From: Octopus vulgaris | Taxonomy: Eukaryota | Direction of reading: 5' to 3' | DNA length: 64,000 bases | Assembly (NCBI GenBank): GCA_951406725.2 | Contig: OX597814.1 | Location: 95,666,001 to 95,730,000, forward strand | Part shown: positions 1 to 64,000 of the stretch, piece by piece | Layout: each line of letters begins with the position of its first letter | How positions within the stretch are numbered: the first letter of the stretch is position 1 | The notes under the pieces: model-generated | Told to the model about the DNA's origin: nothing | Seen by the model: the letters and a program-made list of their open reading frames with translations, nothing else | Databases searched by the model: none | Translations under genes and position numbers: made by a program

Positions 1-3000
1 TTTATAGATGTTCCTACTAAAAGCACACCTGATGACACACACGCACACACACGTTCTAATTAATTGGCCTTTCATTAAAAAGCATTTGGCAGACTTTAAA
101 CAAAAGACAGACTTTGAACAAAATCAAAAATTCTGAATTTGTTAATACTGATAGATAGCAGCTCTACACAGTTTATTTATTTATTTAGATCTGAATCAAT
201 CATTTACAATTATTTCTATGCCGCTTTTAACACTAACCCAAAACAAAACAAAAAAGAAAAAAAATCAATAAGTATTCCTGAAGCTTAAGAGAATATCTGA
301 TAGCATATCCAGCTTCAATTCAGTCTCTATATTCTTTTGATTAATATTGAATGAATACAAAATCTATTAACCTTATTGAATAACTAGGCCATGAACACAA
401 GCAATAGTGTAGCAAAATTTAGCAGGTTCCAAGGCCAGAAAAATGTGTTCTTTCCCTCAAATGCTATGCAAGAAGAAAATTGGTAAATTCAAAATTTAGT
501 GAAGCTGAATTCTAATTATTTTGATGACATTAACAATACAATTTTAGTAAATCAATTTTAAATCTTCTTTGGCAAACAGTCATTAAAAAATACAGAAATC
601 ACCATTATGAATTATTATAATCTGTACTAAAAGTACCAAAATACCATTTTAATATTGAAACTAATTCTAATGAATTCAACGAATCAAATGTGTGTAGACT
701 GAGATGCAAATAAGTGAAATTGTATTATTAGATTACAAGAGGATGCTGAAAGCACAAAGGAAGGTTCAAATTATCTCAAGAAATTAAAAATGTAGTCAAG
801 GATTATACTATTAAGATACTACTTTCTATCTTTCAATTACAATTTGACGGCAATAATTTTTTTTATGAATGATTTATTTCTAACACACCTGTTATAATAT
901 GTAGTCAACTTTATTTGCATGCTTTGTAGGAAAACTTTTATTTATTTTAGATATATAACTACGTTTATCTGCACACAAAATGGAAAACGATTTTGACACT
1001 TTCATGAAAATGCAACATACAGAAAATTCATCTGCTATTGCCTGAGAGAGAGAGAAAGAGAGAGAGAGATCGTTTTCAAATAACCTTCATAATGGCAAAT
1101 TCAAAGAGAAAATATAGATCAAAGAAAATCATTAGGAAACGTGTTAGTTATGGAGTAAATGTGCTAGGTTTGCTGTTAACTGGAAACGAAACGAAAAAAG
1201 AAATTTTGATTAGATTTGCTTGAGATATAAAAACAAAGAGCACCTAGCATTGAAACTATCTCTTAAGGCAAATAGTATGCTTTCGGTGATCTTTTATACA
1301 CATTTGCCGACGTTGGCACGGTAGTCGACCGAATTAATTGTAACGAACCATGCAGGTCTTTGTTTCGAAGAGTATTTGAAATGTTTAGCTTCATCTTCAC
1401 GTGTATGATTAAGGCATTCATATATTCGGCATAGATTTAGTGAAATTAAAATGGCAGATAATCGAGAGATGTAGGAATAACCGATAATTAAATAATAATA
1501 ATAAAACGAAATTCATGAATACGAGAACATTTTGACAACACAACTCATGGATACAAGATGGTATATAAACATCTAGATATGTAATTCAGATGTAAAATTG
1601 CAATAGCATCTTTTAATTGCTTTATTTATGCATATCCATTCTGCTAAAAAGAAAAACCAGTTCTATAAAATTAATGACTATTAGCCCCTTTGATTGTTCC
1701 CTACTTTAAACAAATATGAACAGAAAGGGAAAACGGGAATAAAAAAAAAGCAAGATATCTTCACTTTTTATCTAATGAGACTCAGTCATCTGCTATATTG
1801 GTCTTTATGAAGAGGGAGAAGCAGAATTGAAGGGGACTAGCCCAACCCTCCTACTGACAGGATTGCTACTACTGCTGAGCTACATACTGCATTACAAACC
1901 CCCTACAAATAATTATAAGCATGTAAAGATTGTGTCGCTTGCTGATATTTTTAATTCCGAACGGGAACTATCAAGCGAATTTAGTTAAAATCAATAAGAG
2001 AGCTCGACTGATATTGTGGGGGGAAATCTGCCTTTAATTGTCATTCACAGTAACATATAAAACATCTAACTAAACAAGGCTTATGTAAATAAAAATAATT
2101 AGACACGTTCTCAGAGATTAGCAAAGGAAAATGGAAATGACAAGAATGTGCGAAGCTGAAAGAGCGTGTGAGGGGAAAAAGAAAGACTAGGGAGGGGGAG
2201 TAAGAGGAAACGAGTAGAAATAAAGGAAAACCAGGAGAGGTGAAAGAGACTGTGAGAATGAGAGTAGGATATAAAAGCATAGCGAGAACGTGCAGTAATA
2301 CTAATAGGAAATGTAGGTGAGTTAGAAATAATAAAGCCGAGAGGAATCACGGAAAAGAATTATATATATATGTGTGCGTGTGTATTTCTTTTTCGCGTTT
2401 TCTATCGTTTATGTAAACGAGAGAGAGCATGAAAGCGAGAGAAAAAAAAAAGGTGAATGACAAGGAAGAGAAGTTATAAGAAAACGAAAGAAGTCAAAAG
2501 GAAGTGAGGAAATGACAGAGCAACGGATTGTAAAGAGAATGAGAAAATTTACTTCTGAAAAGACTGAAGTGAACTGGAAAACTGGAAGGTAGAGGTTTGG
2601 GTAGAAAGACACTTTTTTCTTTTTCTTTTTTGTCTTTGGAAAACAAAAGCAACGTCGAGATGCGCTGCCGACTAATTAAGCAGGCACTGCCATACTTTGT
2701 ACTCACTTTCTAAAATGCAGGGGAAGAGGTAGGTTGACTTGCATAATAATCATACTAGTTATTTTTGATAGAGGCAGTTGTAGAGAGAAAAAAGTCTAGG
2801 ATACAATAAAAGCAACACTACGTTGCCAATAATCAAAAGCATGACAATAATTAATCTTCACTTTGAAAGTGGCATTACTGCAGATGATAAGGAGTGTGCA
2901 AGAGAAGTTGTATGCGTGCTTTATTTATTTATTTTTTTCTGAAAAGGTTAAAGTGCTCTGAAAATAGTAATGTGAAACGAGATCAGAGTAGCTTTATAAA

Positions 3001-5054
3001 GCTGAATGGAGAATATTGATCAACATCGATAAAAATGGTTGCACTTTTTTTTTTTCAAGTGATTGAGTGCATGCGTGTGTGTCTGGTTCTGTTGCGTTAA
3101 AGCAAGCAGACGTAGTTCGATGTGATGGAGCTCGTCAAATGAAACAGCATGACAGCTCCTCCTCCCATGCCAACACGTGCTGCTGCTGCTGCTGCTAGAT
3201 AATACTGACAATAAAACAAACTTTCAGCACATTAAACGTTTTTAATTTTTTTCTTTCCGTATCTAAACACAATATAATTTCCTTATATCTAATCTGTAAT
3301 GGCGAAAATGTGAACTTTTAAAGAGGTAAACCGAAAACAAAGGTTTGGAAAAGCAAAGAAAAAATAAGCGATTTCTCTCTAATCGATATTTTTTTTAATC
3401 GATAGTTTTCAGTAAACATAAACACTAAAACAAAGATTCAGATAACACTACGAATTAAACAAAAACTACAAATCAAGTGACAATGTAACCAGATTGTGGA
3501 AGTCTGGTTGTATGACATGTCAACTAAACTAGTAAGGAGTCAGTCACGCTATAACTACCTTCACCTATGCATATACATACATATAAATACACCTATCACT
3601 TATGAAAAAACATAAATATTTCGAAACAATTGTACAAAAAAGAAAAAATTGCAAAGCAGAGCATATGCAGGAATTTTTATCGCGTGTTCCTGAGCATAAA
3701 TTGCAAATCCAAGCTTAAACCATGTTGACCAGACGCAATGAGATAACGGAGAAAACAAAATGAAAGATGAGTAGTAGGCAAGGCAGAGACATTTTGTAAA
3801 GGGTAATAAAGAAGAAAGCTTAGGACAGGAAATTATTTTTGAATCCCGGAAATCTGATAGATTACAACTGCTCGGAAGTGGGGAAAAAAAAAACATATCC
3901 GTGTTGTTGAGAGGAAAAGTTAGGAAAATATCACTCGAAGTATATTGTGAAGAAGAAGAAGAAAAAAAGGAAATAACCCATTACATATCCGACAAGTTGA
4001 GAATTTTATTGGATCAGAAGAATAAACAAACTTGTTTCTTTCTTAAGACTAGATTGTATAGATAGTATACTTGGAGCTGTTAAGCTGAGTGAAACAGTAA
4101 TCAGCATTCAGTGAACACTGGAGAATGATGGTAGTGTGTATGTGTGTGTATGCTTTGATCAATCGTTCGAAAAGTGTCGTGTTTGTAGTGTTGTAAAGTA
4201 TTGTTTGCTTCAAGTGATATAATAATAATATAGTCTGTGTTATATTCTGTTATAGTGTGCAAGAGTGGCATCCAATATTATGGCTAATCCAGTGTTCTAT
4301 TTGTGTGTGCTCCATGTGATTTCTAAATAGAATTTACAGCACTCTGGTAACCTATTTAGCAGTACTAAATAGGTTAACAGTGTTGGGGAATTTTGGCCGC
4401 TGACCAGCGTTACAGAACTGATGGAAAATACTTCGGTTAAAACGCAAACAGCGGTTTCAGTAGTATTGGACAATTAATGAGACAGAAAAAGAAGAGGAAA
4501 ATAAAATGATGTAAAAAATAAAAATGTAAATACGAAGGTAAAAAAAAAAAGTGATTAGAGAGAGAACGAGAGAGTGAGAGAGAGGAGTAAAAGAAAACGG
4601 CGACAATGAAGTCTAGCGAGGAGTGGCTATAAATAGCAGTTCTTTGTCCCGGCCCACTGCAGTCGAGCGACCACTACTGGACCCTGCTTCACACACCATG
4701 GCATGTTATTGCTCCATACATACACATACACATCATAGTATATATTTGCATGAACAAACATAAATACAATCATCATTAAATTTCTTTAGAAAACTACAAA
4801 CATTATTGTTACTTCTCGCCACCTAAATTTAAGCTAAGACTTTTTTTTTTCCTTTTTACCATACAAGTTCTTACTTCCCTTCCATTTTTCGAAATAATGT
4901 GTCTCCCTTGACGTGTGTGCTTGTTCCTATGTTCTGTTTATTTTCATCTCAAAACAAAAATACACTCGCTTATCAATCACAAAAGATCAGTACCTACATT
5001 TTCTACCACTCGTTTGTTTTCATTCTGGCCAGATATGTAAAAAATCTAGCTTAC

Positions 5055-5748
5055 CTTTTAAAAATGTGGCATTTCAAGAATGCTGAAAAGGCGAGCCAAA
5101 CCACAGGGGGAAAATAGCTGCTATAATCACAATGAGAAAACTGCGAGGATGGAGATGAAATAGTCTGCAGGAACTGGTGTTATAGCTATAGAACAACGAG
5201 GAGGATCGCTAATGTTGTTACTACTACTAATAGTAGTGTTAGTGCAAATCCTAACGACAGTGCTGGCCAACACACTAGTACATTCCTAGCAGTGGAAGCC
5301 CAGATCGCAGCAGCAGACGAGAAGCACTCAGTAATAGCAGCAGCAGTATTACAGTGGATATAGTGACAGTGGGAGCACTACCAGTGAGATAGTAGCAAGA
5401 GAAGCACGTACGTTGCAGGTGGAGGACATCAGTTTTGGTAGGAGTAACAAAAGCACGGTGGAAGTAGGAGGAGGCAAAGATATACAGGAAGTAATAGGGG
5501 GAGCGTCTCCCTCCTTATTCATAGTCAAACTAGCAGTAGTAGTAGTAGTGGCTACGGCGGCAGTGGTGAACACAAGGTCAGCAGACCATATAAAGCCAAG
5601 GTCACAGAGCATGCTCAGTCGTTCGTTTTTAGCTGCCGGCAACCGACGGTACGTTCAACAACGATAATACTTTCGGATAAGACCAATACGATCGTAGAAA
5701 TTGAGTGGCAACCAACATGAACGTACCGCACCCTCGCCGAGCGACTGA
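5055..5748 (-). other. Putative alternative (largely non-coding) first exon
   Basis: Inr TCAGTC at 5748-5743, a GC-richer body, and a strong AAG|GTAAGC donor at 5055/5054 on the Kdm6a strand; YY1-like AGATGGCG at 5908-5901. Confidence 0.45.
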
Positions 5749-6321
5749 GCGTGTGTGTAAACACGTACGCTACTGAGGGACATTTTCAGTATGCGTGTAT
5801 ATGTATGCGCGTGTGTGTGTATGCATCTCTCTCTCTCTCTTACACACATTATATATATATATATATATGTGTGTGTGTGAGAGAGAGAGAAAGAGAGTGA
5901 CGCCATCTATCCCCGGGAATCATCGCTAAACAGTGGCTAGCTGCGGCGGTGGGGGTGGTGATCGCCCCCACAGTTATTTTAAGAACCACAATGGCACATT
6001 TAATATACAAAGCGTCAACAGTAAAATAAAGTAGACCAGCAGCAACCAGCGTGTATCTATTAAAAATAATCCAAGACTCATGTTTCGTGTACATAATCGT
6101 CGAATAATAAGAAAGAGATGGAAATGTTCAAAACTTTCTTCTGTTTAACTATTTAGATTTATGTTAAGAAATAAACAACTTATTCGAGAAACCAATTATT
6201 GTTATTCTGAAGATTAGTTGAGTATTACGAACACAATTACAACATCTGAAATATCACTTTCAAAAACTGTTTTGATGATTGATAAACCGAAAGCTAATAA
6301 CACTTTTACCTTTTTCTATTT

Positions 6322-6679
6322 TTTTACTTGTTTCAATCATTGGACTGCGGCCGTGCTGGGGCACTGCCTTGATGCGTTTATATAAACAAATTGCCCCAAT
6401 ACTTGTTTTCTTTTAAAGTCCGAGACTTACACTATTTGTCTCTTTAGCTGAACCGCTAAGTAACAGGGACGTAAACAAACACCAGTTGCCAAGCGGTGGT
6501 GGGAAAGAGACAGACACTCTCACACGACGGGCTTCTTTCAGTTTCCGTTCACCAAATCCATTCACGAGGTTTTGGCAGGTCCAAGGCAAAAGTACAAGAC
6601 ACTCGCGCAAGAATGCTACGCAATGGTACCGAACCTGGAACTATGTGGTTGAGCACCAAACTTCTTACCATACAGCCAA
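6322..6679 (-). mobile_element. tRNA-derived SINE (octopus OR-type), CpG-intact copy
   Basis: Head ggctgtatggtaagaagtttg...caaccacatagttccaggttc and tail cagcacggccgcagtccaatgattgaaacaagtaaaa. Confidence 0.85.
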
Positions 6680-9600
6680 GTTTTTAGTAATCACTATAAT
6701 TAAGCATATTGGATTTTTTCACCCTCGATCTTGCACAAATCTGATATATTGCTGAATTTTAAGGGGGGAAATATTCACAAAAATAATAATTAAGTAAAAC
6801 GAAGAAAATACAGGAAAACATTTTTCTGGGCCGATTCAAATATAATCATCATTTACAAACAAGTAAGGAAATTTAGATTTAATATTTCAAAATACCGCAC
6901 CTGACATAAAAAGCAACATGTTCTTCCAGTTTGTCAAAGAGACAGTAGTTGCCACTAGTTTTATTATTTGCATGTCTGAAGTGAATAACTATCGAATGAT
7001 CTTCAGTAAACTGAGAGGAATTATTTCCTATAAATGGTACAAATTCCCAGTTGTTCTCCTCTAAAACTAATTCCATTTGCATTTAGTGCCCTTGACAAAC
7101 AATGTGTTACACCTGTCTATACTATGTACAGACACCCCGCCCCTCTATTAAACTCCCAAACTTCACAGGTAATGCGCGAAAACATCTTAATACAGATGAT
7201 ACAAAACGTAAACCTTGCAAATGTTCCGCTATAAATTTACTCAATCAAAACACACGTAAGTAATTAGGAATTTGAAGAAATATCACAGAACCCTGCACAA
7301 AGCAGGTAGGAATAATTACTATTTCATTTTACCAAAAGTTAAGAGAGGTTAATAGGATGTAAACAAACGGGGAAATGAAGAAAAGTCAAGTAAAAAAAAG
7401 TTTACTAAGTTATATCCTTTGAAATATGATTCATGCAATTTAATTAATATATATATACACACACATACAAGTAGCTTCATTGAAGGATCATTTGTTTCAC
7501 ATAGATTTTCCAATACACTTTTTAATATTTTAGCCACATTCAAAGGAGATACAGATATATTACTTGTAAACTAGAAAAATATCAATGTCATTTAGCTACA
7601 CATTCTGACACTATATCATGTACTATCACATATTATCCTCTCCTAAGTCTATTTCAAAGTAAATGAGTAAACTCATTTTTCTCTTTAAATTTTACTGAAG
7701 CTTATTTTAGCATATTTTTTTTTAATTCACAAATGCTTTTCATCATATGATGTAAAAACCCATTATGATAAAATACTAGTAATTTTGATTAACACTTGAA
7801 CTACTTTTGAAAAGTTATTTAATTTAAAAACATGAACATTATGAGTTCATATTGCAATAATAAAAATAGGAAGGCTAAAAATATTCAGTGTAAATTAGAT
7901 TTTTTTAATAGCTCTAATTTTAAGACAGTAAAGAATAACAAAATGTTTTTACACTTAAGAAATATTAACTATGAAAATTAGAAATGAATCAAACCTAGAT
8001 ATATAAATTCTGGATATAAAATTAACAGTTACTCATAGTTCAATTATTTTTACTGTAATTAAGCTAAATATAAATTATTACAGGGAAATACTTCATATAT
8101 AAAAACACTTTTCACAGGAAATTGTTTCAAGATGAATAAGCAGTGAATAACATATAGTTGGTATCTATTGAATTTTCCAACAACTTATAGTGAACAAAAC
8201 AAACAATTGTCATAAATCTTGAAAACTACCTACGTGCCTCCTCCACAAGTAGGAAGTAGTAGATATATAAATATTTATACATTCACAAGTAAGATCATGA
8301 ATGTATATCCAGTTTAAGTGGATATCAAAATGCAATGTTTCAATGTTGTATATTGTCTCTTGTTAAACAATAGCAAATAACAGTGTATCAAGTACAGGAT
8401 AGATTAAAAACAGTGCAGTTTATAACTAGGATCTCATATCACAGCTGTTGTATTTCTGCTGAGAAGGCTGCAGAAAGGAAAAAAACTTCACCTTTGTCAA
8501 TTTGAATAGAAAAGGCATTTAACAATGGCATACATGCTATACAATAAGTTTGGATAAATCTCCTTACAACTGTTCAGGCTATATTTGAGGATTGTAAAAT
8601 AAGCCAAAAATGAACACAAAGTATTAATTACTTTTGTTGTTGATGAGTTTATCTAATTAAAAGAACCACTACAAAGATTTAAGTTACAGACTTCAACTAA
8701 GAATTGTCCATTTTAAACTCTTTCTGTAGCCATATTTATGCTCCATTTAATTTTTGAAACCAATAATTTAGAGAGGTTTCATTTAAATCACTTCATTAAT
8801 TAACTGGTATTTGAAACAATTTGACGAAAAGTTCTTATATAAAATGACGGAAAGTTTAAAATTTATATATGAACAGATTAAAACGATTTTTTTTTTTGTA
8901 TCACTGATACAGAAGTGGTCTCAAAGGAAGTTTGTTCAGCAAAGTCTGGTAGTAGTTACATGTACATTGAGTAGATTGACTAATGTATTTTCCAGCATAG
9001 AAATTGAATTTTGCAGACCAAAATCAACAGCCAAAACTGGTAGGTTAATTTATACACCAAGACGCCTTTAGAGGACCAAAAATTTCCTGTGAAATGCAGC
9101 AAGATTTGGAAAGATGTGTGAATATTTACATTATATACTACACTGACTTATATGCCGGAAAATATGGTACACAGCTCTCTTGTTAGATCAACTGCAATTG
9201 GAAAATGACCAAATTCAATGCATAGAGAAGAAATGGTTGTAAACTTGGTTTTATGTATTCCTATGCAATGAAAATAGCCACAAGTGATACATAGAATGAA
9301 TGAGAAGACAAAACTAAGTAAACTGCAATCAAGAGACATTGTGAGTAACCTTGATGATGGCTTGCTTGCTCTAGCAGTTTAGTGAAGAAATAAAAGTGAT
9401 CTGTTAGGCTAGCTAATAACACTAATAATAATTAATGACTAGAGCTGAGATCAAAGTAAGCAAGTGACTAAAGTAGCTTTGATAGCTACCACTTGTTGGT
9501 AAAAAGAAAAATGAATTTATGCTTGTCTGTTTTTCAATATTATGTGCTAAGATGTCAATGGTAATCTATCTTCTTGACATTCCTAATCCAGAACTGGAAA

Positions 9601-9862
9601 GTTCATTGCTAAATAATGACTGGAGTCTATTTGTGTTTTCTTTTGTATTCTTATAAATCCACTGTCTTTTTCCTAATGATATGCGTAGGATGGTTTTGTA
9701 AATTTGGGCAGCTGCAAATTGTTATACCTATTTTCTATGTAGATGGATGTTCAACCTACTACAGCAAACCAACCAATGATAAAATAAGAATAAACCAGGC
9801 ATTTAACCTTCAGAAGAGTTTGCAAAGACCATAACTGCAACACCTTCCAACAGACCAAACCA

Positions 9863-10305
9863 TTAACTCTTTTGACACCAATCTGCCTGAGACCACCTTT
9901 GGCTCTATGATACAAGTTTCATGATTTAACCCTTTAGCATTTGAACTGGCCATGTCTGGCCCAAAAATCTTGTTTTATGTTTAAACTGGCCAAATCTGGC
10001 CTCTCATAGCTACCCTACAATGTTGTTCTTAGAACTAAACAATCATATCATCAAAATCTTGAAGTTATGAGATAATGCATGATTAATTCAAAACAATGTG
10101 AATAAGTAAGCATTACATTTGACAGTAATCTGAACATAAAAGGTTAAAGGATCTAAACCAAAACCATCCATCAACATTTTATATTATGTTTGAAATACCA
10201 ACTTGATAATGGTAAAGTTATTTTACTAAATTCTTCATCATTTTCAAAATTAATTGAAACGAAAGTAATGTATTTCAAGAGAAATATGGTGACAAAAGGG
10301 TTTAA
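9863..10305 (-). mobile_element. Nested TTAA (piggyBac-type) MITEs: family A (9926-10147) inside family B
   Basis: ttaa-CCCTTT...AAAGG(G)-ttaa termini; B resumes after A. Confidence 0.8.
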
Positions 10306-10371
10306 AAGGGTAATGCTGTCACATGTTTCTAATTTGAGAAGATATTTTAAAATGTATGTTGCCCTAATACA

Positions 10372-10740
10372 GACACAGCAACTGCTGTATAGTAAATTTG
10401 CTTCACAACCACATGTTTTGGGGTTCAGTCCCACTATGCAATCCCTTGGGCAAATGTATTTTACTATAGCCCAAGGGTGACCATGATCAATGCTTTGTGA
10501 GTGAATATGGTAGACGGAAACTGAGAGGAAGCTCTTTATATGTATGTACAGGTATGTCTTTTGTTTGTTTCCCCACCACTTGACAACTGGTGTTGGTTTA
10601 TTTATGGCCTTGTAACTTAGTGGTTCAGTAAAAAGAGACAGGAAAAATAAGTACTGGAGTCAGTTTCACCAGCTAAACCCTTCAAGGTGTTGCCCCAGAA
10701 TAGCTGCAGTTCAATGAGTGAAACAACTAAAAGGGTAAAA
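10372..10740 (+). mobile_element. tRNA-derived SINE (OR-type)
   Basis: caaccacatg...ttcagtccca...cttgggcaaatg...gaaacaactaaaag. Confidence 0.8.
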
Positions 10741-10769
10741 TAAAATATGAATATCTACTTTTGACACAT

Positions 10770-10960
10770 AAAAGATACCTGTGCTGGCAACATGTAAAAG
10801 ACAACCAGTACACTCTGTAGATTGGTTGGCATTGGGAAGAGCATCCAGCCATAGAAACCAAGCCAGAACAGACAACTGAAGCTTGGTGCAGCTTTCCAGC
10901 TTACCAACTACAATCAAACCATCTAACCCATCCCAGCATGGACAACAAACGTTGATGATG
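10770..10960 (+). mobile_element. RTE 3' tail (older)
   Basis: Degenerate tail motif. Similar tails lie at about 11790-12030(-), 30155-30350(-), 35030-35240(+), 44300-44550(+), 47780-48015(+) and 48445-48630(-). Confidence 0.7.
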
Positions 10961-11411
10961 AAATTGGCCTTATTTCAATGTGTTTTGTGATTAGTTTAAT
11001 TGTCTAAGTTATTATCAATTCCTAAGTGTTTAAAATCCAAACTCTTATTTCAAAACAACTGAATAACACTTAGCAATGATTCTTACAGATATTAAAATCT
11101 TTTTAACTGATTTCTTATAAACAGGGGGGGAAAAAAAGAAAAAATTTTTTGCATTCAAGTGCAGCATTTTTATTGTTAATTTTATCAAACCACAAATAAG
11201 AGTGAAACATATTTTTTTGCAAACTTAGCCAAAAGAAATATGTGATCATTTTGATCACAAATAAAATTTAATAACAATATGTAATTTAACAACAAAATAT
11301 TTTGTTGCCACAATATAATATTTAAATAACCACCTAAAAATATTTCAGCAGTTTCAAAGGGTTTGGGTTTTAAGAAAGATATAAAGGAATTGATAACTTA
11401 AAGACTATATT

Positions 11412-11710
11412 TTATTTGTTCCAAGTGTTGAACAGAAGGTATGCTGGGACAACACCTTAAAGGGTTTAGTCAAACAAATCACCCCTAGGACAAATTTTTT
11501 ATGTCTGGTACTTATTCTCTTGGTCACTTCTGCCAAGCTGATAAGTTACAGGGGATATAAACAAACCAGCACCAGTACACACACACATATACAACACGTT
11601 TCCACAAAGCTTTTGTCTACCAAATTTACTCACAAGGCACTGATTGACATGGGACTATAACAGAAGACACATGCCCAAGGTACCATGCAGTGGGACAGAA
11701 CCCAAAACAA
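11412..11710 (-). mobile_element. tRNA-derived SINE (OR-type), partial
   Basis: Family body motifs on the minus strand. Confidence 0.7.
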
Positions 11711-13099
11711 TGTTCACAAAATAATTGGATATTTGTTAATTCTGACAATGAATATTCAGTTGTTTAATCAACCAAATTGCTTATGAACTCATTATCATCA
11801 ACATTTAATGTCTGTTTTCCATGCTAGCATGAGTTGGATGGCTTGATAGAAACTAGCAAGACCAGGAGCCACACCAGGTTCCATAGTCTGTTTTGGCTCA
11901 GTTTCTACAGCTGGAAGCCCTTCCTAATGCCAACCACTTTACAGGGTGTAATGAGTGCTTTTTACATAGCACAATCACAGTGCTTATGTGACACCAGCAC
12001 CTGCACAAATGCTTTTTACATGGCACCTTGGTTTTAGGATATCACCTGGGTTTTAGGGTATCTTAATATAATCCAAAGTTACCATTACAAAGTGTGTGGG
12101 TGACTAGGCCAAACCTTTAAGTTAGATCTAATGGGCTTTCACAAGATTTCTGCCAACCTAATTTCATTCATAAGGCATGAGCTGACATGAAGCTAAAGTA
12201 AAAGACATTTTCCCAAGACAGCACACACTGAAATAATACTCAGAGACCCATGGATGGGTAAGAAACTTCTTAAACATTCAGCCTAACTCTATCTGATATT
12301 CACAAAGCATACTTAAATAAAATCAATTCCAATACAGATAGGTGTATTTATAGTAAAGGAAGATACGTCTGAGTTCACATAATCTACTACTTAGAGAGAA
12401 TTAAATGATTACTTAAAGATATATGCAACTTAAAAGTATATATATATATATATACATGCGTGTGTGAATGAATTAAAAGACAACAAACAGCTGGTATTTT
12501 CTAAACAATTAACAGAAAAAGTTTTTACAGAAGTTTAAAATATACAAATAACAAACATGGGTGATAACTCTAATACAACAAGAAAGTTAGGACCAAAATA
12601 TATGTATTTTAAGTAATGTTCAATTAACATTTCAGATACTGTATTTACTTACAGTATTTGATAGCTTATAAGACACTTTTTTTTCTCCAATTGCTTTAAC
12701 TATTATATGCTTTAATGCACTAAAAATTTTCCTGAATATGTTCTGCTGAAATTGGGGTACATCTAATATGCTTATGTATCTTTTATGCCACTAAATACAG
12801 CATTTTAATATTCATGTTAGCCAATTAAAAAAAAAAATGATATACACTACTATAATACTTTTCTTTTTTTTTTTTTCGTCTGGATTTTTTACAATAATAT
12901 ATTATGCATGAAAATGTATTGATGCATATTTACAACTGATGAAATAATATATGCTTTTGAAAAGATTAATAAAGTGAACTTAATGGTATGTAGGCTTTGA
13001 ATAACCAATGTCACTATCACTAAGCAACTGTTGCAGTTGTTTTCCCTCTTAGCTCTCTTGCCAAGCAGGTACAACAGTGAGTTATATTTACATCTTTTT

Positions 13100-13457
13100 T
13101 TTTGTGCATGTTTACTGGACTGTGTCCATGCTGGTGTACCACCTTGAAGAATTTTAGTTGAATGAATCAACCCAATGCCTTTTTTTTTAAAGCTTGGTAC
13201 TCAGTCCCTTCTGTCAAACTACTACATTACAGGAACATAAACACACCAACACTGGTTGACAGGTGGTAGTGGGGGACAAACACACACACACACACGACAT
13301 GCTTCTTTGAGTTTCCATCTACCAAATCCATTCACAGAGTTTTGGCTGACCCCAGGCTGTAATGGAAGTCACTTACCCAAAGTGCCACACAGTGGGACTG
13401 AACCCAGAACAATGTGGTTAGAAAGCAAACTTCCTACTATATAACCACGCCTGTGCC
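13100..13457 (-). mobile_element. tRNA-derived SINE (OR-type)
   Basis: Full head-to-tail match to the family. Confidence 0.8.
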
Positions 13458-13638
13458 TATAAATGACATTTTTTTTTTTCATATCCTCAAGGTAGGCCAA
13501 ATGAGGAAAAATATGACTGATGATCCTTTCTGAGAACTCTGGGACTGGTGGGAATTTATCCTTAAACAAGAAACTTAATCCCAAATGCATGTAATAGAAT
13601 GGACCCTGCTAAAGGCACCCAAAAGCTGGGTGGTGGTA

Positions 13639-13871
13639 TTAATCCTTTAGCAATCAGATTATTCTGTCAAACACAATGCTCATTTATTCACATTATTTTG
13701 AAGTAATCATACATTATCTTGTAGCTTTGAGATTTTAATGATGTGATTGTTTATTTTTAATATGGCATTGTAGGGTAGGTGTGAGAGGCCAGATATGGCC
13801 AGTTTGAGCATAAAACAGGTAGAAAGAACATTTGGGCCGGATATGGCCAGGTTTAAACACTAAAGGGTTAA
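13639..13871 (+). mobile_element. TTAA MITE family A
   Basis: ttaatcctttagcaatcagatt...cactaaagggttaa; other copies at about 20507-20707 and 23375-23605. Confidence 0.8.
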
Positions 13872-13989
13872 AGTAGATCATAGGATTTGTTAATCAACCA
13901 AACCAATGACTAATCTCACTTTCTGCTTCCTTTTTAAGTACAACAAAGTACACTGAAACTGTCAATGTAAATTATAATAAATATATTTA

Positions 13990-14340
13990 TCTTTTACTTA
14001 TTTCAATCATTGGACTGTGGCCATGCTGGGGCGCCACCTTGAAAGATTTAGTTGAATTGATTCCAGTACTTTTTTTTAAGCCTTATATTTATTCTATCAA
14101 TCTCTTTTACAAAACTGCTGAGTAAAAGGGACACAAGTTGCCAAGCAGTGGAGGGGACGGACACACACACATACACATGAAACATTCTTCCTTCAAGTTT
14201 TGTCTACTAAGTCCATCCACAAAGCTTTGGTCAGCCCAAGGCTACATTAAAAGAGTTGCTCAAAATGTCATGTAGTGGAATGAACCCAGGACTATGTGGT
14301 TGGGAAGCAAACATCTTACTCATGCAGTCATGCTTGACCT
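13990..14340 (-). mobile_element. tRNA-derived SINE (OR-type)
   Basis: Full head-to-tail match to the family. Confidence 0.8.
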
Positions 14341-14939
14341 ATGTTGGTAAATACATTTTAAAAGAATACTGAATATTGAAATAATACAAACTATAATTTT
14401 TATGAGAAACTTTACACACATTTAATTGAATTAATTAAAAACATCACTTGACACATTTTAACAGGGCTAATCTGGATTGCTATTTACACAAGTTCTATAA
14501 CCCATATTAACCTACACAAGCTAACTTACATTTGCTAGCTGTCAAATTCAGAGATCTAAGATAAACTACTTGATAATCTGATGATATTTAAGAAATTCAT
14601 ACCATTCCACTCTTGATTCTATGATACAAACTTCCTCTTTTAAAGTGATCTAAACAAAAATCTTCCATCAAAATTTCATGTTAATTTCTGCTTCAAACAC
14701 CAGCTTAACATTGGCAAAGTTGTTTTACTAAGTTCTTTGTCATTTTTATAATTAACTGAAACAAACGCAGTGTATTTCAATAGAAATATAAAAACAAAAG
14801 AGTTAATGGTAACAAACTTTCTATATTTGAATGGAGATCTGCAAATTCATCATATAGATGTCAGATTATCCCCAAATCAACACAAAATCCACTGGAATAT
14901 TATATCTTTCATATACTGTCTACTAATACAATATCTTTT

Positions 14940-15307
14940 ATCTTTTACTTCTGGCCATGCCGGAACACCACTAGAAGGGTTTAATCGAACAGATTGACCC
15001 CAGTCCTTTTTTTTTTTTAAAGTCGGGTATTTGTCCTATTGGTCACTTTTGCCAAACTACTTAGTGACTACTTGGTCACTTTTGCCAAACTACTTAAGAA
15101 TGTAAACAAACCATCATCACTGATTGTCAAGTGGTTGTGGGGAACACACACAAACAGGCTTCTAGAATTTTTATCTCCCAAATCCACTCGGAGGGTTTTG
15201 GTCAGCCTCAGGCTATAGTAGAAGATTCCCAAGTTGCCATCGAATAGTATTGAACCTGAATAATGTGGTTAGGAAGCAAACTTCTTACCACACAACCATG
15301 CCTGCAC
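14940..15307 (-). mobile_element. tRNA-derived SINE (OR-type)
   Basis: Family match; internal 25-bp duplication at 15039-15096. Confidence 0.8.
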
Positions 15308-15489
15308 CTCTGGACTATTTAGATTATACATTTTATAACATTTTCTTTCTTCTTTCAGATTTCAAATTATCAAGAAGAAATACTAAGCCACTCTGTCTAC
15401 AATTATACATTTATTTTTGGCTAATGACAGTACTTTAGAAACCTATTTTAGAAATTTAATCAATAATTCATTGAAAATTAGCTTAATTT

Positions 15490-15825
15490 AGGCACAGATG
15501 TAGCTGTATGGTAAGAAGTTTCCTTCCCAATTACATGGTTCCAGGTTCAAAACCAAAGTGTGGCACCTTAGGCAAATGTCTTCTACTATAGCCTCAAGCC
15601 AACCAAAGCCTTGTGAGTGGATTTTGCACATGAAAACGGAAAGAAGGCCATCAAATGCACCATTCAAGTGTGGCCGATGCCAGTGCTGCCTGACTGGCAC
15701 TTGCTTAAGGAAGGGCATCCAGCTGTAGAAACCATGCCAAATCAGATTGGGACCTGGTGCAGCCTCCTGGCTTGCCAGTTCTCAGTCACACCATCCAACC
15801 CATACCAGCATGGAAAGTGGCATAC
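15490..15825 (+). mobile_element. SINE head joined to an RTE-type 3' tail
   Basis: OR-type head to about 15650, then gaagggcatccagctgtagaaacc...agcatggaaagtgg. Confidence 0.75.
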
Positions 15826-15971
15826 AAAATTCTCAAAGACTGACTCATAATATAGATCCTTGTAGTTACTGAGATGTATTTCCCTTGTGAAATGGGATTA
15901 TTTTAATTATTTTGGAAAGAAAGGAGAGTGTGAGTAGGCAAGGCTATAGTTTGATTTTCATTTTCTTCTAG

Positions 15972-16312
15972 TTTTACTTGCTTCTATCTCTGGACTGCAG
16001 CCATGCTAAAGACATTGTCTTGAAGGATTTAGTAAAATAAATCATCCCTAGTACTTATTAGTTTTCGTTTAAGTCTGGTACTTATTCTTAGGCCGAACTG
16101 CTAAATTACTGGGATATAAAAGAAATCAAGTTGCAGTAGGGGAAAAAAATAAACACAGACACACATATATACATGATGGGCTTCCTCACAGTTTCTCTCT
16201 GCCAAATTCACTCACAAAGCATTGGTTGGCCTGGATCTAAAGTGAAGATACCCAAGGTGCAATGCAGTGGGACTGAACTTGAAACCACAGGGCTATAAGC
16301 AAACTTCTTAAT
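15972..16312 (-). mobile_element. tRNA-derived SINE (OR-type)
   Basis: Family match. Confidence 0.75.
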
Positions 16313-16517
16313 CTTGTTAAAGATGACAAACCAAAAATAATGTATTTGAGGCTAGTTGTTGATGTTTGACAACAGGGACATAATCAAATGTAAGCTCTTT
16401 TTAGGGATATCATTGGGGCCTTCTGAAAAAGTCCAGACAATTGCCTGAAAAAAAAGCAAGACACTAACAAAATTGATATCATTATCACTGACAAAACTGA
16501 ATTATATATAAAAACAC

Positions 16518-16885
16518 TAGGCATGGCTGTGTGATGATAAGCTTGCTTCCCAACCACATGGTTCCAGGTTCAGTCTCACTACATGGCATCTAGAGCAAGT
16601 GTCTACTACTAGAGCCTCAAGCCAAACAAAGTCTTGTGAGTGGATTTGGTAGAAGGAAACTGAAAGAAGTCTATTGTATGTGTGTGTGTGTGTGTATGTG
16701 TCTGTATTTGTACCCCATCACTGCTTGACAACTGGTGCTGGTTTGTTTATGTCCCCATAACTTAGCGGTTCAGAGAAAGAGACCAATAGAACAAGTACCA
16801 GGCTTTAAAAAAACAGTATTGGAGTCGATTCATTTGACTAAAAGTTGCAGTCTAATGACTGAAACAGATAAAAATAGATAAAAGA
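16518..16885 (+). mobile_element. tRNA-derived SINE (OR-type)
   Basis: ggcatggctgtgtgatgataagcttgcttcccaaccacatggttccaggttcagtc...gactgaaacag. Confidence 0.85.
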
Positions 16886-16933
16886 GTATTGTGACATGCT
16901 ATACCAAGTTAATAACATTACCAATGAAACTAT

Positions 16934-17405
16934 CTTTTACTTGTTTCAGTCACTGAACTGTGAATATCCTGAGGCACCACCTTGAAGGGTTTAGTTGAAC
17001 AAATCAATCCCAGAACTTGATTTCTTAAGTCTGGAACGTATTCTGTTGGTCACCTTTGCCAAACCGTAAACAAACAAGAATGTAAACAAACCAAAACCAG
17101 TTATCAAGAAAAGGAGGAGACAAACACACACATACAAGCTCACACTGGAGCTCAACATGGCCTTGTGGCTCACCAGATCCAGTCAAACCATCTGACCCTT
17201 GCCAATATGGAAAGAAGAAGTTAAATGATGATGATGAAATATATACACACACAAGGAGTGTCTGTACCCGTCTACTAAAGTTACTCACAAGATACTGGTT
17301 GGCCCAGGGTTGTAAAAGAAACTTGCCCGAGATGCTGCACAGTAGGCAAAAACCCAAAACCACAGGTTGCAAAGCAAGCTTTTTAACCAGACAGCCATGT
17401 TTGCA
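16934..17405 (-). mobile_element. tRNA-derived SINE (OR-type) with an RTE-tail insertion at about 17145-17237
   Basis: Family match interrupted in the CA tract. Confidence 0.75.
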
Positions 17406-18444
17406 TCTACTCAAAAAAAAATTATTTTTTTCAGTTTTATGATTTGGCTGACATATTCAGAATCTTTTGACATCAAACTTATAAGTACATGCAGAATGTT
17501 GTTGATGGAATAAAGTTTATTTATATGTGTAAAGTGCTTTGAACCTTTTGTTACCATATTTCTGTTGAACTACACTGCATTTGTTTCAATTAATTTTGAA
17601 AATAATTAAGAATTTGGTAAAATATCTTAAGTCATTACTAAGCTGATAATTCGAACATAAATTAACAAGGAATTCTAATGGGAAATTTCAACTTAGATCA
17701 CTTTATATAGAAAGTTTGTATCATAGAAGCAGTCTTGGGCAGGTTGGTATCAAAAGAGTTTAAAAAACATAACATAAATGGCGGTGCCCCAGCATGGCCA
17801 CAGCTCGTGAGCTGAAACTAGAATCAATCAATCAATCAATACCAATTTTTGCAAGAAAACTGGCTTAATTACAAAATCTAAATAGTTAACAATATTGAAC
17901 TTCCACACCAATACTTAGAAGTGTGCCACCAAACTGGTGAGAAAATTTATTTGGTAAAGCAGGCCATTATCAGAAATATTATATGCTTAAGGAAATCATC
18001 TCAAACCTAATCCAGTCTAGGTTTAGATTACATATCCTAGGATAAGGTCAATTTTCATATTCAGATTCAGAACTACCAAACAAACTGCTCTTCTATTATC
18101 AAATCTTATGTGGATCTTGATTACTAATCAAAGATGAGCAACTAAACATAATTTAGAAATTCCTTTTCGATAGAAAATGCTGCTAACAAAAGCTAATAAG
18201 TTGAAAGGTCAATAACAATGTTTATTTAACCAAAACAAGTTTACCTATGGGATTTTGTGGTCATTTGATTATATAATTATATAAAAAGAAAGAAAAAGGA
18301 AAACAGTAGCTAACCAACACAATCAATCATTTAATTCTCTTGTTTTGCGATATCAGAAATTTTATAGGAATACATGAAGATAAGACTGATTAGTCCCCAA
18401 ACTAAGTGATATTGTAGAAGATATATTTATCTTTTCTTTTAATC

Positions 18445-18855
18445 TTTTACTTGTTTCAGTCATTGGACTGTGGCTATGCTGGGGCACCTCCTTGAAGGGT
18501 TTAGTCAAACAAATTGACCCCAGTAGTTATTTTCCCTTTTTTAAGTGGTACTTATTCTATTGGTCTCTTTTGCCAAGCCACTTTACAAGTGATGTAAACA
18601 AACCAACACTGGCTGTCAAGTGGTAGGTGGGAGCCAAACACAAACACAAGTAAATGTATGTATGTGTTTATATATATATATGTTTATTTATTTTCACACA
18701 TACATGTCTTTTTCTCAGTTTCTGTCTACCAAATCCACCCACAAGGTTTTCATCAGTCTAAGGTTACAGTAAAAGACACTTGCCCAATGTGCCAGACACT
18801 GGGACAGAACCCAAAACCATGTGGTTGGAAAGTAAACTTCTTACCATACAGCCTA
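18445..18855 (-). mobile_element. tRNA-derived SINE (OR-type)
   Basis: Family match. Confidence 0.8.
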
Positions 18856-19584
18856 TAAGGAGAAAGGAATGTGATAATAAATTCATCCAACTATAATCAG
18901 GAGACACAATGATCCCAAAAACATAGAAGTGGCAAAAACTTATTCTAAATAAATGACCAAACTGCAACAATTTTGTCACAACTATCTTTCTTTTGAACAT
19001 AAAGTCTACTAAGTTGCAATATTTCATTATAGAACTAGTATTACAGGATTGTTTATACAAGGCTAGATTCAATCAATTATTGAGTTCTATATTATTTGCA
19101 ATGCAGTAGTGAAGTAACAGAAATGTAGTTTGATATTTGTAGCTAACATCAAAAATATTTATTTTCTTAGAAAAATCATTACATCATTCTCACATGTATA
19201 AAGAAAAATTTAAGGTGATTCATATTAGTGTGAAAAGATAATACAATACTTCACAATGAGCTTTATATTTTTCTACTCCATTGCTGAATAAAAATGTTTT
19301 TGGTTTGTATCTCGAGGTTTTTATGCTAGCATAATATCTCCATAAATTGTTAGTGTTCATACATCACTAGATGCCCTTCTTTACAAGAATCATTCAACTG
19401 TGAAGTAAGACAGAGATTCATTTTCAAAGATTGACCTAATGCAAAATTATGTTGTTCTCGATAAACACAATAGAACAGGATTGAAACTCATGCATTTCAT
19501 GTCAATAATCCAATATATTAACCCCTCAACTACTATTGACCACATTCAGAAACTGAAATTTGCAAGCTAACTAGAGAATCTCAA

Positions 19585-19765
19585 CCTTGTTACTCAACTA
19601 GCTAAAATCAGCAGCTAAAACTTCATACAGCACCCAACCAGCTTAAAAAAGGCAGGCCGTTTTGAATAATGTCATTAAGAGGAAAGATGGGAACAGCCAT
19701 GGCCCAAATGCCTTTGATCAAAGGTGCACTCATTCAGAGCTAATTTGGGGCTAACCAACAACTAA
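19585..19765 (+). repeat. Dispersed unclassified repeat family
   Basis: ctagctaaaatcagcagc...gatggga...atgcctttgatc...ggggctaa; related copies at about 26415-26610(+), 36260-36430(-) and 53480-53640(-). Confidence 0.55.
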
Positions 19766-20039
19766 ATGAAAATTTCTCTCTACAATCATTATTAACAAAG
19801 GAAGCAGATTTCAAAACCAGGACTTTTAACTTATCAATAGTCATAGAAATCAGATAGTTAAGATGAAATAGGAATTCAATAACTCTATACTAAGACCAAA
19901 TAAATGCTTTTCTACAGTGCTGCCCACACATCTTGCATGATACATCCCTCAAACAAACATATATTTGGGATTGTATATACAATAAATCATCAACCAGATA
20001 TTCACACAAGTCTTCATTCATCCAACTAGCATTGTGTAG

Positions 20040-20460
20040 TTGAAGACGAGAGCCTCACAATTCATCTCTGCTCTTCTGAAAACTACCGTAAACATATCCA
20101 CTTGATGTACTCATCTTCCTTCTTCCCATAAAATCCACAACAGAATAATACTCCATCTGGAATAATCCTGCTGCTACAGACACAAAAATCCTAAACCACA
20201 TCCAAAAAGAGGCCATTCAAATGATTGTCAAAGACATACTACAACCCCTTAGCCCACAGATGTGCTGTCTCTTGAAAGTCGTTTCTTCAATAACACCAAC
20301 ATTCACGCTCCTCCTCCCCTTCCCATTATACCTAATCCTTTCTTCCTAGAATGTCAACACTTTGGAATTCCCTTCCTACCAATGTTTCCCACCCCCACCC
20401 CCATCTCTGCAGATATCAACTTACAGGTGTTCAAAACAAACATCAACCATATCAATCATA
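20040..20460 (+). mobile_element. Old CR1/L2/Jockey-group LINE 3' fragment
   Basis: IW...LNHIQKEAIQMI...LQPLAHRCAVS...NLQVFKTNINHI remnants typical of LINE ORF2 C-termini. Confidence 0.5.
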
Positions 20461-21634
20461 TTAGAGGGCCTATGAAGCCACAAACATTGCCCCTTCTTAA
20501 TGACTGAACCCTTTAGTGTTCAAATTACTCAGACAAATGTAAAGCTTATTTATTCACATTATTTGGAATTAATCATACATCATCTCACAGATTCGAGATT
20601 TTGATGATGTTATTGTCTATATTTAGAATGACATTGTAGGTATGAGAGGTTAGATCTGGCCAGTTTGGATGTAAAACAGGAGGCTGGTTTAAATGCTAAG
20701 TAGTTAACCATATAAAATAATAAAAGATGCTACACAAAAGACATTATTCAATTCTTCAGAACTATAACACTGATACTTTACACAATTTTTTCCCAACCAT
20801 TAATGTCTCAATCAACACTAAATTCAATTCTTATAAAACAATTAAGCCAATCTATCAGCCCACAATTACTTTTTTTTTAACAGATTAATTTTTTTCAAGA
20901 TTTTAAACCATACTTTATATATACACACACAGACACGTACTCATTTATAATGCACACTACACTAATAAATGTGAACAATGAAGTCCCTGAAAAATTATTT
21001 ACAATACGCACTAACTTCTCTTTAGTTTTATGATGCATGTAAACCAAAGAGTTTAGTCAGATTTATTATAATTGCTGTCAAGAATATATTGGAGAAAGGT
21101 TACAAATCGTAAACAGCAAAACCAATTTTGAAGGTGATCTTTGCATTTTACTGGTATCAGCTATAAAAGGTGTCCAGAAGTGCTTTGATAGTACAACTGG
21201 CAAATACAAGCTCCAAGGAATTGTTGCTGTCAACCTTTCATTGTCAAAAAATGTAAAAATTTTCATTATATGACTGTGAATATAAAATACTTCTGCTCTA
21301 TGCAATATTTTCCTGACCGAAATACCATTTTAATTCTTTAATATGATGATTAAATTAATAAATATTCAGTAAGGATATTACATAGTTATTACAGAAAAAT
21401 GAATATGTACCAATATTCTATAAATACTGTAATTATTCAATGTGAAAAGGAACAGAAATATTAATATTTTCCATAATAAAAGTCAATAATGTAAAGTATT
21501 TATATTCTGGCTAACACCTAAAATCATTCCATACTAAAAGTTGATAGCAGTAATTCCCTGGAATTCATGTTGGCCAAGTTATACCAATTTCTACATCATA
21601 TCAACTGGTACATACACATAAATATCAATATATA

Positions 21635-21930
21635 TAGTTCAAATTTGCAAAAAAAAAAACAAAAAAAAAACAGAAGACAAAGACAGGTGTAGGAACAACA
21701 AGCAGATGTATTAGTTTAACACTCAGGAAAAATGATAAAGTCTTTTACATTTTGAGCCTACGCTCTTTGACAGAAAGGAATAAGAGAAAAAAATGGAGAG
21801 AGAAAAACTGTGTAGAGTTCAGCAGTCTAACATGGCAAAATGACTGGAGGGGGAGTGTGAATGTTGGTGTTACTAAGGAACCTACTTTTAAAAGAGACAG
21901 CACATCTGTGGATTAATGGTGTCGTAGTGT
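21635..21930 (-). mobile_element. Penelope-like terminal repeat, decayed hammerhead core
   Basis: Minus strand cttt-ctgtcaa-aGAGCgtagGCTC-aaaa-tgta-aaag; same flanking architecture as 58140 and 60060. Confidence 0.5.
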
Positions 21931-21974
21931 GTCTTTGACAATCATATACACATATATACCTACTTATATATATA

Positions 21975-22008
<34 letters not shown>

Positions 22009-22084
22009 CCTACATACATACATAGTTACATATATATACATATATACATACATATACGTACATATTCATATATACATATTCTTT

Positions 22085-22592
22085 TATTCTTTTACACGTT
22101 CCAGTCATTTGACTGTGGCCATGCTGGAACACCACCTTTAGTAAAACAAATCAACCCCAGGACTTACTCTTTGTAAGCCTAACGCTTATTCTATCAGTCT
22201 CTTTCGCTGAATCGCTAAGTTTCGAAGACATAAACACACCAACATCGGTTGTCAAGTGATGGTGGGGGGACAAACACAGACACAAACACATACAAATATA
22301 TAAACATGTATATACAAGGCTTTGGTCAGCCTGAGGATATACTAGAAGACACTTGCCCAAGGTGCCGCGCAGTGAGACTGAACCCAGAACCATGTGGTTG
22401 GGAAGCAAGCTTCATACCACACAACCACTCCTGCCTATATATATATAGTTTCCATCCTACCAAATCCACTGAAGACATTGATCAGCACAGAGCTATAATA
22501 GAAGATATTTATATAAAGTACTACCCAACAGGACTGAACCCAAAAGTACATGGTTGCAAAACAAGCTTCTTAACTAGATAGCCACGCCTGCA
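22085..22592 (-). mobile_element. OR-type SINE plus an adjacent partial second head
   Basis: Family match at 22085-22436; second head fragment at 22448-22592. Confidence 0.8.
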
Positions 22593-22899
22593 CTTATTAT
22601 ATATCCGATAATATACTGACTGGTTAGTCACAGATGGAACAACTTTGTGTTATTTCGTATTCTTGCAGGTTATTGAAACAAAATTTTAAGAATTATTCAT
22701 TCTTGAAGTAACACATACACACACAAACCAAGTACATTTCGTTCTTCGGCTAATTGCATTTCCATTAAACATTTTACTTTTGAATTGTGTTGATGTGTTA
22801 GTAAAATTGCAAGTAACATTTGATCGATGTCCTTGTGAACAGAAAAGTGGACAACATTTAGTTTTTGTGCATAAAGTGTACTCCTAATGTTTAGATTTA

Positions 22900-23205
22900 T
22901 GAAGGTGCATGGCTCAGTAGTTAGAGTGTAGGACACAAAATCATGAGGTAGTGAGTTCGATTCCCAGACCAAACAATGTGTTGTGTTCTTGAGCAAGACA
23001 CTATTTCATGTTGCTCCAGTTCACTCATCTGTAGAAATGAGTTTTGACATTACTGGTGCCAAGCTGTATCGGTCTTTGCTTTTCCCTTGGATAACATCAG
23101 TGGCATGGAGAGGGGAGGCTGGTATGCATGGGCAACTGCTGGTCTTGTGCCTCAGACAATAACTTTCTAGGTGCAATCCCTTGGCATTCATGACCGAAGC
23201 GGGTA
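22900..23205 (+). mobile_element. Second tRNA-derived SINE family
   Basis: A-box tggctcagtagttag and B-box gagttcgattccc; sibling of 24460-24792. Confidence 0.85.
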
Positions 23206-24459
23206 TTTTAATATTTAGATTTAAAAGTTTTAATAAGGTGTGTATTACACAAACACATCAATAATGAGTGTTGTCACAAAATTATAAATAACACTTATTT
23301 TTTCATGTTTTTTTTTTTTTTTAAAGTGGTCTATATTTTATAGGGGAAAGCATCAATAGGCTGTATACAAAGGTTTAACCCTTTAACATTCAGATTATTC
23401 TGTTAAATGTAATGCTTATTTATTTACATTCTTTTGAAATGATTATGCATTATTTTGCAGTTTTGAGATTTTGATGATGTGATTGCGTGTTTTTAGAATG
23501 ACATTGTAGGATAGGTGTAAGAGACCAGATTTGGCCAGTTTGAGCAATAAACAAGTAGAATATTTTGGCCGGATATGGCTAGCTTAAATGCTAAAAGGAT
23601 ATTAATCTAACAGTTATCTCCATCATCTCTGTAAAATACTTTAACAAGTTGAAATTAAATTCTCTTCTCTTTAAACAAATCAATAAGAAAGTAAACTGCA
23701 CATGCAAATTCCATTAGTAAAGATTTATTTTACAAATATTTATGAAAAATTATATCAGGCAAATAACATAAGAAATTGACATTAGCCTTTTATACGTCAT
23801 TGTAAAACTGTATCAAATAACATTGTACCAACAAAAATTGTGTTATATTAAAGACCATTTTATTTTTCTTATTCTATCTATGAAGATCCTTCTAAATCAA
23901 AAGAATGGGATAGCAATGGGAGCTAGACTGATTGATACTTTGGAGATTTAATGAATTCAAAAAGAAAAGAAGAAATTCAAGTAAAAACACAAAAAAGAAG
24001 TCCCCTATGAGTTGGGTGCCCAGAACAAATAGTTGAGGGTTGGAGTGAAAGCTATGTAGTTTGTTATTAAAAGAAATTGTAATTATTAGCAATAGAAGCA
24101 GTATAAATACCAAAGGGTAATATTTATCCCCACATAAAAGTGGAAGCTGTGTTAGAACATAGAGTGCTGAGATAGTTACATGTGAGAAAATCTCATATGG
24201 GCTCTTGTTGCATATAAGCACTTGCTTACATCAGTAGCAGAGATAAGTCATCAGCCATCGCAACTGCCAAGACTACCAGATCATGTGATTTTGTCCTTCC
24301 CTGAGTTTATCAATGGTAGATGATCAGACACTGGAAATAGCAATGATATCCTAACTAGCAATATACATAAAATTACTGTATTTCATCAGGTGAACAACAG
24401 AAGCAGTAATAATACCAAAGGGTAATATTTATCCCCACTTAAAAGTGGATGTTGTGATT

Positions 24460-24792
24460 GAAGGCACATGGCTCAGTTGTTGGAGTACCAGGCTCACGAT
24501 CATGAAGTAGTGAGTTCAATTCCTGGACCAAACAGTGTGTTGTGTTCTTGAGCAAGGCACTTTATTTTATGTTGATCCAGTTCACTCAGCTGTAGAAATG
24601 AGTTATGACATCGCTGGTGCCATGCTGTATCGGCCTTTGCTTTTCTCTTGGGTAACATCAGTAGCATGGAGAGGGGACCCTGGTATGATGGGTGACTGCT
24701 AGTCTTCCATAAAAAAACCTTGCTTAGACTTGTGCCTTGAAAGGTAACTTTCTAGGTGCAATACCATGGTCATTCATAACCAAAGGGGGTCT
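24460..24792 (+). mobile_element. Second tRNA-derived SINE family, flanked by ttgtg repeats
   Basis: Collinear with 22900-23205; ttgtg at 24452-24456 and 24793-24797. Confidence 0.85.
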
Positions 24793-25375
24793 TTGTGTTA
24801 GAACACTGAGAACTGTGATAGTTACCATGAGAGAAACTCTCATATTGGCTCTTAATGTATTATAAGCATTCTTGTTTACATAACTAGAAAGAAATTGTAC
24901 TTTTGTCTTTGCTTCTTTTACATATGAATGATGAAGACAAATAATGTTACTCCATTATATGCAAATGTGAATGATTCACAAAGGTCTGACACTAAACATT
25001 GGTCAACAAGAAAGATGAAACTAGACAGATCAAAAGACAAGTCACCTCCTTGAGCATACTTCAGACACCCATGTAAGATGGTTAAAGACTGACACTCATA
25101 GGAGAACTGTTGTATTATTTATTTAAAAACATTCAATGAAAATTTCCATAGATATATAAAGAATATCTGGATACACTTTTTCCTAGCACTGTAGACAATA
25201 AAAGTTGTCTAGGTTTGAGCAGCTTCTATTAACTCATGCTTCATCAGCTCATATTGAATATACATAACCATATACATACTCCATAACATGCAGCAATAAG
25301 AAATGCTGCCCGAAATATTAAAGCACATCAGCACTAGAGCCACTGATTCACCAGTATTACCGTCAATGTGATAGT

Positions 25376-25605
25376 TTAACCATTTTGTTACCATATTTCT
25401 GTTGAGATGCTCTGTATTTCTTTCAATTAATTTTAAATATAACAAAGAATTTAGTAAAATAACTTAGTTATCATTAAGCTAGTGTTAGGAACATAAATTA
25501 TGACTAAGGTTTGGTAGAAGATTTCAATTCAGAATTTTTGAAAATAAGACATTTGTACTAAAAAGCCAGAGGTAGTTTCAGCCAGGTTGATATCAAAAGG
25601 GTTAA
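25376..25605 (+). mobile_element. TTAA MITE family B
   Basis: ttaaccattttgttaccatatttctgttg...atcaaaagggttaa; other copies at about 14605-14805(-), 17542-17762 and 31155-31360. Confidence 0.8.
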
Positions 25606-27949
25606 ATGATGTAAAGCACAAGTTACATGAATCACGTCAACTACTGTTAATTAAAAAAGTAATGTTTTGAAGATATGAAATTAATTATGTTTGACCATTT
25701 TAAATTTCTTTTTAAAGAAAAATTCATTATTTTCCTTTGCTTCCCCCACCCAAAATATTAATTTTTACAAGGTGTAGAGTATTCTTTGTGGAATTGAAAC
25801 AAAGTCTATTTGAAACAGTATACTCTTATTATATATGGCAAACTGATTCCAGTGGTATTAAAGTCCAAGCCTGCAAGAACCTAACAAAATACAGTACACA
25901 ACCTAGTCTTTTATCAAATATATTAGCCATTTCCTCTGTTAAGGTTTTATTTAAATACAAAAAATTTTGAAGATATTGAAAACTTTTTTGATTTAAAATA
26001 TACATTACAAAATTTATGCTGAACAGAGAGTTTAACTTAAGAAAAATACGCAAATTTCAACTGATATAAAATAGAATAAAAATGAACTCAATCAATTCCA
26101 TTTATATTACAAAAGAAAAAAAACATGCATAAACACTCTGTAAAACTGAAATCTTGAAAATAATAATCAAAAGGTTTTTGCTTTTTGGGGTCAAACCAAT
26201 ATTACTTAATCTTTAAATATCTATCAATTATAGATATTTTAAAATCTATTTCTAATATAATTTACTTTCAACAATTTTCCATTATCCATGTGCAGCACAT
26301 AATTAATCAAATTAGTCATTTCTTTGGCAATCTTTAAGTTTCATAATTTATTTAAACTAATATATCAATCATGCAATTTTTATAACTGACTAAAGGGAGC
26401 CTAAAACAAGGTTGATGAGCCTTCTAGAAATATCAACCAATTCTCCCTCAAATTACACTGTTTTCTTAAAGGATTAAAGGCCACATTTGAAAATGAAGTC
26501 CAGGTTACACTAAGACTTTAAAAAAAAAAGAAAAAAAGAAGCTGATTACAGCTGCAATGCATTTCATCTAACACAACTCAATTAGGACAGACTATAAGCT
26601 AAAACAACTATAAAATGAAAATAATATTTACTGAAATAAATAAGTAAATAAATAACGATGAAAATGATTAAGACAACACCAAACTAGGATGCGTTATTTT
26701 TATCAAGTCAAGTGTTTCCCAGTTCTGATTCTAAAATTCCACTTAGGTCAACTTTCTGTTTCATCCTTCCAGAGTTGATAAAATTAAGACTTGCCAAAGA
26801 CTATCCCACAAATACAAAAATTACAGCAAACTAAATAATAAAACAATTCTTTTCTATTTTGTCAAAAGAAACTCAAAAACGAAGAATAAAATAAATATAA
26901 TTTCCATACATTTGAAAGTTAACATTAGATTTTGAACAGATAGAATATAAACAAAATAACTGTAAAATGAGTATTTGTTTTTCTCTAATTTTTATACCTA
27001 ATGCATCCAATGTTCATAATTACATTCTATACATCATATATATTATACACAAACACACACACAAATTTTCTTCATAATTAAGTCAAAATTTGTTTAATCA
27101 AATGTAAAACAAAACTGTATCTCAACAAATATAATCTATAATAATCCTTCTCATTAGTTATGAATTTAGTAACATACAATGCCCTTGAGCAAGGCACATA
27201 ACTCTGCATACCCCAGCACCCAACTGTTAAAAACAATTGATCACTTAAGCAAATATTCAGATACGAAAAAAAATTATACCACCTACGATTCTACAGGAAA
27301 ATAAATACAGAACAACAAAATTAAATTTATTAGAAATAAAATTAAAATAATGGGAAAACACACCAATCAAATGTTTTCTTAAGTCAAGAACTGAGAAAAC
27401 CAGATTTTTAAGTCTGATGATTTATTTACCTATGAATATTCTGAAGATAAAATCTTCCTGAAACCAGATATAAACCTAAGTTGAATTTACACTACCAAAG
27501 TTTGGTTCAATTTCCAAATCTCTTAAAATTTTGATCAAAATCACCCCCCCCCTCCAACCTTCTAATCAAGAAAGAAACAATGTTTTGTCTTTAATCTCAC
27601 ACCTTAATTATCTTAATCATGAACATACTTGAATAAACATGGTTCCTGCATTCCTTTGAAGCTTCATCACTGCTTATACAACTTGTGTACCATCTGGCAA
27701 ATACACTTGCCAACTACTGTGCCATTCTCAATATTTTTTTTTCCCCTCCTCATGCTTTCCTTAAATAAAATAAATCCATTCCCATTTGTTTAACATCTGG
27801 CACAATTTTTCCTTAGAAAACTATTTTTTCTTACCTGACAAAAATGCACTGTTCTTTTATACCTATTCACATGATAAAAATCACTTCTTGGTACTATTTC
27901 TTGCTAAAATAGCCAGTCTTTTATCACATATTTTCATTAATTACCACTT

Positions 27950-28327
27950 TATCTCTTACTTGTTTCAGTCATTGGACTGTGGCCATACTGGGGCACCACC
28001 TTGAGTTTCATTGAACAAATCTACCCTAGTACTTGTTTAAAGTTTGGTACTTATTCTATTGGTCTCTTTTGCCAAACTACTAAGATGCAAGGATGTAAAC
28101 AAACCAATGGCTGTTGACAAGTAGTGATAGGAGACAAATACAAACAAAAAATACACACATGCACGTATCACAGGCTTCCATGCAGTTTCCACTTATTAAA
28201 TTCACCCACAAAGCATTTGTTGGCCCAGGGCTATAGCAGAAGATGCCCAAGGTGCCATGCAGTGGGACTGAACCTGAAACCACAGGTTTGCAAAGTGAGC
28301 TTCTTAACCACACAGTCATGCCTGCAC
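27950..28327 (-). mobile_element. tRNA-derived SINE (OR-type)
   Basis: Family match. Confidence 0.8.
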
Positions 28328-29652
28328 TTATTTGAGGTTTTTTTAAATTTTAATGGTTCTTTGTTTCACAATTTCATTTCACATTTGCAACATACAAATA
28401 ATTACTTCCTGAAAATAAAAGCCAATTTTAAAACGACCAACTCCAGTTAATTTTCAATGACAGTTTTGAATTGTAAATCACAAATCAGCTGAGTTCAAAC
28501 TATGAGAGAATGCTTTATATAAAATAGTTTTATGCAGGTATTCAGATATAGTTCATTGCTTCAGCTTTCCCAGTCAAAAAATAAAATGCACAAAATTTGT
28601 GTAACTGCTTTTATTTTAAGTTTCAATGAAACAGTTTCTAGAAAAACTTGAAAATCAGGAGGTATTTATGAACAGCTGTTCTATGGCAGCCTGTTTATTC
28701 TCAATGCAACTAATTTACAATGGATAGCGTCTAAGAATAAAAAAAATATAAATATATATAAAACAAGTATCACTTATAAAAGATGGCTCAGGTGGTATGG
28801 ACAGATAATAAAAATACATAAAGGAAACTACTGATTCAAGTACCAGTTACTACTGCTGCTGATGCATAGCTGATACACAGTTCTTGATAGATATAGACAG
28901 TTTGAAAAAGCTAGAGGGAAATTACATGCTAGAAGAATGGTAATGGAGATGATAAGAGTGTACTGTAAAAAAAAAAAAAAAAAAGTTATGTTCAGCCTGT
29001 AGATAATTTATCTAACAATTAGGTGAAATCCAGATCCATTATTTCAGTGCATGGTCTGAGCAGACAACTATAACATTAGAATAATTCTGACAAGCATTGT
29101 TTTGATGTATTGATCCAACAAAGAAACTTATATACAATTGCTTGACCTGCTAGAATTAGCAAGCAAACTATCCATGAGTCATACCCTACTCTTTCAAAAA
29201 GAAAAGGTTTTTTTGTCTGAATCTATGAAGTAGCATTTCAACTTTTATATTCACAGTAAGACACTAGAAAAAATGCTACTGGAAGTTGCTTTTGATGAAC
29301 AAAGGCCCAGCCATAGTTTCCCACACAACTAGTAATTCTGTAACTATTTTTGCATAATATAACAAAATTAATTATTTCACTGGACCAAGTACAAAATCAG
29401 TTTCTACAGGAGCAGGTGTATTAAACAAACACAATATTCTAATCTGAGTTGTAATCCCTATTCATTAGAACTAAATAAATTGCTGTATTTAGTAGTATTA
29501 ATAACAAGTGTAATATCAATGATGATCATCTTTTGTGAATTCATAAGCAAGTGTTAATCTCACCAGAAAGTATTAAATTCTTAATGCTACTAGGTTTTGA
29601 ATATTGCCGTTCTTGGGTACAAATCTTATGTCATGAACTTTGCTATGTATAT

Positions 29653-29972
29653 AGGTGCAGGCATGGCTGTGTGCTTAAAAAGCTAGCTTTGCAACTGCAT
29701 GGTTTTGGGTTCAGTCTTACTGTGTGGCACATTAGTAGGGAGAAACTATGTGGAAGTGAGTTGTGTGTATGTCCTGTCATTACTTGACAATCAGTGTTGG
29801 CTTGTTTTCACTCCTCAGTAACTTAGCAGTTTGGCACAAGAGGCTGATAGAGTAAGTACCAAACTTAAAAACAAAATTAAGTACTGGGGGCAATTTGTTC
29901 AAGTAAACCCCTTCAAGGCAGTGCCCCAGCATGGCCACATTCTAATGACTAAAACAACTAAAAATAAAAAGA
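29653..29972 (+). mobile_element. tRNA-derived SINE (OR-type), internally deleted
   Basis: Head ggtgcaggcatggctgtgtg and tail gtgccccagcatggccac...actaaaacaac. Confidence 0.8.
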
Positions 29973-31427
29973 TATGAGCCTGAAACAATTCTACATCAGC
30001 AGTTCAACAAGTTGTCATCTGCTTAATCCTTTCCATACCTGCAACCCACTTTAGGTCACCGGCTGGTCATATGTTACTTCACCAGCCTAAATTCTTTCAT
30101 ACTTTGATTCATCAGATGAACAACATGGAACAGTTCAATGCATCATGGAGCACATCACTTAACATGCATCTTCCATGCTGGCGTGAATGTTTTGCAAGGA
30201 TCCAATGATTCAGAAGACTGTGCTATGCTCCAATATCTACTCTGGCATAGTTTCTACAGCTGAATGCATTTTCTGATACCAAGAACCTTGCAGAGTGTAC
30301 TGGGTGCTGTTTTCATAGTACCAGCACTAGTGAAGTTACTTTGCAACCAGCAAAACTAAGGGCCTAAAGTACCTTCTATGGCTGAGGAGAAAATGTGTGC
30401 AGTGATTTTTGCCAGGATGAGGGAGAGGAAAATGAGAGGAACAGATTTATAGCTTTGAGATGGTAGTGGAGAGAGTAACAGAATAGATGAAATTAGGGAA
30501 GAATGGCAGGGGAAAGGAAGGATTAGTGTCAAGGGTTAGAGAGAAATGGTGGAACAGAGTAGCAAGATTATAAGGTGGGTTGTGTACAGAGGAAGGTCCA
30601 ATGATAAACCTACATTATAAAGTGAATATGGAAAGATGGTGTGAGGGAAGGGGAACAAGAAAAGAAACAAAGATGACAAGGAATCTTGAGTCATTGAAGG
30701 ACTGAGATATTTGGGAAGGGGTCATGAGAGTAAGCCAGAGATGTATAGATTAGAGGGAGTGCTATGAGGGTAGGCCAGATGGTAGAAATGACAGGGGTAT
30801 TGAGGCAGATAAGTTAGATGAAAAGACAATGACAGATAATGAGGCAGAAGATGGGGAACAGTACATGAGTGCAATGAGACAATGTAGAAAAGAGAAGTTG
30901 AAATATATGATGGAAGTGCGGGGAAGAGCAGGGAGTGACTGCAGAGAAAGCATTCCAGTTGGAAAGACTGTAGATAGTGGATAGTTAGTGAAAGAATAAG
31001 AATGAGCAGTGCACTCTAGAGGTGTAAAAGTGGATAGTTAGATAAGGGCAAGAATAGGTGGCATTAAAATTGACCCTGGAGACATGCAAGATGGGAATAT
31101 AACGTTCATTCAGAGGAGTAAAATGGGTTGTACCTCAGCTTTCCACAATGCCACTTAACCCTTTTGTAACCATGTTTCTGTTGAAATACACTGCCTTTAT
31201 TTCAATTAATTTTGAAGAATTTAAGAAAGTAATTTTGTCATTATTAAGCTGGTGTTTGAAACATAAATTAACATGAAATTTTGATGGGAAGTTTAAATTT
31301 GGACCACTTGTATCAGAGAACTAGGGGCAGCCTCAGGGAGGTTGGTATCAAAATGGCTGAAGAAACAGTGTTAGCTTTAATCTTGCAATTTGACTATTAT
31401 AAAATCACTAACATACTTAAAGAAACA

Positions 31428-31563
31428 TGAAGGGCATCCAGCTGTAGAAACACTGCCAGATCAGACTGGAGCCTGGTGTAGCCTCCTGGCTTCCCAGACC
31501 CCGGTTGAACCATCCAACCCATGCTAGCATGGAAAACGGACGTTAAACGATGATGATGATGAT
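31428..31563 (+). mobile_element. RTE 3' tail
   Basis: gaagggcatccagctgtagaaac...cgttaaacgatgatgatg. Confidence 0.8.
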
Positions 31564-33479
31564 GAGATTCTACATACCTTTCAAGTTTGATTGCCACTCA
31601 TACAACTTGTGTATCATCTGGCTGATATTCTTGCTTTGCCTCCCCCACACCACATGGTTGTATTGTGCTTTTCTCACAGCAAAGCAGCAATTCTCATGTT
31701 GCTCTTTTAGTAGCTTCTATGTGCAAAAATGCTGCTGTTTATACAGCACTGGCATGTGCACAAACTTGCAATTACCACGAATATTTCTCTTGCACTTAAG
31801 AATAAGAATAAGCTTATCTAAAATTTCTCTCTAACAATGAGTTAAGACTCCTCTCTAACTTAAGAACTTACTGTGGTTGAAACCTTTCTCCACTATACAT
31901 TAATAAACATGCATGGTCACTCGGTTTTGATCTAAATACTTGGATAGGAACTGCAGTAACCACATTCTGCCATTTGCATCAATGTGTGAGATAACCAAAA
32001 AAAAAAAAATGTCCAAAGAGAATAACAATAAAGATCTATTCAATTTACTTCTTGAAATTTCTGTTCTGCAATGAAATAGTTGTCTCATACACTGAAACTG
32101 ACATTGCATTAGATAATTCTTTTCTTAACTCACAAGCACGTATGGGCTAAAAACTTATCTTCAGTTTGCATAACAAATATTTACTAAGTGATACATTCTC
32201 CATAATAGGGGTGCCAATTTATTGTAAGCAGCTTTTTTGTTCTTTCATTCATTCATTCATCCACAATAATGTTTATGCCACTTTCATTACTTAGTTACAG
32301 CTTGGTAAAAACCCAGAAGTTTAGAGCTAAATGTTTTAGCCATAGATACAATAACAGGATATAGATTACTGAGATCACTGCTAATTGGTTGTCCGAGGGT
32401 AAATAACTGAGCTATTTATGCTCACACAGGAACAATAAACAGGCAAAACAATTCTAGAAGCTGTCAATCAATACTGAATATGAAATACCTTCACATATCT
32501 GTCATATGAAATAATAGTCAACAAGTTCTACTTCACCTGCTGAAGGGAAATTTCTTAGTTTATTTTATTATATCTATTCAAATTCAGAAAATGCTGGCCA
32601 CTGAAGGAAAAATATGGTAGAAGACTCATTGCTGAAGAACTACAAAGGCAGCTGTACTAATGTAATATCAGAAAAGTAAACTTATTGTTGAGCATTAAAT
32701 AGATCAGGTGAAAGTATATACAGAAGAGAAAATCTAAAAATAAATTGGTATTTATGAACATTTGTTAGTAAATTACTTATTTTTCAAGATATTGAAAATT
32801 TCAAATCAAACACTTCAATTCAATTGGATAAAACAAAAAAAGCATCTTTGAATATCTTCAACAAATAACTTTGTCATAAAACAAGTAGCTTGGGGGTAGC
32901 CTGTAGAATTAAAAACAATTTTGAATTCCAACTTTGATCATAAAACATATTCTTATATAGTATTCATATGCTCTATGGCTTGTTACATAATTTTCCTAAC
33001 AATAATTCTAGACAATTGTTTATTAGAAGCCTTGTTTTTGTAAAATAACTGTTTAAAACAGATTATTTTAAGTGAAAGTACATACCTATTGAAAATAATT
33101 TCAAAGAAGTATATAAAACAAGCAAATTTATTGAAAGGTAAGAAGACACTGGAAATCTCTAAGTGAAAGGAAATGAGGAAAAGCACAGGAAAGAGGCTAA
33201 GTGCAATGTTAAAAGAGCAAACCATTAAACAGCAATGGTGCAAAACCCATAGAAACAAACAGTTTAAGTTTTATGTAATATAAAATGTTAGGAGGGTAAA
33301 TAGCAAAAGAGAATAATGAAGGAAACATGCTTAAAAAGTAATTTTCAAAAAAAATTAAACATTTATAAAAGTCCTACAAAATGTGAAGTCAAAGGAAGGC
33401 ATGGATACAATCTGACTAAATTGCTAGAGAAGGAACACAAACACAAGTATACACCAGTTAAACACTGAGAATGAGAAAA

Positions 33480-33780
33480 GCACAAATAATACACACACAT
33501 GTAAATCCAACTAAAATCTACAACACACATACAACACTAGTAATCTTCACTAATAACTAAACACACACAAATACAGTAATCCTAATGAAAAACAAGACAT
33601 ACAAGTAATCCTAAACACTATAAGAGACATATGCAGTGATTAAATACTATGAGATACATACACACAAGTAATCCCAACTAAACACAAAAGAGATACACAC
33701 AAAACTAATCCTTACTAAACATGAGAGAGAAACATACAAAATAACTCCAATGAGAATGAGAATACTATGAGAATGAGATA
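33480..33780. repeat. Degenerate ~30-bp minisatellite
   Basis: Recurring AGTAATCC...ACTAAACAC...AGAYAYAC units. Confidence 0.55.
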
Positions 33781-34044
33781 AACAAACAAATATTGTGCAA
33801 ATTAATAAAACAAAAGACTCCAGTGAAACTAAAAACTATCAAACAGCAAAGTGAAATTATAAATAAGAGAATATTAAAAGGTTTAAAAATTAAAAAGGAA
33901 CAAAAGAAAAAAAATAAAGAAAATACTCTTACTCTTAATTCATTCATACAAGGACTGTAATACCAGGAACATTGGTATCAAAAAGGTTAAATCTACAAAA
34001 TTATAAAATTCAAATTTTTTCCTGATTGAAGTAATTTTGAGATG

Positions 34045-34610
34045 CAACAAACTAGAATTCTGTCAAAGAATCAAAGAAGCAAAGCCTACATTCAAGAGGT
34101 TTCAAAATAAATCTAAGAAAGACAAAGTTTTAGTGAGCAGGAAAGAAAGCAGCACTATTACCATCTGTGAAATGGCCTGCTCAATATGTAAAAAAAAGAG
34201 GGACCAGGAATACCATAAAGTATATCCAATTAAACTATGAATACACAAAAGGTGTAGTGGGATCGCAGGTATGCTAACAGTCAATGTATGTAGCAAATAG
34301 AAAGGTGTAGTTAGAGCACCCATTGAACAAATTCCTAAAATGCCCAAAAGGCTCCCAAAAATAAGTTGACGATGTAGGTGGGTATTCTGAAAGCATAGTA
34401 GCAAGAGTAAGAATTAATTCAATGAGGTATTATTTCCATTGGCGACAAAGAGATTCTCTTTCCAAATGAAGGTCAATTTGTGTGATACTTGTGTATATAA
34501 TGTGACAATTATTGTACAGCAACAAAATGCAGGGGAGAATGATAAAGGAGTGCAGAGAATAGCAAAATGTTCTTCTGGGAAAAAAAAAACAGAATGGGAT
34601 ACCATATTTC
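34045..34610 (+). mobile_element. Old RTE LINE ORF fragment
   Basis: KVLVSRK...CSICKK...IHKRCSG...ESIVARVRI remnants collinear with the 49-51 kb element. Confidence 0.7.
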
Positions 34611-37052
34611 AATTATTTTAAGTTGGCTGTTAATTTTAATTCATGCTGTTCTTTATAAAGTTCTAAACATATGGACAATACTTAAAAGTTATATTTACAT
34701 GATGCTTTGGGTTCTATGAGTAAATACCTTCTAATATAGCCACAGGTCAATCAATAACTTGTAAGTGAAATTGTAAACCCATTATGCACATGTATAAGTG
34801 CGTGTGTGTGTGTGTGTGTGTGCATGAATATTTGCATTCCTTATTGACAATGTCCTATAACTTTGTACTTTCAAAGACAGTTGGAATAAAAAAAACATAT
34901 CCCTTAAGGGTTAGCAACAGGGAGTGCAGCCCGCCATAAAATACTATCTCAAATCTTCCAATTCATGCTAATACAGAAAAATGTGTGTGCATATGTGTGT
35001 GTGTGTATGTATGTATATATATAGTGTCATGCAAGCTGCATGGTGACCTCACTACTGCTTGGTGGCATGAAAAAAGAAACAGCACCTAGCACATACTGTG
35101 AAGTGGTTGGTATTAGGAAGAACATCCAGCTGCAGAAATCATACCAAAAGCAGACATTGAAGTACAATGCAGTCCTTGGATCCACTGGATCCTATCAAAC
35201 CCATGTCAGCATGGAACATGGACATTATAAAATTAATGATATATTTTTATATCACTCTTCCATACTTTTTTATATTATTTTCCAAGGAATTTCTCACATG
35301 GATCCACATAAGATATTAGGTTCAATTAACTTTACAATTTAAAACAAGTTTACTTACAACATACATCTAGCCACTTTGCTAGGAAGAAGTCTATTATGTT
35401 TTGATTTTTTTTTTTAACAATTAATCTATTTTATCTAAAAATAGCTAACTGGTTAAAGAACTATCCACATATAGATTTTAGGAGTTCACATCTGCATTTG
35501 TTTCAATGTGCATTAAAACACGACACTTGTATGTGCTTCACTATATATAACTATTGCAAATATAGATTTTCTGATAAAACATCAATACTATTGATCTTTT
35601 GCTAATGATTACCTTTTATCATGAAAGAGTAAATAATGGAAGGATAAACATCCTTTCTGTGACAGCATTGTAGAGTAGGAGGTAAATCTTCATTGAATTA
35701 AGTCTATAACCTCATACTCATCCCTTGAAGTTAATGATGTTGATTTATTGATGGATTATTGATCTCAAAAGGTAATTGAAAATTTATTCCAATTGTATAC
35801 AAAATAAACAGGTTTTATTAAATTGTTTATATTTATACCTATCAATGTGAATATGTCTAATGTTATAGCAAACAGTTCAATCTGTTTTATTTTGCCATAT
35901 TATTTCTCAATATATTTATAAGACTCCATGGGGAGTGTTAATATTCTTAATAATGAAGATACAGTTTTTATTGAAAGAAAAAGTAACTTCAGAAAGAACT
36001 GCTTTCCAATATAGTTTGGTGCAATATTTATAAGCCACCTGCATTCTATTCAAATCAAACAAGATAAAAATATATCAATTACTGACTGGTTTTAATCACT
36101 TGTTTATATTGAAAGTATTTTGTCAAAATTCCATGAAAACAACTATTTAGCAATATTCGCTATCTTCAAAACGAAAATTATTATTTCATATCAAAATCAA
36201 ATATACGTATTTTAAGTATATTTAGTAAAACATACATAGTAAATTTCTTGTGACAAGTCATTGTCTAACTCCAGATCAGCACTGATCAGACTGGTAACCA
36301 AAGCCGTAATTTCCGCCCCCATCCCAGTCATACTGCATTAAGGACTATATTATCCTTTCCTTTTTTATGAAGGTCAAATGTAATAATGTGGGAAGAAAGC
36401 TTTGGCTGTTATTTTCAGCAGGCCGAGCGACCGTGTAGGGACTTCCGCGCTAAGTGGTCTTGTTATTAAAAGTGCAACACGCTCAAGGGAAATAACTCAA
36501 ACTAACTCCTCTGCTTAGAAGATTCTAAATAAATTGCATCAACCGGATATTTTTTAATGAAACCCCCAAAATCCATTATACATAACATGCACAGTAGTTT
36601 TCACTCATATTTAAAGTATAATATTTTCAGACAATAATAGCTTTAAATCTTATTTATAAATGTACATTCAGTACACTTAATTTAAAGTGGAATAATCATG
36701 CAATGCAGTTTGAAATTTAGAAGTGGGTCTACAGGCGAATGTTCAGCAAAAACTAACCTGGAAAAAAATCTAAATACCAAACGTGAAACATTTATTAACC
36801 CTTTAAGAAGTGAACGCTGATAATATTCTCATCTTAATTGCAATAAAAAAAATATATCAAACACAATAGAAACAAAAAATGTGAATTTCAAAAAATTTGA
36901 ATGTTAAAGCTAATGCTTTATAACACATTCAATGTGACAAACATCACAGTTAATTTAAAGCTATATACCTTTTAAATAAGATGCAAAATAAGTAAAAATG
37001 GCAGTGCATCCAAAACGATATGTAAATGAAAATAAAAAGCCAAAAGTTTTGA

Positions 37053-37099
<47 letters not shown>

Positions 37100-37369
37100 A
37101 AATTTATAACATTAAATTACAAAAAAAAAAAAATTACAGAAGAATTAACTTATCTAAAAGCAATATGATTTTTTTTAATGTATCAGTTAAAAGATAAGTT
37201 GATGCAATTTTAGTTTTATACTTTTAATATAGCAACCAAAGCAATAACAAAGATTTTTTGTATCAATCATAAATCATACCCAAGAGAAAAGAATTCTAAA
37301 ATTAAAATTTCAATAAACTTCATCTCAAACAGAAATTTTGATATATCTTGAATACAAAGATTCTTTAAC

Positions 37370-37630
37370 AGGCTGTGTGGTGAGAAGCTTCCCAACCACA
37401 TGGTTCGGGATTCAGCCCCACTCTAGCACCCTGGGCAAGTGTCTTTTACTATAGCTTGGGGTTGACTAAAGCTTTGAGAGAATTTAGTAGACAGAAACTG
37501 AAAGAAGCTCAGCGCGCGCGCGTGTTACTCTCCCCTTGCTTCGACATTGAGTGATAGTTGAAAACAAATATCACCATCATGTGAGTGGTGTTCATTTCCA
37601 ATCTGAAAACATTTCTTGTCATAGGAAAAT
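37370..37630 (+). mobile_element. tRNA-derived SINE (OR-type head, different body)
   Basis: ggctgtgtggtgagaagcttcccaaccacatggttcggg; interrupted by the RTE tail at 37633. Confidence 0.7.
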
Positions 37631-37632
37631 AT

Positions 37633-37880
37633 TATCATCATCATCATCGTTTAACGTCCGTTCTCCATGCTAGCATGGGTTGGACGGTTCGACCGGGGAT
37701 CTGGGAAGCCAGAAGGCTGCACCATGCTCCAGTCTTATCTGGCAATGTTTCTACAGCTGGATGCCCTTCCTAACGCCAACCACTCCGTGAGTGTAGTGGG
37801 TGCTTTTTACATGCCACCTGCACAGGTGCCAGGCGAGGCTGGCAACAGCCACGGTCGGATTGGTGTATTTTACGTGCCAC
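37633..37880 (-). mobile_element. RTE 3'UTR copy (young)
   Basis: Near-identical to 48637-48880. Confidence 0.85.
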
Positions 37881-38109
37881 CGCTCCCTTGGAAACAGGTG
37901 AAGGTTGATAACAAGAGCATCCTGCTGTAGAAAATTGGTTTCAATAAATTCCAATTGACCCATGTGAGCAGGGAAAAGTTGACATTAAGATAATGATGAT
38001 GATGTATTCAAACTGCCCAACCCATGCCAGCATGAAAGATGGGCATAAAATGATGATGAATACAAAGCAGCTATCATACAGCTAAGAATAATGGAATAAA
38101 ATTACTCAC

Positions 38110-38168
38110 CAATGAAAAGCCCCAAAATGAAAGTACACAGTCCCAAGACCATAAAGGAATGGAGCATC
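38110..38168 (-). CDS. KDM6A: Kdm6a/Utx coding exon 5 (DAPFLYGLGTVYFHFGAFHW)
   Basis: ttgattttag acceptor and TG|gtgagt donor; 59 nt; matches human [20 protein letters not shown]. Confidence 0.95.
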
Positions 38169-38619
38169 CTAAAATCAAAAAAATACATAAATACTTTTAA
38201 ATTTCTACATATACATTTCATATTAATCTTATTTTCTAATTACATAAATGTTTCAAACAAAAATGAGAAAAAAAATTGTTTCTTTCATACTTTCTATAAT
38301 ATTTTCACCATATTTTTTTACTTATTTTCATTCACTTAATTCAATACTTAATTTCTGTATAAAATATATTGGTTTCCAGAATAAACATATTTTTGGAATC
38401 ATTTTTAAATCTTTGCTTTTAGCATAACTTTTACCCAGTAAAAAGTGGGAAACCTGAAACGATATCGACATCTGCTTGCAACTACAAAGGCAGCTAAAAT
38501 AATTAACAAAAGCATATGATATGCTAACAAGTCATAACTGCTTGTATGTGACAGCTAGAGTTTGTTTTTTGAGTGTGTGTGTGTATATGTGTGTATGTAT
38601 ATATATATATATATATATA

Positions 38620-39012
38620 GTTGTGATACCTGTGCCGGTGACACATAAAAAGCACCATCCAAACGTGACCAATGCCAACCCTGCCTCGAATGGCTTCTGT
38701 GCTGGTGGCACATAAAAAGCACCATCCGAACGTGGCCGATGCCAGCACTGCCTTGACTGGCTTCTGTGCCGGTGGCACATAAAAAAGCACCAACCGATCG
38801 TGGCCGATGCCAGACCCCTCTGGCACCTGTGCAGGTGGCATGTAAAAAGCACCCACTACACTCGCGGAGTGGTTGGCGTTAGGAAGGGCATCCAGCTGTA
38901 GAAACACTGCCAGATCAGACTGGAGCCTGGGGCAGCCCCTGGCTCCCCAGACCCCGATCGAACCGTCCAACCCGTGCTAGTGCGGAAAACGGACGTTAAA
39001 TGATGATGATGA
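38620..39012 (+). mobile_element. RTE 3'UTR copy inserted in a TA microsatellite
   Basis: ggcgttaggaagggcatccagctgtagaaac...ggacgttaaatgatgatgat, similar to the 48637-48950 tail. Confidence 0.85.
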
Positions 39013-39087
39013 TATATATATATAAGAATTTTTACATGGATCTATATTAACTTCTTCTAAGGGGTGATGGGTAAAAAGTGTAAATGC

Positions 39088-39091
<4 letters not shown>

Positions 39092-39137
<46 letters not shown>

Positions 39138-39308
39138 TGTATGTGTGAGTGTGCATATGTATTAATGTATTCGTGCATACATATGTATATGTGCAGATGT
39201 ATGTATGCGTGGATGTATGTATATGGGTGGATATATACATGTGTATACATATGAACGTACTGATACATATGTGTGTATATATGTATACGTGTGTACTTGC
39301 ATATATAC
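39092..39308. repeat. (TA)n plus degenerate TATG/TG microsatellite
   Basis: Direct inspection; other TA tracts at about 5850, 21945-22080, 37056-37097, 58345-58386 and 60280-60370. Confidence 0.9.
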
Positions 39309-40734
39309 AAATTTTCATAACTTTATTTATACCTTATAAACGAATATTCCATTATTTTATTAACTATAAACTTATCTTATTTATATTTAAACTTCCCCTA
39401 TGATCTCTATTTAATTTATTCATTGATTGTTCTAATTATATTTACCAACTCTATCTTATCAACAATCAACCTGTAAACTCCATGCCCGAACATATAAAAA
39501 TACAAATCATAAACAGTATCATTCAGTCTGCTATAATGAATCCATAAACACATATAAAACATCCAAGGGTATATTCCCCCCCACCTCTGAAGATATTATG
39601 CTCATGTCAATTTAATATTTACTAAGTATTAATTGAAACAGCAGTAAGTGACAATGATTAATTTGCTGTTAATAATAAACAATTATTAATTTCCTAATCT
39701 CTATTTTCTTTTTCTTCTCATTTATTTATATATAGGTACACTCGCACATTACATATATACACAAGAAGCATTCCTTTATGGAATTAAGTATAGACAAATA
39801 CAGTAGCAGATGTCTCAAACAACAATTATGAATATATTGAATAGAGACATGAACCCCACAGTGAATGGATGCATTATCAAATATGTAAATGCATTCCTGT
39901 CCTTAAAAATGTTTAGGTAAAAGGCAAAGAATTTTCAAGTACATGAGTGTGAAATACTTTCAGGATCATTTCTTCTGTGCTTAACACAGCAACAATGATA
40001 TTTAGATTTTTCCCTGCTGTTTTACAAACTGTTCTAACCATAGGCTGGCTCCTTAAGGATAAACTACGTTCATCCACAAAATTTGCTTTCCAGAAAGACT
40101 ATCAACTGTCATAAATGTAATTTGGCAAATTCATGTCTAGCAATGATCATATCAGGTTAATATCTATCCTGCAGAACTAGAACCACCATTTTCCTGGTTA
40201 TCAGCATGCTATCTAGTGTTTTTGAAATGCAACTATCACAAATATATTTTGAGACAGTTGCATTTTGTCTTGATATATCTTTAGCAAGCTGACTGATGGA
40301 ATATTGCATATTACCTCATACAAGAAGACATGCATTGCATCATCTACTAGGTTGTGTAATGACTTTTATTTTCCTTGTATTTATATAATGTTTTAAAATT
40401 ATTCTATTTGCAGTTTCCAAATTAATGTTAATAGACTAAACAAAATAGTAGTTTAAGCCACAATTGAGCTGACCATGAAATGGACTGGACATGGGCATTC
40501 TCAGTGTCATATCTACTTGATGCTACTTGTTGGAAAACACTTTAAAGATTATGCAATCTAAAATAGTTTAAGTGAAATGTGCTTACTTTGAAATTGAGAA
40601 TTTCTGAAGTGACAAGTGTTCACTTAGAATTACAAATACTGTGTTATCCACTCATTAACTAGTGTACGTTGAACTATGTAAAATGTTAGAGAAAGAAACT
40701 TAGCTGTTTCTTCCAATGCATACATCTAAAGCAA

Positions 40735-40822
40735 AATTTTTTCAGGGACCCCAATTTACTATTTTGTTACATGAACCACCACCCTACCCCAAAATCTTAT
40801 AGGCCCTGGTTGAGAACCACTG
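40735..40822. mobile_element. hAT-type MITE end
   Basis: ggttgagaaccactg is the reverse of CAGTGGTTCTCAACC, a typical hAT terminus; the other end was not found. Confidence 0.4.
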
Positions 40823-41628
40823 GTATAGATAGTAAAATTGATGATCTGCACAATTCCTACTCACTATCATTGCTTCACAAAATATGCTACTCTATTGTTC
40901 TCTCTCCTACTACATTCAGCAGATACATTTGAGCTGCAATCACAAACCTGCATGCAAGAAGTTTATGACATATACTCATTTCTCTTCAAAGTAGTGGAGA
41001 AATTCAATTCAATAATATGTCTCCAAGTGACAGAACAGGCATTTTCAAGATCAAGATTATATTTCTCTCAACCAGTCTGAGGAATGAATTAAAAAATGTA
41101 CCCATTCTCCCCTTGAGTCACTCACTTTGACTGAAAGATATCTACTTTAATGAAGTGAAGACACTATTTAGAAGGTGACAGTAAATTATCTTTGGCATAT
41201 GGATGTGCAACTCTCCGTAAAATCAAAGCAGATAAACTAGGACAATGTACTGAACTACTCCAGATATAATGTACACACAAGAAACATTTAGCAGGTGAAG
41301 GACAACTAAAAGATAAGCATAAATGACATTTTTCTAAAAATAGATGCAATGATATAGATAGTCATGAGAGATATTTCAGATTTGTTGTATTTTTAATCTT
41401 GTAAACAAACTTTGCAGTTTTCCAAAAACATCAACTTAGAACTTTTTTTATAAGTTCAGGTAGTGTTATAGTACTTATAGGCTTTGCAAATCCTCCCAGA
41501 CTCATATCAATGATGCAGCTGTAACCAAATTCAACAGCTTGTGGTTAGTGGTGAGAAGGAACTAGAGTCAGTTCCAAATGCTTGTAACATAGCAAACTCC
41601 ACTAAGTTTCCCCAAGCATGAAGTGATT

Positions 41629-42084
41629 TTAACCCTTTTGGTACACATTTTTTTTTTTTTTTTGAAATATACTGCTTTTGTTTCAACTGATTTTGAAAAT
41701 ATTGAAGAATTTGGTAAAATAACTGTCTTTATTAAGCTGGTATTTGGAACATAAATTAACAGGAAATTTTGATGGAAGGTTTTAATTTATATCACTTTAA
41801 CCCTTTAGCATTCAGATTATTCTGGCAAATGTAATGCTTATTTATTCAAATTGGTTTGAATTAACCACTCATTATCTCATTGCTTCTAGATTTCAATGAT
41901 GTGAAAGTATATTTTTAAAATGACATAGTATGGTAGGTGTGAGCAGCCAAATTTGGTCAGTTTGAACATAAAACATGTAGAATATTTGGACCTGACAAGG
42001 CCAGTTTAAATGCTAGAAGGTAAAAGCAGGGTATTTGTATCATAGAACTAGAAGATTTTAGGCAAGTTCATATCAAAAAGTTAA
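41629..42084 (+). mobile_element. Nested TTAA MITEs: family A (41797-42024) inside family B
   Basis: Same structure as 9863-10305, opposite orientation. Confidence 0.8.
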
Positions 42085-42879
42085 ACTGTACAACATGTTA
42101 GAGGTACTGACACATTCCAAAAGATTCCCTTTTGGTAACTTTTGGAATATCTGAGCAACTGGATCATTGTATAAGTGGCTAAGAGCTTACTTTATAATGT
42201 ACTGAAAGGTCAATGCATCTAAATACCAGATATAATGTTTTAGATGTTTAGTTTTCTTGACAATGTTGAGTTACTGTGATTTTAAACTGAAATAGTCGTT
42301 AGATGTGTCTACTGTTATGCAACATCACAGAGCAGATGGCCAAATAGTTTTGTAAGTTATAGTAAAGAACCAGCTGACAATACTGTTTATTGCTCATCTC
42401 TTAAAATTAGATTCATTGGTTGAAAGATACCTTATATCATCATCATCATTTAACATCCACTTTTCCATGCTTGCATAAGTCAAACAGAATTTGTTAAAGC
42501 AGATATTCTATGGCTAGATACCCTTCCTGTCACAGCCAGACATGCTTTTCATAGAAGACTGAAAATGAACAACATCACTGGTGCATGTTTACAACCATGA
42601 TGTCATGGCAAGGATACATGCCAACACACACACACACAGTTCTTTAAGTTTCTTTTTACCAAATCTATTCACAAAGCTTTAGTCAGCCTAGGGCTACAAT
42701 AGAAGACACTTGCTCAAGTACTGTGCAATGAGACTGAACCCAAGACTATATAATTGAGAATCAAGCTTCTTAACCACACAGCCATGTCTGAACCTCCACG
42801 AAGCTACATCCATTTGATAATTATATTATCTTTAAAAGTTTGTAATTACAACGCAAAGCAGAAGTACAAGAATAAGAAA

Positions 42880-43700
42880 GTTAGAGACATTAAGTTGATG
42901 GACCAAGTTATGGAAGTTACTGAAAAAGTCATAGCACAACTGATAAAGAAAAGAATTAACCTGGATGAGACACTGTTTGGGTTTGTGTCAGGAGGAAGGA
43001 TTACTGATGCCCTTGCCCAAGAAAGACAAAGCTAAGAGTAAGCTGCCATACCTATCATTTGTTGACATAGAAAAGGCCTTGAGAAGGTTTTCCCACTGTA
43101 ATCTGATAACTTCCAAGATAACTAGGGACCACTGAAAGATCTGTAAGGGCCACAGAAGCACTGTACAGATATACAGTCATCAAAATGAGAGTTAGTAATG
43201 AATAGAGCAATAAATTTAGCATGCAGGTAAGAGTGCACCAGGGTTCACTTTTCAGATTCTATTTATCATAGTTCTTCAGAAAAAGTATACATGATGATGA
43301 TAGTGAGGAGCAAATTTTGTGGCACTTGAATATAAATTGTGATGCTACATAGTGACAACATGTGAACCTTGAATGTAGAAGATTTGCAGTGACTAAAAAG
43401 AAAAGTACTCCATTGGATGTGTAATGATATGCATGAATGGCAAAGCATAAATGAGCCAAGTGAAAAGCTGGATGTAAAAGAAATCTAACTGTATGCAAGA
43501 GAGACAACTGGCACATGGAAGATGTTAGCAATATAAAGTAATGTTGAGCAATTGAAGTGGCTGGAATCTATAGAAGAGTGAGACAAAGTAATGGAGGCTG
43601 ATCTCAAGAAGCTGAACCTTATGAAGGAGATGATTAACTGTGATGATTGGTGATGCAATACTGGAAAAGGCTTGCTCTGTGGTGCAAGCATGGCAAAACA
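42880..43700 (+). mobile_element. Old RTE LINE RT fragment
   Basis: IKLMDQVMEVTEKVIAQLIKKRINLDETLFGFVSG matches IKLLDQVMKVTERVIAQLIRERVSLDEMQFGFVPG in the young copy. Confidence 0.8.
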
Positions 43701-46169
43701 AATGTTAAAATAATAGTTACAGTGATGGAGGTTTGGATACCTATCTATATTGGGTCTCCCACCCATCTTATTCCTATTAAATTTCTATCAACTGCCCTCT
43801 TACCCTCAATCCCAATTAAGCATGCCACCTATGATATTTGATTAGTTTGATCAATGATGCTTGAATAACAAAGAGCCAGCATGAGATTACTCCACATGTA
43901 CACTTATCTTCATTCCTTCACTATTTGCTATTGTTTTCATCCTCTCTGGTTCACGTGACCTTTCTCGACATCTATCATTCTCACCATCACCCATCATGAG
44001 CTCTCTTACCGTGGCCCATCTTTATTTATATCTCATCATGCATCAGGTTTCTTATACAATCTCCTTACAACAATCAATAAGTAGCTATCACTAATGCTTC
44101 CATTACACCCTGCCTACCATTCTATCACGTTCTTTTCTTCTACCCTCTTATTCATACTATCAGTCATGTTTGCTTTGAGAAAAAAAAAAAACAGGACAAT
44201 GTAAAGTACAGAGATAAAGGCAACTTTAGTATTAGTGCCCTGAGAAAATGCACCCAGTCCACCCTGGAAAGTGGTTGGTGAGGGTAGGGTAGAGAGATCT
44301 TTAATTTTGCTAAATATATGACAACCTCTTTAGAGCCGATACTATAAAATGTACCCAGTGTACTCCACTGAGTGATGGGTATCGGATGGGTATCCAGCCA
44401 TAAAAACCATGCCAAAAATCTAATGCATATGTTAGACAAGGTCCTCCAGGTAGAAGGATACAGATTCTGAATAAGATTTGACTCAAATCATGACGACCTG
44501 GCCAACCCATACCAGCATAGAAAAGTGGACATAAAATGATGATTATGATGATATTATACTCATTCTAAGTTTTTAGAATTTACAATTGAGGCAGTTGATA
44601 TCCCTCACCTGAAATGTCATCACTTTCCTTCACTGGAAAAAAAAAACCCTAACCATACAAAGTCTATCAGGGTGAGAGAACCAGAATTGAAACTTCTACA
44701 AACAAGCACTTTTCTCTTGATGGTTTACATTTGTTTCTTTGTCTGCATGTACAGGCAAAAGCCACAGTATTGTTATACTATCATTTCAAAACATTATGTG
44801 GAGTATATCTGTACCATTTAGTTTCAATGTCAGATATCAAACATTGGTGGTTTCCAATCTGTCTACTTCTTTATTGCTTTTATGGACACAAATATTATTT
44901 AGAATGCACATCATGAAACCACATACTCAATTATTTTTCTGGTGCCCACAAGGTCCAATCCTTTGAATTTTTTTAAAATATATCATTTTTATGCAATTTT
45001 TCTTATGGTCAGGCACTAATCTTACTGCTATCAGGTTTTCAGCTACAGCTTTTTTAACCTGAGCCTTAGAACCAACGGTGTGAGACTTAATAATGATGTG
45101 ATGGCTATTTCTACTTAAAATGAATTAACAATTCAAAGGTGTTCCAATACTACCTCCTTATTGCTGTTTTTTTTTTATAATTTGCAATTTTTGATTCTTT
45201 CTTTTATGCCAACCTTCTTAAAAAACAAAATTATTTGCATTTTTCTATTCTTTCCACATCATCATTCTCTATTTAGAGTTACTGTACACCTAGTTGGGTA
45301 AGAGGACCACATCCCTTTCATAAATTAAATTTTAGTTAAGGTTTATATGGTTGGATGCGCTTCCTAATGCCATCTGAGTCTACAGGGTGCGTTGGTACGA
45401 ACACTAAAGAGTTGTCATAGTTAAGGGGTCCTCTCAACCCTACATTGTCTCCACTCATATGCCAACCACTTTACAGTTACCACGTGTCCATAAGGTAGGA
45501 GTCCTCACAACTCTTCAGAGAAAGAAAATGAATTTGGATGAGTGGATAAAAGAAGATAATGTATGATAGAAGTAAAGTGATTGGGATGAAAAGGTGGTGG
45601 AGGAAGGAGTAATAAAAGAGATAGAATTGACATGGCATAATGGAAGATAGTGATGTAGCTACATGTTTGCAGGTGAGGTTGAAACTCACTCACTCACAGA
45701 TAGTAAGGGATTAGTGATAAGAAGAGAGAATGAATGACAGATGTCAATATACTGGACTAGGTGGGACAAAGTGCATAAGGAGTGGTGCCCAGCAGCACAG
45801 AAAGATGATGTTAGGCTGTACCAGATATATGTAGATCTGATTCAATCCTTCACAAACATTCCTTTTTGGAAGAGAAGTAGCAGAATAGTGATGGTAGTAG
45901 GTATTGAAGGGACAGGTTTAACACCATATTTCATCACAAAGGCAGCATGATGCAGTGATTAAGAAAGATCAGTCTACTGCCACTCCTAGTCAATCAGAGA
46001 ATAGAAGAAAGTGAATGGAGAGAGAGAGAGAGAGAGAGAGGTCGTGCGAGAGATGAGAGTATCAAAGAAGAAGGATAGCAGATGGAGACTGAATAGAGAC
46101 ATACTGGGCAAGAGAGCCAAATCTAGATATACTTCATCATTCTTAGATGGATAGGAGGATTTTCTCCAA

Positions 46170-47030
46170 CACCTCACATTACCAATCATTAGTTCTGTCA
46201 TCTTTAAGAGGTTCAGTATCTTGACATCATCAGCCCTCATTACTTCATTCAAGATCATCCTACGTCTCTTTCTTCCAGAGGTTCCAACCACTTCTTAAAA
46301 CAGCTTCCATATATGTCACATGCCCATACAAGTGTCTTCCATCTTGCACATTATATCTTATTTCCCTTTTCTCTTAGTTTGTGCTGTCATTCATAAACAC
46401 TAACGCAGCATATCCAGTGGATCATGTTCACTTCATTTCTTTCAAGCCTTCAAGATCCACATCTCACTGTCATTTATACATGGGCAGCATAAAATCTGCC
46501 CTTTACTATAAGACACACATCCTTTGTTACAAGTAGAGTTAACAGTCCCTTGAATATTTCCATCCCCTTCTTACTCTTGTTCCTATGTTTTCAGAAAACA
46601 CACTATTAGCTTATCCAGCAAGCTTTATTAAGCTATCAACAACTACTAGAGGGCTTCCCTCTTACTGAAAGGTAACCATTTTACATGTGCTCTTAGCACA
46701 TGCTGCTCCTATATATCTACTGCATACAAAGTCTACCTTCTCCAATAACCTACTTGTAATCACACTACACTATTGTACATCTATAGTTTACACTAGGTAC
46801 ACATCATATAAAATTTCCATCTACTCTTCTGCATATCATGCATGGCTATTTCCTCGATGTTGCATGGTCCCGTCTTCTTTCTTACTTATTAAAACTTTAG
46901 TCTTTACTAAGTTTATTTTGAGGCCACTTGATTCTAGATTTCATTTCCATATCTTGAATATCTCCTACAAATTGTAGGTCAATTGTAAGAACTAGGTCAT
47001 AAATTCCAGATATCTAGCCTTAAACTCCTA
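46170..47030 (-). mobile_element. Old RTE LINE C-terminal ORF fragment
   Basis: Degenerate TKVLISKK...PC and GTSGRKRRR remnants collinear with the young copy. Confidence 0.6.
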
Positions 47031-47530
47031 TTAACCCTTTCGTTACTATATTTCTGACCAAAATACACCCCTTATGTGTTTCAATTAATTTCTAACATAA
47101 TCATAAATTTAGTCTGGTTTCATTAAACAACTATAACTTTTTTATTTATCAATATATTAACGTGAATTTTGGAAGATAATTTAATGAAATGTTCTCAACC
47201 AATTCTATACTATAATTTTTGTCACAAAGTGACTCTAATTGCAGGTAGATACAGGTAAATTCAACAAAATATAAAATTATTAAAATTTTGTTCAAACATC
47301 GCTGTAGAAAATGGGTTATTAGCTAATATTCAATTGGGTATACAACAAAATTTTACGATAGAATTTGTTATTCTGGGTAACTTTCTGATACCCATAATAA
47401 TATTGCAGGTCCAGTATCCATATATAAGCTTTTTCTATGGCTTGTGTGGTGGCATATGTTATGAATCAGAGTGTGTAGAGTTTTCATGCTTGAAAACTCA
47501 TGCTAGTATCTCAAAGGAAGTTTAATATTA
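47031..47530 (+). mobile_element. TTAA/piggyBac-type element related to family B, one end visible
   Basis: ttaaccctttcgttactatatttctg start; the second TIR was not found. Confidence 0.5.
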
Positions 47531-48636
47531 AAATTTTGTAATCATTCAGTAGAAAAAAAAAACAATATTCTTTTGCCCATTATCTGGGAATTATGTACAT
47601 TGCTTTCATTTTCTTACCCTCTGAATTGTACTAAACATCAAGGACATTAAATCTGCATGGCTGCAGTACATTTATCCTCATGATTACACACACTTTTTTT
47701 TCTTTAAACCCTAACTCATCCTCCATGGCAGAAGTATTAAGACTGCATCCCCTGGTGAAGAGGATCCATCTGCAAAAGTCCTGTGCCAGTGCTATGTAAA
47801 AAGCACTCAAGCTGGTACTATATAAGAGCACTCATGCTAGTGACATGTTAAAAGCACTCAGCACAAACTGTAAAGTGGTTAGCATTAGGAAGGGCACCCA
47901 ACTATAGAAACCAAACCAAATCAGACTGGAACCTGGTGCAGCTTCCCAGCTCTGGTCAAACAGTTCAACCCATGCCAGTATGGAAAACAGATATTAAAGG
48001 ATGAGGGTGATGATTGTCATTTGTGGTGTAGCTAGTTTGATAATTCATTTGTTCATCTCCACACAACAATGTAAACAAATAATAGGCATTAGGACAGGAA
48101 GATTAGCTAAGTTTGTTCTGTATATGTTACAACTTATGTAAGAAGCATTGCTTTGCCATGAAATAATCAGTCCATGCTTTACTAGTTCTTTTCCTAACTT
48201 TATTGGATTTTTATTACAACTTTTAGCAACTTTAATTGCTAAACCACAAGTCGTATGGTGACTGTTAGCTTATTGAAATTTCTTTTGATTTCAATATAGG
48301 ACAAAGTGTGTAACTTACCACATTAATAAACTCACTTTAATGTACACTGTCCACCTTTTGTCACCTATGCTAGCTGCATAAATGTTTGAAACTTACTAAC
48401 TTCTTACGCTTGGCCTTCTGGATTGTATTTATTACTATTATAAAATCATCATCGTTATCATCATATAACCATTTTCCATGCTTGTATGAGTTGGCCAGTT
48501 TGACAGGAGCTGGCAAGGCCAGGAGCCACACCAGCTTCCATAGTCTGTTTTGGCTTGCTTCTACTTCCTAATGCCAACCACATTATAATGTACTAGGTTC
48601 TTTTTACATGGTACCATCACCAGTGCTTATGCTTTT

Positions 48637-51062
48637 ATCATCATCATCGTTTAACGTCCGTTCTCCATGCTAGCATGGATTGGACGGTTCGACCGGGGAT
48701 CTGGGAAGCCAGAAGGCTGCACCAGGCTCCAGTCTTATCTGGCAATGTTTCTACAGCTGGATGCCCTTCCTAACGCCAACCACTCTGTGAGTGTAGTGGG
48801 TGCTTTTTACGTGCCACCCACACAGGTGCCAGGCAAGGCTGGCAACAGGCACGGTCGGATTGGTGCAATTTATGTGCCACCGGCACGGAAGCCAGTCGAG
48901 GCGGCGCTGGCATCGGCCACGATTTGGATAGTGCTTTTTACGTACCACCAGTCCAGGGGTCCTGGCATCTGCCGGGTGCCAGTCATAGGATTGGTTCAAT
49001 TTCGATTTCACTTGCCCCAACATGTCTTCGCAAGCAAAGGGGGTTGGCATGGGTGCCTGTCGTCGGATGAGGTTCGATATCGACTTCGCTTGCCTCAACA
49101 GGTCTTTGTGTCCAAGGGAGGAAAGGCATGCATAAGTGGGCTGGGCTCACTTGTCCTGCCTGGTCTTATCACGTACAGCATATTTCCAAAGGTCTCGGTC
49201 GCTGGTCATTTCCTCAGTGAGGCCTAAAGTTCAAAGGTCGTGCTTCACCACCTCGTCCCAGGTTTTCCTGGGTCTACCTCTTCCACGGGTTCCCTCAACT
49301 GCTAGGGATTGGCACTTTTTCACACACCTATCTTCATCCATTCTCGCCACATGACCATACCAGCGCAATCATCTTTCTTGCACACCACAACTGATGCTTC
49401 TTAGGTACATTTCTCTCAAGGTACTAACGCTCTGTCGAGTATGTACACTGACATTACACATCCATCGGAGCATACTGGCTTCATTCCTCGCGAGCTTACG
49501 CATGTCCTCAGCAGTCACGGCCCATGTTTCACTGCCATGTAGCATGGCTGTTTGTACACATGCATCATACAGTCTGCCTTTTACTCTGAGCAAGAGGCCT
49601 TTAGTCACCAGCAGAGGTAAGAGCTCCCTAAACTTTGCCCAGGCTATTCTTATTCTAGCAGTTACACTTTCAACGCACCCACCCCCACTACTGACTTGGT
49701 CACCTAGATAACAGAAGCTATCAACTACTTCTAGTTTTTTCCCCTGGAAAGTGACGGAAGTTGTTTTCTGCAGATTTTCGGAGGTTAGTGCTCCCGAGCA
49801 TCTGCCACATACAAAAACTATCTTCCCAGTTAGCCTACCTTTGACATTGCTGCACCTCTTATGTGTCCATAGCTTACACTGGGTACATCTTATAGAGTTT
49901 CTACCTACACCTTTTCTACAGATCGAGCAGGGCCATCTTCCTGAAGACATTTGTGGATTGTCTACCTTCCTACTTATTAGTACTTTGGTTTTAGTTGGGT
50001 TGACTCTAAGGCCCCTCGATTCTAAACCCTCCTTCCACACCTGGAACTTCTCCTCCAGTTCTGATAGTGACTCAGCAATTAGAGCAAGGTCGTCAGCATA
50101 GAGGAGCTCCCAGGGGCAACCTGTCTTGAATTCCTCCGTAATTGCCTGGAGGACTATGATAAATAGGAGAGGGCTGAGTACTGAACCCTGGTGGACCCCA
50201 ACCTCTACTTTGAATTCTTCTGTGTACATGTTGCCAACCCTAACCTTACTTACGGCATCTCTGTACATGGCTTGCACAGCCCTCACCAACCATTCATCTA
50301 TCCCTAGTTTCCTCATTGACCACCAGATAAGGGATCGGGGGACCCTGTCAAAGGCTTTCTCCATGTCAACGAAAGCCAGGTACAGGGGCTTATCTTTGGC
50401 TAGGTATTTCTCCTGCAGCTGCCTTACCAGGAATATAGCATCAGTGGTACTTTTCCCTGGCACGAACCCAAACTGCATCTCATCTAAACTAACTCTCTCT
50501 CTAATTAGTTGGGCTATGACCCTCTCCGTAACCTTCATTACCTGATCCAACAGCTTGATACCTCTGTAATTATTTGTATCTAAAGCGTCACCTTTACCTT
50601 TGTAGCAGTTGACTAGTATGCTGCTACACCAGTCATTGGGTATGACTCCTTCGTGTATCACCTGGTTGACTATACGGGTGACTAGGTTATAGCCAACACT
50701 GCCAGATATTTTGAGCATCTCTGCAGTAATTCCTGATGGGCCTGGGGCTTTCCCTGTCTTCATGCTTCTAATTGCTTTAACTACCAAAGAATTTTCAACT
50801 CGGATGGCTGGTCCCTCTGTTGGGTTGACATTCGGCAGACTCTCTTTATCCCATTCATTTTCTTTATTCAGCAACCTTTCATAGTGGCATCTCCAAACCT
50901 CTCTCTTTGCATCCTCATTTAGCGCAAGTGAACCATCATCCATGCGAACACACTTCTCTCCTACCATATCACGATTCTCTCTCACACACTGTCTTGCAAC
51001 ACGAAATACCTCAAGTCTTTCATCCTCATGGCTCAGAACATTGGCAAATTTTTTCTTATCCA
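48637..51062 (-). mobile_element. Young 5'-truncated RTE-clade LINE (RT ORF, 3'UTR and (GAT)n tail)
   Basis: 564-aa ORF with RT motifs (KAFDRV, QGSVLSP, YADD), the C-terminal RGRPRKTW of RTE, and a 3'UTR ending ggacgttaaacgatgatgat. The endonuclease domain is missing. Confidence 0.95.
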
Positions 51063-51063
51063 C
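49147..51063 (-). pseudogene. RTE reverse transcriptase ORF, disrupted near the C-terminus
   Basis: Premature TGA at 49369-49371 (probably CGA>TGA). The frame continues LRWYGHVARM...RGRPRKTW through a second TGA to the natural stop at 49147-49149. Confidence 0.85.
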
Positions 51064-51995
51064 TTAGTAGCAGTATTACAGAATGTGTGAATTCTATTCC
51101 AATGTGGGATTCACCTAAGCTTCTATATGGTCAATAACTGATTTTTTTTTTTGTATTATTATTTAAGGAAATCTAGAATGTGTGAATGAAGGTGGCTCCA
51201 ATGGTTTAGATGTACTAGTAGTCTAGCAAATGACATATTTGCACTTCTCAGAGTAATAAATAACAAAGGTGAAGAAAAACAAATATTAGTTCTCTACGCT
51301 AATGCATCACTCTTTAACAAGATCTTATGTCTATAGCTAACAGCTAGGTGCACTCATGGAGGGCCATTAGAGACAATGAAGGTACTAAAGAAGTAGTAAT
51401 GCAGTAAGCAAATTTAAGCAAAGACATGACAAATGTCACACATTCAGAGTAGTCAAGACACTACATTGGAGAGAGCTCACTGATCAGTGAAGGTTTGCAT
51501 ACCAAGAGGAGAGAGGCAGTTTTTTTCATGGTTAAGTTAGAATGTGCATACATGACAGTGTACCATCCTTAACACCTACTTGAAGTATTCCTTGGTTCTT
51601 AAAAGGAAACCCAATTTTGTTTAGTAGTCTTCATTGATCAGCCTGAATAGTCACCATAAAAAGTGTAGCAACTGCTACAATACATTTTTAATAACTAAAA
51701 ACCAATATTTAAATGTAATAAAGGAATGGATAAAGTTTTAAAGTAACGGTCTTATTGAAATCTATTGCAAGCATTTCATTGGGTTTTAAAGTTGCCATTT
51801 CTTTTTTTGATGGCATCTAACGCAGAAGATTTATCTGTCACCGTTATTAAAATAATACTAAGCAAGACTGTATTTTTGAAACTAATATTTTCTGGTTAAC
51901 AGGATACTGACTCATGGATATTCAATCAAATGGCAATATTCACGTTAAGATTCTTTTAAAATTATCATTGCACACAATAACAAAAATTAAATTAC

Positions 51996-52045
51996 CTTCC
52001 AGGTTTCCTGATTAGAATAATAATATTTCTGATAAGCTGATAGAG
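51996..52045 (-). CDS. KDM6A: Kdm6a/Utx coding exon 4 (ALSAYQKYYYSNQETWK)
   Basis: ttttatttcag acceptor and AAG|gtaatt donor; 50 nt; matches human ALSAYQRYYSLQSDYWK. Confidence 0.95.
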
Positions 52046-53203
52046 CTGAAATAAAACAAAATATTCAATCATTTCTTATTGAGTAAAATATATATATATA
52101 AAAAACTTTAAGTCTTACTCTTACACAGAATAAAGTACTGAAGCACATTTGGTTTAGTTGTTAGAGCACTACATTACCAGCTTAGTTACTCATATCCCAC
52201 CACCAGAGCTGAATCAGACCAGTCCATCTAGATTCACATAAGTACTGCTTGCAGGGCCAATGAGAGGTGGAGTAAACCAGTACATCAGTATGAAGCCCAA
52301 AGAATTTCTGATAGTGAGAATGAAATCTCATTCTCTTCCAAGAGCAAAATCACCTTGTTCTACTTTGCAAATTTCTTCTTCTAGACCCTGACCTTGACTG
52401 ATCAACACCACTGCCACTACAAGACTGACTTGCCTAAAACACACTTCTTGTACAGAAAAATTCTGTGATGCTTGTTATTTGATAGTTATGAAATGTACAA
52501 TCAGTTATAAGCTGTTAAGTGCATTACTCATCTTTATTTTACATTGATACACTTATATCACTAACAAAAAGCATCAATTCCGTTTTAATTGATAGGTTGA
52601 AAGATTTCAGTATACCTGAGTATACAAAAAGTTTAAAAATAACAAGCATATAAGAAATTTATGAGCTGAAAAAGTAGACAACCAGCCCCAAAACCCAAGA
52701 GTTAGAATATGGCTAAGAAAAATCAAGCCAAACCTTGAAATGTCTATCTAGCTTAATGAATTGTAAAAGTATATTTGCTCCAACAGTCCATACATACATA
52801 CATAAACAAAAAATTCAGAATCAACCCATGCTAACAAGAAGAAATTATATAAAATTCAAATATTTGCAGTTTTTAATGCTAAATGAACTTATAAATAATC
52901 ATAGATTTTTTTTTACCCTTTTAAATTGATAATTACAATACCTTACAAAATTTTTAATCAACATTCATTAAGTTAGAAAATTCTTTCAATAACTTATAAG
53001 ATTAGTAATAGATCAAATGGTTCTAAAAATCGAAACATGCATCTATTCTTGAGAATGGTACTTTTACCAAAAACTTTTCTGGAAGGATATTGTCCAGTTA
53101 AGTAAACTTCAATAAACCAAGATACGTTTTCTCTAAGTATTTAAAATATTGCAAAATAGAGCAAAAAATGTTATTCAAGGAATTTTATGAAAATATGACT
53201 TAC

Positions 53204-53345
53204 CTTTACTATATTGTTCAAGAAGTAAATGTACATGACCCAATTCACGGTAAATATTAGCAATAGCGGGATCCTTGCCTTTTGATGAATCTTTCGTAAG
53301 CAGAATTGCATGTTCTTGGATTTTCTGTTGATAATATATAATACC
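53204..53345 (-). CDS. KDM6A: Kdm6a/Utx coding exon 3 (GIIYYQQKIQEHAILLTKDSSKGKDPAIANIYRELGHVHLLLEQYSK), start of TPR region
   Basis: cctatttcag acceptor and AAG|gtaagt donor; 142 nt, phase 0 to 1; ELGHVHLLLEQYSK resembles human QLGHFNLLLEDYPK. Confidence 0.95.
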
Positions 53346-55710
53346 CTGAAATAGGAAATGTTTTACTTTATTTTATAACAGAATTTCAAGTGGCTTTAAA
53401 TATATATATGGCAACTAAATCAATACAAAGAATGTTTAAGTATAGATTATCAGAAAAAAATAAGTTAAACTATAGATTGAGCTGACGTATGATCATAGGG
53501 TCTAGCCATGACCATCCCATCTATTTTCAGGCAATCTAAACAGGACTAACTACATTATCCAATGCTTCCTCCAATTTTAAGATGATATAGTGCAATATCA
53601 AGGGAAACTTAGCTATTATTGCTAACAAGTCGATCGACCATTCAATAACGTTTCGATCTTAAATCTAAACTCAGTCGTAAACACCGTGGTAAATATGAAA
53701 AATCATCATTGGAGGAGTTTCAAGATTTACTCAGTGTGGTCCTGCTTCTTGTTAATGACCCTCGCTTATTTATCCCTATTCATTTAACTACCATATATTC
53801 TCACTAAATGCTCAGAGGGCCATTATTTCGACAATATTTCTTTTGAGTTTTATTCGAAATTGTTGCTGGATTTACGCTCAATAACAAATGAAATGTCAAA
53901 AATAAAGGAAATTATAATATTTAATAATGCAGTTTCAGAAATCCCCAACCTTGTTCAAACGTTATGATACTAATTATTTTAGCCAACGTGTCTCAAAAAT
54001 TCGGTTAGTATAAGGTTAAGATATCTGAGTTCTGCTAACACGGAAAGGACCTTATTTGCGCCTATCTTACAACGAAGATTACATAACATACTATTCAACA
54101 ATTCCGAAATGAATAAATTCAAACGAAAGAAAAGACCCCCACCACGCATGCCTTTATTTTCAACAATATATAAACAAGAACTTCCTTTTTCATTGTTGCA
54201 CAAATTCTGAAATTAAAAACTTTTTATATCTAGTTTTTCAAAAGATGGGCCTCTGGGCCTCTGTATTTTTCGGTTTACATGTAAAAACAGGAATTTCAAA
54301 CAATAACTGTGACAAGAAGATTGCTCCAATATTTTAAATTAGTGCTTAGAACAGTTAATATTATTACCAATAAAAATGTTCAATCATGCTCTTCACCAAC
54401 ATACGAATTCGATAACAGGTGACGTAAAAGAAAAAAAAAAAAGAAAAATCCTACGCGAATATCCTCAAGTTTGTTCCTTAACCATTTCCAATATTCCGTC
54501 ACACTTTGTCACCTGCTTATTAGTTAGGATTATTCATCATCAATTCCAAGATTGATCATTTCCACCGATAATAAATGCAATAAGTTATTTAACAGATATA
54601 TTTAAATACTGGAGACATGAAAATTTTAAATAACTGAGGATTTTTTTTTTAAAGAAAAAAGTGGGGGCACAAAAGGTTTTTCTATCTGATTTCGGTCTAG
54701 AACCTGTCAAGAGTGACTGCAGTTTTTAAAAAAATATCGATAATATACTGCATCCTTTGTTAATTTAGTGTTAAGCTTCAATTTAAACGGGTTTAAACTA
54801 CGTAAGGAATCACTTAAAATATAAGTTTGTATAATATAATTAAAATATTTCTCATTTAAATTGAAATTAATAAGCAATACAAAAAGCTTGACAAAAACAA
54901 TTTCAACTGGTGTGACAACTCTGTAATAATAATTTAGAAATATGACCACTTTTAATTTGCTGAGTTTATTCGCACTTAAATTTCGAAAAATTAACGATAC
55001 TCTTTTTGAACATAATATAGTGCAAGCATACTACGAATTTAAACATTGAAGAATCTTAATTAAATCTGAATATAAACCCCAAAGTTTCGCTTCGCGTGTA
55101 ATTTATTCAGTTAGAGACAAAGATAACCAGAAAGGAGGGAAACTAAAGACAGTACAACTTTTTTTTAAATAAGGCGCAATTAAATTCTCGACCATTTGTG
55201 TAGGCGGGGGTGGGTGGATAGTTTAAACAAATATGATCAAGAAAATAGAAATTTGTGACCAAAAATGCTAACCTTTGTGTTTACAGTGTGACAATAGCAG
55301 GCAATCGAACGAATTCAGCTTTAAAGAGAAATTTGCTAGTGAGACAACTGAGTAGGGTTGAAATTTAAGAGACAGATGGAGACTGAAAGATGAAATATAT
55401 GAAGATTTCAAAACGATGTGTTTACGTTTTTGCTATTTTAGAATGGCGCCTCCCTGTCAACAAATAATAAATGCTCCCTAACACTCTAGCATGGCATTTC
55501 GCCAGTAAGAAAACTTACAAGATCGGAAAAGTAATCGTTATAATTGCCGCCTATAGTTTTATTCACTGACGGTTTTGTTTAGTGTATCGCCACAAACATG
55601 TTGGACCTTTCCGAAAGAAGATTGGAACTTATCATATTCCATAAGGTGAAATTTTTAAAAATGTAAGACGTAGAAAGCATCCCAGCACCTAGAATAACTG
55701 CACAACCTAC

Positions 55711-55774
55711 CTTCTCAAGAAGACGTCTCTTCGGTTGGTCACCGTCATCCAGCTGAATGAATCCAAACAGGCAA
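55711..55774 (-). CDS. KDM6A: Kdm6a/Utx coding exon 2 (CLFGFIQLDDGDQPKRRLLEK)
   Basis: ttttttcag acceptor and AAG|gtagg donor; 64 nt, the size I recall for human exon 2; in frame with exon 1; LFGF motif as in human RLFGFVRF. Confidence 0.95.
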
Positions 55775-56055
55775 CTGAAAAAATAAAATAAAACACCTTG
55801 CTCTTTATCTGAACCGTTAAACTTATAAGAGGAAGCGTCAAAAGCAGGTGACAGAGAGAGTCATTCAAAACGTGAAGGTATCCAGAGCAAGGTAGATATC
55901 GTGGGCCGAACCACATGACACACAGAGCATACTGACCTAAGAGACGCAGAAAAGGACAGATAGACTGATAAACCTTATTGCGTGTTTGAGTAAATAGCAT
56001 CATTACATGAAAACCTCAACAGAAAAATATCACAAAGTTGATAATAATAACAAAC

Positions 56056-56138
56056 CTATCAATTTCTAAAAGGTTTTGACGCTCTTCCGCCGTCAAAACC
56101 TGGTCAGCCGTGCTTTCGGTGAGCGTTTCTGTCCCCAT
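56056..56138 (-). CDS. KDM6A: Kdm6a/Utx histone H3K27 demethylase, coding exon 1 (MGTETLTESTADQVLTAEERQNLLEID-S)
   Basis: ATG in good context (aaacATGg) at 56138. The translation LTAEERQNLLEIDS resembles human UTX LTAEEREALGGLDS. Ends in phase 2 at an AG|gtttgt donor. Confidence 0.93.
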
Positions 56139-58139
56139 GTTTCATTAAATACAAAGTAGAAACCCCAAGATAGAAGACTTTAAAAAAAAAAAAAACAGGA
56201 TGTAATCACTGAGCTACTGCTAGTTTAACCTCGACCTCTCACCCTTTAGTAACAACCAATCGTACGCTTTGCTTCAAATACAGTTAAAATCGAGCTTGGC
56301 ATTTGTTAACGGAACACCGAGTGTCGTTGTAAATACTGCGCTACATCAACGCGCAACACAACTGTTTGATATTGTCAAATTTATTTATAATAATAATAAT
56401 AAAAAAAAGTAGTTTTTAATAAAATTAATTATGCACTTTTTAAAAAATTGTATTAAATTATTTATAATAAAACGTAATCATTCATTATTTAATGCTAATT
56501 GTCATTGTCACGTATGAGTTGATTCTAGTTAAGATGACTAATTGCATTATCAATAACGTGATTGTTAACGGATGTAATTCCAATCGCACAAATAAACCTT
56601 GGTGGGCTTCGTAGTTTGATAATAATGTCGTTTTCTTCTATCTTATGTTAAACACGCTAAATATAAATGTATGGGAAAATACTGACATTTATCTGAATCT
56701 GACTACCAGCTACCATTAATTCTTCAACTCAACTTTTTGCGCAAAAGATTCTCTGCGCAATAAAATAATCATATTACTAAATATTCAACATTTTGTTTGA
56801 CATACCCAACGTTTCTGATACCAATCCTAATTCATTTATGTATGTTAATCCCTCATACTAATGTGAATGATGCCATCTCTGGTTTCTATCCTCCTCAACC
56901 TTCCACATATAGATGTCATCTGAAAGGAATCTAGAAACTTTTCATTAAAATTAGACTACTTCTTCAAAAAGAAACCTCGTTTGAGCCCCCACTTCCATAT
57001 CCTTAGCTTACTTTAAAAACTTCATACAATCTTTCTCACATAAAGTTGCAACTCTTTAGAAACAACGTTCTCGTCAACAAGCAGAAGTCTTATCACAAGA
57101 TTGACATTGACCTCACCATCCTAGGGATAGGTGCTGGCTCTCCTCCTCGTACTAAATATCTTATTTTTATTTTAGTCTTCATATAGTTCACTTTTTTTTT
57201 TTTTTTAGTGATAGATGGGATAGTGTTGATGTTTATAGAGATACAGCTACCAAACATATCCACTTGGTCTCTTAGGCAAGCTACTATATTTATTCATGTA
57301 AAATTCAACTAGATCTCTTTTATTACAAAATTAAAATCAACGAAGTCATCTGGTAAGCTTACGAATATCATAAATGCTCTTACAGTTAATTGTTCCTGTA
57401 CATCTAGTATAACAAAAATTGTCTGTCAATCTTTTGGAGACCCGATTATATATTTTGAAAGAATGTGTACATCATATTGAGTTCCTACTTTTTCCCAACA
57501 AATTAAGAAAGTCGCTTTTCAGATAACATCAACATGGGTCAACTACCTTTTCATTGCATTTGTGATGGGGATTAACAAATGAGTATCTACAACTCAATGC
57601 AGAACAGATACTTCTAGGAGCTTCATCTATAAAGCACCAATTTTTTTAGTTTTCACACTTTGCAAATATACATTGACAGAAGATATACACACATATGCAT
57701 ACATGCAAACTGACGTGGATTCTCCAAATTCAATCTATTAGTGGCACAATGAAGATTTGTAAGACATCCCATAAATTCTCCATCTGAGATTCTAATGTGA
57801 ATAGATGCACACACTTAGATGTATGCATTGACAGTTTAACCAACACACCAACTCAAACACATATTTAGAAATAGTGGGAACATTCTTAACCCAAAAAGTC
57901 TTGTCACTTTGTTAGCAACCGGCTTGAACTCTCTCAAGAACTTAAATAAAGTTCAAAGAAAAATCATACATACATACAGGATGAATGTCTAATGGCGTAA
58001 ATGGAATAGGTATGTCTTATAAGTGGTCAGTTTGGTTTACCACCAAAACTCTGACTTGAACTGCAACTGAAAAGAAGTTGTTAAGGTGGCCTATCAAAGA
58101 TGGATATATCATCATAGAGTGGATATACACACACACATG

Positions 58140-58315
58140 GGCCCTGGCAATTTTCCTTCTCTTTCTCTGGACTTTCCTTTTTCTCCTTTCTGACGAAGAG
58201 CTATGCTCGAAACATAAAAAGCTCTCTCATTTCACTGAGCATCAAGCTAATATAATTCTTGTGCATGTCCTCACACTCATTTTTCTTTCGTTTTTTATTT
58301 GTTCTTTGAATTGAC
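58140..58315 (+). mobile_element. Penelope-like terminal repeat with hammerhead core
   Basis: cttt-CTGACGA-aGAGCtatGCTC-GAAA-cata. Confidence 0.55.
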
Positions 58316-58342
58316 TACACACACACACATACACACACATGC

Positions 58343-58392
<50 letters not shown>

Positions 58393-58447
58393 TAGAGAAT
58401 AAACAAGCAAAACATGTGGTATCACTTTAGAGCATCTAATTTATAAT

Positions 58448-58676
58448 TTAACCCTTTAGCATTTAAACTGGCCATATCCGGCCAAAAGTATTCTGCCTGT
58501 TTTATGTTCAAACTGGCCAGATCTGATCTCTCACACCAACCCTACAATATCATTTTAAAAATTAACAGCTACCTCATCAAAATCTCATAGCTACAAGATA
58601 AGGCATGATTAATTCAAAACAATGTGGATAAAGAAGCATTAATTTTGGCAGAATAATGTGAACACTAAAGGGTTAA
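58448..58676 (-). mobile_element. TTAA MITE family A
   Basis: ttaaccctttagc...cactaaagggttaa, with intact TIR and TTAA duplication. Confidence 0.85.
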
Positions 58677-58680
58677 ACAT

Positions 58681-59211
58681 AGTACACCATAGTTATAGTA
58701 AATAGGTAAAGTCTCTTACATCTGTTTCTAGAATAGCATGTGGAGCATATACTACTGAGCAAGGATTTCCATGAAAGCAAATTATTCTGTCATTGGAGAG
58801 AGAGAAATAAGTAAAGAATATCCTTAATCAACATTATTAGTAGTTACGAGTTCATTGAAAAACTAAGGAGTGTCCAAAATAGAAAGATAATAGTGGTTAG
58901 TAGTTCCACGACCAAAGAATCAATGGAATCTTTAGTAAAAGATAATATCTGTTGGCAGTTCCATTGTTGAAGTATCAAGGAAAATCTACCTCATTTTCCC
59001 TTCAAAGACAGAACTAGTAACTTCTACTACCTGTTACTTTGGATTTTCTTTGATACTTCAACAACGGAACTGCTAACTGATATTATCTTTTACTAAGGAT
59101 TTCATTAATTCTTCAGTCATGGAACTACCAACCACTATTATCTTTCTTCAGACATGCCATAGTTTTTCAATGAACAGGTAACTACTAATATCCTTGATGA
59201 AGGATATTCTT

Positions 59212-59247
<36 letters not shown>

Positions 59248-59325
59248 TGATGCTTAGCTATTCTAGAAACAGCTGTAAGAGCCTTTACCTATTTACTATA
59301 ATTACTCTGCACTAAATTTAAATTA
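58681..59325. repeat. Long imperfect inverted repeat (foldback): arms ~58681-58987 and ~59041-59325
   Basis: Arms are collinear in reverse complement, e.g. ttatagtaaataggtaaag / ctttacctatttactataa and ttagtaaaagataatatc / gatattatcttttactaa. Confidence 0.9.
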
Positions 59326-59843
59326 TAGACACATACATACATACATGCATCATACATACATACATACATACATATGTACGTTATATTTTGTAAGTCATTT
59401 CATCACATTTGCCCAATGACCTTCTTGATGGGTTTAAATTCTCCATATGATTTCTTTTGGTTGTTGTACTATTATATCCCATCTCTGTAGTGTTACTGTT
59501 GGTTCCATTTTATTTATACATTTTCATGTTTTCTTGTCATGTGTACATGGTAGTAGTTGAGTTTAGTTGGTTTTAATTTCATTACATCTTTATTCTTGTA
59601 TTACTGTGTGTGGGGGGGAGTGTTATTCCATTCATTCTTTCTCTTGAGCACATGTGATGGATTCGTGAGTTAGAATATGCTTTCTGTGTTTGTACAGCCT
59701 CTTTGTCTATTATAATGTTGCACCTTTTTGATGACTGGGAAGAATTTTTTCCTTCAAATTGTTTTATCAATCCATTGTGGCTCTGTATAGCATGTTAACA
59801 GAAACTGGTTATTGATTTCTTTCATTATATTTCTCTTACTCAA

Positions 59844-60052
59844 AGGTGCCAAACTGGCAGAAGTGTAAACACGCCAGGCTAGATGCTTAGCAATATTTTC
59901 TCTGTCTTTACATTCTGAGTTTGAATTCTGCCAAGGTCAACTTTGCCTTTCATCCTTTCGGGGTTGATAAAATAAGTACCAGCTGAGTACTGGGATCAAT
60001 GTAATCAACTTACCCCTCACCTACATTGCTGGCCTTGTGCCAAAATTTGACG
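59844..60052 (+). mobile_element. OK-type SINE
   Basis: ctggcagaagtg...ttctgagtttgaattctgccaaggtcaactttgcctttcatcctttcggggttgataaaataagtacc; a fragment also lies at about 26715-26790. Confidence 0.75.
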
Positions 60053-60059
60053 CCATTAT

Positions 60060-60285
60060 ATATATGTGTGTGTGTGACCGCGTGCATATCATTGGTGATT
60101 TTTTTTTCCTCCGTCTTCCCTTCCTTGGAATTTTCCTTTTCCTATGTTTCTGATGAAGATCTCTACTCGAAACGTTAAATCCTCCTTTCTTTCCTTTCCT
60201 GTGCATCCAATAACACTATACTTGTTCCACGTCCTCGCGTTGTTGTGTTTTCTCTTTGTGTTTCCATGTTTGGATTAACTATATA
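60060..60285 (+). mobile_element. Penelope-like terminal repeat with degenerate hammerhead core
   Basis: gttt-CTGATGA-agatctctactc-GAAA-cgtt-aaat; flanked by TA/CA tracts; sibling of 58140-58315. Confidence 0.55.
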
Positions 60286-60372
60286 TATACATACATACAT
60301 ATATATATACACACACATATATACACACATATATATACACACACACATATATATATGTATGTATATATATTA

Positions 60373-60621
60373 AAAATGGGGAAGGCTGGTTTATGGGGTT
60401 ACCTTAGGTTTCTCGTCCATAAAAGGTTTAGCTTCATGGCATATTGTCAGATCCCAAAAACCTGTTGGCCCATGACCTCTTAAAAATGTGGAGGGTGAAC
60501 TGATTCACCACTCAAAGGTCCTGTTGGCCAATGATCTCTAAAAAATATAGAGGGGAAAATGCATCACTCCTCAAAGGTTGGGAAACCTAAGGTAATTCCA
60601 TAAACTTGTCTTCCCCATTTT
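60373..60621. mobile_element. MITE with ~40-bp TIRs inserted in a TA tract
   Basis: aaaatggggaaggctggtttatggggttaccttaggtttc is mirrored by gaaacctaaggtaattccataaacttgtcttccccatttt; internal ~35-bp direct repeat. Confidence 0.75.
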
Positions 60622-60759
60622 GAATATATACTGCTCTTCTTTCGTATTTAGAGTGTCTTCTTTCGTATTTATGTTTTCTACAAATGATATATATATATAT
60701 ATATATAGCCTGAAAAGAAGAGGGTTGTAAAAAAAGAACACCACAACAAGCCTCTTCTT

Positions 60760-61330
60760 TCAGATGCTGAATAACATCCCTCCTCCCCAAACCTCACCCC
60801 ACATTCCCTTCCTAGTTTTCAGAGTTGGCACTGCCAATGTTGGTACACTGAAAGGTAGGTCTAGTGAGATTGTAGAGATGCTTGAAAGGAGACGGGTTGA
60901 TGTATGCTGCATACAAAGGGTAAGATGGAGAGGAGCTTCAGCTAGGGTCCTCACAGGCAAGGCACATAGGTATAAAGTCTTCTGGCAAGGTAACATGGAT
61001 AGAGTAGGGGGTGTAGGCAAACTCCTTGCAGAGAAATGAGTGGATAAGGTCATAGAGGTTGCTAGGGTATGTGATAGAGTGATTAAGCTCAGGCTAGTCT
61101 TGCAGAACAGCACAGCTACAATTATCTCCACCTACACACACCTACAATTATCTCCACCTACACACACCTACAATTATCTCCACCACATGCAGGGCTACCA
61201 AATGATCAGAAGGACCACTTTTATGATACCCTTCTACAGGCTACCTCAAAGACGAGTGGCAATGACCTCATCTTTGTGGCTGGAAACTTTAATGGGCATG
61301 TTGGGCAGGAATCTGGTATCTTCACTGGGG
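60760..61330 (+). mobile_element. RTE LINE 5' fragment (APE endonuclease), degenerate
   Basis: FRVGTANVGTLKGR...VDVCCIQ...GGVG...IFVAGNFNGHVG endonuclease motifs, with a stop and an internal ~26-bp triplication. Confidence 0.85.
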
Positions 61331-61459
61331 TAATGTACTAAATTGATTCAATCAGTTACATACCTACTTTATAAAATGTGGTATGGTGCCCGGTTGAAAT
61401 AAATCAACACTCATAACTGGGCTTTTTGATCAGTAGTCATAGGTTTATATTTTACCACA

Positions 61460-61620
61460 AGCAGGCATGGTTGTGTAGTTAAGAAGTTTGCTTCCTAACT
61501 ACTAGGTTTCAGCTTCAGTTCCACTGTGTGGTACCTTGAGAAAGCGCCATCTACTACAATCTTGGGTCAAGCAAAGGTTTGTGAGTGGATTTGGTAGACA
61601 GAAACTGAAAGAAGCTTGTC
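61460..61620 (+). mobile_element. OR-type SINE head
   Basis: gcaggcatggttgtgtagttaagaagtttgcttcc...gaaactgaaagaagc. Confidence 0.75.
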
Positions 61621-61669
61621 ATATATATATATATATATATATCATCTTCATCATTTAATGTCCATATTG

Positions 61670-62165
61670 ATGAGGACAGCTGCATCAAGAAGTGCCAAAC
61701 TCTAATTGTGGAGGGAATCTGTGGAAGGGGTAGACTCAGGAAGATGTGGGATGATGTGGTGAGGAAGGATTTTCAGATGTTGGGCCTCACAGAGGGAATG
61801 ACAAGGGAGTAAGACTTCTGGCAACTTGCTGTGTTTGAGAAAACACATCAAGCTAAGTAAAATTGTGGCTGTCCTTGCATACAGGCATGTGCCCTACATT
61901 CCTCATCAGCTGAGTGATCTTAATCTTGCGGACTCATGAGTGCTGGTGCCACCTAAAAAGCACCCATGCTGGTGCCCATGTCAGTGTCACATAAAGGAAC
62001 TCAGTACATTCTGTAAAGTGGTTGATGTTAGAAAGGACACCCAGCTGTAGAAACCATCCCAGAACAGACATGGAGTCTGGACAGTTCCCAGCTGGCCAGC
62101 TCCTGTCAAACCATCCAGCCCGTGCCAACATGAAAAATAGATGATAAATGATAATGATGATGATG
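61670..62165 (+). mobile_element. RTE LINE C-terminus and 3'UTR remnant
   Basis: GRGRLRKMWDDVV-like motif and an RTE-type tail ending in (GAT)n. Confidence 0.7.
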
Positions 62166-62544
62166 TTCCATGGCAGCCTGGGTTGGATAGGTTGACAGGA
62201 ATCAATGGCTCCAAGGACTGCATTGTGTAGTTTCTACACCTGGATGTCCTTTACAGCATATACTGGATGCTTTTTTCATACCATCAGTACTAGTGAGGTC
62301 ACATTCTTTATAACTTTGAATCTCTTTGCTTCTTCAGTGACCACAATATAGTTTTTACAGAACTAGATCTACTGGAAACAAGTGTTTTCCCCTTGTACAC
62401 TCATCTTGCTTATTGTGGAAAATGTTAAAAGTGAAATTTTTATCCTTAATGTTAGTAAAACTTTCAGCCAATAACACTGTGTAATCAAATTTTAATTTTT
62501 TTTGTCTTTGGTCAATAAGTGTTATTTCCTATTTGCTTCTATCT

Positions 62545-63125
62545 AGAAATCAAAGGAAATGAATACTATTCCCTTCAAACTTTGCTTTTGTGACCTGGAC
62601 ATCAATATTTTGAAACTGACCTGTTTTCCATTACATTTCAGACAGATTTAGTACTGAGTTGCTGAAGTAGAAATATTGTTACAGCAAATATTCTGCTCAG
62701 TACCACAGGTTTGCTTGTCAGTTGCTTGACCCTAACCACTTGAGAATGCCCTTTAGTGGCTGACAATACGTGCATCTCTGATCATGAGTAGGAGTAGTTG
62801 GAGAGCATCAGGCATGTGCTGAGAGGGATTCTTTAGATATTTCTACAGATTTTCTACAGAAATTATAGCCAGCACTGATTTTGTACTGGCTATAATTTCT
62901 ATAGAAAATCTGTAGATAACCTAACCTTAACAAATGATATAATAATACTGCTAAAACAGTAGACCTTGGTATTGACATATAAAAATGCTTAATATATTTT
63001 GTAGTATATTATGGTTGCATAATGAAATACAGTGTCCCTACAGGTCATTAATAGGATTCTTTGGTGTTTGAATAAATATAACAAAAGCAAAGTTTGAAGG
63101 AAATATTAGCCATTTTTCATACTTT
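62545..63125. mobile_element. TIR element carrying a nested insertion
   Basis: ccttcaaactttgcttttgt (~62572) is mirrored by acaaaagcaaagtttgaagg (63081). Confidence 0.65.
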
Positions 63126-63344
63126 CTAGGAGATAACAGTTGCTACTCAAGGACAAAAATTGTGTTACACAGTGTAATCTTCCAGCAAAGCTACTTGCTC
63201 TTCATCTCTTTGATTTTAAGTTTACTGACAACCACTTTTCAAGTAATGTGTCAACATGTTTCAACTTTTCCTGTATCTCAGACTTCAGTTATTTTTCCTG
63301 CACTCTTTCCTTTTTACAGTAATGTAAGAAGTCTCATGTTCTAG

Positions 63345-63575
63345 GACTCAAAGGGCTGGTTACTTGGTTTCTATGGAGTATAAGAGACTGAGATCATATT
63401 TCTCCTGAATGGGATACCAGTCTGTCTCAGGGTAACTCATTTACAGCTGAGTGGACTGGAGAAGCATGAAATGAAGTGTTTTGCTATAGAACACAATGCA
63501 CCACCCAATCTGGTAATGGAAACCATAATATTGTGATTGCAACTTCCTAACCACTAAGTCATGCACCTTCACCTC
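63345..63575 (-). mobile_element. tRNA-derived SINE (gaaggtgcatgacttagtggttag head)
   Basis: The head resembles the 22900 family; the body differs. Confidence 0.65.
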
Positions 63576-64000
63576 CACAGTGATGACATGCTCATTATTA
63601 CATTTAACCACACAAAACTTTCATGTGGATAATATCATTCCTCATTACCCCTGTCCTTTTACTCACAACTTTAATGAACAGAGATCTCAAACTGTCCTGA
63701 AATTGCAATACAGTAATCCAGCAGTAAGACAGACATATCAAGAACAAAAATCTACAATACTACACATCCTCCCAATTCATGAAGAATACATTCATAAAAT
63801 CTTCACATTCTCTACAAATATTAGAGTTTATAGATTCTAATGACCTTTCAGTGTTTATGCATGTGTAATTGGAGTAATTTTGGGTAAAAGACTTAATCAC
63901 CTATCCTTTGGTTTAACACTATTACTGGCCTTTGGACAGATTTGGTAGAGTTCACTTTGTTCCAAGCATTCAGGTCATGTCTCCAGTCTGAGGATAACTT

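Follow-up and report, generated by a model that had tools for sequence, protein, structure and literature searches.

An alternative exon in a CpG-retaining island of octopus Kdm6a intron 5 is joined to exon 6 and is predicted to give a shortened UTX

The Kdm6a gene and the island in its intron 5

The window, a stretch of 64,000 nucleotides from Octopus vulgaris, carries the first five coding exons of Kdm6a on the minus strand. The coding part of exon 1 with Met1 (56056-56138) is followed by exon 2 (55711-55774), exon 3 (53204-53345), exon 4 (51996-52045) and exon 5 (38110-38168), the last of which encodes G122, the equivalent of human G137, in TPR2; exon 6 lies outside the window (G000:C1:95620647-95620527). 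The complete octopus model has 28 exons and 1,251 amino acids, with every intron bounded by GT-AG, and the lengths of exons 5 to 11 (59, 121, 55, 35, 94, 127, 99) match those of human KDM6A. The encoded features are eight TPRs, a JmjC domain, and C-terminal helical and GATA-like domains, assigned by Pfam on cephalopod orthologues together with the KDM6 domains found at the octopus locus. A genome search returned a single KDM6 locus: PF21326, for which 150 of 216 candidates were scored, and PF21322 each matched once, both in Kdm6a, which agrees with the single-gene source proposed in a sequence-only reading of this DNA.

The same reading had placed a CpG-retaining block in intron 5 of Kdm6a, and the 28-exon model confirms this location: the intron is 83,462 nt long and includes the island at 960-7300. 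The observed-to-expected CpG ratio of the island is 0.81, compared with 0.17-0.18 for the remainder of the intron, and it holds 170 CpGs where the rate of the intron would predict 36 (Poisson P ~3e-58). The earlier counts of 13 CpGs in 5641-5760 and 0 in 7381-8220 were exact on recount. The TpG/CpA excess is 1.33/1.32 in the rest of intron 5 and far weaker in the island (1.15/1.10). As an internal positive control, the island at the main Kdm6a promoter (53500-57400) has a ratio of 0.92, and in 174 kb the only 3-kb windows above 0.7 are those of the intron-5 island and of the main promoter (53.5-57.4 kb). Promoter-like CpG retention is thus present inside a CpG-depleted gene body. An excerpt of PMC9476566 describes a large class of O. 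bimaculoides genes in which the body is methylated and the promoter is not. The intron-5 island is likely an unmethylated internal promoter region; in the germ line, promoter chromatin would have protected it from methylation, whereas the CpGs of the gene body decayed to TpG/CpA.

Low repeat content by itself is not distinctive of the island. Self-similar repeats cover 5.9% of it, which corresponds to one SINE, compared with 28% of the intron upstream and 11% downstream; several other 6.3-kb windows of Kdm6a are equally low. The SINE-like copy (6322-6679) has kept 15 CpGs, and at these positions its 17 sibling hits mostly show TG/CA (88 of 151, with CG in 19 and other letters in 44). Since its divergence outside CpGs (11.9%) is in the middle of the sibling range (5-17%), the copy is not simply young. 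Against the proposed contrast with sibling copies, one sibling outside any island retains 17 CpGs. The SINE and both its flanks were also found in run X2, which has a diverged organism label.

The alternative exon and its junction to exon 6

A strong splice donor, AAG/GTAAGC, had been predicted on the minus strand (5049-5057), with 5055 as the last exon base. It is the top-scoring donor in 900-7500, and only six sites across intron 5 reach its score. Contigs from four of four runs (four studies, three organism labels) join this donor to Kdm6a exon 6, from which it is separated by an intron of 50,407 nt (~50.4 kb), and the loose contig ends reproduce the opening bases of exon 6 exactly. Six of the 24 listed runs were examined; the four junction runs consist of contigs whose RNA status is presumed and whose direction was read from the GT-AG junction. 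The junction from 5055 thus leads to the next Kdm6a exon, as foreseen, and not to a different gene, and a sequence-based prediction is confirmed to the base. A retrocopy or duplicated exon was rejected, as the alternative exon matches nothing in the assembly (G000) apart from its own locus and two low-complexity stretches of 38 nt.

The alternative exon covers at least 5055-5793 on the minus strand; its 3' end is exact, and it may reach ~6,470 or beyond. Contigs of X1 are colinear with the genome at 5054-5286 and 5301-5793. The X9 contig has 957 letters upstream of 5520, and in X2 the depth drops to 5.8 and 0.24 over 5418-5919, unlike that of a colinear 781-nt contig, so its upstream 318 letters, like those of X9, are not demonstrably colinear. 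The share of words found in X2 and X9 (0.55 and 0.34, against 0.39 and 0.26 expected if cover ended at 5520) hints at further colinear sequence upstream of 5520 in both runs. In the other direction, the X9 contig leads from the alternative exon to exon 6 without branching and extends 3,083 nt beyond the junction; the stretch from exon 6 up to the polyQ repeat in the final exon measures 3,070 nt, and the contig, as judged by its length, fits a transcript through the JmjC exons. Unspliced contigs run past the donor in X1, X2 and X3. Contig depths were 4.8/19/5.4 for the unspliced form and 10.8/52.5/8.2 for the junction, but contig depth does not rank the two forms. In two raw-read RNA runs, of which 6% each was searched, the depth over 4916-5417 was only 0.1-1.3 per direction and no junction appeared among the matches listed, which were all but 376.

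The only junction seen in 4960-5520 is that to Kdm6a exon 6, which argues against the proposal that the island serves chiefly a nested or antisense gene or a lncRNA, with the exon-6 splice as a by-product. Cover in X2 is continuous at 2390-5083, below the donor, and contigs give no strand, both of which would suit such a gene. However, none of eight stop-to-stop island ORFs scanned exceeded the Pfam cut-off, and Rfam gave nothing at gathering score, all 15 weak hits falling on a microsatellite (5789-5905). We regard a nested gene as highly improbable.

The start-site motifs of the sequence-only reading fared less well than its donor. The Inr-like hexamer TCAGTC is present at 5743-5748 on the minus strand, but three such hexamers were seen where 1.7 were expected (P 0.22), and with this chance-level frequency and an X1 contig colinear through to 5793 it was rejected as the transcription start. 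The YY1-like 8-mer at 5901-5908 on the same strand is also where it had been placed and is borderline (one seen, 0.06 expected, P ~0.05, chosen post hoc).

If transcripts of the main promoter instead carried the alternative exon as a poison cassette, or as an intermediate in stepwise splicing of the 83-kb intron, the island might be, for example, an enhancer. Moderate acceptor-like sites at 7292, 6900, 5140 and 5120 are in line with this, and the unread sequence at the upstream ends of the X2 and X9 contigs leaves room for it. The best candidate acceptors lie, however, within unbranched contigs (5140 and 5120 in four of four runs; 7292, 6900 and 6751 in X2), although contigs lose rare variants. 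Furthermore, the unbranched passage of X9 into exon 6 is unlikely for a form bound for decay, a cassette exon needs no 6-kb promoter-like island, and X2 is nearly without cover at 7426-8178, just outside the island, a weak hint given that contigs show presence only. A cassette or splicing intermediate is very unlikely in our judgement. We strongly prefer, as the likely reading, an internal promoter whose first exon is non-coding; transcription would, with similar confidence, begin within the island, probably at dispersed sites.

The predicted short UTX and its translation

In the frame joined to exon 6, the last stop upstream of the junction is at 5180-5182 (minus strand), and no in-frame ATG follows before Met161 in exon 6. 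Both the lack of an ATG after the last stop and the non-coding nature of the alternative exon, as proposed earlier, are thereby borne out. From the sequence, the short UTX is predicted to start at Met161 and to comprise 1,091 of 1,251 amino acids, without TPR1 and TPR2, with little left of the first TPR3 helix, and with five TPRs and JmjC retained. In a model of a mussel orthologue with eight helix pairs, the Met is at the end of helix A of TPR3 and five complete pairs come afterwards. TPR_1 scored above cut-off in the O. bimaculoides entry P0003, which begins at the exon-6 Met. A TPR profile built for this analysis and applied leave-one-out gave no information. Downstream of the junction the JmjC exons are intact, and mRNA from the alternative exon would continue through them.

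Translation from Met161 is uncertain because its start context is weak (T at -3, C at +4) and ATGs precede it: seven between 5748 and the donor, or ten counted from 5850, in addition to an 8-codon uORF in exon 6 whose end overlaps Met161. These features would also be expected if the internal promoter were real but its RNA, untranslated or decayed owing to uORFs and the weak start, yielded little or no protein and had either a regulatory role (transcriptional interference, stress-only translation) or none; the unspliced contigs passing the donor in three runs point the same way. On the other hand, the alternative exon has no more ATGs than its composition predicts, or fewer (e.g., 7 where 9.2 are expected), just two or three uORFs would remain if transcription began near the donor, and the scallop and mussel N-termini at the same exon border, shared across species and genera, suggest selection at the protein level. 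Such an RNA with little product is unlikely, though less so than a cassette or a nested gene. More plausibly, ribosomes would reach Met161 by leaky scanning or re-initiation past the upstream ATGs, to which we give a somewhat better than even chance. A TPR-less product from Met457, which has a perfect start context, was rejected, as 11 ATGs intervene after Met161 and scanning that far is unlikely. A cuttlefish-type database protein (P0012) begins at the Met457 equivalent; its contig was not seen.

The 160 N-terminal residues that the 1,091-residue product would lack also include the N-terminal helices. Human G137 aligns to octopus G122 in exon 5 and would be lost as well. UTX acts both as an enzyme and as an MLL3/4-dependent scaffold, with the TPR region as the main contact for the latter role (excerpts of PMC10296593, PMC7608747 and PMC12442641), and G137V impairs MLL3/4 binding and stability according to a citing passage in PMC12442641. 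Because the G137 equivalent is lost, weakened binding to MLL3/4-COMPASS is proposed, which could alter stability, location or partners; we put this forward tentatively, at slightly below an even chance. The equivalent of D336, a second residue implicated in MLL3/4 binding, is kept in the short form and counts against loss of binding. A PDB search by sequence found no UTX TPR structure.

Taken together, our results make it likely, with moderate confidence, that the island acts as an unmethylated second promoter, from which an exon spliced to exon 6 would give an mRNA for a UTX that is predicted to be shorter, with its catalytic part intact. The case shows that sequence alone, through the decay of CpGs in methylated invertebrate gene bodies, can reveal where unannotated promoters lie. 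Two products might be confounded when expression or knockdown of molluscan Utx is studied for the gene as a whole.

Short isoforms in other animals and comparison with known systems

Among the RefSeq KDM6A isoforms examined, 41 of 102 are N-truncated and 30 of these start at the exon-6 border, with unrelated N-termini (17), or at the exon-6 Met (13). These isoforms are automated models judged as predicted proteins, and Met-start forms can also come from exon skipping or assembly gaps. The exon-6 class occurs in 10 of 14 mollusc genera and in a sea cucumber, an amphioxus, a spider and a ray; none is listed for Saccostrea, Physella, Littorina, Ylistrum, Lineus, Scylla or Cloeon. One alternative N-terminus recurs in similar form in two genera of scallops, and three Mytilus species share another without any difference. 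P0003 was not counted because an assembly break could explain why its N-terminal part is a separate UniRef entry (P0016) that ends after exon 5. A cuttlefish-type protein, P0014, starts in exon 6 on a contig of 4,985 nt, a suggestive observation.

A start at this exon border recurs among the database isoforms of many molluscs, which makes it likely that the arrangement is old. More speculatively, and with considerable doubt, the intron-5 Utx promoter may be ancestral to molluscs, possibly to bilaterians, and give an active, COMPASS-uncoupled demethylase, so that the labour of KDM6A and KDM6B was split at the isoform level before duplication. If true, vertebrates would have fixed an existing split by gene duplication, and its trace would be readable from CpG decay alone. 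With a natural, apparently conserved TPR-trimmed isoform, a single KDM6 gene would suffice for two kinds of H3K27 demethylase, and the isoform would show which TPRs bind COMPASS.

No paper on a KDM6A intron-5 promoter or an exon-6-start isoform was among the literature matches listed, which include few subscription journals. The octopus short UTX is a new and apparently conserved variation on a known mechanism. It shares with RefSeq short KDM6A proteins of molluscs and other bilaterians (e.g., XP_041357798.1, XP_067669128.1, XP_021378462.1, XP_071838895.1) a start at the exon-6 border or Met, but these are known as predicted proteins alone. With full-length KDM6A/UTX it has in common the gene, which encodes eight TPRs, JmjC and the helical and GATA-like domains; reported human isoform variation, in contrast, concerns exons 12-17 (PMC10296593), while the octopus form loses the N-terminal 160 amino acids. 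A term search of that article returned no KDM6A alternative promoter or first exon.

KDM6B (JMJD3) is likewise a JmjC H3K27 demethylase, and by analogy the short UTX, with JmjC predicted to be kept, might also sit outside MLL3/4 complexes. However, KDM6B is a separate gene product lacking the TPR region (PMC10296593), whereas the short UTX is predicted to have TPR4-8 and comes from the same locus as the full-length protein. The expectation of a UTX without its first TPRs from an alternative first exon therefore agrees with the spliced exon and the predicted loss of TPR1-2, but the predicted product is not TPR-less and the label JMJD3-like does not apply. In KDM5B-NTT, as described in an excerpt of PMC11241480, a downstream start site and a downstream ATG similarly give an N-truncated histone demethylase; that protein loses JmjN and is inactive, whereas in the short UTX the catalytic domain is predicted to remain and interaction repeats to be lost. 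Excerpts of PMC9020659 report Delta-N kdm6b and jarid2 transcripts of the dragon lizard that are 5'-truncated, keep JmjC and probably start in introns. These come from different genes, are temperature-induced and are not prominent in two other reptiles, and they are seen there as partial intron cover, in contrast to the dedicated spliced exon and long-lived CpG island of the octopus.

An alternative exon joined to Kdm6a exon 6

Since an exon of the window (G000:C1:95666001-95730000; exon at 53,345-53,204, minus strand) exactly matches a protein of Octopus bimaculoides, the gene was identified as octopus Kdm6a/Utx, lying on the minus strand. The gene model, derived from the window, 110 kb of neighbouring sequence and cephalopod homologues, comprises 28 exons with GT-AG introns throughout and yields a product of 1,251 aa; intron 5 (83,462 nt) is by far the longest intron. 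In a profile search of the genome with scored candidates (150 of 216 for PF21326), the KDM6-specific Pfam families PF21326 and PF21322 had one match each, both within octopus Kdm6a. One kdm6 gene is reported in annelids (PMC12153100). About 150-165 aa of the middle disordered region of cuttlefish-type orthologues (about 484-650 of protein P0005) are missing from the octopus protein, and motif searches for this stretch between exons 15 and 16 (about G000:C1:95591298-95595161) gave no match. Two ORFs, assigned by eye from their translation to LINE-type reverse transcriptases, lie in intron 4 (564 codons, 49372-51063, minus strand) and, in the neighbouring sequence L005, in intron 25 (876 codons, about G000:C1:95574425-95577052). 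The small exon 5 is flanked by two CpG-richer repeat insertions (37500-39000), with a 67-nt tandem array at 38630-38817.

Six of the 24 listed sequencing runs were compared with the locus. The sequence-only reading had proposed a splice donor at 5055 within intron 5, and its use was confirmed: in all four contig-based runs (X1, X2, X3 and X9, from four studies with organism labels A, B, B and C, presumed to be RNA), a contig departs from the genome at 5054/5055. The 28-30 loose letters past this point are the exact start of Kdm6a exon 6, 50,407 nt away. In a separate, wider alignment, the X1 and X2 contigs each stopped at 5083, matching the expectation for a 31-letter-word branch at the donor. 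Because the GT-AG removal is precise and the assembly contains no second copy of the alternative exon, the plain reading of this junction is spliced RNA. The X9 contig (4,506 nt) extends 3,083 nt past the junction; in the gene model, the distance from exon 6 to the last exon's polyQ repeat is 3,070 nt, and the contig therefore likely spans all JmjC exons. In the two raw-read runs (6% sampled), no junction row was found among the matches listed and cover of the alternative exon was very low, indicating that its expression there is low or tissue-restricted. Unspliced X2 cover is continuous below the donor (2390-5083), thinning beyond about 2390, and could reflect nascent transcripts, priming at internal sites or a short RNA that is not spliced.

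The alternative exon is likely a first exon. Acceptor-like sites at 7292, 6900, 6751, 5140 and 5120, scored with a matrix derived from Kdm6a's own introns, all lie within unbranched contigs, and X2 cover is near zero directly beyond the edge of the CpG island. Since contigs lose rare forms, this evidence is supportive rather than final; that the exon is a poison cassette or a splicing intermediate appears improbable. The exon is colinear with the genome up to 5793 in X1, and the X9 contig, with 957 unread letters above 5520, would extend to about 6,477, within a SINE (6322-6679) in which the X2 contigs break too (6451-6461). X2 cover of the upstream part was inconsistent between two alignments.

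The CpG island of intron 5

Recounting the CpGs gave the values first reported for 5641-5760 and 7381-8220 (13 and 0). The CpG observed/expected ratio is 0.81 in the island (960-7300; 170 CpGs against 36 expected) versus 0.18 and 0.17 in the flanking intron, and the deamination scar (TpG and CpA excess) is much weaker. The main Kdm6a promoter is the sole other CpG-retaining block within 174 kb. The SINE had been put forward as an internal control, and this stands for the most part: of the 151 sibling cells aligned to its 15 CpGs, 88 are TG or CA and 19 are CG, while its non-CpG divergence is on par with the siblings. One sibling outside any island nevertheless keeps its CpGs (17 in 389 nt at 9% divergence; about G000:C1:95603095-95603483, intron 11). 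The low repeat content of the block is real but not unique along Kdm6a. The proposed Inr (5748-5743) occurs at chance level and the X1 contig runs colinearly through it; the YY1-like word is present, though statistically borderline. In O. bimaculoides, a large group of genes carries methylation over the body but not at the promoter (PMC9476566), so long-unmethylated DNA is a reasonable inference for the island, rather than a measured state. That a nested gene or lncRNA mainly accounts for the island seems highly improbable, as eight island ORFs had no Pfam match above the cut-off and no Rfam match reached the gathering score.

The predicted short protein

The alternative exon is non-coding in the joined frame, as anticipated: the frame is closed by a stop at 5182, upstream of the junction, and has no ATG before Met161 of exon 6, which would start a product of 1,091 aa. 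In an AlphaFold prediction for a mussel orthologue (built on 40 aligned sequences; mean pLDDT 71, mostly 80-94 in the TPR blocks), eight helix pairs are present, and the counterpart of Met161, Met154, falls where TPR3 helix A (144-157) ends. The short form would thus lose TPR1-2 and the preceding helices and keep TPR4-8, with which the Pfam matches are consistent. Consequently, it would lack the defining feature of KDM6B, absence of the TPR region, and the suggestion of a JMJD3-like product was not supported. The equivalent of human G137, encoded by exon 5, is absent from the short form, while that of D336 is present. Mutations of both residues are described as impairing MLL3/4 binding, G137V being also unstable (cited in PMC12442641). 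Given the loss of the G137 equivalent and the reported binding of MLL4 by the N-terminal part of UTX (PMC7608747; 10.64898/2026.08.28.747954), weaker COMPASS binding of the predicted short form is plausible.

Translation from Met161 is the weakest step of this reading: its start context is poor, seven ATGs lie between 5748 and the donor, and the stop of an 8-codon uORF in exon 6 (G000:C1:95620591-95620563) overlaps Met161. This stop-start overlap could, on the other hand, permit re-initiation. That the putative intron-5 promoter instead gives an untranslated, regulatory output is rather unlikely.

Short KDM6A isoforms and known systems

At least 102 KDM6A isoforms, all from RefSeq, were surveyed; four large clusters were each represented by 15 members among the matches listed (of 213, 29, 75 and 3,160). 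Among the 102 listed, 61 were full length and 41 truncated. Of the truncated ones, 17 carry an unrelated N-terminus joined at the exon-6 border, 13 start at the exon-6 Met, 9 at exon 10, 1 at exon 9 and 1 elsewhere. Within the same matches, the exon-6 class was present in 10 of the 14 genera of molluscs and in 3 of the 6 genera of other invertebrates, namely a sea cucumber, an amphioxus and a spider. It also appeared in one of 15 rows from sharks and rays and in one of 13 rows from tetrapods, the latter a short bird model that is likely incomplete. Several Met-start proteins have two to four accessions, that is, several 5' leaders. One alternative N-terminus is similar between two scallop genera and another identical across three Mytilus species; oyster and Mya short forms lack the exon-6 Met and have their own alternative N-termini. 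These RefSeq short isoforms are automated protein models, but an old promoter in intron 5 would predict just such a clustering of starts at the exon-6 border. Members of the second truncated class, from oysters, pond snails, a periwinkle, amphioxus and a shark, begin at exon 10 or slightly within it, ahead of TPR5-6 (proteins P0139, P0140, P0171, P0176, P0183, P0218, P0220, P0232 and P0248); the exon-10 region of octopus Kdm6a has no 3-kb CpG island.

Variation reported for human UTX isoforms concerns exons 12-17 (PMC10296593), and our literature search returned no published description of the exon-6-start class among the matches listed. The hidden exon of this major chromatin gene is confirmed to the base by its splice junction, shows signs of broad conservation that has gone unreported, and is directly testable. 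The mechanism is ordinary: as in KDM5B-NTT (PMC11241480) and the lizard delta-N kdm6b (PMC9020659), both reported as shortened by an internal start, the octopus Kdm6a short form would represent a histone demethylase truncated by internal initiation.
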